64,000 bases of DNA from Haliotis rubra. Lineage: Eukaryota. The notes beneath the pieces were generated by a model. That model was not told where the DNA came from. It worked only from the letters and a program-made list of their open reading frames with translations, and did no database searches. Numbering within the stretch: position 1 is the stretch's first letter; the number at the start of each line of letters is the position of its first letter. The stretch is taken from positions 682,001 through 746,000 of the forward strand of contig NW_025765636.1 in the NCBI RefSeq assembly GCF_003918875.1. The letters are read 5' to 3'. Below are positions 1-64,000 of the stretch, in pieces. The position numbers and the translations under genes were made by a program.

Positions 1-116
1 CCGGACCTTCACGGGGAGACAAGCATGGGTTACTGAAGGTTCATTCTAACCCGGACCTTCACGGGGAGACAAGCATGGGTTACTGAAGGTTCATTCTAAC
101 CCGGACCTTCACGGGT
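1..116 (-). repeat. 50-bp tandem repeat of the V-SINE-like head, runs off the window edge
   Basis: CCGGACCTTCACGGGGAGACAAGCATGGGTTACTGAAGGTTCATTCTAAC, about 2.3 copies. Confidence 0.85.
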
Positions 117-368
117 CAGGATTAAAGGTCAATCAATGCAAGAGATTAGTATTCTTCAGGTCGATTAATTTTGGCCCAACGGGCAAACAAAATATACACC
201 AGGTTTTCGCGTAAACAGTAAGTTTATCATCCTTACTTATGTTTTTATATTTCTAATGCACGACTTCAAAATGGCTAATGTGTATGGCCTCGGTGACCTA
301 ATTAGGTGCCGACTGGAATTAATAAGGAAATTGCAGCCCAGAGTAGGTTTCGAGTTCAGGATCGGGAA

Positions 369-572
369 CAGTCTGTCTCACAGTCCCTGAACCACATTAT
401 TTCCTTCTACGACCAACCCTTTCTGCCATTACAAATCTCTAGATGACGGTAATCTACATTTCATCAGTTCCAAATATCTGAGCTCTCCGGGGCTCCTTTG
501 CAGTTTAAATGGAATAATTTGTTTGCATCAGAATGTAAAAAAATATCTATTAAAAGACTAAGCGTTAGTCTA
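369..572. mobile_element. AcademH-like family copy, reverse orientation
   Basis: Homologous to 35435-35632. Confidence 0.7.
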
Positions 573-1457
573 ATTTAGTAAGGTGACGGAGGGAGGATGT
601 ACCAAATGAAAAACAACCTTTTTGGCTACTGAAATGCATTATGAAGCCAATCTGCGCTACACTGGTTAGCTCCGTCTAATCAGCGGATAGACCCCCTGTG
701 AGCGTCACATACAGAGTGAAGGTCATACCACGACTGTTCTGTCAATGCAAAACAATGGATATGAGTCACCCTATTTGTTGTTGGTCTCAAATAGAAGTGC
801 ATTTCCGTTAGACTAAAACACAACGGTGAATATTCCCTTGTCTATATATATACAACGATGAATATTTCCTTCTTGTCTATATAAATACAACGATGAATAT
901 TTCCATGTCTATGTAAATACTTCCTGTATCCTTCCTATGAAGACCACTGCCTGTACTCAAACTTTGATGGTTTATTGTGAATTCAACGATGTGTTTATAT
1001 GTGCATCTGTGTGTGTATTCCTTCGAAAAAAGTAATGGGGTATTTGTTTGATTTGAAAATACAGGAGCGTACACCAATGTTTGGCAAGTAGTGTAGGCGA
1101 CAAGAACATTTTCCGCAGAAATCAGAAATTAAACTTCAAAAGGCAGCATTGTGACAGTCATGAATCACGTGACCTGACGTGACAGCACGTGCCGGTGGTA
1201 GCATGTCAGATTTACCATTGTCACTCTGACTTGCATATTGTTTTCTTGGAACCAAATGCTTAAACGCCTTTAATCATTAAGGTAGTAACAGAAATGATCA
1301 TGCGACGGTTACATAATACTGAACGTTTACCTGCCATAGGCATGTTGAAGTTGGGGCGCTTCCACATCGTTGTCAGAAGCATCTGACATCAGTTGACTGT
1401 AGGTGCCATACACCAAACACATTTGTCGACGATGGTCGACGCCGTTCTGGACTACAT

Positions 1458-1693
1458 TTTGTTTTGTTTACGCCGCACTCAACAATATTACAGCTATGTG
1501 ACGGCGGTCTGTAAATAATCGAGTCTGGACCAGACAATCCAGTGATCAACATCATGAGCATCAATCTGCGCAATTGAGATATGATGACAGGTGTCAACCA
1601 AGTCAGCGATCCTGACCACCCGATCCCGTTAGTCGCCTCTTACGACAAACATGGGTAGCTGAAGACAAATTCTAATCCGGAACTTCACGGGTC
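1458..1693 (-). mobile_element. SINE family A (V-SINE/RUDI-like, non-tRNA head)
   Basis: Dispersed ~240-bp repeat; core GATCACTGGATTGTCTGGTCCAGACTCG; LINE-like head and tail. Confidence 0.85.
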
Positions 1694-2718
1694 TGGCAAC
1701 AAGTCCTATTAAGAACCTATTAATCACATGGATGTAATTTAGAAGTCGGTGACAACAGTACATTTACTCAAAACACCTTGGTAGTACATAACTGCATTCA
1801 ATAAAATAGCAGACGATCAAACAGAAATAAAGAAATTTTGATGATTAGTTTATTTTGTCGTAAAGAGTACATTTTAGAGATTGCCTCAGATTTGTTCGAC
1901 ACAGTCACATACTGTATAAATATGTTGCTTTATGAGTGCAATAACCTCGTTGGGATTCCCATTTCATCTCACCCCCACACACGAGGGTACCAACCTCGCA
2001 ACTCTAAGCAGACACGTAATTTGTCGTGGCATCCATTTTTAGAACTATTGAGTCATTACGGTGTTCTCAACTTGTACAGGGAAATGATATTAAAATATTC
2101 AATTGGAATGCGTACTTTTTCACATCCGTAGCGGAACACTGCAGGCATGATCTGCAGGCATGATCATTTTCTGGCGCCAGGAATTTACCTCTACAATGAC
2201 GTCATTTTCAGGAATCTATCTCCTAATTAGGACTTAGCTATCTCCTAATTAGGTGATACTATCTCCTAATTAGGACTTAATATCTCCTAATTAGGACTTA
2301 GATATCTCCTAATTAGGACTTAGCTATCTCCTAATTAGGACTTAGCTATCTTCTAATTAGGTGATACTATCTCCTTATTACTTAATATCTCCTAATTAGG
2401 ACATAGCTATCTCCTAATTAGGACTTAGTATCTCCTAATTAGGACTTAAGGATCTTATAAATATGTTTGAAAAAGTCAACCAGTAGTCATTCACTTCTTC
2501 TGTTTGGGTTAAGCATCTTGGATGAAGTCATTGATCAAAACATATGCATTTGTTTCATGTTTAGCATGCAGTATTCAGAAATTGTGTCTTGTTTGGCCCA
2601 TGTAAATGGCTTCATTATCAGCATGAAGACTTTAAAAAAGGAAATCAAAACGACTGAATCTGTGTAGGCGAAGACATACTAGTGAAGGAGGTAGAAGAGG
2701 TGGCAAAATCAGTGATTA

Positions 2719-3027
2719 CACAGTGCCATTTAGAAAGTGGTCAGATGTAACTTAGTTATATTTGGGATTACACTTTCTTAGTAAAGTACAAATTCTAGTT
2801 CTTTTGTTGGGTTGAGTCCCATCCGGGTTTCGAACCCACACCCTCAGAGTCAGGCACCTTATCGCCAGCGGTGGCTGGAAGTCGCGGTGGCTGAGCCGGC
2901 TGACTTTGTGTGCTGGCGATTGGATGCCTGATTCTGGGTTCGAATCCCTGATGGGACTCAATCCAACAAAAGTACTAGAATTTGTACTTTACTGAGAAAG
3001 TGTAATCCCAAATATAACATATGTTAT
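2719..3027. mobile_element. Inverted dimer of a tRNA-headed short element (copy 1)
   Basis: A box GGTGGCTGAG and B box GGTTCGAATCC; two copies with 5' ends central; interrupts the transposase remnant. Confidence 0.75.
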
Positions 3028-3880
3028 TGAAGAATCAGGACAAATATGTGGTTACAAGCTTATGCATCTGAAATGCACACAAGAGGGATTCGCTGTCAGT
3101 CAAGACACGGTGCGTCTTTGCTGCATTTAGTAGTGGTAGAAATAAGAGTACCAGAACACCCAACGCCAATGAAGTCACCTGTTCATTATTATTTATCCAC
3201 AGTGTCGCATAATCCATATAATCTATGAGATCAACAGTCACATTTTTTCACATCGTCATGTAAGCATTCCTTGTCATATAAACACAGTCCTTACTGTCCT
3301 ACGAATCTGTGACAGGCTACATACATAAGTCTTCCCAACTGAACAGAAGGCTGTCCCAGGTTTATACATAGTTTTACATATCGTGTAATGTCTGTCCACT
3401 TGTATCCAATAATATATTTCGAGTCTTAGCCTGTGCACACACGCCTGGCTATGTACAACAGACGTGACCTGTATAACTAGGTCAGTGGGTTAGTATCCTA
3501 CCTTTCACATCGTCTTGCACAACTATATTGTAAACCATGTTTATAAAAACAAACAAAACGTAATCACTAAGTTTTACAGTCATTTTTACACGTCCAATCA
3601 CAACAATTAATTTAATAGTAGTTCCATTAGCATTTCCCATATTACCCCATTTTATGCACTGATATGTTGTCGTCTCCCTTCAATGACAAGCGATATCTTC
3701 CCGAAGATGGTGTAACCAGTCTGGCCTATGGTCATTGGAGAATCAGAGAAGAGCCAATGAATGGAGGTATGAATAGCCCTGAACCTTGTTGTTCTGTCAC
3801 TGACCTTTGGAGGAGAAACATCAAGATGAATATCTGTTCTTTGTGTGGAAATACTTATACATGGTCTTATGATTTGAAGA

Positions 3881-4041
3881 CTGACTGACTGACTGAGTTT
3901 GGTTTTACGCCGCTTTTAGCATTCCAGTAACATCATGGCGGGGGACACCAGAAATCACACATTGTAACCATGTGGGGATTCGAACCCGGGTCTTTGGAGT
4001 GACGAGCCAACGCTTTAACCGCTAGGCTACCCCACCGCCCC
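3881..4041 (-). mobile_element. SINE family B (tRNA-derived, ~165 bp)
   Basis: A and B boxes, (CAGT)n tail, 13-bp TSD TATGATTTGAAGA. Confidence 0.9.
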
Positions 4042-4529
4042 TATGATTTGAAGAGACACATGAGAGTCAAACATTCTGATGAATGCCAAAGTGTGGTTCC
4101 ACTGACGCTGACGACGACGCAGCAGCAGCAGCAGACACAGCGACACCACCATAAACTAACTACAACTACACACACAAACACATACCACCACACACCGCCA
4201 CACGCTACACGCTACCACCACCCACCACCATCACCATCACCCACCACCACACACCACCAGACACCACCACACGGTAGAGAGATGTGTATAGTGTTTTTGT
4301 AGATTTCAAGAGACATTTGTATATAGATTGTAATGGTGGATTGGGGAGGCTCTCCGACCCATGCACGGGGATATTAAATATTGTGTATAGAAGTTGTATG
4401 TTGTCATTGTTTATTTCGCTCTATAAATGTGCATTTGTGCAGGCATGTGTCATTACACAAACGGACGACAATGAGTTTTTTTCAACATTGCGTCGGCCAT
4501 GCTATGGAGGAAACAAGGAATGCAGCAAA

Positions 4530-4830
4530 TGCAGCAAATGAAGCACCATGTCTTGACTGATAATGAATCCCTCTTGTATGCATTTCAGATGCATAAGCTT
4601 GTAAGCACACATTTGTCCTGATTCTTCTACCTCTTTCACTACGAACATAGCAACTTCTTCAATATCACTATTTTGTCTTCGCCTAAACAGATTCAGTCGT
4701 TTTGATTTCCTTTTCAAAGTCTTCATGCTGATAATGATGCCATTTAAATGGGCCAAGCAAGACAACATTTCTGAATAGTGCATGCCAAACATGAAACAAA
4801 TGCATATGCTTTCATCCATGACTTCATCCA
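4530..4830 (-). pseudogene. N-terminal fragment of an IS3EU-like transposase (second copy on + strand at about 2520-3128)
   Basis: YSEMLSCLAHLNGIIISMKTLKR..RLNLFRR..SGQMCAYKLMHLKC resembles, by recall, the helical N-terminus of eukaryotic IS3-like transposases; no catalytic core. Confidence 0.7.
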
Positions 4831-5291
4831 AGATGCTAAACCCAAACAGTTGAAGTGAATGACTACTGGTTGACTTTTTCAAACATATTTATAAGATCCT
4901 TAAGTCCTAATTAGGAGATACTAAGCCCTAATTAGGAGATAGCTATGTCCTAATTAGGAGATAGCTAAGCCCTAATTAGGAGATAGTAAGTCCTAATTAT
5001 AGTATCACCTAATTAGGAGATAGCTAAGTCCTAATTAGGAGATACAAAAATCTGACTGTGGCACTAGGACGCTTCCGTAGGAATCCCCATGTGTTTCGAA
5101 TAAAAGATGTCGATACACATAAATCACGCCAGGGATTGGTCTTCAGGCAGCCTATGAGAACGCGAGTATTCCCGGATGGATGGAATCATAACATAAACCC
5201 TATCTTGTTTCTATATTTTGCAGGATTTCCCGTTTCACAACGCATACCTATTGACCCCTAGCATTAATAGACCTCGGCATCACAGGCGTAC

Positions 5292-5527
5292 TGTGACGGA
5301 TATGTCAACCCGTCATGTGTATTTCTTACTAGAATATACGGGTTTTGCTCGGTTAAGTATGTTACTTGTCCGTTTTTTATGATGAAAAGGGAGGAAACTC
5401 CAGTTTTGTTGTGAACTGTGAGGTTGGCGCCATGTAACACTCACTGCGAATAAAGAAGAATGTTTAACTCCCCACAACGGGTTGAGGTTTATGTGTTCAC
5501 AAGTAAGACAGCAACACAGCTGTCACA
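5292..5527 (+). repeat. 5' LTR
   Basis: TGTGAC...GTCACA with internal AATAAA; differs from the 3' LTR at two adjacent bases by eye. Confidence 0.96.
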
Positions 5528-5531
5528 TATA

Positions 5532-5544
5532 TGGTGGAGATGCC
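5532..5544 (+). promoter_or_regulatory. Primer-binding site, tRNA-Ala type
   Basis: TGGTGGAGATGCC, 4 nt after the 5' LTR, complementary to the 3' end GGCAUCUCCACCA typical of tRNA-Ala. Confidence 0.75.
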
Positions 5545-5610
5545 AACGATCCCGATAAATTAAGTATGAAGGACATTGATTCACTCTGTTTACGTGAGTA
5601 AACCCTCCTT

Positions 5611-8410
5611 GTAGGGACCGCAGACCAAATTTTTAAATGTAAGGGATATTTTTTTGCCTATTTTTTTAGGTGTAGTAACCACTGAGAAGTAAAGCAATGA
5701 TGTCTCTTTTACAAAAATGTATGTACTTTAGCCTACAGAGGTCCCCCAAGCGGAACCGCTGACGTCACCCATTTTCGCATTTTTAAAAACAATTTTGGCC
5801 ACTCAACTGCTCCAAGGAAATATAAGTTTTCATGGAAAAAACTGTTCCAGTCTGTTGAGTAGAAGTTGTTGCATATTTCCCCAAAGTTTCCTATGAAAAT
5901 ATTCATAATTTTTTTATCTACTGGTATGTGTTTGCATGGAAATATCGCTGTGAGACAAAAACAGAGACAATATCAAGTCAAAAAATCATGTTTATTATCA
6001 TATTATATTTTCTTCTAAGCAATTATGCATATAGTATCACTGAATGTTGTCACTTTTAGTTCAGAATAAAATTTCTTCATCCTATTCATGTGTATTTACA
6101 TGCATTCAAGAACCAAAGTAAATTTTTTATCATGTTACTTTTAATAAGGTTTTCGGCCAAAACTACTTTTCAAAATTCCAGAAATACGTGAAGAAAATAC
6201 TTGAGTGTACAATAAAACATATAGACAAGACAGTTGCCATCACATCAGCACTGCTAAGACCAAATATATACACATGACATCAGCTTAGAATCATTGTGAA
6301 AATAATATGGACAAATACGTTTCAGAGTTTGAAACAGCTCAAATGAATTTTACCTTGATGCATTGTGTCATTTGCACTGTTCTTCAAACCCATGTGTTTC
6401 CAGTATCTAGCTACACTTTGTAATACATGTTATCATAAACAGTCATAGCAATCCTTTGTAAAAATATTTTACTATGTCGTAGGTACCACGATTTTACAAT
6501 CCACTACGACTCCACGTGGAGAGGAGTCGTATTACATACTTTCAACAGTTGCCACATTCGTCATGTGTTGCATATTATAAATTGAGAGAGAGAGAGGAGA
6601 GAGAGAGAGAGAAAAGACACCGATTTTAAACAATTCTTAATTTTCTCTACTAGATATATGCATTTTACGACACCATAATGGAGCTTTTAAATGTATCTTT
6701 TTATAATTGTGAATTGTGGTGGTCCGATTAATTGAAATAATCAAAGATTGGTTGCAATGACTAAACGACCAAGCAATTGATCATGTTTTCTCATAAGCGA
6801 ACACAAACAATTCTGGAACACTTGTTTGCATTAACAATATTTTTCACAAGGTTGGTTTCGTCTGTTACATTTCATAAGCACTACAAGTTCGTTCCTCATC
6901 ATCATTGAATTCTGTGCAATGTAGAAAATAAACCCAAAGAACTACATGTTTTTTTTCTAGATTTTTTGTGCATTAAAACATTAAAGCACACAGTCAGGAA
7001 GATTTGATAAACCAATTATTTTCGATGATTGATCGGTTGTAATGAATCAATCATCAATTATGAGATTGAAACCAATTCCCAACATTAATTGTGAATAGGT
7101 TATTGACATGTTATCATAGACAGTCATAACAAGTTTTCATAGTTATCTTCCACAGTATTTTCTTCGAGATGAGACATTCTTCAACCCTTGTAGCAGGAAT
7201 CTCTAAAACACAACTATTTCAATACAATATATAACATATGTATGTAATATAATGCAATAATATATGTGCATTCTTAGCAGCCAAACACTTGACAGTTCAG
7301 AAAAAACCTAAAGCACATAAGAGAAGATTAACTCTTAAAAGATTCAATTGTCATCTGACATTAAACATACATGCCCCCACCCCATTACCCGACAATATAT
7401 GGCTATCACTTAATTTTTGTTCAGTTTTTGTTTTTGTATATAAAAATGAAATTTTCATACATGCAGTAACCATTTATTAAAAACACTTTCATTAATTTGT
7501 TTGCAGATAAATCTGGGTTTAAATACTAAACCTCTATGCAATACATAACATTTCACAATTTATTAATGATCCTTCCATCATCATGATCATACATTCAATC
7601 TGGTTTTCAATAAATATAAAAGTCAGCTTTAAGTGAACACAGTTAAAACACATTATTATACACGCAAGTGTTACCACTATTTCAACACACTAAAATGAAC
7701 ATGTAATGAGCCTTGTCTTTGCTAAGGCACGGGGATTGTTTACATGCATATAGTTTGAAAAAGATCATACTCTGGTTACCATGGTTACTAAATTGCAATT
7801 TGTAAACACAAAAAGAGTGACAACTTCCTGTTCTTGCTCAAATACGATTACCACAACAATAAAAATGTTCTATGATCAGGAGAATCCAGGAAACGTGATA
7901 AACAAAGACGTTATTTATAAAAACTTTCGCTGTGAAAAAATAGCTGAATATCTGCGTCGACTTTACCCGCTTCATGTCAAGGGCAGATAACTCTAAATGA
8001 CCAAGGTACGCGAATCGCGGCAATGACACAAGAAAAGTTTAAGGTCTCATTTCAGTAAGTTATATACTTCCTAAAAATACCAAACTTTGTGTGTGTGTAA
8101 ATTAATGATTATATTAAGCGTATTTGCCCATACTTCAAGAAAATAAATATTTTTACAATATTTGGCATACATTTAAAAAAGAGCAAAGTTTAACTTACCG
8201 TGTGTCTTTATCTTTCGTGGTCAGATGCTAGTTTTGTGAAATACGCGCACTTGAACATGTGTACGACGCGACACCATAAAAAAAAATCGCATACATTTGG
8301 TCAAAATATGCGTTCTTGGACCTTAAACGTCAGCCTGTCCGTGACCCAAAATCGTCCGCAATTCTAAAAATAACGACACTAGCGCCCCTAGCGGCGGCTG
8401 CGGTCGCTAC
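5611..8410. mobile_element. Non-autonomous 2.8-kb DNA transposon nested in the Gypsy leader, superfamily unassigned
   Basis: 13-bp TIRs GTAG(G/C)GACCGCAG; 5-bp TSD TCCTT (5606-5610 and 8411-8415); AT-rich interior with no recognisable ORF. Confidence 0.8.
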
Positions 8411-8452
8411 TCCTTGCCTTGTATATCTTTGATTGCCGCAATTTTCCCGACC

Positions 8453-9515
8453 ATGCCGCCCAAGAAATCCAAACATCAAGAAATTAGCGATGAAGATATT
8501 GAAACATGTAAAACCACTAAGCCCTTTTCTGGTGTAGGCAATTTGAAACCGCATTGTTTTACCGGGGATGTGTCAGAAGACCCTGAACTATAGTTGGAAA
8601 AATTCGACGCATGGCGCCAACTGTCCCGCTTATCTGACAGTGATACACCAAATGTTTTTCGTCTCATGCTGGATGGGAGGGCAGTTCAGTGGTTCAAAAC
8701 CCTGTCGGAGGATGACAGGAAAATAGAAAAACTCTTTACCATCGGTTTATAACAAACTTCAAGAGTTCTCAACAACCTTGGTTGATTGAAAAACAATTAT
8801 TTGAAAGAGTAATGGGTGAGTGTGAACCACTGGAGGACTATATAAATGCCATCAAAACCAAATGCAGCACACTGTCTAAACCGGACGATGAAAAGATGCA
8901 TATCTTTGTAAGAGGCCTCTTGCCTCATTTAAGACTGACTGACTGAATTTGGTTTTACGCCGCTTTAAGCAATATTCCAGCAACATCACGGCGGGGGACA
9001 CCAGAAATGGGCTTCACAAATTGTACCCATGTGGGGATTCGAACACAGGTCTTCGGCGTGACGAGCCAACACTTTAACCACTAGGCTACCCCACCGCCCC
9101 GCCTCATTTAAGAACATTTGTAATTCAACAACAACCCACAACATGTCAAGCAGCCATCCAATCGGCTCGAATAGCAGCTGAATCTATCGCTTATGGGGGA
9201 AACAGCACCCCACAGGACCAAATCTCATTTACACTTAAAAAGTTAGAGGACCAGGTGAACAAGCAGGACCAGACTTTAGCAACCATGCTGGACCTTATCA
9301 TGTCCTTGAAGGGCAAACCCCAAGAACAGTGCCCTGTGAACATGGTGAATACCGTGACCTCATCCACAGTTACGTGTCAACTGTGTCTCGAACTTGGCCA
9401 CACAGCGAGAAATTGCCCCAAGTACATGAAAAAACCAATGGCGAAAGTAGTTTGTCGACGTTGCCAACAGAATGGTCATTTCGCAAGTCAATGCACTTCT
9501 AATCAGGAAAACTAA
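8453..9515 (+). pseudogene. Gypsy gag, disrupted
   Basis: MPPKKSK...FTGDVSEDPEL*LEKF...LDGRAVQWF with an in-frame TAG at 8591; SINE insertion 8935-9100; two CCHC knuckles at the end. Confidence 0.85.
8935..9100 (-). mobile_element. SINE family B inserted in Gypsy gag
   Basis: 13-bp TSD GCCTCATTTAAGA. Confidence 0.92.
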
Positions 9516-9552
9516 CAAAGTCCACCCAGAACGATGGGGCTCTAGGTGGACT
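9506..9552 (+). promoter_or_regulatory. Putative -1 ribosomal frameshift signal (gag-pol)
   Basis: G_GAA_AAC just before the gag stop, 6-nt spacer, stem AGTCCACC(C)AGA/TCT(A)GGTGGACT; pol is in the -1 frame. Confidence 0.75.
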
Positions 9553-12500
9553 CGGTGAAAACAATGATACCATTAAGCTATCAACGACTTCTTTACCTGT
9601 CTTAAAGAACTTTGTCCCAATTTCCATAGGTCAGAACAAACATTATGCCCTCCTTGACACTGGTGCAGATTTTTGTGTAGCAAAATATGAAACCATTGCC
9701 AACAAATTATTTCATTTTGCACCAATTCAGAAATCTGACAAAACATATATAATTACTGCAAGTGATGAAAAGGTAGAAATTCAAGGGACTGTTACTTTGC
9801 AGGTGAGATTTGGTCAGACACCATTAAATGTAAAGTTTTACCTTGTTCCAGGGTTGAACACAGAATTTATTTTAGGTCTGAACTTTCTGTCAAGTCACAA
9901 CACACTGCTTGATTTTAGCAACAATACACTGTCTATAGACCCTAGGAGACAGACTGTTGCAGCAGAAAATGTAACTATCCCTCCACGTTCAGAGATAGTT
10001 ATTCTTGCAAAGCTTAAAGGCAACCCTCTTCCCAACACTGTGTTAGGCATTAGTGAGACTGGAAATTGTGCTTATGCTGAAGCTGTTTTATGTGCCAAAG
10101 TGTTATGTCATGTACATGACAATCATGTATATCAGCGCCTAGTGAACTTGTCTGATGAACCAGTTGGAATTTCAAAAGGAACTTATATAGGAAAGTTTGT
10201 GTGTCTCAGCAAGGATGACAGTTTGTACTACCTTGGAGAAGAAGGTGTGGATGAACAAACCTTTAGCATAAACAGAGTTGCGAATGAAACTATACCTATC
10301 TCTCATCGTGATAAAGGTTCAGATAAAGCTTCTCAGTTCGTCAATCTTCCTCCAGACAACAGTGAGATAACCGAACATCAAAGACAGGACCGAACATCTT
10401 TGATTGATGAATACTCAGATGTGTTTGCTCTTCATGGTAAAGTTGGATCATGTGACATTATTACCCATAAAATTAGAGTGAAGCAGGAACAAGTTCCAAT
10501 TAGATCACGATCATACAGATTAGGCCCTCAACAAAAAGCTGCACTTGAAACATGCATCAATGATTTGAAGGATCAAGAAATTATTGAAGATTCAGTGAGT
10601 CCTTGGCAAGTCCATGTTTTCTTGTGACAAAGAAACAGAAGAACCAATACAGATTTGTTGTCGACTACAGGAATTTGAACTCTGTCACAGAGCTATTAGC
10701 CCATCCTTTGCCAACCACCGATGAGTGCCTTGAAAGTCTTGGTCATGCACAACCCAAGTTCTTTACCACCTTAGACTTACAAAGTGGGTTTTACCAGCTC
10801 ATGATCGACCCTGAGTCGAAAGAGTATACTGCCTTTAAATGTCATCTTGGACTATTCCAGTTTCGAAGGCTTCCTATGGGGCTCAAGAACTCTCCTGCCT
10901 TATTTCAGAGAGTGATTGAAACAGTATTGAAAGGCTTGACATGGAAGTCATGCCTTATCTATTTAGATGACGTCATCATCTACTCAAAAGACTTTGCTCA
11001 ACACATGACTCATATCAGAGAGGTTTTAGAAAGATTGCGGACTGCAAACCTGAAACTGTCTCCATCAAAATGCTTCTTTGGTCATAATAAAATACAGTAT
11101 CTTGGCCATATCGTCACTCCACAAGGCATTGCTCCAGACCCTGACAAGCTCTCTGCTATTCGTGAATACCCTCAGCCAACTACCTTGAAAGATCTTCGGG
11201 CATTCTTAGGTCTCAGCGGTTATTACAGAAAATTCATTGGTGATTATGCAAAACTTGCTCATCCTTTGAACCAGTTGACTAAGAAAGATACACCATTCAC
11301 CTGGACTACAGAGTGTCAAACATTATTTGAAAGTCTCAAGCAGAACCTCATGAGAGCACCTGTAATTGCATATCCAAACTACAATGCCCCCTTTGTATTA
11401 TACACAGATGCCAGTTCCTTTTCCGTTGGATCAGTTCTGTGTCAAGAACAGCAAGGAGTGGAAAGAGTCATTGCATATGCGGGCAGGTCTATGAACAAAC
11501 CTGAGCGAAACTACACTATCACAGAAAAGGAATGTTTAGCCGTTATTTTCGCGGTAAAGCATTTTGATTATCTGCTTCGACATGCTCAATTCACAGTGGT
11601 AGTTGACCATTCAGCGTTAAAGTGGTTGTTGTCTGTGAAAGAACCAACCGGTCGCATTGCGCGATGGGTAACATACCTTATGTCTTACGATATGACTGTT
11701 GTTGTGCGACCAGGAGTAATGCATGGCAACGCTGACGCCATCTCAAGACGAACATATTCAAATGCAGGAGAATCCCTGGAGAATGAGGAAGATGATCACT
11801 CTGTCCTTACCTGTGACGTTCCAGATAACACACCAGGCTCACCCATGATTCAACAACAATCATTGCAGGAAATCAAACAAGCTGCATCAAATGAGGTACA
11901 TGTCAATGTACTGGAAGCACGACAAGAAAACCCTGAACGTCTTGTGAAAGGAATTCCTGAAGTAGCGACAACTGGATATGCTAACTCTGCAGACACAGTG
12001 TGTTCAGACATTACACTCAACAGACTGAGAGTGGAACAGTGCAAAGATCCACAATATCAAGACATGATCAAATATCTGACAGATGGTGATCTTCCTGATA
12101 ATGAGAAAAAGAGACAAGATATTTTCAATACCTCCAGGTTTTATTTCCTACACAATGATATCCTGTTCCATGTGTGGATACGTGAGAATCGAAAAAGGAA
12201 AGATAGCATGGCCTGTATTCAGCTTGCCATCCCAGCTTCAATGAAGTCACTGATACTTAAAGAAACCCAACCCTTGCTGGTGGTCATTTCGGAATCGATC
12301 GAACAATCAATAAGGCTAGGTTGAAATACTTTTGGCCTCTGTGTGCAGATATTATGAAATGGGTGACTTCATGTGATGTTTGTAATCAACGTAAACGACC
12401 ATCACAACCAGTGCGAGCTCAGATTACACCCATAACTGCATCTGCTCCCTTCGAGAGAGTTAGCACAGACTTCCTTGGACCTCTACCACTGAAAACAAAC

Positions 12501-13663
12501 AAACTGGAAACAAATACCTATTAGTGTTTGTAGATTACTTCACCAAATTTGTCGAACTTTTCCCTGTTTCTGACATGAAAGCAGTGACTGTGGCAAATAA
12601 GTTAGTGTACAACATCATATGTAGACATGGTGCTCCGAAATATCTACATAGTGACCGTGGCTCAAACTTTCTCGCTGAAGTTGTGAAAGAAACCTGTAAG
12701 TTGATGTCAGTGAAAAAGACTCAAACTACAAGCTACCACCCGAGATGTAATGGGCAAAGTGAAAGGTTCATGTCTACAGTACAAGCTTCACTTTCAAAAT
12801 ACTGTGACACAATGCATGATGAGTGGGATTTGCATGTACCTTTCATACAGTTTGCCTACAACACTACTCCATCACTTGACACAACAAATTATTCTCCCTA
12901 CTTCCTTGTTCACGGACGCCATCCTCGATTCCCCAGTGATGCAACACTCGATCTTGGCCCCGGCTGCTCTCTTGCAACTGCAGACTATGTATCGCAGTTA
13001 GTAAGCGGTTTAGAACAGGCAAGGACATTCGCTGAAGATCATCTAAAGGAAAAAAAAGAAGGTCATGTGTGACAAATTTGCAAGTAAGGTAAACGTACCA
13101 GATTTCAAGGTTGGTGACACTGTGTTCGTGTACCAACCAGTGATTGTCACAGGTCAAACAAGAAAACTGGCCAGGCCTTGGTCTGGTCCCTACTATATCA
13201 TAGAAAAACTTTCAGACATTCATGTTCGCGTACGTCGCAAATGTGATGGGAAACTTATCAGAAATAGACTACATGTGGAGCGACTGAAGAAATCAACGAT
13301 TCGTCTCAATGAACCAGACGACCATGAACCTCAGACCAGTTACCACCTGCTATCTTGTCTGGTGACGAGATTCCGCCCCATGATCTCCAACCTGACAAGG
13401 ATAGTCAAACTGTGTGTGACACTCCACAAACAACCAAGAGTGCCCAGGACGCTTCTGACAATCCAAAGTACTATGAGATAGAAAAAATCATCTCCATGAA
13501 ATATCTCCATGGACAATGGTATTATCGCGTCAAATGGTTATCATTTGACCAATCCTACAATTCTTGGATTTCATACAGTGATCTTTCTCCTGATTGTCAG
13601 AAAATGGTGGATTCCATACATTCTCAGTTGAGAACAGATAAAAGAAGCCAGCGTAAACAGTAA
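9506..13663 (+). pseudogene. Gypsy pol: protease, RT, RNase H, integrase (zinc finger, DDE, GPY), chromodomain; several frameshifts
   Basis: ALLDTGA; YRFVVDYR, YLDD; LYTDAS, EKECLA; VDYFTK, HSDRGS, NGQSER; WSGPY; YEIEKII..YYRVKWLSF...NSWI. Confidence 0.93.
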
Positions 13664-14703
13664 TGCTGAACTCTGAACTAAATAATCATTTGTGAAGTTA
13701 TTTCAGTGATGTGAACAGACATGTGTATGAAGTGGCGAATTAATCATTACCTGTTAACCCAAGAAACCATTTGTAGTGTTACTTTAGTAGTTCATTCAAA
13801 ATTACTAGTGTTAGTTCAATTATTGTGTTATCTTATTCAATTGTTGTTGTTTATCATGCTAGTTCAAATGTTGTCATTGCAACATTAGTTTGCAAGAAAA
13901 TACTGAAGTGTGAATTTAAAGGTATATTCATGTTTTAATAATTCTCGTGTTGAAAAGGAACAGAAAAAAGAATTATAAACACATGAATAATGATGAATTA
14001 GTTTTCCCTACCCGAAACACAAAGCTAATGAATGGTATTGAATATGTGAAATCTTTTTTCTCAAAAGTCTATGACTTTAAGACGAATATGATGGTACAAT
14101 CAAATACCAAAATCAGCGTTGTATTTTGTTTTCTTGGACCACAGGGACTAACCATAAACATATTGAAACCTTGTGAAAAATTCTGGTGAATATTGTATCA
14201 TGTTTTACTCTGTTAGTCACCTATGCATCTATCATGATTCTGGTTACTTATACAGTGTATGTTCTACATTTTGGTATATTATGTGTCTAGTCAAATTGAT
14301 TCCTTTGAAACGAAACACTCAGGATTCTAGTACATGGTATTACTCCTTTTAATAGTATTATTATTCATTATTATTATTATTATTATTATTATTCAATATT
14401 CAGTATTAATCACTTTGACTTTGCATTTTATGCATACTTGCGGTTTTACTTCAAACATGTAGTTTAGTTTATTACATATATCACATATTCTTCGTAAAGG
14501 AAATTTCCTAAATAAATTGCATTCAGTTAAATATTTCAAAACATTTCATCGGTAATTCAGCATGTTTGATCCTTTAAGCTTTATGTATCCTACTTATCTC
14601 ACATTGGTGCTAGGGCCCTGCACTGTTGTTAGATTGGTATCATACTTACCATTTATTATCAAAATTTTGTTACTCACCAAACCTTTCTTTAGGGGGAGGG
14701 TGA

Positions 14704-14939
14704 TGTGACGGATATGTCAACCCGTCATGTGTATTTCTTACTAGAATACTCGGGTTTTGCTCGGTTAAGTATGTTACTTGTCCGTTTTTTATGATGAAAA
14801 GGGAGGAAACTCCAGTTTTGTTGTGAACTGTGAGGTTGGCGCCATGTAACACTCACTGCGAATAAAGAAGAATGTTTAACTCCCCACAACGGGTTGAGGT
14901 TTATGTGTTCACAAGTAAGACAGCAACACAGCTGTCACA
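14704..14939 (+). repeat. 3' LTR, preceded by polypurine tract AGGGGGAGGG
   Basis: Direct repeat of 5292-5527. Confidence 0.96.
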
Positions 14940-15166
14940 GTACCAAAGAGTGTTAACATTCACAACTTCAGATATTCTACTAGTGATCCTTTGGTGAAGT
15001 ACGGTGTACTGCAGAGTTCTTCCTGAGTGATACATTAATGATGGGGTTCTCTCTTCCCTTTCGCCCTGAGTACTAAATAATTGTTCGCGTGTATGATCCA
15101 AGTGATGAAGATCAACCGCGTGGACTTGGGTCTCACGATTCAGATCATGCTATTCCAAGTGGCTTT

Positions 15167-15516
15167 AAAGACTAACGCTTAGTCTCTGAATATATGTATA
15201 TTTTTGATTGTAACAAATAAAACATTTAAATTGAAAAGGAGCCCCAGGGAGACCAGAGATTCAGAACCTGGGGAAATCTAGACTTGCTTCATTTAGGGTT
15301 TTACCATTGCAGGGAAGCCAGGGCCCCGTTTCACAAAGCTCTCGTAAGCCTAAGATCTCGTAACTTTTCTCGTAGCAGTCGTATCTCCTATGTTACAGTA
15401 TAGGAGATACGACTGCTACGAGTAAAGTTACGAGATCTTAGGCCTACGAGAGCTTTGTGAAACGGGGCCCTGGGCTGCAGGGAAAATAATGTGGTTCGGG
15501 ACTGTGAGACAGATTA
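15167..15516. mobile_element. AcademH-like family copy split by a MITE
   Basis: Homology on both sides of 15322-15469. Confidence 0.7.
15322..15469. mobile_element. Hairpin MITE, PIF/Harbinger-like
   Basis: Near-perfect 70-bp arms GGCCCCGTTTCACAAAGC; CWG flanks. Confidence 0.8.
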
Positions 15517-16134
15517 GTGGCTTTATTACTACCACGTTTTAATCGTAGAAATGTGTTCTTTCAATATGCGGCTAAAGTTGTGAGGCTAAGTCGCCTCCAG
15601 CTGAAAGGATAGTGTCACTCCTGGTGGGGTCCAGCTGGTAGTAGAGGCACGTTAAGTCCCCACGGTCATAATCATAACGGTCTAACTTTGGTTGCCGGCA
15701 ATCTCTAGCCTGATTTGAATTTGTTTGGCAAAAGTTTCCGCTTTTAAATGTTCCATATATAGTTTGATAAATAGATGTGATACATTGCTACTCATTGTAC
15801 TGCTCACCGGTAACATGTTTTGCACAACATTTTGTAGTCACCAACTGACTAAAATACAGCGGGGCTAAATTGTAACTCACCTACTCATGTTAAAATGCAA
15901 TATGGTTCAAGGCGTCCGGGGTTCCAAACAAGGTGACAAAAGTGCAAATCCTGTTTTCGTTCAAATACCTTATATGTCAAACAATTTATAATTTACATCA
16001 CCTCCACGGGTTTAGTGGCTCACAGGAAACTGAAAACAAGACAGTATTCATCAGAGGAAACAGAGTGGCGACTAGCAGGGGTGAGTCGAAAGATAGCCGA
16101 ATAAGGACTTGTTCAGTAGTGACTGTGTTTAACG

Positions 16135-16376
16135 TTGGTTGGTTTGTTGTTTAACGCCACACTCAGCAATATTCCAGCTATGTGGCGGCGTTCTGTAAAT
16201 AATCGTGTCTGGACCAGACAATCCAGTGATCAACAGCATGAACATCGATCTACACAGTTGGGATACGATGACATGTGTCAACCAAGTCAGCGAGCCTGCC
16301 CACCCGATCCCGTTAGTGGCCTTTTACGACCAACATGGGTTACTGAAGACCAAATCTAACCCAGATCTTCATGGGT
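16135..16376 (-). mobile_element. SINE family A
   Basis: Homologous to 1458-1693. Confidence 0.85.
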
Positions 16377-17940
16377 TTGAAAATTTGAACTAAAACGTTT
16401 GTAAAAGAACTTCCCGTAAATACGTGAAGACTAATAAAATCTTGAAAATCTGGTACAAATAATTATCATTAGTTCAAGTCACGTATTCCAGTTATATCCC
16501 AGCGTGTCACCATGTCGTGCAGAAAGGTCAACGTGACGCATGCGCAGGTCTTGGACGTTTACTTCATTAGTGAAACCCGGTTATGGTGCTGATAAAACCA
16601 CCAAGGATCATAACCGGGGCGATCACAGAGTGGAATCCATGATCATAGGCTTCTGGCGTGCCAAAGGGACGCAACTCTGTTTAACGAATTGCGCCGCAAC
16701 AGACGAGTTGGTCACCTGTGGTCCCTTCAGACGTATTTGTAGGTATACTTCCGGATGCAGTAACAAGTCAAATTGACAACGCCAATTAGTAATACTGTTT
16801 AATTCAAAATGTTTTCACAAATAACAATAAGACGAGTTTGATAAACATTGCATAAAATATGAAAATACTGCTACACAACGTGAACCTGTCCATGACAATC
16901 ATGCATATGTGTATATGTATACATACCACCTCATGCAAATACACCGATTATCCAGCGTATCCTATCTCCTTTCCATCCCAATAGATACCATATACCCATT
17001 CGCCATCATGCTTTCGTCTTGAGCCTGGTTTGAATGGCACTCATCTTAACATTATGAGAAGAAACAGCTGATATCAACAGAAATGATTTGCTTTGTTTCG
17101 TGCTGTATCAGGCAAAACTTGGTTTCGCGTGAGGGCATTCCTCCCCGTCTTAATACTCAATAGACCATTAGCAATCTGATAAATCAAACCTTAGTTATCT
17201 CCAGACAAAGATATCCTATCACAGCTAGGTCATGTCAAGTGACCGTTTGCGACCGTTCGATTGACCGACCGTTGAAATTATATCTACGTGTACATAATCC
17301 AATCAGAAAGCCGATTGCTCAACTAATACGGCACCTGTTTCAAGGGTCGACTAACATTCACGACTAAAGTTTGAAAATATTTTAACTAAGTTCTCATTCC
17401 AAATTTGAAAATTGAAAAATAGAATAACATTCTGGAATGTCTCATAGATGACCGACATTGTAAGGCAGTTCTTTTCGAGGAATATGCAAAGTCCCTTCCG
17501 TTGAAATGCTTATCCTATTTAACCGTGAGATGGAAGTCAGATGTTTTTGAAGTATTCATTCTTAGTGTCAGTAACTGTCGTTCGGAATAACCCGTGTTTA
17601 CCTTTTTCGAGGTTGCATGATATGAAAGAAAACATTCCGACTGTTTCTTCCCTGATTTTGGTTTGCGACGTCCTGATTGGTCGAATAATAGGTCGTTCTG
17701 ACGTGACCCGTATACATGTATACATGAGATATTATTAGACTTTAAGGAAGATCATATTTTAATGAGACAACACCATTACCAGCTATAATTAGATATGTTA
17801 CTGCCTCATACCATTGATTGTATCGATAGCTCTCTCGCACGAACGCGAATTTTGAACGATAATCTAGACTGAACTCGCTTTCACAAGGGGTATTTTGATT
17901 GGTTGCTCATGAACGGGAGAAAGTTATTCGTGACCCACTA

Positions 17941-18082
17941 CATTCGTCACCACTCGCCCCTTTCCGTAACCTGTCGGTATTCGGCTTGTCCCGGAATAAC
18001 ACGAGTTGGTCACGAATGGACCCACTAATGTTATTCCGGGACAAGCCGAAGGTTACGGAAAGGGACGAGTGGTGACGAATGG
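17941..18082. repeat. Foldback element
   Basis: About 53-bp inverted arms CATTCGTCACCACTCG...GGAATAACA. Confidence 0.75.
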
Positions 18083-18962
18083 GGAGAAAGTATGCCTGTG
18101 ACGTCACCACGTTTTGATAATTAAAAAGTTGATATACCACACTGGATAATCGAGTATGGCAAAATAGTGTCCTCTTACAACCACTGAAAAATACAAACCA
18201 AAAAAACAACAAATACATATATACAGTATAGATGACAACGAGGTCCTACATCCGGACAATTCAACAAAACTCTGGATTTCCAGGTAACGTGATACATCGA
18301 GCTGCCAAATACAACGATGCTTTCAACAGCCTTTCAGTTTCACTTTAATTAGGATAACAGCTTCGACTAGACAATGTTCTAAAACCAAGCAACAAGGGTT
18401 TAGTGTTCCACGAACGTGCAATGGTTGAAGAACAGTTGCATGTCGCTATATTATTGCTTGGATATCGTCAGAACATATAGTAAACCGCCCCCCTTATGAA
18501 TCGGCAATGAGCTTTAAGCAGTTGCGTGCTTAAGATTTTTCTTGTAATGAGGCATGGTATAATGGACTGGGAATTGAATATTTGATCGGTGGGATTAATA
18601 TTTGGTCCATATCATCGACTGTTCGTTTCTTCATGACCTCCCCAACCCCGCCCCACCAACTGCATGTAATACACACCAATACATGCAACATTTGTTATGC
18701 TGTCTCCTGTCTGTAATAAATAACCTCCACAAAACGTTAGAATTATACAAATAAATTTTGAAAAATAATCGAATTTTGTATGCACCCCCCACAGTTGTGT
18801 TATATTTTCACGGCACCCCTTTCGGTATAACTCTTTCATGATTCACATTACTCCTATTAATCTCACCTGGGCCTCAGATTGTATTGCATAAAGCGGCGTA
18901 AAACTGAACTCACTCACTTACTCCTCAAAATTGTGTTCACCAGTAGTGATAAATGAGATCAG

Positions 18963-19233
18963 GCCCCGATTTCTCGAAACAAACTTAAGTTTGTACTCAA
19001 ATATCAAACTGAGTTTGACAATTTGAAACAGCTGAATTTTTAACTCAGCTGCATGTTTAAAATAAAAAAGCCCAAACAACTTAAGTATTCTATTCACCGA
19101 ACTCAAATTGTCTACTATGTTTGAGTTTGATATCGATTTCAGTTCAACAATGGGAAATGCGTTTTCTCAATTTGAGTTAAAATTTGAACTTAAGTAAAAA
19201 CTCAGACTTAAGTTTGTTTCGAGAGATCGGGGC
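18963..19233. mobile_element. MITE, PIF/Harbinger-like
   Basis: TIR GCCCCGATYTCTCGAAACAAACTTAAGT; CAG on both flanks. Confidence 0.75.
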
Positions 19234-19539
19234 CAGATTGTACTTAGATCGATTATCGAACTACTGAGCTGAAGACAAATATTTGTTATACATGTATCCG
19301 CAAATGTCTATTATCTTTTTCAGATGTGAATTTAAAAAACAAGTTGGAGGGTTTTTTTGTCAAGGAGGGCATTACTTTACTGTTTGCATCACGACATAAA
19401 TATGCACCGTCCTGTTAATGTGGCTTTGCATGTGTATTAGTGCACCCATTTGACCCTCCTCGCACCCTCATCTGAATCACTGCACAACACGTGAATCCAG
19501 TGTTAGCCTCCCTGAACAACACAGAGATCATTGCCCTCA

Positions 19540-19790
19540 TCATGCTGCCTTCACCTTGGGTGTATAGGCACTGCTGAATAGTGCATCCAGGAGATTGGTT
19601 AGAGGCACAAAAAAGAACAGACTGTAGTTGGTTCCCAACTTCAGCCTTTCGCCCAAGTTTCTTGGTGCCAGTAGCTTCGATTTTGAGAAGTCGTCAAAGA
19701 AGACACCAGCCTCGACTGCCGTTACGAAGGTGATGATCTGGACACAGTACATGATTACCGGAATACGGATCCAGGGGCACTTTGACGGAC
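19540..19790 (-). CDS. TMEM97: TMEM97-like coding exon 3 (PSKCPWIRIPVIMY...FDDFSK...ERLKL...SAYTPKVKAA*)
   Basis: Acceptor tattccacag| (phase 1) joins exon 2 in frame; matches human CKWIRTPAIIY..FEDFSK..ERLTL by recall; C-terminal KxKxx ER-retrieval motif; total CDS 522 nt. The upstream part of ORF 19540..19992 is SINE read-through. Confidence 0.92.
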
Positions 19791-19825
19791 CTGTGGAATA
19801 CAAATAAGTGAGCGTTAGTGATTGA

Positions 19826-20275
19826 GAGAGTGAGTTTAGTTTTACGCCGCACTCAGCAATGTTGAAGCCATTTGGCGGCCGTCTGTAAATAATCGAATCT
19901 GGACTAGACAATCTAGAGATCAAGAGCATGAGCATCGATCTACGAAATTGGGATACGATGACACGTGTCAACCAAGTCACGAGCCTTACCACCCGATCCC
20001 GTTAGTTACCTCTTACGACAAGCATGGGTTACTGAAGATTAATTCTAACCCGGATCTTCACGGGTTATTAAGAGAGCGTGTACGAGTACGATTACGTTGT
20101 GGTGAGATTTGTTTGTTTGTTGTCTTACGCCGCATTCAGCAAATGTCCTGCGACATGTAAATAATCCAGTCTGGACAAGACAAGACATGAGCATCGATCT
20201 ACGCAAATGGAATACGATGACATGCATCAACCACGTAAGAAAACCTGGCCCCCTGATCCCGTCAGTCGCCTCTTT
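19826..20275 (-). mobile_element. Two adjacent SINE family A copies (19826-20066 full, about 20105-20275 partial)
   Basis: Homologous to 1458-1693; in intron 2 of the TMEM97-like gene. Confidence 0.85.
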
Positions 20276-20287
20276 CGAGAATCGTTA

Positions 20288-20459
20288 GGGGCGGTGGGGT
20301 AGCCTAGTGGTTAAATCGTTGGCTCGTCACGCCGAAGACCCGGGTTCGATTCCCCACATGGGCACAATGTGTTAAGCCCATTTCTGGTGTCCCCCGCCGT
20401 GATATTGCTGGAATATTGCTAAAAGCGGCGTAAAACTAAACTCAGTCAGTCAGTCAGTC
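20288..20459 (+). mobile_element. SINE family B
   Basis: TAGCCTAGTGG and GGTTCGATTCC boxes; TSD GAGAATCGTT. Confidence 0.9.
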
Positions 20460-21617
20460 GAGAATCGTTGAGTGCTGAATAGTGTTAGAGGAAAGTCCGT
20501 GATGCACGCCTCACACGGTTATCACACTGATGGAACTCGCGTGTACGGGTCTGATACTGACAAACCTAGACCCAACCGGAGCGAACAGGAATCGGAACCC
20601 ATAATCATTGGTTTCTGGTGAACCAAAATAGCGAAATATTCGATTTTCGATTTTAGCGTTTATCAGAGAATTCTTGTGGCAGTAGAAATGGTTTTGTCGC
20701 CTTTGCCCAACCATGGCAACTTTGATTAAATGTTCTCCACTCAGAGGTGCGTCTGATGTATGTTTCTACAGTTTGTGATTTCAGCAGTATCAGGGTGATT
20801 TGGGGATCCAATTTGGACCATAACCATTGTTGGTATCAAAAGCGATCTATTGCGTCTAGCGGGCTGACACACAGTGTCACACTCGCACAATCAACATAGT
20901 ACAGTGTTTGTACACTGTTTCTCGTTATCCCTCCAGAACTGTTTAGGTCAATTTAATAAGTAAACCATACACCCGCTACGTGTTGCAAGACAGACGTTGG
21001 GGGATCACAGATCCGTTGTCGTGTGGACAGACCGTTTGCCTGCAAAGTGGAAGATGGTTCGATTCCACTAGTAACGCATGGAACTTGTTGTTGCCCTGTC
21101 TGATCCTATGGGGCATCATGTTAAACGGCGGCATTGTATCTCAGTAGGGTAGCTCGATGACACCGGCATACGTCCGTACAAGTACAATGTGCCACGCACG
21201 CACGTACGAAAACGGTGTGTGCTCAGTTCTTACTATTGAAGCAGTTCGTGTTTGTAATTACCACAGGATCTAGTGGTCGGGTTCGCTGGCTTGGTTGACG
21301 CATGTCATCGTATCCCATCGTAGATCGATGCTCATGCTGTTGATCACCCAATTGTCTTGGGTGTCACCCAATAATCCAGATTCAATTATTCATTGCTGAG
21401 TGTGGCGTAAAACTACTCACTCACTACTACGGGAATCTGTGATAAAGAATAATATAAATATTATTACCGCCTCAAATGTTTTATGTTCATTCGTAAAACA
21501 CCTGTTGTATATATACATGAAGTGTAGATAGGTAAGGTATGCAGTAGTGTATCTATTGTATGTCAACCAACTCTAGAAACTTCAGATTCGGAGGCGATTA
21601 TTCGTCAGGGGAAATAC

Positions 21618-21768
21618 CTTTATAGTATGCATAGATGGCGAAGAAGAAGAAAGGGATGTGCGTGATGAATTCCACGATGCAGAAACTGGCGAACCAGGGC
21701 ATGTTCCGAGCATTTGCCATGTATGGATCCCTGAAGTGTTGAGTGTACCACTGGAACAGGTCAGTCAG
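21618..21768 (-). CDS. TMEM97: TMEM97-like coding exon 2 (LTDLFQWYTQHFRDPYMANARNMPWFASFCIVEFITHIPFFFFAIYAYYKG)
   Basis: Acceptor ctgtttcag|, donor AAAG|gtattt, 151 nt, phase 0 to 1. WY..F.DP, PWF.SF..E and PFF motifs of TMEM97. Confidence 0.92.
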
Positions 21769-22270
21769 CTGAAACAGACAGGATTATTGAACAGACCAGT
21801 CAGCTGTGACAGACAGTATTCTTGAACAGATCAGTCAGCTGTGACAGACATGATTCTCGAACAGACCAGTCAGCTGTGACAGACAGGATTCTTGAACAGA
21901 TAAGTAAGCTGAAACAGAGGATTCTTGAACAGATCAGTCAGCTGAAACAAGAGGATTCTTGAACAGATCAGTCAGCCGAAACGGAAGATTCTTGAACAGA
22001 TCACTCAGCTGAAACAGAGAGAATTCCTGAATAGATCAGTCAGCTGAAACAAAAGGATTTTTAACACCGACTGACTGAGTACGGTTCTACGCCGCTTTTA
22101 GCAATATTCCAGCAATGTCACGGCGGGGGACACCAGAAAGGGGCTTCACACATGGTTCCCATGTGGGGAATCGAACCCGGGCATCAGGCGTGAGGAGCGA
22201 ACGCTTTAAACACAAAAAATTACCCCACCGCCCCGATTCTTAAACAGATCATTCAGATAAAACAGACAGG
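21754..22270. repeat. 33-35-bp minisatellite (about 10 units) derived from the exon 2 splice acceptor
   Basis: Unit GAACAGATCAGTCAGCTGAAACAGACAGGATTCTT; the first unit overlaps exon 2. Confidence 0.9.
22069..22234 (-). mobile_element. SINE family B inserted in the splice-acceptor minisatellite
   Basis: Homologous to 20288-20459. Confidence 0.85.
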
Positions 22271-23192
22271 ACACGGTGGTCTGGGTAACACCATCCAGGT
22301 TGTGACTTCATCACGAAGGCATGTGTTTTCATACCACCTGCCGCTAGTCTCCTGACCATGAGTCATGGAACACCATAAACTGCACAGACGATAAACACAA
22401 CAGCACAATAATCGTTATCGCAAACCGAGTTTATGCTCATTACAGCAGACCACGAACATCGTTTATATGTCATCCCAAATGTATGCTTGCCCAATTACAA
22501 ATACCAGCTATTCAAACCAACTTCCTGAACCGCCGAGCAGCAGGTCGCTCTAAATGTCTCAGAGCCCCAGCAACGAGGATATTTGGTTGGGATGTAATGA
22601 TATGTTTGCATTCGCTGTCAAATAATTGGTTATTTAGAAAGGATGTATTGCGCCTGACCTAACCCACCTAAGATAATTACGGATGACTTTTCCCGAACTA
22701 ACAATCATCCTATTTCCTAAGACTAACATAACGTTTTTGTTCATTTTTTCATCGTTAAGATTCTCTCCGTTCCCAAAGGTTTGTTTTGAAATATTGGACA
22801 GAAAAGGGAATACATGTACTGTAGACCGCCTCTCGCCCGTAGTTCTCCAGGGGACGTGCTTGTAAAGTAAACGACGGATGTGAATGATTATACAGGGCAA
22901 GAAGTAAGATTACTTTCTATTAATAGCTGTCTGTGTGCCAAATTCCAATATCTAAAAACATTGAGCAGAGTAAGTCGTGCTCTTGACGCTTTTGAAGTGT
23001 CCCTCTCCCTACGGACCAATGATAGACGAACCATCTGGAAAACGTTCCGAAATGGAAAAAAATCCAATCGTATTGTGTTTGACAAAGATATGATTCGTCT
23101 TTCAAATCTGGCAGTTATAATTTGCTTTGTTTCAATCGATCACCCAACGAAATATGTTTCGATTAACAGATAGGTCTTTTAATAATGCTTAA

Positions 23193-24290
23193 GGGGTCGT
23201 TGTCGGTACGAGAACGGGACCGCCTCCGTGGTGTAGTGGTTAGAGCGTCCGCCCGGAGAGCGGAAGGTCGCGGGTTCGATCCCCGACCGCGTCATAGCAA
23301 AAGCCGTTAAAATATGGTACTTGTTGGTCCATGCCTGGCGCTCGGCATTAATGGGTACAACAAGAACTGGTCGGCTCGGAGTCATTATAATGTGTCTGAG
23401 TGGGGTATTCATGCTTCACTGCGGCGTGGTATCTCAGTGGGCTAGCACTATAAAACCAGCCTAAGTCTGGGCTAGTACAAGCAGCCGCACATACAAATAC
23501 ACACGCATGCACGTCGTCATATGAGCGAATTGTTCTCAAGCACGACGTTAAACCAAAATTCACCTCACCTCACATCACCGGTACGGGAACTACAGACGGG
23601 TAACCAAGGTAGCAGAAATCAGAATACAGAAACGTACCCAAGTACGAGTCCATTCCGCATTGAGCCAAGTCAAAACATTGATTACACAACAGTCTCGTTT
23701 CCTGTTGACTGGGTTCCGTCCTATTGCGCAACTTAGTACAATACCAGTCCAGAATTTTGAGACCAGTTCATTTAACTTGATACATAAATATTAATCAGTA
23801 TTATTTGATACATCTAAGCACTTGAATATTGCAACACTACGCTCCTTCTAATCCTTGCAAACAAGTCGTGCAGCGTGCTCTGTCGTACAGCACTGACAAA
23901 CGGAAATCGTGGAAATCTCAAAACGAGGTTTGTGATGTCTATTTTCACTTTGACACGAGGAAATTCGGATCGGCTGAAAATATGTCATTGTCTGAATAGG
24001 TTAATGTTTCATGACTCATGTTTCGGTTTGGTGTTCTTGTTCGGAACTGTCTCATGTATTTAGTTTCGTTATATAAGAAACGAACACACACAGTAACGAT
24101 TATTTCGTGATGCACAATACCACTCGAAATCAGTTGTACGGGAACAACTACATACGGTTTCGGTTTGGGGTTGCGGAACGTTTCTGGGGTTGGGTACGTT
24201 TCTGTATTTTGAGTTTGTTTAGCGTACATTTCTGTATACAGAAACGTATTTGGGGTAGATATCTGTAGTACCTGTGCCGACAACGACCCT
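23193..24290. mobile_element. Non-autonomous DNA transposon, Kolobok-like, hosting a family C SINE
   Basis: TIR GGGTCGTTGTCGG(T/C)AC; flanks TTAA and TTCA; subterminal CAGAAACGTA repeats. Confidence 0.55.
23218..23577 (+). mobile_element. SINE family C (tRNA head plus Meta/MESC-like domain, ~350 bp)
   Basis: A and B boxes; GTCATAGCAAAAG..ATGGTACTTG..GCCTGGCGCTCGGCATTAA core; (CACCT)n tail; imperfect TSD CGGTACG.GAAC. Confidence 0.85.
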
Positions 24291-24402
24291 TTCAGCTTTA
24301 GCAACACACCCAGTAGTTTTGTCTGGCACGGCTTTGCTCCAAGACTCTTCGCAATGATAAGTCCATGTGTGCACCAGTAAGTCTTTTCTTACGTGCCAGT
24401 CT

Positions 24403-24461
24403 GGCACCCCTTGAAGAGCAACCTCCTCGTGGTGGGTGCTGGGTAACGCCAATGGCTCTTC
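24403..24461 (+). ncRNA. HDV-like self-cleaving ribozyme fold at the LINE 5' end
   Basis: P1 GGCACCC/GGGTGCT (G1-U wobble); P2 GAAGAGC/GCTCTTC; P3 ACC/GGT; L3 TCCTCGT; P1.1 CC/GG; minimal P4; J4/2 GCCAA with the C75 equivalent at 24449. Confidence 0.85.
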
Positions 24462-25079
24462 GCCCCCGTGTGGACCCGGGGTCGAATAGGTCCACAGCAC
24501 CCCATTGCTGGTTGTAAGAGGCGACCAAATTGGGCAACCCGTTTGCCGTGGGTTGCACCCCTGTGTCGGCAGAGGAAGGGAGTCTGGTGGTTGAGGATGA
24601 CGGAACCGGCAATAGTGTTCAATAATCCAACACACCACTTTGACCCTAACTTTGCCTAGACGGGTGGTAGAATAGGCCCGATTCTACCAATCGGCTGGTC
24701 ACGCCTTGCCCTGTGCATGGAATGTCTATACAAAACGTGGTATTACATAACACTTTTGACCATGTTCAAAATGTTAACAAATATTCCACCAAAACAAACT
24801 AGCCTCGCAGACCCATGCACAGAAGGCGGTGGCTCATGGGCCAATCTGGTGATGCTGACCTCCGATTTCTGTACGTCTCCAATTGATTGTCATGGACAGA
24901 ACCATCCTGACCTTTAATCTGGTAGGCAGCTACAGCATTTCATGTCAAATTCGCTGGAGTATAACACCCCCCTTATCCCTGGTCTTTGCAGCTTGGAGAC
25001 CCGCTGCAGTATAAGATCGTCCTTGTTGACACTCCACGGTGGGTGGGGAGAGGGGATGCTGAACCACATTACTAACGAC

Positions 25080-26340
25080 ATGGCTTCTCAATACCCCGGT
25101 TCAAAACGAAGACATATGGATGATGACAACTCCTCGTCTGACGAGAGTACGCCCCTCCGACCTGACTACTGGCCACGTTTCCTGATCATTGAGGCTTGTG
25201 ACAAGCAACCTTTGCAATTGAATCCTTTTGCAATCTCCAAAGGTATCGCTGGTATCTGCGGAGAGGTTGCCAATGTTACAAAGCTTAGATCTGGCTCTCT
25301 CCTGATAGAATGTACCCGGAAACACCAATCCTTGAATCTCCTCAAAATAAAAGAATTTGTCAATATCAAGGTCGCTGTCTCAGCACACAAAACCCTTAAC
25401 TCGTGTAGAGGCATTGTACGGGACAGAGCTCGATGCCTGTCTGACATGACTGAAGAACAAATTGTCAAGGAACTCTCTCAGCAATCCGTCACAGCCGTCA
25501 AACGATTCACCTTCAAAAAAGGATGGTGTTGTTCAACCAACGAACACCTATCTCTTCACATTCGCGCGAGCAAACATCCCTGACTCGATTAAAGCTGGTT
25601 ATTGTAGCATTGGTGTGGAGGTGTATGTCCCCAATCCACTCCGGTGCTACAACTGCCAAAAGTTTGGACATGGATCCAAGTCCTGTCGTTCCTCTGCTGT
25701 TTGTTATCGCTGTGGTGACAAGCATGAGGGCAACGACTGTACTAAGGAAGTGAAGTGCACAAACTGCGGTGGTAACCATATGGCCTCCTCCAAGTTCTGT
25801 CCAGTGTGGAAACGCGAATCCGAGATACTAAAGATCAAGCACAAAGAAAATATCTCCTTTCACGAAGCAAAGAAGAGGGTTGCAAGTTTAACTGCAGCCC
25901 CTTCAACCATCACCTACTCTTCTGCTGTCTCCCGTCCTACTATCACTACTGCAACCATCTCATGTCAGACCGACCTGACATGGATCATGTCTTCTCAACC
26001 AACTGAACTCAACACAACTGAGCCCATCTCAGCAACTCCACCTCCAACGCCCAAAGTCAAAACCTCTGAATCACAAACACCAGAGCAAATGCCAAAACCA
26101 GAGACAGAAACTGCGCGCAGAAAAAGGGGAAAAAAAGAGGCTAGAGAGACTAAAGCAACTCGAACAACCGCCAAACACAAAACCAAAGGCCACCTCTCCC
26201 TCAGAGGCCCCCATCGAGGTCCATAACTCCTTTGGCCCTCTGGATATGGAGGTAACTCCATCTCCACCAGACACCAATAGGAGTTCATCAAACGCTTTCT
26301 CACGTTCACGTGACATGTCACCAGTGGAAGCACCATGAAT
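25080..26340 (+). CDS. LINE ORF1 (nucleic-acid chaperone, three CCHC knuckles), split by frameshifts
   Basis: ORFs 24942..25583 and 25462..26226; motifs KLRSGSLLIE, PNPLRCYNCQKFGH, CYRCGDKH, CTNCGGNH. Probable start MASQYP at 25080; shift at the A-run near 25515; 3' end approximate. Confidence 0.85.
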
Positions 26341-29300
26341 CCACAAAACATGATCCAATGGAATTGCAGAGGACTTAAGAATAATTATAATGAATTACAG
26401 TTATTGATTCAAGACTTCAAACCATCTGCGTTTTGTCTCCAAGAAACCTACCTAAAAAGGACCGATAAATTTGACATCCGTCGGTACAGTTCCTACCACT
26501 CCTTTTCTCCTCCCGGTGTAAAAGCTACAGGAGGCACTTCTATCCTGGTGAGGCAGGGCATCCTCCATAGCCCTGTTCCACTTAACACCAACCTACAAAC
26601 TGTTGCTGTCCGCATAACTCTGAACATAGGGTTTACACTATGTTCCCTCTATCTCCCTCCCACCTCAACTGTCCGCCTATCAGATCTTCAGAACTTATAC
26701 GATCAACTCCCAAAGCCCTGCATAATCATGGGCGACTTCAACGGCCATAACCCCCTATGGGGGGAGTAATGATACAAATAGTAAGGGAAAGATCCTTGAA
26801 GAGTTTCTCTCCAATAATGATGTATGCATCTTCAACGATGGATCAAACACCTACCTCCATCCTGCCACTGGATCATACTCTGCTCTCGATCTATCACTTA
26901 CAGATTCTAATCTTTTAAATGAGTTTGAATGGTCGGTCCATGACGACCTTTGTGGAAGCGACCACTTCCCAACAATTCTTACTCCTATCAACCCCACGGA
27001 TGAACCACCATCAACAAGATGGAATTTTACTAAGGCCAATTGGCCTTTATTCCAAACCCTATGTTCAGAAAACTTAAGCCGGACAACTTCAGGAATGTTC
27101 CTGACCCCATGGAACTATTTTCAGACGTCCTAAATGCCATCGGAGACAAAACTATTCCTAAGTCCTCTGCAAACCCGCACATACGCAAACCATGGTTTGA
27201 TACAAACTGCAAACAAGCTAGGAAAAATAGAAAGAAGGCGGAAAAATATTTCCGACAACATCCTACAGTGCATAACCTGAATGCTGTTAAAATGACAAAT
27301 GCCAGGGCAAAACGTACCTTCAAACAAACTAAACGCCGCTCATGGAGGAAATATGTGTCCAAAATCAACTCCCGCACACCCATGTCCAAGGTGTGGAACA
27401 TGATTCAAAAGATCAAGGGCAAAGGGTCAAAATCAGGAGTTCACCACCTGAAAGATGGTGACTCCCTTCTAACAAATAAATCTGAAATTGCAAATAAACT
27501 TGGCGAAACTTTGGCAAACCACTCCTCCTCATCAAATTATAACCCTCTGTTCCAGAAATATCAAACCCAACAAGAAAAGAAACCAGTCAATTTTAACTCT
27601 GATAATGGGGAGGATTACAACGAAACGTTTTCCCTCCATGAATTACGTACTGCCCTAGGACAGGCTCACGACACTGCGGCAGGAGCTGATGAAATCCATT
27701 ATCAGCTTCTGAAACACCTCCCTGACATAGGCTTGGAAACACTCCTAAATATATTTGATGACATCTGGACATCCGGACACTTCCCCCCTTCGTGGCACAA
27801 TGCCATCATCATCCCTATACCAAAACCCGGTCGCGACCATACTGATCCCTCAAACTACCGTCCTATATCACTAACTAGCTGCGTTTGCAAAACCATGGAG
27901 CGCATGGTCAACAATCGATTAATCTGGTACTTGGAGACCAATAACCTCCTCAGTGACCTCCAATGTGGTTTCCGAAAAAACCGAAGTACCATTGACCATC
28001 TGGTGCGTCTGGAATCATTCATCAAAAACTCCATTGTCAACAAACAACATGCAGTATCTATCTTTTTCGACTTAGAAAAAGCATATGATACAACATGGAA
28101 ACATGGTATCCTAAAAGATTTACACGAGTTTGGATTGAGGGGTAGACTACCGCAATTCATATCTCGGTTTCTAAATAACAGACAATTCCAAGTTCGGGTG
28201 GGTTCCACACTGTCTGACTACTTCCACCAAGATCAGGGCGTCCCCCCAAGGCAGCATCCTGTCTGTCACACTTTTTAGCATCAAAATTAACAGCCTCACT
28301 AACGTTCTGAACAGTTGCGTTGATGGGTCGCTTTTCGTCGATGACTTCAATATTTCATGTCGTGGTAAGAACATGCACGCAATAGAAAGGCAGCTACAAC
28401 TCTGCCTTAACAAAATCCAAAAATGGGCCAATGAAAATGGTTTTAGGTTTTCAAAATCCAAAACAAATTGTATTCACTTTTGTCGTAAATACAAACCACA
28501 CAAGGATCCAGACCTAACTTTAGATGGTACTCCCATCAAAGTAGTAGAAGAGGCCAAATTCCTTGGACTCATATTCGACCGCCACCTGACATTCTTACCA
28601 CACATAAAATATTTGAAAACAAAGTGCTTGAAGGCTTTAGACCTGCTAAAAGTAGTTTCAAATACAGAGTGGGGAGGGGATCAGACCACCCTCCTTCACT
28701 TGTACAGATCATTAGTCCGCAGTAAACTAGATTATGGCTCCATTGTCTACGGTGGAGCCTGCAAAAGCAATTTAGAAAAATTAGACTCTATCCACCATCA
28801 AGGACTGAGGCTCTGCCTGGGAGCTTTTAGGACCTCTCCGGTAGACAGTCTATATGCAGAGGCCAATGAACCTTCCCTTGAACAACGCCGCATTAAACTC
28901 TCACTGCAGTATATCGCTAAATTACGTTCAAATGAGCCCAATCCAGCATACAATTGTGTTTTCAACCCGCTCTATGAAAACTTATTTCCTAAACTGCCAA
29001 GCCTGGTTCCACCACTTGGAATCAGGATCAAACCACACATATCTGCAGCTAAAATTGATCTCGACATCATTGCACCATACCGACTTCTGTCCTCACCACC
29101 ATGGCAAATGGTGAAACCACAGGTCGATCTTACCCTCACCAAACTCAAAAAGTCTGAAACAAATCCCTTGGTGTTCCAACAGGAATACAACCAGTTACGT
29201 TCTAAGTATAACACTCACAGATCCATTTTCACAGACGGATCCAAGGACGATGGCCAAGTTGCCAGCGCTACAGTCATTGGAGCCAAGACTGTCTCCTCTA

Positions 29301-30029
29301 GGATCCCCGACAACAGTTCCATTTTCACCGCTGAAGCCAAAGCTATCTTCTCAGCTTTGACCTACATTCAACAGCAAAATCAGTCCAAAAACTTCATCAT
29401 ATTTACAGATTCATTATCCTGCCTTCAAGCACTTCTAAACGTGACTTCAAGTCACCCAATCATCCTGGACATATTAGAACTGTACAACGACCTTTCTACT
29501 AGCCAATATGACATCATCCTCTGCTGGTTGCCGGGTCACGTCGGCATAGCAGGTAACACTAAGGCCGATGCTGCAGCAAAAGCAGCTCTCGAAAAGCCCC
29601 TATCTCCACTGCTAATCCCGTACAGTGACTTCAAACCCACTATCAAAAGCTATACTCGGGACCTGATGCAAAAAAGGTGGGACACTCAAGTAGGAAGAAA
29701 CAAACTCCATGAATTGAAGCCAACAATCGGTTATACCTACTTGGGTTGTCAGTCAAGACGCGATGAGGTAATTTTACGACGATGTCGTATTGGCCACAGT
29801 CGATTTACACATGACTATCTGCTGAAAACGGATGGGGATGGACCCCCCCATGTGTGTCTCTTGCGATGAGGTGTTCACCGTCAAGCATATTCTGCTTGAA
29901 TGCGTGGACTTATCGCCTGCAAGGGACTCACATTATGATGCAACAAACCTAAAAGATCTGTTCTCACGCGTGAGCGCCCATCTGATACTGAACTACCTGA
30001 GGGAAGTTGATCTGTATCATAAACTGTAA
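26335..30029 (+). CDS. LINE ORF2: AP endonuclease, reverse transcriptase, RNase H, C-terminal CCHC (four frameshifts)
   Basis: IQWNCRG, LQET, GDFNGH, SDHFP (APE); YRPISLTSC, QCGFR, FDLEKAYD, GVPQGS, FVDD (RT); IFTDGS, WLPGHVGI (RNase H); CVSC..KHILLEC. Confidence 0.92.
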
Positions 30030-30841
30030 CTGTGAAATGTAACAACCATAAATTGTAACTATGAAATGTAACAAACCGCCTGCCTATAAATTTGATGCTA
30101 TGATTTTTTCTGCTTTCGAATGACAATGCAATAAATAAATGTCTTTGAAATAAAACTCATTCCGAGTATGTACTTACAATATTTACTAATGCAAACTTGT
30201 TCTCGTCACTATATGGCTGGAAAAATGCCGATGTGACGTAAAGCTCAACTCAACTCAACTCAACTAGATAAGCGGACAGTAACCCAGTGTACTATTTATT
30301 ATTTTTTAGAAATTATCATTTAAACTATTAATTTATAAGAGACTTGTGCAAGTCTACGTATTGTAGAACGTGTTATCCTGCTAACGAAGTCTGAAAAACA
30401 TACAACCAGCATTGACATTTTCCTCATGGAAATGAATTTAATAATCTTTTGTGAAAGTATTTCAAGCATCCCCAACAAGTGAGGGGTTAATTGGATTTAG
30501 CCCCCGATAGTCTCAACAGCCATGAACAGGGAACAGTCCTTGGGTGTAGGTTAGAGTCACGTCAAGACGAGCTTGTTCTAACAGAGCGCGATGTTATCCA
30601 GAAAACTGTAGAATTTTATATAGTAACAGACCCTGAAACAAATTATCCAAGAATTCCCATGCAAGTCTAGAATATGTAGCAACTCCAGATTTCCACAGTT
30701 TCTGAAAATGAAGAAAGTCTCTGGGCTCCGTTTCATTATATTTTATGATAATTTAACAGTTTTTTTTCTGTAAATATCTTCATTTCAGAGACTAGATGTT
30801 AGTCTCAATTTTATACATACGTCAGAATAAACCTTTTTAGG

Positions 30842-30918
30842 ATTTAAGATACGTAATCAATAAAAGCTAAAATAAGTATAATACTTATTTTAGCTTTTAT
30901 TGATTACGTATCTTAAAT
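30842..30918. repeat. Perfect AT-rich palindrome, 38-bp arms and 1-nt spacer
   Basis: ATTTAAGATACGTAATCAATAAAAGCTAAAATAAGTAT-A-reverse complement. Confidence 0.9.
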
Positions 30919-32603
30919 AGATGACAGATTCCCAAAATTAGTGCTTATGTATGCTGAGATCGGCGAAATAAAATACTAGTGAAATAATGTACAATGATGA
31001 CATCATAAAACCCAGGAGTGAAGACGTGATTATGTATACATGTTGCACGATTAATATGCAAAAGTCTTCGTGAAACACAATTGTGAATTAATTGAGTTAT
31101 TCACTGGGCAACTGAAGGAATATGATCCGCTCGGGGCTGTCCGACATGAACCTTTCTTTTATTATCTGTTGAGAATCATGACAAAGTGACTTCTTTCATT
31201 GCACGATTACCACGCTCTAATACATTCTGTTTGTAATTACATTTAGTTAATTGTGTAATTGTGACAAAGTCTACCATGGAGAGTCATTGTAAAGAACATA
31301 TGATTAAATCATCCGATTATTCCGGATGATTGGTCCAAACACTTGTTAAGCACGCACTAATGATTCTCCCGATAAAGTCCTTAATTGGATGAGTACACAA
31401 TGGTATTCTTGTTATAGTAATGCTTAAGACGTAATTTCACTCATGCAGTGACTTTACAAATTGTATGAATACAAGGCTAAACGGAAACGCCCCTTGTGTC
31501 ATTTTGTGTCAATAATTTGCCCACATGTTTGTCCACATGCCTCCACCCCTAAACACTGGGGAAGCCCAATGAAATTATTTTGGTAAGATTAGTCAATAGT
31601 TCCTTGACAAATTCCAAGAAGACATTACATAATACATATGGTACTTCCTGCCTGGTGATCTCACTCCAATATTTAGCAAATCATCACGCCAATTAAATCG
31701 AACTGGTCTGCATCCTGCATATGAGAAATCATGTAAACGGTATTGTAGCCATGACACTGTGTCCTGACAATAATGGTTTGGGTCCCGATACACAAAGCGT
31801 TCGTAACGTTACGACCTGTCGTAACTACATAGTATATCATAGTCTTATATCAGCGGTTGATGTTATGTGCAACACATAAGTGACATAGATGGAAAATGTG
31901 CAACGACAGTGACCTTGAAGACGTATCTGACGTAAGGCGTCTACGTATGAAGTGCTGGGGGTCATGTAGGCAGGTCATCAAGGCCATAGGCTGGTCATCA
32001 TAGATGACTGATTAATTGTGACACGTCCCCATATGCACTTGTGTCATAGTTCATACAGATAATTCTGATCTACGTGTATTGCACACATCTGACTGTTTGC
32101 CAAGCTGTAAAAACGCTTTTGGGCGAACTATCGTTACCCCTCCATGAGAATGATCCTGGCTACATTTGATGACAATGCACTGAACCTGATCAAGCGTACG
32201 CGCGAACAGTATTTCGGTCATATCATGGAGTTTTATCAGGCTGGGCAACAACAAATGCCATCTTTAATCACTTCCTGGTGTGACGTCATGGTCGGTGGTC
32301 TCACCAGCTACCGCTAACCTTCCGCTCTCCAGCCACGAGACCAGGCAAGCTGATTCATCAATGGTAGTTTATATTTGAATGATTATCATATGATCAAGAA
32401 TAGCAAGACACTGTTACACATGCATATTACTCATACGTGCTACTTGTTGTGACGCACGTAAGTATCAAGGAAGTGCCATGAAGAGTTGGCTGATATACCT
32501 GGATGCTACATATACCTGTACATATTAAATATAATGTATGTTTCTATGTCTCTAGGTCATTTGATTGGCTAACCAAGCAAACGTTTGTTATGTTTCCATA
32601 AAC

Positions 32604-32621
32604 TCTCTGTCTCTCTCTCTC

Positions 32622-32659
<38 letters not shown>
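32604..32659. repeat. (CT)n(GT)n microsatellite
   Basis: Direct reading. Confidence 0.9.
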
Positions 32660-32661
<2 letters not shown>

Positions 32662-33670
32662 CTGACATTTTTAAAAATTATGGAGTTATGAACATAAATA
32701 ACACTCACGCCGAAATATGAAGAGTCATATAATCCCATTGTAAAACTTCGTGTATGTTAGTTCAGAATCTGAATATACATTTATGAATTGTGACCGTGCG
32801 AAAGCCTTAAGAATGTAGGAAGCAATCAATTTAATGAAACTTGCAAGTCACTTCCGCCTCTTACATGACAGCAAGCAGTTATGAAGTGACGTAACTGAAC
32901 ACGGCAACAAGAAATGCCAAACAGTGTGTATAACGGATGTTTCTTTCACAATTCCGAGTGTATTAGTTTATGGAGTGTAACTCTTGTAAATTGGTTGGCG
33001 ATAAGTACCACCCTTATGACAATTGCTTGTGTATCAGGAAGGGTGATCTTTTCTTTATTACACAATGTGATATACTCTATATCACATCACTTCTCCAAAC
33101 TAAACGTTGTCGGTACACGGAATCTGGGTGTGGTTGAAGGGATGTGGGCTTGTGTATCTCAAATTGGAAAGTCATAGTAACAGTCTGTGGGAATAACTGA
33201 AATATATGTTTAAATTTGAAATTCATTATCACCGAGAAGAAAATCGACCAGCAGAAATACAATTTTAGGGTAAACGTCGTTATTGTATATTGTAGATCTC
33301 GGAAGACACTTTGTAATTTTCTCATTTTATGCCTGAATAGTTTCAGGTTGAAGGATCACTTATAAATTTACGTATTTCTTTATATTTCTCTTCTCTTCAT
33401 CATTAAAATTCAGTGCTTCATTTATCAGGAGATTCGTTTAATTATTCGTCATGCGAAGTTGGCAAGATATTGTGTTCTTATATGTTAATGATCATTTCAG
33501 TTATATTGTTACCCCGATACATCGGTGTATCACATCATATGTTTTATGTGACCACAATATATCCCCACTGAATATAGCGACTTAGTGTCAGGTGCAGACA
33601 TTGTGGACATTCAATTCCCATTCCTGCTGCGTTCTCCTTTCAAGTATTACGGTACACTCCCTACACCTTT

Positions 33671-33853
33671 AAAGACTAACGTTTAGTCTCTGAATATATA
33701 TGGCTTTGATGATACCAACAATTCCCATTAAACTGAAAAATTCAGATCTTGAACCTGATGAAACATAGACTTGATTCATTTCGGGCTTAAGCATTGCAGA
33801 AAGGGTTTGGCAGAAGGGAAAATAATGCGGTTCAGGGACTCTGAGACAGTCTA
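33671..33853. mobile_element. AcademH-like family copy
   Basis: Homologous to 35435-35632. Confidence 0.7.
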
Positions 33854-34472
33854 GGAAGTTTACTGTATCCCGACACATGGTTTAAATTTTGTTTCCAACC
33901 TTCAGGTAGCATCAATAATTCTTTTTATAGCTTGATACTGAAACCATGAATATATACAGTGTGATTTAAACATTATAATTATGCAATGATCGATAAATCT
34001 TTTTTTTTTAAATCAATATGTCGTCGATATTTAAGTGTCGAAAGCATTAAGATATCCTAAAATCGAACATGGATATCTTGATGTCATGATGAAATTTAGA
34101 TATCAATAAAATAACATGATATAAAAGTGAACAGAATTTACACAAATTAGTATGAAGGCTTCTCCTGTGCGCATAGGGGAGGTGGGGTAGCCTAGTGGTT
34201 AAAACTCATGTGCGCATAACTCGATTGTTTAATTGAAAGAACTTCACGAACGATCAAAGGATCGTTTTGTAAGATTCTGAGTAGCCTGGTACAATACGAA
34301 GAGCCTGTTTCCTTCCTCGCATGAGTGACGCTACTTCAACTTCGGGTGAATGCTTGCACAGTTAGGTGCAATGATAAACAGCACCATGTGTTGCTCTTGC
34401 TGATTGACCTACTGGAGCCGACGCTATGTAAAGGCATTTAGGTCATCATCAAACGATAGGAAGCTTACACAA

Positions 34473-34602
34473 CATGGGCGGATCCAGGAATTTTGAAAGG
34501 GGGGTGGGGGTGTGTGTGTTCAGGGGGTTAAAACCGCCAAGGCAAATTTTTTTTTTCAATGTGGTCTTAAGTCAGTGGCGATCCCCCTTGGATCCGCCAC
34601 TG
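34473..34602. mobile_element. Short MITE (GGCGGATCCA TIR type)
   Basis: CATGGGCGGATCCAGG...CTTGGATCCGCCACTG. Confidence 0.6.
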
Positions 34603-34749
34603 CACAATTTTAACGTAAACAAAACCTGAAAGAAATTATTCAAAGATTGAGGGTGCGCACCTGTCAGAGAATTTCCTTACATAAATATAACTGATTTTTG
34701 ACATTTGTTATTCTGCTAAAGGTGATTACTGTTGTTGTTGTTTTGTATT

Positions 34750-34957
34750 TGTTTAGTTGTTTATTTAAAGCCGCATTCAAAACAAACATTCATCTATGGA
34801 GGGTGATGTGTAAACATTCAAGTCTGGATCAGACAATCCTGTGATTGACATCATGAAAGGGAATCAGGCAATGGGATGTATCCCCGAAGTCAGCGACCAC
34901 GTTGGCACGTTTAACTCAAAAGTATAGGAGACTAATTCTAACCCGGATCTTATCGGG
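34750..34957 (-). mobile_element. SINE family A, degenerate
   Basis: Partial homology; approximate ends. Confidence 0.7.
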
Positions 34958-35434
34958 AATCGTTTGGTTCATATCCTCACGTAACACATTTCAAGTGATA
35001 TCAACAAAATAAACGGCTTCCCCCGTATCCGTAATTCGTGACACGCATCCGTGGTTACGGTTGCACTCGTCTCCCACGCGCATCATCAGAGGTGCAAAAT
35101 GATGTCATTCATTAATTTGTTTATAATGACCAGCAATATTATTTTTATTTGGCTCTGTGTAAATGGTCCGGATCTCTGGCCCATGAAGATCCGCATCACA
35201 GTCAAGATGAGTATTAGTTGGATCGATAAAAAAATACCAGCGCCGTGAGCATGCACTAGTTGCGAGGATATGTGCGCTATATAAATATCCTATAATAGAA
35301 TAATAACACGGCGAACTGGGAGATGCAAACCACCGCATCACCCTAACTGAGCAGATAATTGCTCATGATGCCATTCACTGGCCCAGGCTTCATGATTCAA
35401 AAATTGCCGACACATGGCAATGTGAGGCTAGGAT

Positions 35435-35632
35435 TAGACTAAGGCTTAGTCTCTGAATATATATAATTTTGATAGTAACAAACAAGCCCATTTATATTGA
35501 AAAGGAGCCCTAGGGAGACCAGAGATTCAGAACCTGAGGAAATCTAGACTTGCTTTATTTAGGGCTTTAGCACTGCAGACAGGGCTTGGCAGTAGGGAAA
35601 TTAATGTGGTTCAGGGACTGTGAGACAGACTA
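35435..35632. mobile_element. AcademH-like non-autonomous element (~200 bp)
   Basis: TAG...CTA termini; 9-bp TSD GGCTAGGAT. Confidence 0.8.
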
Positions 35633-36580
35633 GGCTAGGATCATCAGTGAGAGTTACAAATACATACATCACAGCATTTCAGTGAACACTAAAACAAACT
35701 GAAACACACGTGCTAGAATTATCAAAATGTTCAAACCCAGGCCCCCCATAACCTCAACATCAATCTGTTAAGACCTTCAGTAGTGCTCTGGTCTGCTTCG
35801 TCGGCGAAACCAAATATCTAACCCCGCTCCGGAATCTCAATAAAACGTTATCTGTGTCAGTAGGGTGCGAGTCGGTAACATATTCCGCCTCCAGCCATCG
35901 CTTTGAAACCATCGGATGAACGGCAGATAATCACCTTATATTTGTTCTCGCCAGAGGACATGCCTCTGGCATGAGCTCGAGAAACAATCCGGTCAGCATA
36001 TCCCAATCCTGAATAATGGATACGGGTTTTTAAGAAAAGAATTATACGGAGGGGTCGTTGTTATAAAGCTGGGCACAATTCTTTATTTACAATCTCAACA
36101 CCCGCCACCCTCCTTGACGTGTCAGTAGTCAGTACACCACCTTTTTGTGTCTACTTTCTTTCCTTCTAACATCTTCTCGTCTTTGTTCTATCTTACTTTG
36201 ACCTAACCCCAACAGAACCCTAAGAATGCATTTGATGATCAGACTACAGCTACTGCCTTGACCCCTGGCTTCTGGTATTTAAGTACCCGGCTGTCATGTT
36301 TCAAAGGTGTATATTTTCGCTATTACAAGCGTGACACTCAGTACACATTCTTGTACACAATACACAGTTAATGTGCCGATTAGTCATGTCATATTACTAG
36401 CTTAAATGCTTAAACACCTTTATAATATTGTTAAAAAATATATATATACATATATAAAAATTACTTGATATACATTCATTCTCCTATAAAATTTCAAAAG
36501 TTCAAAATTCAAGTAAACGTTGCACTTTGTTCATCAACCCGCCTCTACAAATAGTAAAACATGTTTCATTCATGACTTAC

Positions 36581-36700
36581 CGGTTTGGGATAGAGATACG
36601 ACGGTAGCAGTTGCTGAGTGTCGAAAAATATCGTAGACACTGCCTCAAACACGTAGAACGCAATAAAGAGGGTGTCAAGAGAGCGTCTTAGACCCGCCAT
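36581..36700 (-). CDS. TMEM97: TMEM97/sigma-2 receptor-like gene, coding exon 1 (MAGLRRSLDTLFIAFYVFEAVSTIFFDTQQLLPSYLYPKP)
   Basis: Manual minus-strand translation: ATG at 36700, 40 codons, then donor CCG|gtaagt (phase 0). Aligns by recall to the human TMEM97 N-terminus (..ITLFMDLQAVLPRELYPVE), including the Asp29 equivalent. Confidence 0.88.
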
Positions 36701-37676
36701 TGTGCTACTGGAATGGTAAGTAGAAGACAGGAATCAACCGTTTCGGAAGGCGGCTACCGTCTGAATGTTCTTATCCGTGGCTGTGAACAGTGTGACCTCT
36801 CACACTGACGTAATCGCTGCTGTGTGCACGCAAGCTGTGTTTGACAGCGGATCTGCCGATGCTCTCGCCTTGAATGTCGTAGGGAGCTGGCGAATGACTG
36901 GCCTGACCAAAGCTTCAAGTGGTGCGTCCCTAATATGCAGTGAATGGAGATTTGCTGCCATGTGAGGCGAGATGAACTCTCAGCAGCGCCGCGCTGTTTG
37001 GTCGGACTGTTTACATACAAAAGGCGCTTGTCGAGGAAGCGCTGTAACGCTACACGGACATGGTAATGCTGATATCCATGGCTGATGGGTGTGTTGATAT
37101 CGGAAATATTGCATCACAGACCATATTTCTTATATGGTATCTGGTTATACGGTCATTTTATCATGAACGCACTATCATGTTAAGGGATTTATGGCTCTTG
37201 GGTTGGGGGAGGAATTTGCCCTAAAATCTTGTTTAACTTAAATTGCCACTCTCAAATAGAGCAAACAAGTGAAATGTCGACCCCAAGATTTCATGTACAA
37301 AATCAATGAACCTCCCTTCCTCGCCTCCTTTCTCCATCCAGAAAAAAATGCTTGGACAGTATGTGAAATCAAAAGGCTCTAAATCCACCCGATTGTGCAC
37401 CGTATGCTAGACAGCGAGACCGCTATCACGCGCGACTAACACCCAGTTTATGAAATGAACATTTTTACAGAAACATTGGTTGTACATTTATGTTAATAAA
37501 ATACAGTCAAGATAGTATGTGTAGTCAAGAGACTATCTTGAGAATCTTTGGTAATATAGACTTGCCATACATTTTAAGTTAGCATGGGATGCATTGTGTA
37601 TTTTTTCAGAGTCTGTATGGCAGCAATATTACTAAAAGTACTTTATCACGCCAACTTCACGAGAATTCTGTTTTAA

Positions 37677-37878
37677 CAGAGGCGAATACAGATAAGGACA
37701 AACGTTATGGATGAAGAAATTCTTTCTTCAAGTGATGCAACATTTTGATACAGATTCTTGTATCGTTGTCAAGCAAGTAAAGCAATGATACAAGAATCTG
37801 TATCGAGACTTCGCATCACCTGAATAAAGAAGTTGTTCATCCATAAACTTTGTCCTTATCTGACCATGAAGCCTCTGA
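37677..37878. mobile_element. Degenerate inverted repeat resembling a Penelope-like pseudo-LTR pair
   Basis: About 95-bp imperfect arms; two-arm consensus CTTGACAAC-GATACA(loop)TGTATC-GAAAC-GTTG followed by AATAAA. Confidence 0.5.
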
Positions 37879-38506
37879 AAATGCCACTCAAAGAAGAGCT
37901 GAATACAGTAAAGCAGTGTGCGAAATACCCACTGGCCCGCTAGCCCATGGCTAGTAAATATCCAGTCGGGCCAGTAAATCTCCACAGGCATAACTAGCCC
38001 GACTGGCTAGCAAAATTTGGAGACTATTTCGTTCACCGCAGTAAAGTAGGGTTAAGTGAAGGATGTTAAGAAATTTTTTAAGTTAATGTGTTTGTTTTAT
38101 TTTGAATGGTATGACCTTGACGTGACTAGAATAATATCTTGATATTAAGAACGAAGGACATTTTATGGATGTGTGTGACTGTACATTAGATGATAATTAC
38201 TAACCTCTCTCGAAAATCACATGAACAGGTGAATCAAAGTGTAAACCTAAAATTATCGTTGAAATTAAAAGGGCACTACTTGCTAACCACGTACAGTGGT
38301 TCTAATGGCACTTCAATGAAAATATTTACTGAATATAAATATCTGGGTGCACTTTGTAATAATGCAATAACTGTGTAAATCACGCATCAGCTCAAGGAAG
38401 ATATTACTTAAATACTGTTATGGCTCCGACGGTACTGCTGATGTAGTTGCTGATGTAACAGCAGTCCATGACGCTGATGACAACCGCTGACGTACAGATA
38501 CTGTTA

Positions 38507-38736
38507 GGGCATCATATATTTTTATGTGTTTCACGTAGCCACCAAATTCTGAACATGGGTCGATCGGGGAAAAAAACCCTCATAAAGACAAAATTATCCG
38601 AATAATGTTCTTGCGGTACGTTTTAGGTTCAAGTCGGCGGTGTTGGAATGAAAAAAAAGGTTTTTAGGGGAGGTCGGCAATAAAATTTGAAGGGTTGGTC
38701 TGGCGATGAGAAACACAAAAAATAAAAATGCTGCCC
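38507..38736. mobile_element. MITE with TTA target duplication, Harbinger-like
   Basis: GGGCA(T/G)CAT..TTTT..TGTGTTTC inverted ends. Confidence 0.55.
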
Positions 38737-38837
38737 TTATGTCCACTACAGGTGGTGTTGATATGCAAACCGTTTTGTTTTCAAATTGAGATTACTTTAG
38801 GCAGATAAATAGTGGTGGTCGTGTGCTCGGACCAGGC

Positions 38838-40075
38838 TAGTCTGTCTCACAGTCCCTGAACCACAATAGTGTCCCTACTACTTAGCTCTCCCTACAGATG
38901 TAAAATGCCCTAAATGCAGCAAGTCTGGATTACCCCAGGTTCAATCTCCATCTCACCGGTGCTCCTTTTCAATTTAGATGGGATTATGTGTTACTGTCAA
39001 AATTCCATATATGCAGAGACTAAGTGTTACGCAAGGGTCAGACCAAATTGCTGTAATTAAAGCTGCTAAACTGAGGTTGGATTTGCTGCTAATTCGTAGC
39101 TATTTAACGCCGCCCTCATCTACTGGCTGCTGGTACATTGAATCTCACCTTCGTGTAGTTCGACACTAATGTGTTGCCATCCACAGCAACTGGAGTGCGA
39201 ATGGTGGTATGAATGTACGGAGGCCGAGAAGGGACATCGCTTTGTCGTCTCCAGTAAACTATTACAGCTAATCTGAACATATTTTACAGAAAAGAACTGT
39301 TCATAAAAACATCATAAAATATAATGAAAAGGAACCTAGACACTCTCTTCATTTTCAGAACTGTGGGACTTGCTACATAGTCTAGACTTGCATGGGTTGT
39401 CTTGGTAGACAGTACGTCTCCAGTAGTCTGTCTCACAGTCCCTGAACCACATTATTGTCCCTACTGCCCAACCCTTCCTGCAATGCTAAAGCCCTAAATG
39501 AAGCAAGTCAGATTCCCTCAGGTTCTAATGTCCCATCTGACTGGGGCTCCTTTTCAATTTAAATGTGTTGTTTATTACTATCAAAATTATATATATTAAG
39601 AGACTATATAAGCGTTCGTCTAACACACATGAAGAGGCCCAGGTTCAGAATCCCATGTCTCCCTGGGGCTCCTTTTCAATTTAAATGGGTTTGTTTTGAC
39701 TTTTTCAAATTATTTATGCAGTTAAGACACTGAAAGCACCGCATCATAAATATACCGACATCCCCTTTTTAATAATCGATGGTACGGCCGTGAAGTTTGT
39801 TGTCGGGTGGACTTCGTACCTCTAGTAAACTATTCAATGAAGTAGTACGCGGCCTCTGTGTCCAGTTTTCAGCTGAACTGTCTCACGGTATCTGAACCAC
39901 ATTATTTCCTTTTCTGCTCAGCCTTTCTGCAATGCTGAAACTCTTAATGAAGCAAGTCTACATTTCCCCAGAAAATATCCTGTCGTAATGGAGTTCCTTG
40001 TCAGTTTAAGGAATTATTTGTTTTATGAAAATGATAGATACATGTATTCAGAGACTAATTATAAGCGTTAGTCTA
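38838..40075. mobile_element. Cluster of AcademH-like copies (about 38838-39027, 39424-39622, 39630-39730, 39875-40075)
   Basis: Homology; all in the same orientation. Confidence 0.65.
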
Positions 40076-40339
40076 TGTACTACCGAGTTGATGGGTGACA
40101 GAGAGTTCATGCCAGCAGACATGGGCTATTAAAATCTAGCAAATGAGACCAGCAGGACAATCTGTCAACACATGCAGCTACTGTTGAAATATACAGTGGA
40201 CAGATGCAGGGGCTGTTTCAACTGACAGTATAAATGTGGGTCACGACGGAGGTCAGATAAATTTGTTTGTTTTATGATTTATGAAAATAAGGTAATCGTC
40301 CAGACCAGTCAGGATTGCTGAAGCAGGCATTCCCAGCAT

Positions 40340-40467
40340 TGACCCAATTGCGCAGATCGATGCTCATGCTGTTGATCACTGGATTGTCAGACTCGATTAT
40401 TTACAGACCACCGCCTTATAGCTGGAATATTGGTGAGTGCGGCGTAAAACTAAACTCACTCACTCAC
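40340..40467 (+). mobile_element. SINE family A, 5'-truncated
   Basis: Core, tail and (CACT)n. Confidence 0.8.
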
Positions 40468-40807
40468 TTTGGCGAATTCAGACTGTCAGGACGTGTTGCA
40501 CGACGAATTGCTTCAGAAGTACGTTACGCAAATACTAGCTCGTAAACCAGGATTCTTTTGGATTCCACTGGATACTGGGCAGATATTCATTGGTTGCTAC
40601 TAATGTTCTATCCGGTTCTAGGATTAGGCATACACGTTGACAGAACTAGATATACCCTTATTCATAGTCTGCCATACAGACCCTGAAACAAATAACCCCA
40701 GTGTAGCCCATGACAGTCTAGTATGTGTGACAAGTCTAGATCACCAGTTTTAGGAAAAAGAAGAAAGTCTCTTTGCTACTTTTATTATATTTTATTAATA
40801 TAGAATA

Positions 40808-41076
40808 CACAATGCCATTTTAGAAAGTGATCAAATGTAACATATGTTATATTTGGGATTACACTTTCTTCGTAATGTACAGATTCTAGTACGTTTTTCG
40901 GTAGAGTCCCATCCGGGATTCGAACCTACATCCTCAGAGTCAGGCACCTAATCGCCAGCACACAAAGTCAGACGCCTACACCGCTCAGCCACCGAATCCC
41001 GGATGGGAATCTACCCCAAAAAAGTACTAGAATCTGTACTTTACTAAGAAAGTGTAATCCCAAATATAACATATGT
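40808..41076. mobile_element. Inverted dimer of the tRNA-headed short element (copy 2)
   Basis: Same family as 2719-3027 with different internal truncation points; TTTTATTAATATA duplicated on the flanks. Confidence 0.75.
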
Positions 41077-41404
41077 TTTATTAATATAATTTAAAGACTG
41101 TGCTTCCTGTATAATATGTTCATTTCAGAAACAATATTACTCAACCTCACTCGCACACACAGTTGACGTGAGGATGAACCTTGTTTCGCTTACTATCACA
41201 TTTCAGGTTGTTTTCCGGCTTCGCCGAATGTTCTCATGTTGGCTGGCATCAGACCAAAACAACACTGACATTTGTCCCGGAGATGCCCGGGTCGGTGTGA
41301 CGGAAGGTCACAGATGCAATCACAAGTTACTGGGGTATTATGACACAAGACTTCACAACAAAGCACGGTAAAACTGATACCGCTGACTCACAGTACATGC
41401 TTTA

Positions 41405-41707
41405 CTAGTCCCTGATCCGCATTATTTACCCAACTGCATAAGCCTCCTGCAATGGTAATACCCTAACAGAAGTAAGTCTAATTTCGTAAGGTCTGAAGCA
41501 GCGTCCTTTTTTATCGGGATTATTTGTTATTATCAAAATTCTATATAATATATTATTCAGAGACTAGGCGTTAGTCTACTGACTCACGATACAGCTTCTA
41601 TGCTTTACTAGTCTGTCTCACAGTGCCCGAACCACACTATTTTCCCTTCTGCCTAATATTCCGGCAATGCAAGGAATCCTTTTCAATTCAATTCAAGCGT
41701 TAGTCTA
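41405..41707. mobile_element. Two AcademH-like copies
   Basis: TAGTC...TTAGTCTA termini. Confidence 0.65.
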
Positions 41708-42795
41708 ATGCTTTTATTTTACATACGGGTTTTGAACATGCCCACCAAACGGAGGATAGCCTGGAAACTCGAGCCTGATACAGATCTCTGATTTGTCTGT
41801 GTGGTAGCCTTGCTCCAAGGCTGTACTGAAGGCTAAGCCCATGTATGATTCTATCCATTAAAGAGGCAAGTCTAGATAAGCGGACCTCTAAGGACGCCAG
41901 TATATTAGAGGGATGTTTATAGTTGTTAGAGATTATTATTTAAAACTATTAATTATTACCTTAGAGTCATGTGCAAGTCTAGCTCTGTGGCTGTGTGGCT
42001 GGGTTAGTGTGCCTTGACAAACATTAAGTTCAGGAATAAAGTTATTTCTTTTCGTATTGGCCTACATCACATTTTGCATGGCAGTAAATACGTGAAACCC
42101 ATCTATTTCTCTGCAAATAATTGAGACTGATTATTCTCATCCGCTGACATTCTCTATTCACATGGCTTAATTGGCTGCACCCTTATCCACTCACATCGTC
42201 TCGGAGAAAAACGTCAGGAGTTTTAAATTTCTTCAGAAATTTTAACTTTCTTTTCAAAACACATTTTCCTGAACGTCATTTGAAAAATGTATCTATAGAC
42301 TTCCTTACTCTCTGAAATTCTGTGGAATGAATGGAGTTCCGAAATGAGCACATATTTTCAAAATAACGTACAAAGTGGTGTACCTCTTAAACAGCTCGAA
42401 GTCAAGACTGTCACCGTCATCTCTGGGGGAGGGCCACTATATATGGGGGACGTGGGCCTCTAAATCCGTGACACATGAGTACGTCGCTGTTCGGTGAGGA
42501 ATGTGATGGGGCGATGGGATCGTAAGAATGTAACGTCCTCACAAAATGACAAAGAACCTTATACATTGTTGACCTGTAGTAGAATCACACTTTCTCCACG
42601 CCGTGCTCTGTAACTAAATACACAGGAAGAGGAGTGGAAGTCTTCAGAAGGTATGCTATGTGCGCGAGCTAGATACAGCAGTCTCTCGAACCTCCTCGTT
42701 ATGTTGCTTCTTTGATTTGTCAAATTAAGCCGAAAAATCAAGAAATCACTGTTGGGATTATGCCTAACTGTCTCTTGGTTGCTGTGCAATTATAC

Positions 42796-43105
42796 TAGCC
42801 TGGTTTCCTGTGTATGATACGCTGGCGCGTCACAGACGCCCCAAGGAACCCGGATGTCATCAAGACACACGGGGCACAGCCTGGTTCCCTCGGTCTGTGT
42901 CGGAGTAGCGCAGGCGCAACAGACCCAGGGAACCAGGCTGAACGGGGCAGTCCTCAGACTAACGCTTAGTCTCTGAATGTATATAATTTTGAAAGTAACA
43001 AATAAACCCATTTAAACTGAAAAGGAGAGTGAGATTGGAAATTCAGTACTTGAACCTGAGGCAATCTAGACTTGCTTCATTTACGGCTTTAGCATTGCAG
43101 GGAGG
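42796..43105. mobile_element. Second AcademH-like family (TAGCCTGG...CCAGGCT) next to a first-family fragment
   Basis: TAGCCTGGTT start and terminal palindrome CAGCCTGGTTCCCT...AGGGAACCAGGCTG. Confidence 0.5.
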
Positions 43106-44290
43106 CAGTTTTGTATGATGACGTTATTTGCCTCGCAGAGTTTAGTCCCTCAGAAGAACCGGAAACGTAGAATTGTGGGTACGAGTCCCAGTTTCGCCTT
43201 GATGATATTTCTAGGTTCGTCAGTGCCCTGGTCATAGGTGTCACCAAACTGGTCACTGTTTAAGATCTGTATCATACATAGGCGGATCAAGGAATTTCGG
43301 GGTGAGTGGGTAGCTTAGTGGTTAAAGTGTTGACTCGTCGCCCGGGTTCGATTCCCAACATGGGTACAATGTGTAGCCTACCGGGTGTCCCTCGATGTAA
43401 TATTGATAAAAGCGGCGTAAAACCAAATCCCTCATTCACTACAATATCAAGCCTAGTAAGGTTTCATTAACGTTCGTAATTTTTTGTCAAATACAATTTC
43501 CGTGCATATTTTGCATACTACGTAAGTCTTTATAATTATGTAAACACAGAAAGCATATACTCCGTCGCTCTTATCATGCCGATATGTTCATTTTCATATT
43601 ATTCCAGACAAAAGGGTGGTGGTTTCGATTCCCCGCATCGAAACACATTTCTAGTGTCCCCTGCCGTGATATTGCTGAAATCTTGCTAAAAGCGGTGTAA
43701 AACCATACTCACTCACCCTCAAAAGCGAAATCCATACTCGCTCAATTGTTCAACCACTTAACGCAGAGGAAAAATTAAAGATGAACGGATCATGTTTGAA
43801 TCGTTTATGTCCGTTTCTGAATATATTTCCATTTATCAGGTGTGGTACACATAAATACTCTTATTGTTAGGATGGCCAATACACCAACAGTGTTGGAGAA
43901 ACGATCTGCTGGCCGATGGTGAAATGCAGGTTTTGCTCTCGGTTGAAAAGAGAAAATATAATAGAGTGCATGTTTGTCAGCAAAATATATGTCACAATCC
44001 CCCAAACAGTGTCCTATTTTTCTGACTCCAACGACCCCCACTTTTTTTTATTTCACAAATTGTCATGTAATAGACACACTAACCCACTCGTGCACTTAGA
44101 GCACCAACGTTCACTTGAGACTTACCTCATGATTTTACTCCCACTTCAATTACTGTTTCTCATAAACGCAGCAACCTGGAGTTATACAAAATAGGGGCTT
44201 GTAGATATACAGTAAAAATACACAAATAAAATCGAGAGTCAGGTTTCTATTATGTGTACCTAAACGATCCTGAGTAAGAATATCATATGC

Positions 44291-45720
44291 TTGGCACATA
44301 TTGATAGGGAGACAATACGTGAACGCCTGGCGTATATTGATAGGGAGACAATACGTGAACGCCTGACATATATTGATAGGGAGACAATATGTGAACGCCA
44401 GGCACATTTTGATAGGGAGACAACATGTGAACGCCTGGCATATATTGATAGGGAGACAATACGTGAACGCCAGGCACATATTGATAGGGAGACAATATGT
44501 GAACGCCTGGCATATATTGATAGGGAGACAATACGTGAACGCCTGGCATATCTTGATAGGGAGACCATATGTGAACGCCAGGCATATATTGATAGGGAGA
44601 CAATATGTGAACGCCTGGCATATATTGATAGGGAGACAAAATGGGAACGCCTGGCATATATTGATAGGGAGACAATACGTGAACGCCAGGCACATATTGA
44701 TAGGGAGACAATATGTGAACGCCTGGCACATATTGATAGGGAGACAACATGTGACCGCCAGGCATATATTGATAGGGAGACAACATGTGAACGCCTGGCA
44801 CATATTGATAGGGAGACAACATGTGACCGCCAGGCATATATTGATAGGGAGACAATACGTGAACGCCTGGCACATATTGGTAGGGAGACAATATGTGAAC
44901 GCCTGACATATATTGATAGGGAGACAACATGTGAACGCCTGGCATATATTGATAGGGAGACAATATGTGAACGACAGGCACATATTGATAGGGAGACAAT
45001 ATGTGAATGCCAGGCACATATTGATAGGGAGACAATATGTGAATGACAGGCACATATTGATAGGGAGACAACATGTGAACGACAGGCACATATTGATAGG
45101 GAGACAACATGTGAACGCCTGACATATATTGATAGGGAGACAACATGGGAACGCCTGACATATATTGATAGGGAGACAACATGTGAACGCCTGACATATA
45201 TTGATAGGGAGACAACATGGGAACGCCTGACATATATTGATAGTGAGACAACATGGGAACGCCTGACATATGTTGATAGGGAGACAACATGGTAACGCCT
45301 GACATATATTGATAGGGAGACAACATGGGAACGCCTGACATATATTGATAAGGAGACAATACGTGAAAGCCAGGCATATATTGATAGTCAGACAACATGT
45401 GAACGCCTGACATATATTGATAGGGAGACAACATGGGAACGCCTGACATATATTGATAGGGAGACAACATGGGAACGCCTGACATATATTGATAGGGAGA
45501 CAACATGGGAACGCCTGACATATATTGATAGGGAGACAACATGGGAACGCCTGACATATATTGATAGGGAGACAACATGGGAACGCCTGACATATATTGA
45601 TAGGGAGACAACATGGGAACGCCTGACATATATTGATAGGGAGACAATACGTGAACGCCAGGCATATATTGATAGGGAGACAACATGGAAACCTCTGGCA
45701 TATATTGATAGGGAGACAAC
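44291..45720. repeat. 36-bp minisatellite, about 40 copies
   Basis: Unit ATATTGATAGGGAGACAAYAYGTGAACGCCWGRCAY. Confidence 0.95.
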
Positions 45721-46515
45721 AAAGTGGTTATGACAAAGGTGCGGTTGCCTTGGTAACACAACTGAGACATTATATGTGTTTGAAATCCTAAACTGTGAGA
45801 TAGTCTGATCCACATGCACTTAAATTGCGATTCAGTACAAAGAGCAGTGCATTACATAACGCATTTTTCTCGAATAACGATATTTTTCAGAACTATATTC
45901 TACAGTAGTCTAAAGTACACCTTCAACTAACTGAGGGCCCTGAAAAATTGCGTGACCGGTGTTATAATAACAATGTAGAGAATTTGTCCTTTGTATAATA
46001 AAATTACACCGACCTAATGAAACAACACCGTACGGCAGTTGTTATTCATACTTTGAACACAACAGAGGTCAGCGTGACACTGGCTCAAAAACACGTCATC
46101 AACAATGGATTACGGCACAATCAGTCATCTTCATTAGCGTTTAACTGTATCGTCGACAATAAGGATGGCCATATCGGCACGTTACAAGAACACCTCGCCC
46201 GAGGCTAAAAAGGCGCCAGTCGCATCAGCGTTGCAACCACAAAAGACAGCCCTTGTTCCAAATGCAGAAATATTACTGAAAGACGCGATCTAAGCTCCTA
46301 TCAACGAGGTGAAGCCATATAAAATGCATCCCTTTCATCACTGTAGCGAGGTATCTAATATAAACACTGGAATTCAAGACGTCATAGTAAATATATATAC
46401 ATGATGTGTTTCATGAATAGACGTAATGTATAAAACACATTTCGCGTTAAATAATAACACATTTAATGAAGAGGCAAAACATTCATTGCTCATTGACTGA
46501 CACACAAGTGTTACT

Positions 46516-46820
46516 GACCGCCTCCGTGGTGTAGTGGTTAGAGCCCGACCGCGTCATAGCAAAAGACGTTAAAATATGGTACTTGTTGGTCCCTGCCTGG
46601 CGCTCGGCATTAATGGGTACAACAAGGACTGGTCGGCTCGGAGTCAGTATAATGTATCTGAGGGGGGTATTCATGATTCACTGCGGCATGGTATCTCAGT
46701 TTGCTAGCACTATAAAACCAGCTTAAGTCTGGGCTAGTACAAGCAGCCGCACATACCCATACACACGCATGCACGTCGTCATATGAGCGAAATATTCTCA
46801 AGCACGACGTTAAGCACGAC
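46516..46820 (+). mobile_element. SINE family C with head deletion
   Basis: Homologous to 23218-23577. Confidence 0.85.
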
Positions 46821-47139
46821 TGGTCGTTTTATAAAGCAGTTACGGTGGTTTAAATTGTTTGAGGGGCTCATAAAATCCAAAGACTTGTGCGAAATCTGAA
46901 TTACCTTGAAAGTCCTGATCAATACAAACCCTGCAAAATAGGACTCTTTACCCCGTGCATGTTCATGTAATGTGTTTGATTGTACGTCCCTGTGCCGCTG
47001 CCCGATTCGGTTGCCAACCTTCGATGATTCGTTGTGATTTCCCGTTAAATTGGAACTTTTTATTGCACCTTCGTTCGTGCGTGCATGCTTGTGTGCGTGT
47101 TTGTGTCTGGCTGCTTTTACTAGACCCGTTAATCAGCTG

Positions 47140-47285
47140 AGTGAGTGAGTATGGTTTTGGGCCGCTTTTAGCAATAATCCGGTAATATCACGGACGGGGG
47201 CACCAGAAAGGGGCTTCACACCTTGTACCCATGTAAGGTCTTCGGCGTTACAATCGAACGTTTTAACCACTAGACTAAACCACGT
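47140..47285 (-). mobile_element. SINE family B, degenerate
   Basis: Homology; approximate ends. Confidence 0.7.
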
Positions 47286-47658
47286 CCTCTCTAACCAATG
47301 GAGGTACCACACCGCGCTATAGCGTGGGTGCCCCATTCAGATGCGTTAAACTGTCCCCACGATGTCGGCCCTTGCATTATCCTCTTCATGCCGGCGCACC
47401 TGGCAAGTTACAAAAAGGAAATTACGTATTTTAAAAAAAAGTCTGTCAAAGCACCAATCCACCGACATCCATTGTCAAAGTTAAAGCACAAGGTCCCCGT
47501 ACTTCAACGCTGAAACAGTTTGTTAAAGTTTACATAAGATTTTAACTATAACCATTTCAACAATTAGGCACCTGGAGTCCGAGCGCTCAAACCTAATTAC
47601 ACCATGGCAAAATGCGTGGAAACTCAACATCTCCCATGTTTTGATACCTGTATTTAGA

Positions 47659-47994
47659 GACCGCCTCCGTGGTGTAGTGGTTAGAGCGTCTGCCCGGAGA
47701 GCAGAAGGTCGTGGGTTCGATCCCCGACCGCGTCATACCAAAAGACGTTAAAATATGGTACTTGTTGGTCCCTGCCTGGCGCTCGGCATTAATGGGTACA
47801 TCAAGGACTGGTCGGCTCGGAGTCAGTATAATGTGTCTGAGTGGGGTATTCATGCTTCACTGCGGCATGGTATCTCAGTGGGCTAGCACTATAAAACTAG
47901 CTTAAGTCTGGGCTAGTACAAGCACACGCATGCACGTCGTCATATGAGCGAAATATTCTCAAGCACGACGTTAAACCCAATTTCACCTCACGTC
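47659..47994 (+). mobile_element. SINE family C
   Basis: Homologous to 23218-23577; TSD ACCTGTATTTA. Confidence 0.88.
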
Positions 47995-48459
47995 ACCTGT
48001 ATTTATAAAGTTCCCTCTCTGCTCCACTGAACACTACTTGAGCTGTTCTCACCTGAAAGACGTGCAGTATGTTTCGGTTGTTATAAAATGCACGTTCTGG
48101 CGCATGTCTTATGTTTATATTGGCCCAGTATATCCCCACTTTGACTGGCCAATTCTGATCAAATACAGGTCTGATTATGACAGGAATACTTTTCCCCATG
48201 TATGTTCCTTTTTAACGACAAGCTACCATATGATACAGTTGTTTATTCATCCGAATTTCTTCTATGTCACTTTATCAGATCACTACATTCAACATATTTA
48301 GCCTACAGAGCAGAGTTCGTACGCTGATGGCGATATACTTTTTTCGTCAAATCAGTCGAATCATAAAATTCTGGGATTAGGAAAACCCACAGTTACGTCA
48401 TTGCAAACTTATATTTAACCAACAAAAGGTTATATAAATGTCATGCTGATACAGACTTC

Positions 48460-48625
48460 GAGTGAGTGAGTGAGTATGGTATAACGCCGCTTTTAGCAAT
48501 ATTCCAGCAATATCATAGCGGGGCACACCAGATATGGGCTTTACACACTGTACCCATGTAGGGAATCGAACCCAGATCTTCGGCGTGACGGTAGAGCGTT
48601 TTAACTACTCTCCCACCCCACCGCC
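48460..48625 (-). mobile_element. SINE family B with (CACT)n tail
   Basis: Homology to 20288-20459. Confidence 0.8.
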
Positions 48626-48800
48626 AACATACACTCCTCAGTAAGACCAGATATAACGAGGAGTCTCCACGGGGCGAACCTCATTCCTATCGGTAAAATG
48701 TAACTTTGCCGTCGGTAGCCTAGTGGTTAAAGCGTTCGCTCGTCACGCCGAACATGGCTAGTATTTGTGAAACCTATTTCTGGTGTCCCCCGCAGTCATA

Positions 48801-49011
48801 AACTCACGGGCGAAAGAAACGTCACCTCGCATTTTTAACATGTCACAAAACAACAAACTCAGATTTGGGAAATTTAACAATCATATGTGGAAAATTAATG
48901 GATTTACAACATTCTGAATGATGAAAGTGTGAACTACAGATATGAATAATCGCTAAGTGTACGATAAAAGATTAAAAATCATTTTGGTGACGTTTCTTTC
49001 GCCCGTTAGTA
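48801..49011. mobile_element. Tc1/mariner-like MITE inside a family B SINE (about 48710-49042)
   Basis: TIR ACT(C/A)ACGGGCGAAAGAAACGTCACC; TA on both flanks. Confidence 0.75.
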
Positions 49012-49489
49012 TATTACTGGAATATAGTTAAAAGCGGCGTAAAATTACACTCCTCACTCACTGTAGTTAGTATAAGTGTTGTACCGCTTCACCCATTAGC
49101 ACAGAATCCCGGCATATGGCTGCACAGCCCATTCAGCCTCCTAGAAATAACATATGTAAAGGGAAGCGAAAGCCAGTGCCACCCTGATATTGGTGAGCGT
49201 TAGCAGAATGAACATAATAACACTACTCTTGTGCTTCGAACAGAAAACATTACAATATTATATCAGCTAAGGAATAATTAAAAAATACTGCTTGATACAG
49301 ATAGGTGGGCCTAACCTTTATAAACATATGGGAAAATTAAACCACTGCCACTCAAGTGCAAATATAACCAGATCTAGTCACTACCCAAGTAAGAGAAAAC
49401 CAGATACCTCCCTTTCACCAAGTAAAAGACTAGGACAATTCATTAAAAATGTTAGAATAAATCAGTACAACTCACTACAGAGCTAAGAT

Positions 49490-50890
49490 TAAACCCGTAC
49501 CACTTTAACCAAGTAAGAATAACACCTGTACCACCCGTTAACCAAACAAGGATAAAGCCTGTACCACTCACTTACCAAAACAAGAATAAAAGCTTACCAC
49601 CCGCTAACCAAACAAGGATAAAGCCTGTACCACTCACTTACCAAAACAAGAATAAAACTAGGCAAGAGAAAACCTGTACCAACCACTACCACCCGCTAAC
49701 CAAACAAGGATAAAGCCTGTGTACTCACCCAAACTAAATAACAAGGATAGGCAACTAGGCAAGGAAAAGCTACCCCCACCTGTACCAACTAGTAAAGCCA
49801 AGGAATAAAACCTGTACCACCCACTAACTAGGCAAGAGAAACTAACCAAACAAGCTGTACCACCCACTAACCAAACAAGAATAAAACCTGTACCACTCAC
49901 TAACTAGGCAAGAGAAAAGCTGTACCACCCACTAACCAAACACCACCCACTAACTAGGCACCTGTACCACCCACTAACTAGGCAAGAGAAAAGCTGTACC
50001 ACCCACTAACCAAACAAGACCATAACTAGGCAAGAGAAAAGCTGTACCACTCACTAACTAGGCAAGAGAGGAAAGCCTGTACCACCCACCAACTAGGCAA
50101 GAGAAAAAACCTGTACCACCCACTAACTAGGGGCAAGAGAAAAGCTGTACCACCCACTAACCAGGCAAGAGAAAACCTGTACCACTCACTAACTAGGGCA
50201 AGAAAAGCTAACCGCCCACTAACCAAACAAGGATAAAGCCTGTACCACTCACCTACAGAGGCAAGAGAACATGTACCACTAACTAGGCAAGAGAAAACCT
50301 GTACCACCCACTAACTAGGCAAGATAAAACCTGTACCACCCACTAACTAGGCAAGAGAAAACCTGTACCACCTGTACCACCCACTAACTAGGGCAAGAGA
50401 AAAGCTGTACCACCCACTAACCAAACAAGGATAAACCTGTACCACTAGGGCAAGAGAAAAGCTGTACCACTAACTAACTAGGCAAGAGAAAAGCTGTACC
50501 GCCCACTAACCAAACAAGGATAAAACCTGTACCACTGTAGGCAAGAGAAAAGCTGTACCAATCACTAACTAGACAGGTACCCCACTAAGGCAAGATAAAA
50601 CCTGTACCACCCACTAACTAGGCAAGAGAAAAGCTGTACCACCCACTAACTAAACAGAATAAAACTGTACCACCACTAACTAGGCAAGAGAAAAGCTGTA
50701 CTAACAATAAAACCTGCCAGGAATCAAACTGTACCAATCACTAATTACAAGAATTAAACCTGTACCACCCACTAACTAGGCAGGAATAAAATCTGTACCC
50801 TCCACTACCCATGTAGGGATAGAACAGCGCCATTCTCTACCAAGATAGGAATAGAACAGTACCCTCCATGACCCAAATAGGAATAGAACA
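49490..50890. repeat. Irregular ~32-bp minisatellite
   Basis: Unit CTGTACCACCCACTAACTAGGCAAGAGAAAA(C/G), with many partial units. Confidence 0.9.
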
Positions 50891-51055
50891 GTCCCCCTTT
50901 CTTGAAGCATACAAGAAGTCCTGGGGTGAGCAAACAGAAGCATGAACTGTATGTAGTGAGGAGCGACCACTAGAGTGAGTGAGGGTAATAGTTTCAACGC
51001 CGTTTGAATAGTACTTCAGTTCTATTTACTGAATGTCAGTGTTAGTCAGTATGTC

Positions 51056-51220
51056 TGACTGACTGAGTTTTGTTTTACGCCGCTTTTAGCAATATTCCAG
51101 AAAAACCTGGGCGGGGGACACCAGAAATGGGCTTCACACATTGTACCCATGTGGGGATTCGAACCCGGGTCTTCGGCGTGACGAGCCAACGCTTTAACCA
51201 CTAGGCTACCCCACCGCCCC
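51056..51220 (-). mobile_element. SINE family B
   Basis: Full length; flanking AGTYAGTATGTC duplication. Confidence 0.88.
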
Positions 51221-51314
51221 AGTTAGTATGTCAGTTGAAATGGAAGTTACAAAGTGACAAGAAAGACCCCGCTTACTGATACGACGAAACACATCAGCAC
51301 AGGTATCCTTTCCG

Positions 51315-51525
51315 TGTTTGTTGTTTACCGCGATACTCAGCAATACTCGACAGCAGTCTGTAGATAATCGAGTCTGGACCAGACAATCCGGTGAATGGCA
51401 TCATCAACATCGATCTACACAGTTGGGACAACGTAGATGACATGCACCCACCAAGTCATCGTGTCTTTTACTTATTACGACAAGCACGTTTTGCTGAAAA
51501 CCAATTCTAACCCGAATCTTCACAT
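51315..51525 (-). mobile_element. SINE family A, degenerate
   Basis: Partial homology; approximate ends. Confidence 0.7.
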
Positions 51526-52561
51526 TATAAGAGCATGAATATCAAGATGGCAAGTTAGAGTAAGAACTCAAACCATTCGAGTGAGTGAGTGTTGCGTTAC
51601 GCCGCTTTTAGCAATGTTCCAGCCATTATCACGGCGGGGAACACCTGAAATGGGTCGAACCACTAGAAATGATTATCGATATTCGATATGATGTATAAGA
51701 AAATGATTTCAGAAACATGCTGTGTTAAAGTTAAAGAGTCATGAGGTTATTCCACAGGTTCGAATATAATACGCACTTACCTTGGGTTATATCACATGGG
51801 TGTTGGTAATATAGCATGCGTTGTTTGGTTTAATTTAAATAACACTGTGGAACTCATTTCCTGTTTAGAGAACCCAAATGTTATCTAAAATTATGTTACT
51901 CAAAAAGGGATTTTGACTGGATTCATTTTTTATCAAAGAACAAACAGAAAACTCAACAACAACTAAAAACCAAATAAAAAAACCCTAAAAACCCCCAAAA
52001 GAACCCCCAAAAATCGAGTGTATCAATTTCTTTCAAATTGCAATTTTTATTAAGTCTTCAGCAGTCTCTTAAATATAAATTTAATAAGAAACTCCAACTT
52101 CGTATTGACTTATTTTTAGAAGTAATAACTTCAATGGAATAGTGTAGTGTTGAGAAAGAACCTGACAAATTCAGGCCCTAGCAGAGGCTGGGTTAGTTTT
52201 GGACGGGAACACAGATTGGGTACAAGAACTGAATTGGGGAAGAGATGAGGGCTCAGTGACCCGGTCACCGCGTCACAGGAAGGTGGTTTCAGAGTCAGAG
52301 AGATCCTCAAAGCGATCGTAGCCCTACGTCGTTCGTAAGCGTGCTTCATTTAGGGATTTACATTACCGTTAGGGCTGGGCGGAAGGGAAAGTAATATGTT
52401 CAGGGAGTGAAAGACAGACTAATTGTCAGGGAAAGAGAGGCTTTCGGGCTGGGTTGGGCACCGAGACAACATCATTTCAAGAGAGGCAATTGAGGGCAAG
52501 GGATATAGCAAAATGTTCATGGATAAAGAAACACTGAGCTGGTTCCGGGAAAGTGGGAACC

Positions 52562-55500
52562 GTCCATGAAATACAGTCCTTGACAATATCTGTAGAACAC
52601 AGTCCAAGGCAACATCCACGATACAAAGTCCAAGACAACATTCGTGAGACACAGTCCAAGGCAACATGCAGGAGACACAATCTAAGACAACATTCATGAG
52701 ACACGATCCAATACAACATCCATGAGACACGGTCCAAGACAAAGCCAATGAGACACTGTTTCAGACAATATCCATGAAACACTGAGACAATATCCATGAG
52801 ACACAGTCTGAGAGACAACATCCATGAGACACAGTCCAAGACAGCAACCACGAGACACAGTCCAAGACAACATCCACGATGAACAGTCCAAGGCAGCAAC
52901 CACGAGACACAGTCCAAGACAACATCCACGATGAACAGTCCAAGGCAGCAACCACGAGACACAGTCCAAGACAACATCCACGATGAACAGTCCAAGGCAG
53001 CAACCACGAGACACAGTCCAAGACAACATCCAGGAGACACTGTCCAAGACAACATCCATGAGTCACGGTCTGAGACAACATTCATGAGACACTGTTTGAG
53101 GCAATATCCATGAGACACAGTCCAAGACAAAGTCAATGAGACACGATCCAATACAACATCCATGAGACACGATCCAAGACAAAGCCAATGGGACACTGTT
53201 TCAGACAATATCCATGAAACACTGAGACAATATCCATGAGACACAGTCTGAGAGACAACATCCATGAGACACAGTCCAAGACAGCAACCACGAGACACAG
53301 TCCAAGACAACATCCACGATGCACAGTCCAAGACAGCAACCACGAGACACAGTCCAAGACAACATCCACGATGCACAGTCCAAGACAACATCCATGAGTC
53401 ACGGTCTGAGACAACATTCATGAGACACTGTTTGAGGCAGTATCCATGAGACACAGTCCAAGACAAAGTCAATGAGACACGATCCAATACAACATTCATG
53501 AGACACGATCCAAGACAAAGCCAATGAGACACTGTTTCAGACAATATCCATGAAACACTGAGGCAATATCCATGAGACACAGTCTGAGAGACAACATCCA
53601 TGAGACACAGTCCAAGACAAAGTCAATGAGACACGATCCAATACAACATCCATGAGACACGGTCCAAGACAAAGCCAATGAGACACTGTTTGAGACAATA
53701 TCCATGAGACACCATCCAAGACAACATCCATGAGACACGGTCCAAGACAACATCCATGAGACAATGTTTGAGACAACATCCATGAAACACGGCCTGAGAG
53801 ACAACATCCATGAGACACGGACCAAGACAACACCCGTGAGACACGGTCCAGACAACATCCATGAGACACGGTCCAAGATCCATGAGACATCCAAGACAGA
53901 TCCGTTACACGGTCCAAGACAACATCCATGAGACACGGTCCAAGACAACATCCGTTAAACACGGTCCAAGACAACATCCATGAGACACGGACCAAGACAA
54001 TGATCCGGTCCAACACGGACACGGACCAAGACAACATCCATGAGACACGGTCCAAGACAAGATCCATGAGACACGGTCCAAGACAACATCCATGAAACAC
54101 GGACCAAGACAACATCCATGAGACACGGTCCAAGACAACATCCATGAGACACGGTCCAAGACAACATCCATTAAACACGGTCCAGAGACAACATCCACAG
54201 TGAAACATCCACCAAGACAACATCCATGAGATCCATGAAACGGTCCAAGACAACATCAATGAGACACGGTCCAAGACAACATCCATGAGACACGGTCCAA
54301 GACAACATCCATGAGACACGGTCCAAGGCAAAGTCAATGAGACACGGTCCAAGGCAAAGTCAATGAGACCTTCTTTGAGACAACATTCATGAGCCACTGT
54401 TTGAGACAACATCCACGAAACACAGTCCAAGACAACATCCATGAGACAATGTTTGAGACAACATCCATGAAACACAGTCCAAGACAACATCCATGAGACA
54501 CGGACCAAGACAACATCCGTAAAACACGGTCCAAGACAACATCCATGAGACACGGTCCAAGACAAAGTCAATGAGACCTTCTTTGAGACAACATCCATGA
54601 GCCACTGTTTGAGACAACATCCACGAAACACAGTCCAAGACAACATCCATGAGACAATGTTTGAGACAACATCCATGAAACACGGCCTGAGAGACAACAT
54701 CCATGAGACACGGTCCAAGGCAACATCCATGAGACACGGTCCAAGGCAAAGTCAATGAGACCTTCTTTGAGACAACATCCATGAGCCACTGTTTGAGACA
54801 ACATCCACGAAACACAGTCCAAGACAACATCCATGAGACAATGTTTGAGACAACATCCATGAAACACGGCCTGAGAGACAACATCCATGAAACACGGACC
54901 AAGACAACATCCATGAGACACGGTCCAAGGCAAAGTCAATGAGACCTTCTTTGAGACAACATCCATGAGACACTGTTTGAGACAACATCCACGAAACACA
55001 GTCCAAGACAACATCCATGAGACACGGACCAAGACAACATCCGTAAAACACGGTCCAAGACAACATCCATGAGACACGGTCCAAGACAACATCCATGAGA
55101 CACGGTCCAAGACAACATCCATGAGACACGGACCAAGACAACATCCATGAGACACGGTCCAAGGCAAAGTGAATGAGACCTTCTTTGAGACAACATCCAT
55201 GAGCCACTGTTTGAGACAACATCCACGAAACACAGTCCAAGACAACATCCATGAGACAATGTTTGAGACAACATCCATGAAACACAGTCCAAGACAACAT
55301 CCATGAAACACGGACCAAGACAACATCCGTAAAACACGGTCCAAGACAACATCCATGAGACACGGTCCAAGACAAAGTCAATGAGACCTTCTTTGAGACA
55401 ACATCCATGAGCCACTGTTTGAGACAACATCCACGAAACACAGTCCAAGACAACATCCATGAGACAATGTTTGAGACAACATCCATGAAACACGGCCTGA

Positions 55501-55947
55501 GAGACAACATCCATGAGACACGGTCCAAGGCAAAGTCAATGAGACCTTCTTTGAGACAACATCCATGAGCCACTGTTTGAGACAACATCCACGAAACACA
55601 GTCCAAGACAACATCCATGAGACAATGTTTGAGACAACATCCATGAAACACGGCCTGAGAGACAACATCCATGAAACACGGACCAAGACAACATCCATGA
55701 GACACGGTCCAAGGCAAAGTCAATGAGACCTTCTTTGAGACAACATCCATGAGACACTGTTTGAGACAACATCCACGAAACACAGTCCAAGACAACATCC
55801 ATGAGACAATGTTTGAGACAACATTCATGAAACACGGCCTGAGAGACAACATCCATGAGACACGGTCCAAGACAACATCCATGAGACACTGTTTGAGACA
55901 ATATCCGTGAGACACTGTTTGAGACAACATCCATGAGACACAGTCTG
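52562..55947. repeat. 26-bp satellite (about 130 monomers) with higher-order structure
   Basis: Unit GAGACACGGTCCAAGACAACATCCAT. Confidence 0.95.
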
Positions 55948-58074
55948 TCATAACTTGATGCAGATAATCGTACCGCTTTTACGAGAAATGTGTAGAGAAT
56001 GTCCAGATTCAGTTCTTTTAACAGAGCATATAGTTGTACATGTAGAAAGCAGTTTGTTATCTGCTTTTGTTCAGCACTTTTCCATGAAAAATCAAAAATG
56101 TTTTATGCACCATTCAGGTGTTCCAGTTAAACTCATAAGACATAAAAAATGTCAAAAACTCAAGGATACGTAGTTGAAATTACAATATTATACAATGGGT
56201 GTATAAAATATATATAAAGCTCAAGAAGTATTAATAATTTAGTTTATATGTTCAAACAAGTGTATAGCGTGTCAGCTTCAAGTAGCTATTCACGAAAGTG
56301 TTCAGTACTATGAAAACGCACAGAATACTAGTATATTTATTCTGAATTTTAGCGACGATAATCAATGCTATGTCACTTAAAATTATGATATGAAAGTGAT
56401 TATCAAATGTGAGGCTCAATAGATGCACTGCTAAAATGAGTGTCACTCGTACGCCAAGTTCATCACATTTTATTGTGGCCAACCACGCAAAAAATAACTC
56501 AACAACTCTAAACGTAAACACATCATCAGCTGTCAGTCAAGCGTGACACGAGCAACAGAAAGGTCGCGATGACCACAAAATGCCAAGGTTCTGCTGGGAT
56601 ATCCACCAGCCTCGTTCTCATTTCACCGTGACGTCACACTTCGTCTTTGTCGGGAGAAATTCCCCACATATCGAGAGATTCCCCAGCCTGAAATGGTGTA
56701 TATTTCACGAAATCCTTGTGTTTAGGACAAGATGTGGTAACGTACGATATTTAGACATTATTATCATGGTAACTACCTGACAGACAAGCTCGGCCAAGGC
56801 GGATTTAGCCCTGAGCTGAGTGGAAAATCTCGGGGATGCCACGTAGGAAATCAACAACTCTGTCCGCCTCGCCTCTCAAACGTAAGTAGGCCTAATGTTT
56901 TATGATAATTTTTGAAACCGAGCTTGGCAAATAACGTTGCTGTCATGCATGTGTCTATATATCCTTGCTTTTGAAGTACATGTAGTCTGATATTACACAC
57001 GAGGGGTGGGAGGGTTATCTTTTTCACCTCGTTTTGGGGAAACACCTCCAATATTCGACAGGGGTTACCCTTATTAGTTATGCATTCGCCCGCAACATCC
57101 GTTGGCTAATTCAGTAAAATGGCTTTACTAACAGCTTTGAATCTTAACGTGTGTGTAATGTTCGTATCTCTTTGAATGTAAACGTGTGTTCAGTGTCAAC
57201 AAGCTTTAACTTATGACACATATTCAGCGAAAACATTGCTGTTGCGAGGTGGTAATGGCGTTCTAGATGGAAGAGTCGACATAGCAACGTCGAGGGTGAG
57301 CGGGTTTCATGTGGCTCGTGGATCTATAAATAGCAGAGACAAGCATTCCTGCACAGGTTGTCGCGGGGTGTTCCGCCGAGGTCGCAGCACGAAAACAACA
57401 TATTTATAGACTGCTGAATAGTGGGTAATGGGTCCGCGTTTCGTAAAATCAGCTTAATGTACAACGGTGATATCAAACCTGAAAGTAGGACATGAAAATC
57501 TTAATTGTTAATCTTGACTTAACGTTAATGAGCAGTTTCCAGTGATCAGAAAGGCTAATCGTATGCTTTAAACCGGAATAAGATTGAATATTATCACAAA
57601 ACGATGAGAGAATCTATACCTTTATGGAAAATAATGCAATAAGGAAGTTTTTTGTGAGATTTAACTTATGGAAAACATCTAAATGCAGACATGAACAACG
57701 GTATGAAACACTCCCAATATTTAGAATAGGATATTGTAATTTTATGCAAACAAGGAGACACCGAACGATCTCGTGTTAGCTCTTTCAAGCTAACATGGTA
57801 AAAGGCGACAAACGGGATCGGGTGGTCAGGCTCGCTGACTTGGTTGAGTGCGGCGTAAAACTATATTTACTCACTCTCTCACTCAAGCTAACACAGAAGT
57901 TTCATTTCTTCTAAATGAGTGAGTTGCGTTTTACGCCGCTTTTAGCAGTATTCCAACAATATCACAGCGGAGTTTACCCAGGAGGGGTTTCACGGTCCAC
58001 ACATTACAACCATGTGGGGAATCAAACCCGGGACTCTTGACATGGTTGTTCACTGGGAACCCAAGACCATTTAT

Positions 58075-58618
58075 TTGATGTTCAAGACGGCACTCAGCAA
58101 TATTCCAGCTGTATGGCGGCGGTCAGTAAATAATAAAGTCTAGACCAGACAATCCAGTGGTCAACATCATGAGCATCGATATACGTAGTAAGAATCACAG
58201 GGGCGTGTCACGCTTAGAAACGGCGTTAGAAAGACATATAGGTATATAGATCCTACCCTAGTACTATATAAAAGGATATAAGGCGTGTCACGCTTAGAAA
58301 CAGCGTTAGAAAGACATATAGGTATATAGATCCTACCCTAGTACTATATAAAATGATATATAGTACTAGGGTAGGGTCTATATACCTATATGTCTTTCTA
58401 ACGCTGTTTCTAAGCGTGACACGCCATAGTACTAGGGTAGGATCTATATACCTATATGTCTTTCTAACGCTGTTTCTAAGCGTGACACGCCCCTGTGGTA
58501 AGAATAGGATGACATGTGTCAACCAAGTCAGCGAGCCTGACCACCCGATCCCGTTAGTCGCCTCATACGACAAGCATGTGTTGCTGAAGGTCAGTTCTAA
58601 GCCGGATCTTCACGGGTA
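58075..58618 (-). mobile_element. SINE family A split by a foldback insertion
   Basis: The two halves flank 58196-58497. Confidence 0.8.
58196..58497. mobile_element. Modular foldback element with 8-bp TSD (P/hAT-like termini)
   Basis: CACAGGGG...CCCCTGTG; TSD GTAAGAAT; two direct plus two inverted ~69-bp modules. Confidence 0.85.
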
Positions 58619-59222
58619 CCCAAGACCGAAATGAAATTTAATCTACTGTATACTGATTACTGAAGTCCACACTCTATGCTATTTATCGACTTACTGACTG
58701 AATGTTTGCCGTTACGTAACACCATCACTCATTGTCATGATTATAAGAGAAATCAAATTATATTGTATCTATTTATGCGCAAAGTTAACGGCTGTCAGGA
58801 CCAGTTTATATGATTTGAGGATCTTGACAAGACGTATTCAAATATGAAGTCAACATAGCATGTAGCTTGGGTTTATAAGCACAAGACCTTTCGAAGAGTG
58901 CACGTGAGCAAGTTTGATATTTAGTAATGTTGATTAAATAACGTTTATTTAAATGTAAGTATATTAAATATCCCAAAAGCCTAAATCCAATGTATTTTAT
59001 TGGTGGCGCAGTGGTCCACTCATAAGAGCGCTCTCTCATCACGTCGAAGCACCGGGTTCGATTCCACAGGTTTCATTCCTCGCATGGGTACAATGTATGA
59101 AACCTTTTTCGGTTTCCCCTGTCGTGATGTTGCTATAACGACAGAGGAATCTAGCTTTGGCACTCGGTATTACGCCTATTTTACTCGGCCACTGAGTTCT
59201 GCTGTTACAGTATGCTGTAACA

Positions 59223-59420
59223 TTGGTTGGTTGGTTTGTTGTTTAACGCCGCGGACCAGACAGTCCGGTGATAGACAGCATGATCATTGATTTAAGCAGT
59301 TGGGATACGACGACATGTGTGAGCCAGGTCAGCGACCCTGACAACCCGATCCCGTTAGTCGCCTCTTACGACAAACATGGGTTGTTGAAGACCAATTCTA
59401 ACCCGGACCTTAACGGGTCC
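59223..59420 (-). mobile_element. SINE family A with internal deletion
   Basis: Homologous to 1458-1693. Confidence 0.8.
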
Positions 59421-59422
59421 AT

Positions 59423-59623
59423 TAGACTAAGGCTTAGTCTCTGAATATATATAATTTTGATAGTATAATAAGCCCATTCATATTGAAAAGGAGCCCTAGG
59501 GAGACAGAGATTCAGAACCTGAACCTGAGGAAATCTAGACTTGCTTTATTTAGGGCTTTAGCACTGCAGAGAGGGCTTGGCAGTAGGGAAATTAATGTGG
59601 TTCAGGGACTGTGAGACAGACTA
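59423..59623. mobile_element. AcademH-like non-autonomous element
   Basis: Near-identical to 35435-35632; 9-bp TSD CGGGTCCAT. Confidence 0.8.
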
Positions 59624-60169
59624 CGGGTCCATGGAGATTGGAGGTTCACAGGTCGCCGGTGTATAAGAACAGCCAACGACCATGACTGAAAACGTCATTA
59701 AACAACAAGCAAACAAAATAAAAGCCGGTCTATAATGACTATCGGGCGGCTGTAATGGTTGATGTTGCCATGCAATACGACTTGGGACGTCGGTCGTGCT
59801 GTCGAGCACTTGTTTGTCCTGCATGACTGTTATAAACAGACTGGATTCAGTATTAATCAGCGCGGATAGAGAAACTTACGCCATCGAGTTTACATACACG
59901 TAGCCGTTACATTTAATTAAAGTCTCAGCATATTTACGTAAACGGAAACAATTTGTAATGTCATTATTTGCGGCGATACTCTTCAGCTTGAATACATCAG
60001 ATATTACACGTGTAAATCGATATGCATTAGCAGAGTCATCCGAATGATTCTCCTGATTTTGTTTTTCAACATATCATTGATAAACTGTGTACAGTACACA
60101 ACAATGTGCACTTAAAACAACCCACGAATCCGTTGGTATATGACCAGATGGTGGCCACGTGAATACGTG

Positions 60170-60470
60170 CAAAACCCTAGTTGCGGGTACAGCAACGTGC
60201 AGTAAACACTTGGACAAAGTACTGTGACTATGTGTCCCAGTCCACCCAGCTGTGAATGGGTAACCTCGAAAGGATGGGAAAGCCGCGATAATTCGGTGTG
60301 CCTTGTGGCTGCAAGAGTTGTATTATCCCCAGAGAGTTGAGATTGATAATACGATGTGCCGTTGAGATTGACATCCAGTGATCGAGGGAAAAAATACCAG
60401 CGCCTTGAGCATGTACTTAAGTATTTAGTTGCGTGGATATGTGCGCTATATACGTATCGTATCCTATCTT
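60170..60470 (+). mobile_element. Older CORE-SINE-like element with CR1/L2-type tail (partial copy at about 35200-35300)
   Basis: CAGTCCACCCAGCTGTGAATGGGTA core; AGCGCCTTGAG...GCGCTATATA tail. Confidence 0.6.
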
Positions 60471-62559
60471 AAATGGATTGTACGTCCTCGTCGTAACGTT
60501 CATGTCGGAAAGAGGACAAACTGTTCGAAATGAACAATGTAATACTGCTTGTTTTCGTGTAGAGGACACGGGTAGTGCAGTCGCCTTAGGCACCGCAAAT
60601 AGCTGTGCAGAGTTGTGTCCCTTTGGCTTACCAGGAACCTGTGATAGTGTGTTCAAGTGGGCCGGTTATATTTCTAGGTTTATCAGAACCATACCTGTGC
60701 GCGCTTCACCTAAAGGGTAAACGTCTTAGATGTGCATCACTTAGGGCTTCCCTCTAACATTAGTTGACTTTTGACACGCGATGATACAACTGGACCTATG
60801 TTCAAAATAGTAATAAACTGAATTCACCCACTTTTGGTGGGTCATGTGTGTCTGTTAGTAATGGATTATATACAGTTATCCGGCAAATTGAAATATATGA
60901 AAACAAGAACACTCAAATAATATTGCGTTGATGAAAATCACGTGTTTGTCATTGTAACGTTAAAAAATGTTTAGACTAGACGCAAAATATCATTTCCAGC
61001 TGTTTTCAATGCACTAAAAAACGCATATTTTACCCGTTTATTACATGTGTGTTCTTCGTATATGAATTTGTTTTCACATCGGTGTGATATTAATAATATG
61101 AATATTACTGACTGCCTCGCAGGTAGCGAAGAGCGATTGACGATTGCGAAATAGTTTGCAACAACTGTTGTACCCCCTCCACAAGAAATGAACTGGTCCG
61201 GCAAACTCCCACCTGGCAAGGACCCAAGTCTTCCAGTAGATTAACGTGACCTAAATTTGCGGGATTTCGATCGATTCCTTAGTTGAAACTGAGTTTGATG
61301 AATTTGCACAAACGTTACTGTTTTCAAAACACATATTTGATTAGACCATTGCTAAATTACATTGAATCGATGCCAAATTATTGTCGAATTTCATGAATCA
61401 TAAAAACTGGGCAGTTGTTATTCATGATGTTTTCGCGGCGATCTCGGGACTGCCGGTTACGAGGTTCGAAAGGACACAGGTAAACGTGTGGTTGAATTAG
61501 CGGCGAATTCTTTCAAATATTTACCAACAAAATGACCAAGCGTCACCCTGTTTCATATGAGAATTGCTAATTAACACGCGGAGGAGCACAGTTGATGCGT
61601 ATGTGTCATCGTTCAGTCGCAATCCGAGTGCAGTGTCTGCTGTAAATGAGACTGACCCCATTCGAGCGCTGGGAAACTCAAGTTGTGACGTCATTGTTGC
61701 CTTGGTAGCGGTGTCACATGGGTGTTTCCCCATGAAATGATTTACAAGAGGAAGATGTTTCAAATCAATGTTTTTCAGTGTTGTTTAACATATGTCGACG
61801 GTTAACACAAGCATCATTCATAACACAAAACTTATAGAACAATCTTTGAAGTGAACTTGAATGCGTAAAGATTTTTTGTGAAAAGAATGTCCAAATAGAG
61901 ATCTCTAAGCTTGTGTTGGCATTCAGGTTAGGCCATTGAGAAACATTTTCAGTTTCCTGACTTTTTTTAAAAATCACTGGAAAGGAAGGAAAGGGATTAT
62001 TCATTCATTCGTTCATTTATCAGTAAGACTCATCAACTGAACTTTATAAAATGATATAATCTGGCCAAATGTTGACATGACCTTTCACTTATAAGTCGCT
62101 ATTATTAATGCAACATATGTCACAGATAAAAATTACATATGCAGGTATATTCTAGATCTGTTCAAACCGCAATTTTTCTGCAGCAAATGTCAGTACAAGT
62201 TTCTAAATTGTAAACTGAAATTTGGTGTTTAGTTTCAACTCTTGTTGTGAAAATCATATTTTGTAAATTTCCCAGAAATTGGTCCAATATGATCTCGCCA
62301 ATATAATCTGAATATAACACTATTGCATTCAACAAAATATTTTAAGAAAAAACTGAATATAGAAAAAACTAGTTCTTTAATTGCTTGATGAGAATACATG
62401 GTTGGGACTCCTAGATAAATCCCTGACATGGCACTTATTTCAAAGTCTGGAAATTATCTGCTCATCAATATCAGTCCCTATCAAAAGTATCAGAATCTCC
62501 ACAGCAACATCAGTTTCTGAAGCAGTCGGGATAGTGTGTACTTTCAAATGGGCACGACC

Positions 62560-62705
62560 CAGTGGTTAAAGCGTCGCTCGTCACGCTGAAGACCCGAGTT
62601 CGATTCCCCAATGTGTGAAGCCCATTCCTTGCATCTCCTGCTGTGATATTGCTTGAATATTTCTAAAAGCGGAGTAAAAAATGAACACCCTCCCTCACTG
62701 ACTTG
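62560..62705 (+). mobile_element. SINE family B, degenerate
   Basis: Homology; approximate ends. Confidence 0.7.
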
Positions 62706-63148
62706 CTCAAATGGACACATTAGTCACACACCTGTATGTTTACCATTATAAAGTCACAACAATACCAGGAAGGACAATAACAACATGCAGACAAATCCAT
62801 CAATCCATTCTTCAAATCTGGCATTAGATTAACCGGTGTCAACAAACAGATCTGTAATTTCTGTAATTTTCAATCCATAACAGGCCCTTTTCAACACTGC
62901 AGATTTGATTTACGTCACTTTTACAGGGGTGAAAATAACCCATTGCCGAGTGTTTTTTTCTTTTGGGCTAGCAAATTTGTATATCACACTGTACCGGTAT
63001 CCAGTTGACTTTCCAACGTTAATTATGTTGTTTATTTAAAAAATCAACAAGAAACGTCCGTATAGTGGGAAAATTATCAGCGCCAGTGATTGTACATGTG
63101 CCACTGTACCGAAGTACACTAGCAATTTTAAAGTTATTTCCACCCCTG

Positions 63149-63287
63149 CTTTTAGCAATTTTCCAGCAATATCACGGCAGGGTGACACCAGAAATGGGCT
63201 TCACACATTGTACCCATGTGGGGAATCGAACCCGGGTCTTCTGTGTGACAAACAAATGCTTTAACCACTAGGCTACCCCACCACCCT
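63149..63287 (-). mobile_element. SINE family B, tail truncated
   Basis: Homology to 20288-20459. Confidence 0.8.
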
Positions 63288-64000
63288 AAACTCAGTGGTG
63301 AAACTGAAAAGTCTCTGAATAATTTGTCTACTTGTTCTCATTAACTTGGTTGGTAGATTGATGTGGATAATAAGTTAAATCAGCTGATGAACCAAATAGT
63401 GATTTGAGGGACCTGAATCATAGTTGATGGGGCTGCCAGTTAGCCAGAGTGAAGAGCCCCTTTAAGCATGGCATGAATCATGAATGACACCGTAATATAA
63501 AAATCAAATTCTAAAATAGGATTAATACCTGATTGAAAATGCTGTACCTGCATGAAGGCTGTATTGATCAGCACGATTTGCCTCACGATCAGTACAATTA
63601 AAATTTTAGAAATACCTTGGTTTCCATGGTTACTGTGTAAAAAAAAAATAGAACCATAATCACATATGCATGATATTGTTGCTTTACCAAAATTACATGT
63701 GATTGTCATATCTTAGACAATTTGATAATCTTTGATGTGACTACATGTTTAATACTACAATTAGAAAATGCTGACTATTTTTTATGGTTTTATCTTCTAC
63801 AAGCAAGTCAACTTGTCATACCAGTATTAGGTCGTCGCGACTCATGACCTCATACTTGGGCCCTTGTTGACCCTTGTAGTTGGGTTTCGAGGCAGACTAC
63901 GCCCTCGGTAACCCATGTTTGTTTCATTTTTTAATTCAGTTTGCCATGACACATAACAACTATTTAATGGATCTTTTGGATTATGTAGGTGTTCGATGAG

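What the first reader, a model, noticed from the sequence alone, without database searches (positions are those of the whole stretch)
24403..24461. Minimal HDV-like ribozyme defines the first nucleotide of an I/Nimb-like LINE
Seen: 59 nt fold into the nested double pseudoknot with P1 24403-09/24434-40 (G1-U wobble), P2 24413-19/24455-61, P3 ACC/GGT, L3 UCCUCGU, P1.1 CC/GG and J4/2 GCCAA; P4 is reduced to about G-UAA-C. Removing 24403-30265 gives ..GTGCCAGTCT|AGATAAGCGGAC.., matching the uninterrupted repeat at about 41810-41981, so the element boundary equals the predicted cleavage site. Known: HDV-like ribozymes process the 5' ends of R2, RTE and L1Tc/Ingi elements, among others. Inference: this molluscan RNase H LINE is released from read-through transcripts by self-cleavage. 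I cannot confirm whether this is described for this lineage.
Basis: partly seen in the sequence, partly recalled or inferred. Interest (0 to 1): 0.85.

Follow-up and report, generated by a model that had tools for sequence, protein, structure and literature searches.

The report
P4-less HDV-like ribozyme heading abalone LINE
The first 59 bases of a dead abalone jumping gene (a LINE) fold into a very small self-cutting RNA of the hepatitis-delta type that most likely trims the element's RNA to its exact first base; this is real, but it is a known trick, and a ribozyme of this small type was already reported in abalone in 2011.

Summary
Window 24403-24461 forms every helix of an HDV-like ribozyme except P4:
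- P1 has 7 bp with a G1-U wobble.
- P2 has 7-8 bp and P3 has 3 bp.
- L3 reads UCCUCGU, and P1.1 pairs CC with GG.
- J4/2 reads C-C-A-A, with C24449 as the catalytic cytosine.
- P4 is replaced by a linker of about 5 nt.

A strict descriptor finds this one site in the window and none in 200 simulated windows. Seven related LINE copies from four Haliotis genomes carry the same fold about 590-680 nt upstream of ORF1. They show compensatory changes in P1 and P2, and unrelated DNA begins right before G1. A covariance model built from six of those copies hits the window at 75.7 bits (E 6e-21).

The same 23-nt core occurs in 72 metagenome contigs with strong P1/P2 covariation. Many of these are phage theta ribozymes, which have been shown to cleave in vitro.

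The element (24403-30265) is a decayed LINE with ORF1 (CCHC), APE, RT and RNase H. A paralogous empty site confirms its ends to within 2 nt.

Cleavage itself and the I/Nimb clade assignment remain untested. The kind is known (R2, RTE, L1Tc), and a P4-less HDV-like ribozyme was reported in Haliotis discus in 2011. This scan has already noted the same ribozyme on at least seven other pieces of this genome.

The parts
24403..24409 (+). P1 5' strand; the predicted cleavage site lies 5' of G24403
   Evidence: Pairs 7/7 with 24434-24440. Across 69 sequences P1 is 97.7% paired, with double changes at all 7 pairs.
24412..24419 (+). P2 5' strand (GAAGAGC, plus an optional T24412-G24462 pair)
   Evidence: Pairs with 24455-24461. 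Compensatory variants occur in L002, L081 and L082.
24421..24433 (+). P3 (ACC/GGT) enclosing L3 (TCCTCGT); C24425 and C24426 form P1.1
   Evidence: Matches the HDV and F. prausnitzii Rfam consensus in this stretch. It does not vary in the seven other Haliotis copies.
24434..24442 (+). P1 3' strand (GGGTGCT) followed by the P1.1 GG
24443..24448 (+). Short linker GTAACG standing in place of P4
   Evidence: The same linker occurs in 72 metagenome contigs, including phage theta ribozymes. Rfam's longer P4 alignment leaves no sequence able to form P2.
24449..24452 (+). J4/2 (CCAA); C24449 is the presumed catalytic cytosine
   Evidence: C24449 does not vary among copies, while 24450 varies (C, T or G). 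T at 24450 is the majority in the sequencing-run contigs.
24455..24461 (+). P2 3' strand and the 3' end of the ribozyme
   Evidence: Other copies diverge or carry insertions right after 24461.
24403..30265 (+). Decayed full-length LINE
   Evidence: Empty-site comparison and domains. Several frameshifts are present.
24918..26223 (+). ORF1, in two frames (24918-25580 and 25450-26223), with a CCHC zinc knuckle
   Evidence: It is 62-68% identical to Haliotis proteins.
26314..29866 (+). ORF2 in four frame pieces: APE endonuclease, reverse transcriptase, RNase H
   Evidence: Pfam PF03372, PF14529, PF00078 and PF00075.
30245..30265 (+). 3' tail, (TCAAC)4 plus T
41860..41890 (+). Uninterrupted paralogue of the insertion site (junction at 41873|41874)

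Best explanation
Window 24403-24461 is a P4-less (minimal) HDV-like self-cleaving ribozyme that forms the first 59 nt of the RNA of an abalone LINE encoding APE, RT and RNase H.

Proposed mechanism:
- When the element is transcribed as part of a longer transcript, the nested double pseudoknot folds co-transcriptionally.
- C24449 in J4/2, together with a bound Mg2+, catalyses attack of the 2'-OH of the upstream nucleotide on the phosphate 5' of G24403.
- This frees a LINE RNA that starts exactly at G1 with a 5'-OH.
- Full-length target-primed reverse transcription then copies the ribozyme into each new insertion, so full-length copies begin at G1.

What is shown: the fold, its conservation by compensatory change, its position at the exact 5' end of eight copies (this one and seven fetched ones), and its identity of core with ribozymes proven active in vitro.

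What is inferred: cleavage of this RNA, transcription from upstream promoters, and any extra role in translation. This particular copy is a dead element with frameshifted ORFs, although its ribozyme pairings are all intact.
For: - Fold present and unique in the window.
- Model R1, built from six Haliotis copies without the window, hits 24403-24461 at 75.7 bits (E 6e-21). The next best hit scores 12.6 bits.
- The same fold lies about 590-680 nt upstream of ORF1 in L001, L002, L003, L004, L081, L082 and L084, with unrelated upstream DNA. In three H. asinina copies, identity starts exactly at G1.
- Compensatory changes occur in P1 and P2 within Haliotis.
- On 69 distinct sequences the covariation score is 0.47, against 0.135 when shuffled and 0.11 or less when slid. 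P1 is 97.7% paired.
- Partner-swap control: P1 is 7/7 in 44 of 59 sequences against 3% when partners are swapped. P2 is at least 5 bp in 54 of 59 against 7%.
- In sequencing-run contigs, depth jumps from a few hundred (165-598) to 2.2 million at the ribozyme core. In three species labels, 91-156 contigs per run have unlike AT-rich sequence ending in GGCA.
- P4-less HDV-like ribozymes of this core are Mg2+-dependent self-cleavers in vitro and are dead with the C-to-U change (PMC10879173).
- HDV-like ribozymes process the 5' ends of R2, L1Tc, baggins and RTE elements (PMC6765202).
Against: - There is no direct evidence of cleavage. All sequencing runs offered were contigs, which cannot show RNA ends.
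- One contig of a possibly-RNA run reads through the ribozyme (record 29).
- Rfam scores are below gathering thresholds.
- More distant relatives showed no such ribozyme: Saccostrea L005, ENA L007, H. rubra L008, H. rufescens L083 and JGI L085-L094. It is therefore not universal in the wider LINE group.
- The nested minimum-free-energy fold of the 59 nt is no better than shuffles (z -0.52). This is expected for a pseudoknot, but it gives no support.
Confidence: 0.87

Rival explanations
1. The conserved 59-nt head is mainly a DNA-level internal promoter, like the 'LINE promoter' head proposed for LP-SINEs or Pr77 of L1Tc. On this view the ribozyme-like fold is secondary or inactive.
For: Matetovici et al. 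2016 describe a LINE-derived head of about 70 bp in Haliotis, Littorina and oyster SINEs. It is also found at the 5' ends of Nimb-17_LMi, I-3_DR and RTE-9_CPB, and they read it as a promoter (PMC4758252). The first 77 nt of L1Tc have both promoter and ribozyme activity (same paper; PMC3383444 abstract).
Against: Compensatory double changes in P1 and P2 preserve RNA pairing, not DNA sequence. The same core works as a ribozyme in phages, which share no promoter context with LINEs. A dual role is not excluded. I could not establish that the LP head is this ribozyme rather than the module after it (24463 onward). The oyster homology starts at 24463.
Confidence: 0.07
2. The fold is a structural 5' element that does not cleave, for example a binding site for the LINE proteins or a translation-initiation structure.
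For: In R2 the ribozyme region also binds R2 protein and has been proposed to act like an IRES (PMC6765202). This copy and some others carry small defects, such as the 6-nt insertion in the P1 5' strand of L082.
Against: The catalytic C, the G1-U wobble, the L3 sequence and P1.1 are all kept. These features matter for catalysis rather than for a generic scaffold. The element's 5' end coincides with the cleavage site.
Confidence: 0.04
3. The match is a chance resemblance in a GC-rich 5' UTR.
For: A loose structure-only descriptor matches about 10 loci in the window. Rfam hits are below threshold.
Against: There were no strict-descriptor hits in 200 simulated windows. The fold is conserved with covariation in four species. 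The model hit has E 6e-21.
Confidence: 0.01

Closest known systems
P4-less HDV-like ribozyme of Haliotis discus (Webb and Luptak 2011, RNA Biol 8:719, as cited in PMC3774820)
   Same: The host is an abalone, the fold is HDV-like, and P4 is replaced by about 5 nt. It is very probably the same family, given the thousands of copies in abalone contigs.
   Different: I could not read the 2011 paper. Sequence identity, and whether its LINE context and exact 5'-end position were described, remain unverified.
Minimal HDV-like ribozymes (drz-Mtgn) and phage theta ribozymes (PMC10879173)
   Same: The core CCUCCUCGUGG-N8-GGGUAACGCYAA is identical, there is no P4, and the size is 53-61 nt. P1 and P2 are free to covary. 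Members are shown active in vitro.
   Different: Theta ribozymes sit next to tRNAs in phage genomes. This one heads a eukaryotic LINE with no tRNA beside it. That paper reported nearly all minimal examples as phage-borne.
5'-terminal HDV-like ribozymes of non-LTR retrotransposons (R2, RTE, baggins, L1Tc/ingi)
   Same: The ribozyme is in the sense orientation at the exact 5' end of the element, upstream of the ORFs. Copies have conserved downstream and variable upstream sequence (PMC6765202).
   Different: The LINE lineage differs (APE-RT-RNase H with a CCHC ORF1, in molluscs), insertion is not site-specific, and P4 is absent. Bombyx R2 also lacks P4 but has a long J1/2 (PMC3774820).
LP-SINE 'LINE promoter' heads of molluscs (PMC4758252)
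   Same: These are short LINE-5'-UTR-derived heads found in Haliotis and oysters and tied to Nimb-clade LINEs.
   Different: They were interpreted as promoters, and no sequences were available to me. The head may correspond to the module after the ribozyme (24463 onward) rather than to the ribozyme.

Membership tests
HDV-like self-cleaving ribozyme | Nested double pseudoknot with P1, P1.1, P2 and P3 in the canonical order | tested here: met
   All helices are present. Covariation supports P1, P2 and the outer pair of P3.
HDV-like self-cleaving ribozyme | Catalytic cytosine at the first position of J4/2 (C-N-R-A) | tested here: met
   C24449 is kept in all eight Haliotis copies, while the next base varies among C, U and G.
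HDV-like self-cleaving ribozyme | G1-U wobble closing P1 at the cleavage site | tested here: met
   G24403-U24440 in the window. G-U is found in 55 of 69 aligned sequences.
HDV-like self-cleaving ribozyme | Mg2+-dependent self-scission giving 5'-OH and 2',3'-cyclic phosphate ends, abolished by the C-to-U change | not testable with these tools
   This has been shown only for phage relatives with the same core (PMC10879173).
HDV-like self-cleaving ribozyme | Match to the curated Rfam models at gathering score | tested here: not met
   RF00094 scores 29 bits against a cutoff of 50. RF02682 scores 26.4 against 44. These models expect P4 and omit P2, so the failure reflects the missing P4.
Theta ribozyme (tRNA-associated minimal HDV-like ribozyme of phages) | P4 absent and total length about 55-60 nt | tested here: met
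   The ribozyme is 59 nt with a 6-nt linker.
Theta ribozyme (tRNA-associated minimal HDV-like ribozyme of phages) | Located in a phage genome with the cleavage site next to a tRNA | tested here: not met
   It lies in a eukaryotic LINE. The only Rfam tRNA hit in the window is at 63218-63276, far away. So it works like a theta ribozyme but is not one.
Ribozyme-terminated non-LTR retrotransposon | Ribozyme cleavage site coincides with the first nucleotide of full-length copies | tested here: met
   Empty site, to within 2 nt. Eight copies have unrelated upstream DNA. Loose ends are seen in 91-156 contigs per run.
Ribozyme-terminated non-LTR retrotransposon | Element RNA is made as a co-transcript with upstream sequence and released by cleavage | not testable with these tools
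   Only contigs were available and no RNA ends could be read.
I/Nimb group of LINEs | ORF2 domain order APE-RT-RNase H, and ORF1 with CCHC knuckles | tested here: met
   Pfam hits.
I/Nimb group of LINEs | RT groups with I or Nimb reference elements in a phylogeny | not tested
   No reference LINE sequences (Repbase) were available. The clade remains 'RNase H-bearing I-group, unresolved'.

The most novel reading that the evidence does not exclude
The P4-less ribozyme, together with the conserved module that follows it, may be a portable 5' processing cassette exchanged among unrelated LINE clades and headless SINEs. On this reading the 'LINE promoter' heads of mollusc LP-SINEs and of Nimb-17_LMi, I-3_DR and RTE-9_CPB are ribozyme-linked processing signals rather than promoters. 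The near-identical 23-nt core in phage theta ribozymes and metazoan LINEs would then reflect shared descent or transfer rather than convergence.
Probability: 0.15. Interest if true: 0.6.

Novelty: new member of a known kind. Interest (0 to 1): 0.3.

Why it matters
It explains why full-length copies of this abundant abalone LINE family all begin at the same base. It suggests that the family depends on read-through transcription plus self-cleavage rather than only on its own promoter.

It also shows that minimal, P4-less HDV-like ribozymes are not confined to phages. A 2024 survey found them almost only there, yet abalone genomes hold a very large number of copies (depth in run contigs rises about 10,000-fold at the ribozyme core). 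This gives a eukaryotic context for that ribozyme subclass.

The gain is incremental. The mechanism is established for other LINEs, and the abalone ribozyme type was reported in 2011.

Tried and rejected
- Rfam at gathering score found nothing. In the permissive scan, the HDV and F. prausnitzii models placed a long P4 in 24447-24484. I rejected that alignment because the sequence it leaves at the 3' end cannot pair with 24410-24419 to form P2.
- A loose structure-only descriptor was too permissive to mean anything.
- The nested minimum-free-energy fold was uninformative.
- There is no second copy of the LINE or its ribozyme in the window.
- The sequencing runs gave contigs only, so RNA 5' ends, strand and expression could not be read. 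The one 'RNA?' run is a guess, and its contig reads through the site.
- The 10-20-fold excess of depth over the ribozyme core relative to ORF1 could mean SINE-like derivatives. It is equally explained by conserved islands recruiting contigs from diverged LINE subfamilies at 80% likeness. I do not claim SINE derivatives.
- MAFFT misaligned the P1 5' strands where J1/2 length varies, so I used a covariance-model alignment instead. That alignment was fitted to P1 and P3 and leans towards them. P2 was not in the model.
- Distant relatives showed no canonical ribozyme (oyster L005, ENA L007, H. rubra L008, H. rufescens L083). Descriptor hits just before ORF1 in the JGI copies L085-L094 look spurious.
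- Gigantopelta L006 has a candidate with a 6-bp P4, but it starts with C-G rather than G-U and is a single copy.
- Clade assignment by RT tree was not possible without reference elements.
- Webb and Luptak 2011 and Ruminski 2011 are not held. The supplements of PMC4758252 are not held either.
- The orientation of the host gene around the insertion was not resolved.

Full report
**What is there.**
One search shows that window 24403-24461 reads GGCACCC CTT GAAGAGC A ACC TCCTCGT GGT GGGTGCT GG GTAACG CCAA TG GCTCTTC. This gives the following elements:
- P1 has 7 bp (24403-09 with 24434-40), closed by the G24403-U24440 wobble.
- P2 has 7 perfect bp (24413-19 with 24455-61), plus a possible T24412-G24462 pair.
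- P3 has 3 bp (ACC/GGT).
- L3 reads UCCUCGU. HDV itself has UCCUCGC there; that comparison is from my own knowledge. The Rfam HDV consensus line reads CCUCCuCGcUGG.
- P1.1 pairs C24425 and C24426 with G24441 and G24442.
- J4/2 reads C24449-C-A-A.
- Only six bases (GTAACG) lie where P4 would be.

**Is it more than chance?**
- Rfam gives nothing at gathering score.
- In a permissive 171-nt scan it gives RF00094 at 29 bits and RF02682 at 26 bits.
- Those models lack P2 and expect P4. They stretch a P4 over 24447-24484, which leaves a 3' tail that cannot form P2. The drz-agam-1 model aligns the minimal form.
- A loose structural descriptor matches about ten loci in the window and means little.
- A strict descriptor (G1-U, 7-bp P1, NCC in L3, CC/GG for P1.1, CNRA, P2 of at least 6 bp) matches only 24403. 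It matches nothing in 200 simulated windows.

**The element.**
- 24403-30265 holds ORF1 with a CCHC knuckle, an APE endonuclease, a reverse transcriptase and an RNase H.
- The ORFs are split over several frames, so this copy is dead.
- It ends in (TCAAC)4 plus T.
- Its flanks align to an uninterrupted paralogue whose junction AGTCT|AGATAAGCGGAC lies at 41873|41874.
- A CT is shared by 24401-02 and 30264-65, so the empty site fixes the 5' end only to 24401-24403.
- There is no second copy in the window.

**Other copies.**
- ORF1 finds 195 relatives (E at most 1e-5). The closest are in Haliotis, so the genome is an abalone. Further relatives occur in oysters and Gigantopelta.
- I fetched DNA around seven Haliotis ORF1 genes: L001 and L084 (H. 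cracherodii), L002, L003 and L081 (H. asinina), L004 (H. rufescens) and L082 (H. rubra).
- Each has the same ribozyme about 590-680 nt upstream of the ORF1 start.
- The ten bases before G1 differ in all of them.
- In three H. asinina copies, identity begins exactly at G1.
- Pairing is kept by double changes:
  - P1 GGCACCC/GGGTGCT becomes GGCACTC/GAGTGCT.
  - P2 GAAGAGC/GCTCTTC becomes GGCGAGC/GCTCGCC or GAAGGGC/GCCCTTC.
- The base after the catalytic C varies (C, U or G), as the CNRA rule allows.
- L082 has a 6-nt insertion in the P1 5' strand and is probably a defective copy.
- Model R1, built from six of these copies without the window, hits 24403-24461 at 75.7 bits (E 6e-21). The next hit scores 12.6 bits.

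**Abundance and 5' ends in sequencing runs.**
- Only assembled contigs were on offer. No RNA ends could be read.
- When laid at 80% likeness, summed contig depth rises from a few hundred (165-598) in 24308-24388 to 2.2 million at 24416-24442 in run X1. Runs of two other species labels show similar jumps.
- In each run, 91-156 contigs have unlike, AT-rich sequence ending in GGCA just before 24408. Many copies therefore start at this G.
- T at 24450 is the majority base, giving J4/2 CUAA.
- Copies diverge right after 24461, the end of P2.
- The core is 10-20 times deeper than ORF1 in X1. This may reflect non-autonomous derivatives, or simply conserved islands shared by diverged subfamilies. I cannot separate the two.

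**A wider class.**
- The pattern CCTCCTCGTGG-N8-GGGTARCGCYAA leaves both P1 strands and both P2 strands free. It matched 72 metagenome contigs.
- Among 59 unique sequences, 44 have a perfect 7-bp P1, against 3% when partners are swapped.
- 54 have a P2 of at least 5 bp, against 7% when swapped. There are 47 different P1 3' strands.
- On a model-guided alignment of 69 distinct sequences:
  - P1 is 97.7% paired, with double changes at all seven pairs.
  - P2 shows double changes at all seven pairs even in a fixed register.
  - The covariation score is 0.47, against 0.135 when shuffled and at most 0.11 when slid.
  - That alignment was fitted to P1 and P3, so it leans towards them. P2 was not in the model.
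- Many of these contigs are phage tRNA arrays. They are theta ribozymes: P4-less, about 56 nt, Mg2+-dependent in vitro and dead with the C-to-U change (PMC10879173).
- Another set (L015, L056, L064, L073) heads a different LINE, which has an APE ORF. It has the same P4-less core but a J1/2 of about 90 nt.

**Limits of distribution.**
- No such ribozyme was found upstream of more distant ORF1 relatives. These are oyster L005, ENA L007, H. rubra L008, H. rufescens L083 and JGI L085-L094.
- The oyster 5' UTR is homologous to the window only from 24463 on, just after the ribozyme.
- Gigantopelta L006 has a candidate with a 6-bp P4, P1.1 CA/UG and an 8-bp P2. It starts with a C-G pair and is a single copy.

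**How it most likely works.**
- The ribozyme folds as the element is transcribed within a longer RNA and cuts 5' of G24403.
- The freed RNA is reverse-transcribed to its end, which copies the ribozyme into the new insertion.
- This is the mechanism established for R2 and L1Tc and proposed for RTE and baggins (PMC6765202).
- The fold, its conservation and its terminal position are shown here. Cleavage and the source of transcription are inferred.

**What is known.**
[quoted passage not shown] I could not read that paper.
- PMC4758252 describes LINE-derived heads of about 70 bp in Haliotis and oyster SINEs, shared with the 5' ends of Nimb-clade and RTE LINEs, and reads them as promoters. Whether that head is this ribozyme or the next module is open.
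- No paper in the searchable library links HDV-like ribozymes with Nimb elements.
- The scan's own notes list the same ribozyme on at least seven other pieces of this genome.

**Verdict.**
This is a real and well-supported minimal HDV-like ribozyme at the exact 5' end of an RNase H-bearing LINE. It is a further member of a known kind, in a host where the ribozyme type was already reported. Interest is modest.

Noticed in passing
window 24463-24600; L005:2475-2612; L006:2620-2700: The 5' UTR after the ribozyme is modular. A block around 24537-24600 (AACCCGTTTGCCGTGGGTTGC...CTGGTGGTTGAGG) is conserved in all Haliotis copies, in an oyster (Saccostrea) LINE and in Gigantopelta. The block 24463-24535 is present only in some copies and in the oyster. 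No Rfam family matches either block.
   Followed up: partly
L019 (PEAW01051765.1), whole 1340 nt: A contig of unknown origin carries a tandem repeat of about 670 nt. Each unit contains a copy of the abalone-type ribozyme with a shortened P1. This could be a tandemly arrayed ribozyme-bearing element.
   Followed up: partly
L073:50-230, L064, L015, L056: A different LINE family from metagenomes has an APE ORF 720 nt downstream in L073. It uses the same P4-less core, but its P1 5' strand lies about 117 nt upstream (a J1/2 of about 90 nt). P1 covaries between copies. This resembles the Bombyx R2 layout described in PMC3774820.
   Followed up: partly
L018, L026, L034, L036, L039, L047, L050, L051, L062, L079 (WLWD/WLWI contigs): A repeated, eukaryote-like element has the same ribozyme core with P1 CCCGGGCA/TGCCTGGG. 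Many copies are cut short at the 5' side by (TG)n runs, and no tRNA lies nearby.
   Followed up: no
L006:2516-2588 (Gigantopelta aegis): A candidate HDV-like ribozyme lies 485 nt upstream of a related ORF1. It has a normal 6-bp P4 hairpin, P1.1 changed to CA/UG and an 8-bp P2. Its first pair is C-G instead of G-U.
   Followed up: partly
window 63218-63276 (- strand): This is the only Rfam hit at gathering score in the window: a partial tRNA-like sequence (31.8 bits, model positions 7-64). It is possibly a tRNA-derived SINE head.
   Followed up: no
window 24200-24307: The DNA just upstream of the insertion site is itself a very high-copy repeat (depth up to 1.2 million in X1), ending near 24296. 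The 24308-24388 stretch is low-copy.
   Followed up: no

Follow-up and report, generated by a model that had tools for sequence, protein, structure and literature searches.

We show here that the 5' region of an abalone LINE and the heads of the SINEs of family A share an RNA module with a predicted fold, kept by covariation, in which two H-type pseudoknots stand in tandem and are accompanied by a single conserved hairpin. In the LINE the module measures about 72 nt and lies at positions 24464-24534 of the window (the whole stretch of 64,000 nucleotides of Haliotis rubra DNA that was analysed), where the letters quoted in an earlier, sequence-only reading of this DNA agree with the window sequence. 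The explanation that we favour as a whole is that of a widespread, mobile module, the LP head of published SINEs, which with its double pseudoknot and hairpin would act as RNA through host machinery (probability about 0.55). The sequence of the module was already known; what appears to be new is the corrected double-pseudoknot fold, together with the breadth of its distribution and its occurrence in RNA viruses.

Along the plus strand of the LINE, pseudoknot A opens with the 5' strand of S1 (CCCCG, 24464-24468), which pairs with CGGGG at 24477-24481 to form the first helix. The second helix, S2, has GTGGACC (24470-24476) as its 5' strand and GGTCCAC (24489-24495) as its 3' strand, and is the hairpin stem already drawn in the sequence-only reading; its loop contains the 3' strand of S1, followed by loop 3 of the pseudoknot (UCGAAUA, 24482-24488; family consensus UAGAAUA), in which GAAU(A) hardly varies across alignment A1. 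With a loop 1 of 1 nt and a loop 3 of 7 nt, this is a classical H-type pseudoknot, and from the geometry of such pseudoknots loop 3 would pass over the minor groove of S1. Hairpin X (AGCA/TGCT, 24496-24509) adjoins the 3' strand of S2 with zero linker, and the SINE copies carry an equivalent hairpin (AGCA or AGTA with TGCT). From its loop, CCCCAT, the four bases CCCA at 24501-24504 pair with TGGG at 24531-24534 to form pseudoknot B (PK-B). Between these two strands stand the conserved hairpin d (G-GUUG-UAAGAGG-CGAC-C, 24510-24526) and an A-rich linker, AAAU, which together with the TGGG strand occupies 24527-24534. Loop 3 is A-rich in both pseudoknots.

Homologues were mostly gathered by means of the exact 15-mer of hairpin d (GTYGTAAGAGGCGAC), which was scanned against public collections and gave 120 metagenome and 61 viral loci; the whole module, beyond the 15-mer, is present in about half of them. 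As the 15-mer was the search pattern, the invariance of hairpin d in the collected loci is by construction, and its variants independent of the pattern are those of the virus L206 and of the SINE copy at 58544-58620 (GUCGUAUGAGGCGAC). A plain MAFFT alignment misaligned the stems, so that covariance-model alignments were used instead. Since these shift S1 and PK-B in divergent members, manual parsing was added, together with a helix test in which the strands are set by position alone and each family's own partner is compared with the partners of the other families.

The four helices change in sequence and stay paired. S2 is paired in 86% of the cells and seven of its seven pairs are changed on both sides across the homologues, which bears out the compensation claimed for this stem in the sequence-only reading; three pairs are changed on both sides among the LINE (GTGGACC/GGTCCAC), the SINE (GAAGATC/GGTCTTC) and the tandem units described below (GAAGGT/ACCTTC). 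The covariants of S1 are CCCCG/CGGGG in the LINE, ACCCG/CGGGT in SINE A, GCCG/CGGC in L160, GCCC/GGGC in L136 and L206, ACCG/CGGT in L080 and CCATG/CATGG in L076. Hairpin X is paired in 89% of the cells, with four of four pairs changed on both sides. PK-B, which was not fitted in alignment A3, is paired in 90.9% of the cells and has four of five pairs changed on both sides, with one column divided between UA (54) and AU (20), and its variants include CCUGG/CCAGG as against CCAGG/CCUGG, CCUCC/GGAGG, AUCUU/AAGAU and ACCU/AGGU; it shrinks to 3 bp in SINE A, and neither L136 nor L160 shows it clearly. The test of cognate against non-cognate partners (20 clusters) gave p values of about 2e-4 for S2, about 0.005 for PK-B and about 0.02 for S1, the last of these being a modest support. 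For the full model, in alignments of which many rows are related copies, 87.9% of the cells are paired, against 78.4% after shuffling and 38-55% in slid registers, and the covariation score is 0.277 against 0.142 (0 of 500 shuffles as high); the corresponding values for alignment A4 are 84.7% against 73.3% and 0.299 against 0.149. The folding energy of single sequences is uninformative (z of -0.3 to -1.4 for the LINE and SINE heads), the program being one that cannot score pseudoknots. Several metagenome repeat families (L111, L012, L029, L113 and relatives) have inserts of 45-100 nt in loop 3 of pseudoknot A, with the flanking helices intact; this insertion site corresponds to the P4 site of HDV-like ribozymes.

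The fold differs from that of the sequence-only reading, which consisted of a single H-type pseudoknot, formed by the hairpin loop with the downstream ACCCC (TAACCC in the SINE), and of a separate hairpin. A pseudoknot and a hairpin are indeed both held by the module, but the pairing as drawn fails the family-wide test. The LINE, SINE A and several other families could form this pairing, since they have two C-rich and two G-rich strands, and it could be an alternative conformer. Over its five pairs in 107 homologues, however, 58.8% of the cells are paired, a level that 150 of 500 shuffles reach (58.2% on shuffling), most of the pairs are G-U, registers slid by 1-3 columns do equally well or better (up to 77%), and cognate partners are no better matched than non-cognate ones (p of about 0.42). 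The pairing is absent in L160, L136, L076 and L168, all of which keep S1. It would also leave 2-3 nt to bridge a stem of 7-8 bp, which in classical pseudoknot geometry is too short a linker. The compensation read between GGGGT/ACCCC and GGGTTA/TAACCC comes down to one column, which covaries equally with the 5' flank. On sequence comparison both strands have better partners, CGGGG with the 5' CCCCG and ACCCC with TGGG, and we give the single-pseudoknot model very little credence.

Upstream of the module, and outside it, an HDV-like ribozyme is found at 24403-24461 on the plus strand (29 and 26 bits with the Rfam HDV models, below threshold), with helices P1 (GGCACCC/GGGTGCT), P3 (ACC/GGT) and P2 (GAAGAGC/GCTCTTC) read from the sequence. 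A gap of 2 nt separates the end of the ribozyme from the start of the module, which is placed 60 nt inside the abalone LINE transcript. Downstream of 24403 the LINE is I/Nimb-like, with broken ORFs containing zf-CCHC, APE, RT and RNase H domains. Its RNA is predicted to be cut by the ribozyme, and hence to be uncapped. In genomic contigs the LINE leader is highly repeated, and in a paralogous contig the homology to it begins near 24408; the sequencing runs used are assembled contigs, in which copy boundaries and the repetition of the leader are readable, and RNA 5' ends, strand and expression are not. One contig of 239 nt (run X2, guessed to be RNA) spans 24461-24699 and stops 3 nt short of position 24464, where S1 begins, a contig end being no proof of an RNA end. 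At the other extremity of the element, the 3' end of the LINE (30204-30265; GCCGATGTGACGTAAAG, then CTCAA repeats) resembles the GCGGCGTAAAAC motif that precedes SINE tails (e.g., at 59230-59260 and 57860-57880), which fits a mobilisation of the SINEs of the window by this LINE or a relative.

The module itself shares some features with HDV-like ribozymes: its S1 and S2 strands follow the order of P1 and P2, and the GAAUA before the 3' strand of S2 resembles J4/2 before P2. The Rfam HDV alignment (24401-24495 of the window) runs past the true ribozyme into the module, with GGGGUCGAAUAGGUCCAC as a J4/2-plus-P2-like tail, and it reaches position 24495 because of this strand order and of the J4/2-like GAAUA. 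In contrast to the ribozymes, the catalytic core (P3, L3 and P1.1) is absent between the 5' strand of S2 and the 3' strand of S1, and SINE A has an A in place of the catalytic C (GGGUUAGAAUU). The possibility that the module is part of the upstream ribozyme, or a second ribozyme, was considered and rejected, as only 0-1 nt lie between these two strands, with no P3/L3, and as the HDV scores are driven by the true ribozyme. In the Rfam scan the SINE heads gave no HDV match.

Homology between the LINE and the SINEs is confined to 24461-24541, and the two heads are about 78% identical over some 58 nt. Five copies of family A begin exactly at A-CCCG, with unrelated upstream flanks. All lie on the minus strand and were matched by the covariance models: 59345-59421 (28 bits with model R1 and 47.8 bits with model R2), 19992-20068, 16303-16379, 1619-1695 and 58544-58620, the last in a truncated element. 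The copy at 19992-20068 belongs to an element that starts at 20065, and at this first base more than 600 contigs of a genomic run diverge. Decayed copies of the head are found near 51457-51530 and 34929-34957, and tails such as (CAAC)n occur at 59230-59260. On the same strand, tandem units of 50 nt at 17-119 consist of pseudoknot A and hairpin X and are devoid of hairpin d (17.2 and 10.3 bits); the array, at 1-119 of the window, is a small satellite made from the LP head. Elsewhere, a tRNA-derived SINE head (20280-20400, plus strand) abuts a family-A-related body (20178-20278, minus strand) in the opposite orientation. Many genomic contigs show this opposite-strand joint again (19823/20065 with 20288/20444), which indicates a repeated composite rather than a chance neighbour.

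The claim that the SINE head is not derived from a tRNA stands, as a tRNA search had zero matches at the module, and no cloverleaf with A and B boxes was found there. C56 is invariant in the B-box consensus, and GGGTTAGAATTGG, read from the sequence, has an A at this position. A Pol III B box and a Pol II Inr/DPE were also sought by eye within the module, and neither match was convincing.

Family A is a Haliotis LP-SINE, an assignment made by species, position, length and description. LP-SINEs have been described in Littorina, Haliotis diversicolor, H. midae, oysters, scallops and a fruit fly (Matetovici et al. 2016, PMC4758252). Their LP head of about 70 bp is homologous to the first 68 bp or so of the 5' UTRs of the LINEs Nimb-17_LMi (locust), I-3_DR (zebrafish) and RTE-9_CPB (turtle), which belong to the Nimb and RTE clades, so that vertebrate LINEs, too, carry it; in SINEs it replaces a tRNA-derived head or precedes one (PMC4758252). 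These authors proposed a promoter and called for experiments; their report deals with no RNA structure, viruses or ribosome link (PMC4758252). Our analysis reproduces the main features of the head, namely its length (about 70 bp), its place at the very start of the SINE, its homology limited to the start of a LINE 5' UTR, and its use in place of a tRNA-derived head or upstream of one. The abalone partner LINE differs in having an HDV-like ribozyme before the module. We found no later paper on the LP head in an open-access collection of papers, in which searches with the literal sequence and on xrRNAs together with retrotransposons gave nothing relevant.

The sequence-only reading had called the module unannotated. 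This holds for Rfam 15, in which scans with E up to 10 (LINE region and one SINE copy) and up to 1 (six loci) returned the upstream HDV-like ribozyme as their sole match, but not for the literature, in which the head was published in 2016, with Haliotis included. Its further proposal that the SINE took the module and left the ribozyme behind finds no support, as in L080, Nimb-17_LMi, I-3_DR and RTE-9_CPB the module stands first and a ribozyme is lacking. The lack of a ribozyme in the other module-headed LINEs makes the HDV-like ribozyme look like an addition of the abalone lineage, as far as can be judged from these sequences.

The module extends well beyond abalones, to the start of SINE-like repeats and of a LINE in unrelated metagenome hosts. 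A covariance model built from nine copies of a single metagenome repeat family matches the LINE module with 53.3 bits (E of about 1e-14) and the SINE heads with 18-32 bits, far beyond chance, which upholds the view that the LINE 5' UTR and the family A head share a homologous structured module; a covariance-model search gave 107-111 matches in 100 sources. In this foreign repeat family the similarity begins exactly at A-CCCCG, and the 5' end of the SINE-like repeats of two hosts is the first base of S1. A decayed LINE from a termite-gut metagenome (L080) has the module at its start, behind a microsatellite, with RVT_1 and zf-RVT domains downstream and no ribozyme. Other loci (L069 at 738-900, and also L059, L088, L091 and L020) have the module fused directly 5' of a tRNA-like SINE head, which in copies of the L069 type contains A-box (TAGTCTAGTGG) and B-box-like (GGGGTTCTACCCC) motifs; ARAGORN called no tRNA beside these copies. 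A repeat of a metagenome host (L036, 1369-1518) contains two complete copies of the module in tandem.

Five lineages of tombus-, noda- or tetra-like viruses have the module in their 3' UTR. Four of them (L125, L136/L164, L160 and L168) carry it as a sense sequence downstream of their last ORF, with 30-100 nt left to the contig end. L125, which encodes an S-domain coat protein, has two tandem copies (L125 1-160, minus strand); L136/L164 encodes a Peptidase_A21 capsid; L160 encodes RdRP_3 and a nodavirus-type capsid, its RdRp being 73% identical to that of Leuven Tombus-like virus 5; and L168 encodes RdRP_3. The fifth, L206, was fetched by the homology of its RdRp (64% identity to L160) and not by the RNA pattern, and the module was recognised in it with 30 bits (E of 5e-8). 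Its S1, S2 and PK-B strands differ from those of L160 yet stay complementary. About 90 nt upstream of the full module, within the last called ORF of L206, a partial hairpin d with linker (GTCG-GAGG-CGAC-TAACG, 4440-4465) may be the remnant of a second copy.

The distribution of the module in viruses is sporadic. Among nine further relatives of the L160 virus that were fetched, one (L206) has the module, and several of the contigs stop before the 3' UTR. A scan for relatives of the L160 RdRp gave one new locus (L182), and that with the L168 RdRp gave only the contig of L168 itself (L183). A looser viral pattern (TAGAATA...GTAAGAGG....TAA) gave 17 new loci, none of which contains the module.

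The presence of the module in viruses that have no DNA stage, together with the maintenance of four helices by compensation, points to an RNA fold as the conserved object. The module thus probably acts as RNA, and a promoter is probably not its sole role. Covariation maintains the fold in SINEs whose host animals are unrelated, in LINEs from more than one clade and in the 3' UTRs of RNA viruses that are not related to one another; from this we infer that its partner is host machinery rather than an element-specific protein. The mechanism that we prefer, although only tentatively and by analogy with the carmovirus TSS discussed below, is that of a compact, T-shaped, tRNA-like fold, in which two stacked pseudoknots and a protruding hairpin would let the RNA dock with translation factors or with the ribosome. 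Such docking would give the uncapped LINE and viral RNAs a cap-independent translation, and would bring SINE RNA to the ribosomes that are making LINE protein, a recruitment for which heads of tRNA or 7SL origin are usually made responsible. Such a dock agrees with the published interchange of the module and heads of tRNA origin. One might speculate more broadly that the module is an autonomous RNA structure, double pseudoknot plus hairpin, exchanged horizontally and used either to block exonucleases or, in a tRNA-like shape, to dock on ribosomes. Its range would then take in the LINE 5' ends of at least two clades (with vertebrate LINEs added from the 2016 paper), SINE heads in molluscs and insects as well as in further invertebrates, and the 3' UTRs of several unrelated lineages of RNA viruses, a possibility that we hold with reserve.

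Nearly as likely as the ribosome dock, and itself doubtful, is a protection of RNA ends resembling that of xrRNAs, in which two triplex-prone pseudoknots at the extreme 5' end would stall 5'-3' exonucleases. This would stabilise uncapped LINE and SINE RNA and set a uniform 5' end to be copied by reverse transcription, and in viral 3' UTRs it would leave stable decay products. It would agree with the exact match between the element 5' end and the start of S1, seen in two hosts and one LINE, with the predicted ribozyme-cut, and so uncapped, state of the LINE RNA, with the A-rich loop 3 of both pseudoknots and with the tandem copies in the L125 3' UTR and in L036, tandem copies being usual for flaviviral xrRNAs. 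However, the defining feature of known xrRNAs is a ring round the 5' end; pseudoknot A is a plain H-type pseudoknot with no ring enclosing that end, and there were zero matches to the Rfam xrRNA families.

We consider improbable the published idea of an internal promoter at the DNA level, by which the 70 bp or so recruit an RNA polymerase that starts at the first base, the RNA fold being incidental. It would account for the place of the module at the very start of LINEs and SINEs, and for its position before a tRNA-like head, from which Pol III would by itself start too far downstream to include the module. It cannot explain, on the other hand, why the module is found in the sense strand of RNA-virus 3' UTRs, why it lies 60 nt within the abalone LINE transcript, behind the ribozyme, and why the compensatory changes in its four helices keep pairing and not sequence. 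A promoter role may exist in addition to the RNA role.

SINE heads are thought to derive from Pol III small RNAs, and the LP-SINEs are a published exception to this origin, explained until now only as a borrowed promoter. The borrowed piece proves to be a conserved double-pseudoknot RNA that is also kept in viral 3' UTRs, and the question moves from DNA to RNA. The sharing also points to an exchange of structured RNA between retrotransposons and invertebrate RNA viruses, and the module, compact and natural at some 72 nt, may stabilise or translate uncapped RNA. If the broader reading of an exchanged dock or exonuclease block is correct, retrotransposons and RNA viruses would here have their first RNA 'end module' in common, and the ability of SINEs to manage without a tRNA or 7SL head would be explained.

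Among known RNA systems, the closest in layout is the TSS of Turnip crinkle virus (TCV) and of other carmoviruses and umbraviruses, a tRNA-like, ribosome-binding 3' cap-independent translation enhancer that is built of coaxially stacked double pseudoknots and a hairpin and binds the 60S subunit (PMC5336357). Both RNAs have two adjacent, stackable H-type pseudoknots and a protruding hairpin, in about 100 nt for the TSS and about 75-85 nt for the module. In both, the loop of one hairpin pairs with bases that lie 3' of the hairpin after it, forming the second pseudoknot, with H4b, H5 and psi2 of the TSS corresponding to hairpin X, hairpin d and PK-B. Both also occur near the 3' end of uncapped viruses with polymerases of the tombus type. 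The first pseudoknot of the module, however, uses the 5' flank, whereas psi3 of TCV uses the 3' flank, so that the likeness is one of topology only. There is no known sequence similarity between them, and the TSS is known only in plant viruses and is not known in retrotransposons. With the xrRNAs of the flavivirus, dianthovirus and luteovirus classes, the module shares a compact pseudoknotted fold, a 5' border that would define an RNA end and a frequent tandem arrangement in viral 3' UTRs; it differs from them in having no Rfam match and no evident ring round the 5' end. The s2m of corona-, astro-, calici- and picornaviruses is a short structured RNA whose sporadic occurrence in unrelated viral 3' UTRs implies horizontal exchange. 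Although s2m has another sequence and another fold, and heads no retrotransposon, it resembles the module in being a structured RNA scattered sporadically through the 3' UTRs of unrelated virus families.
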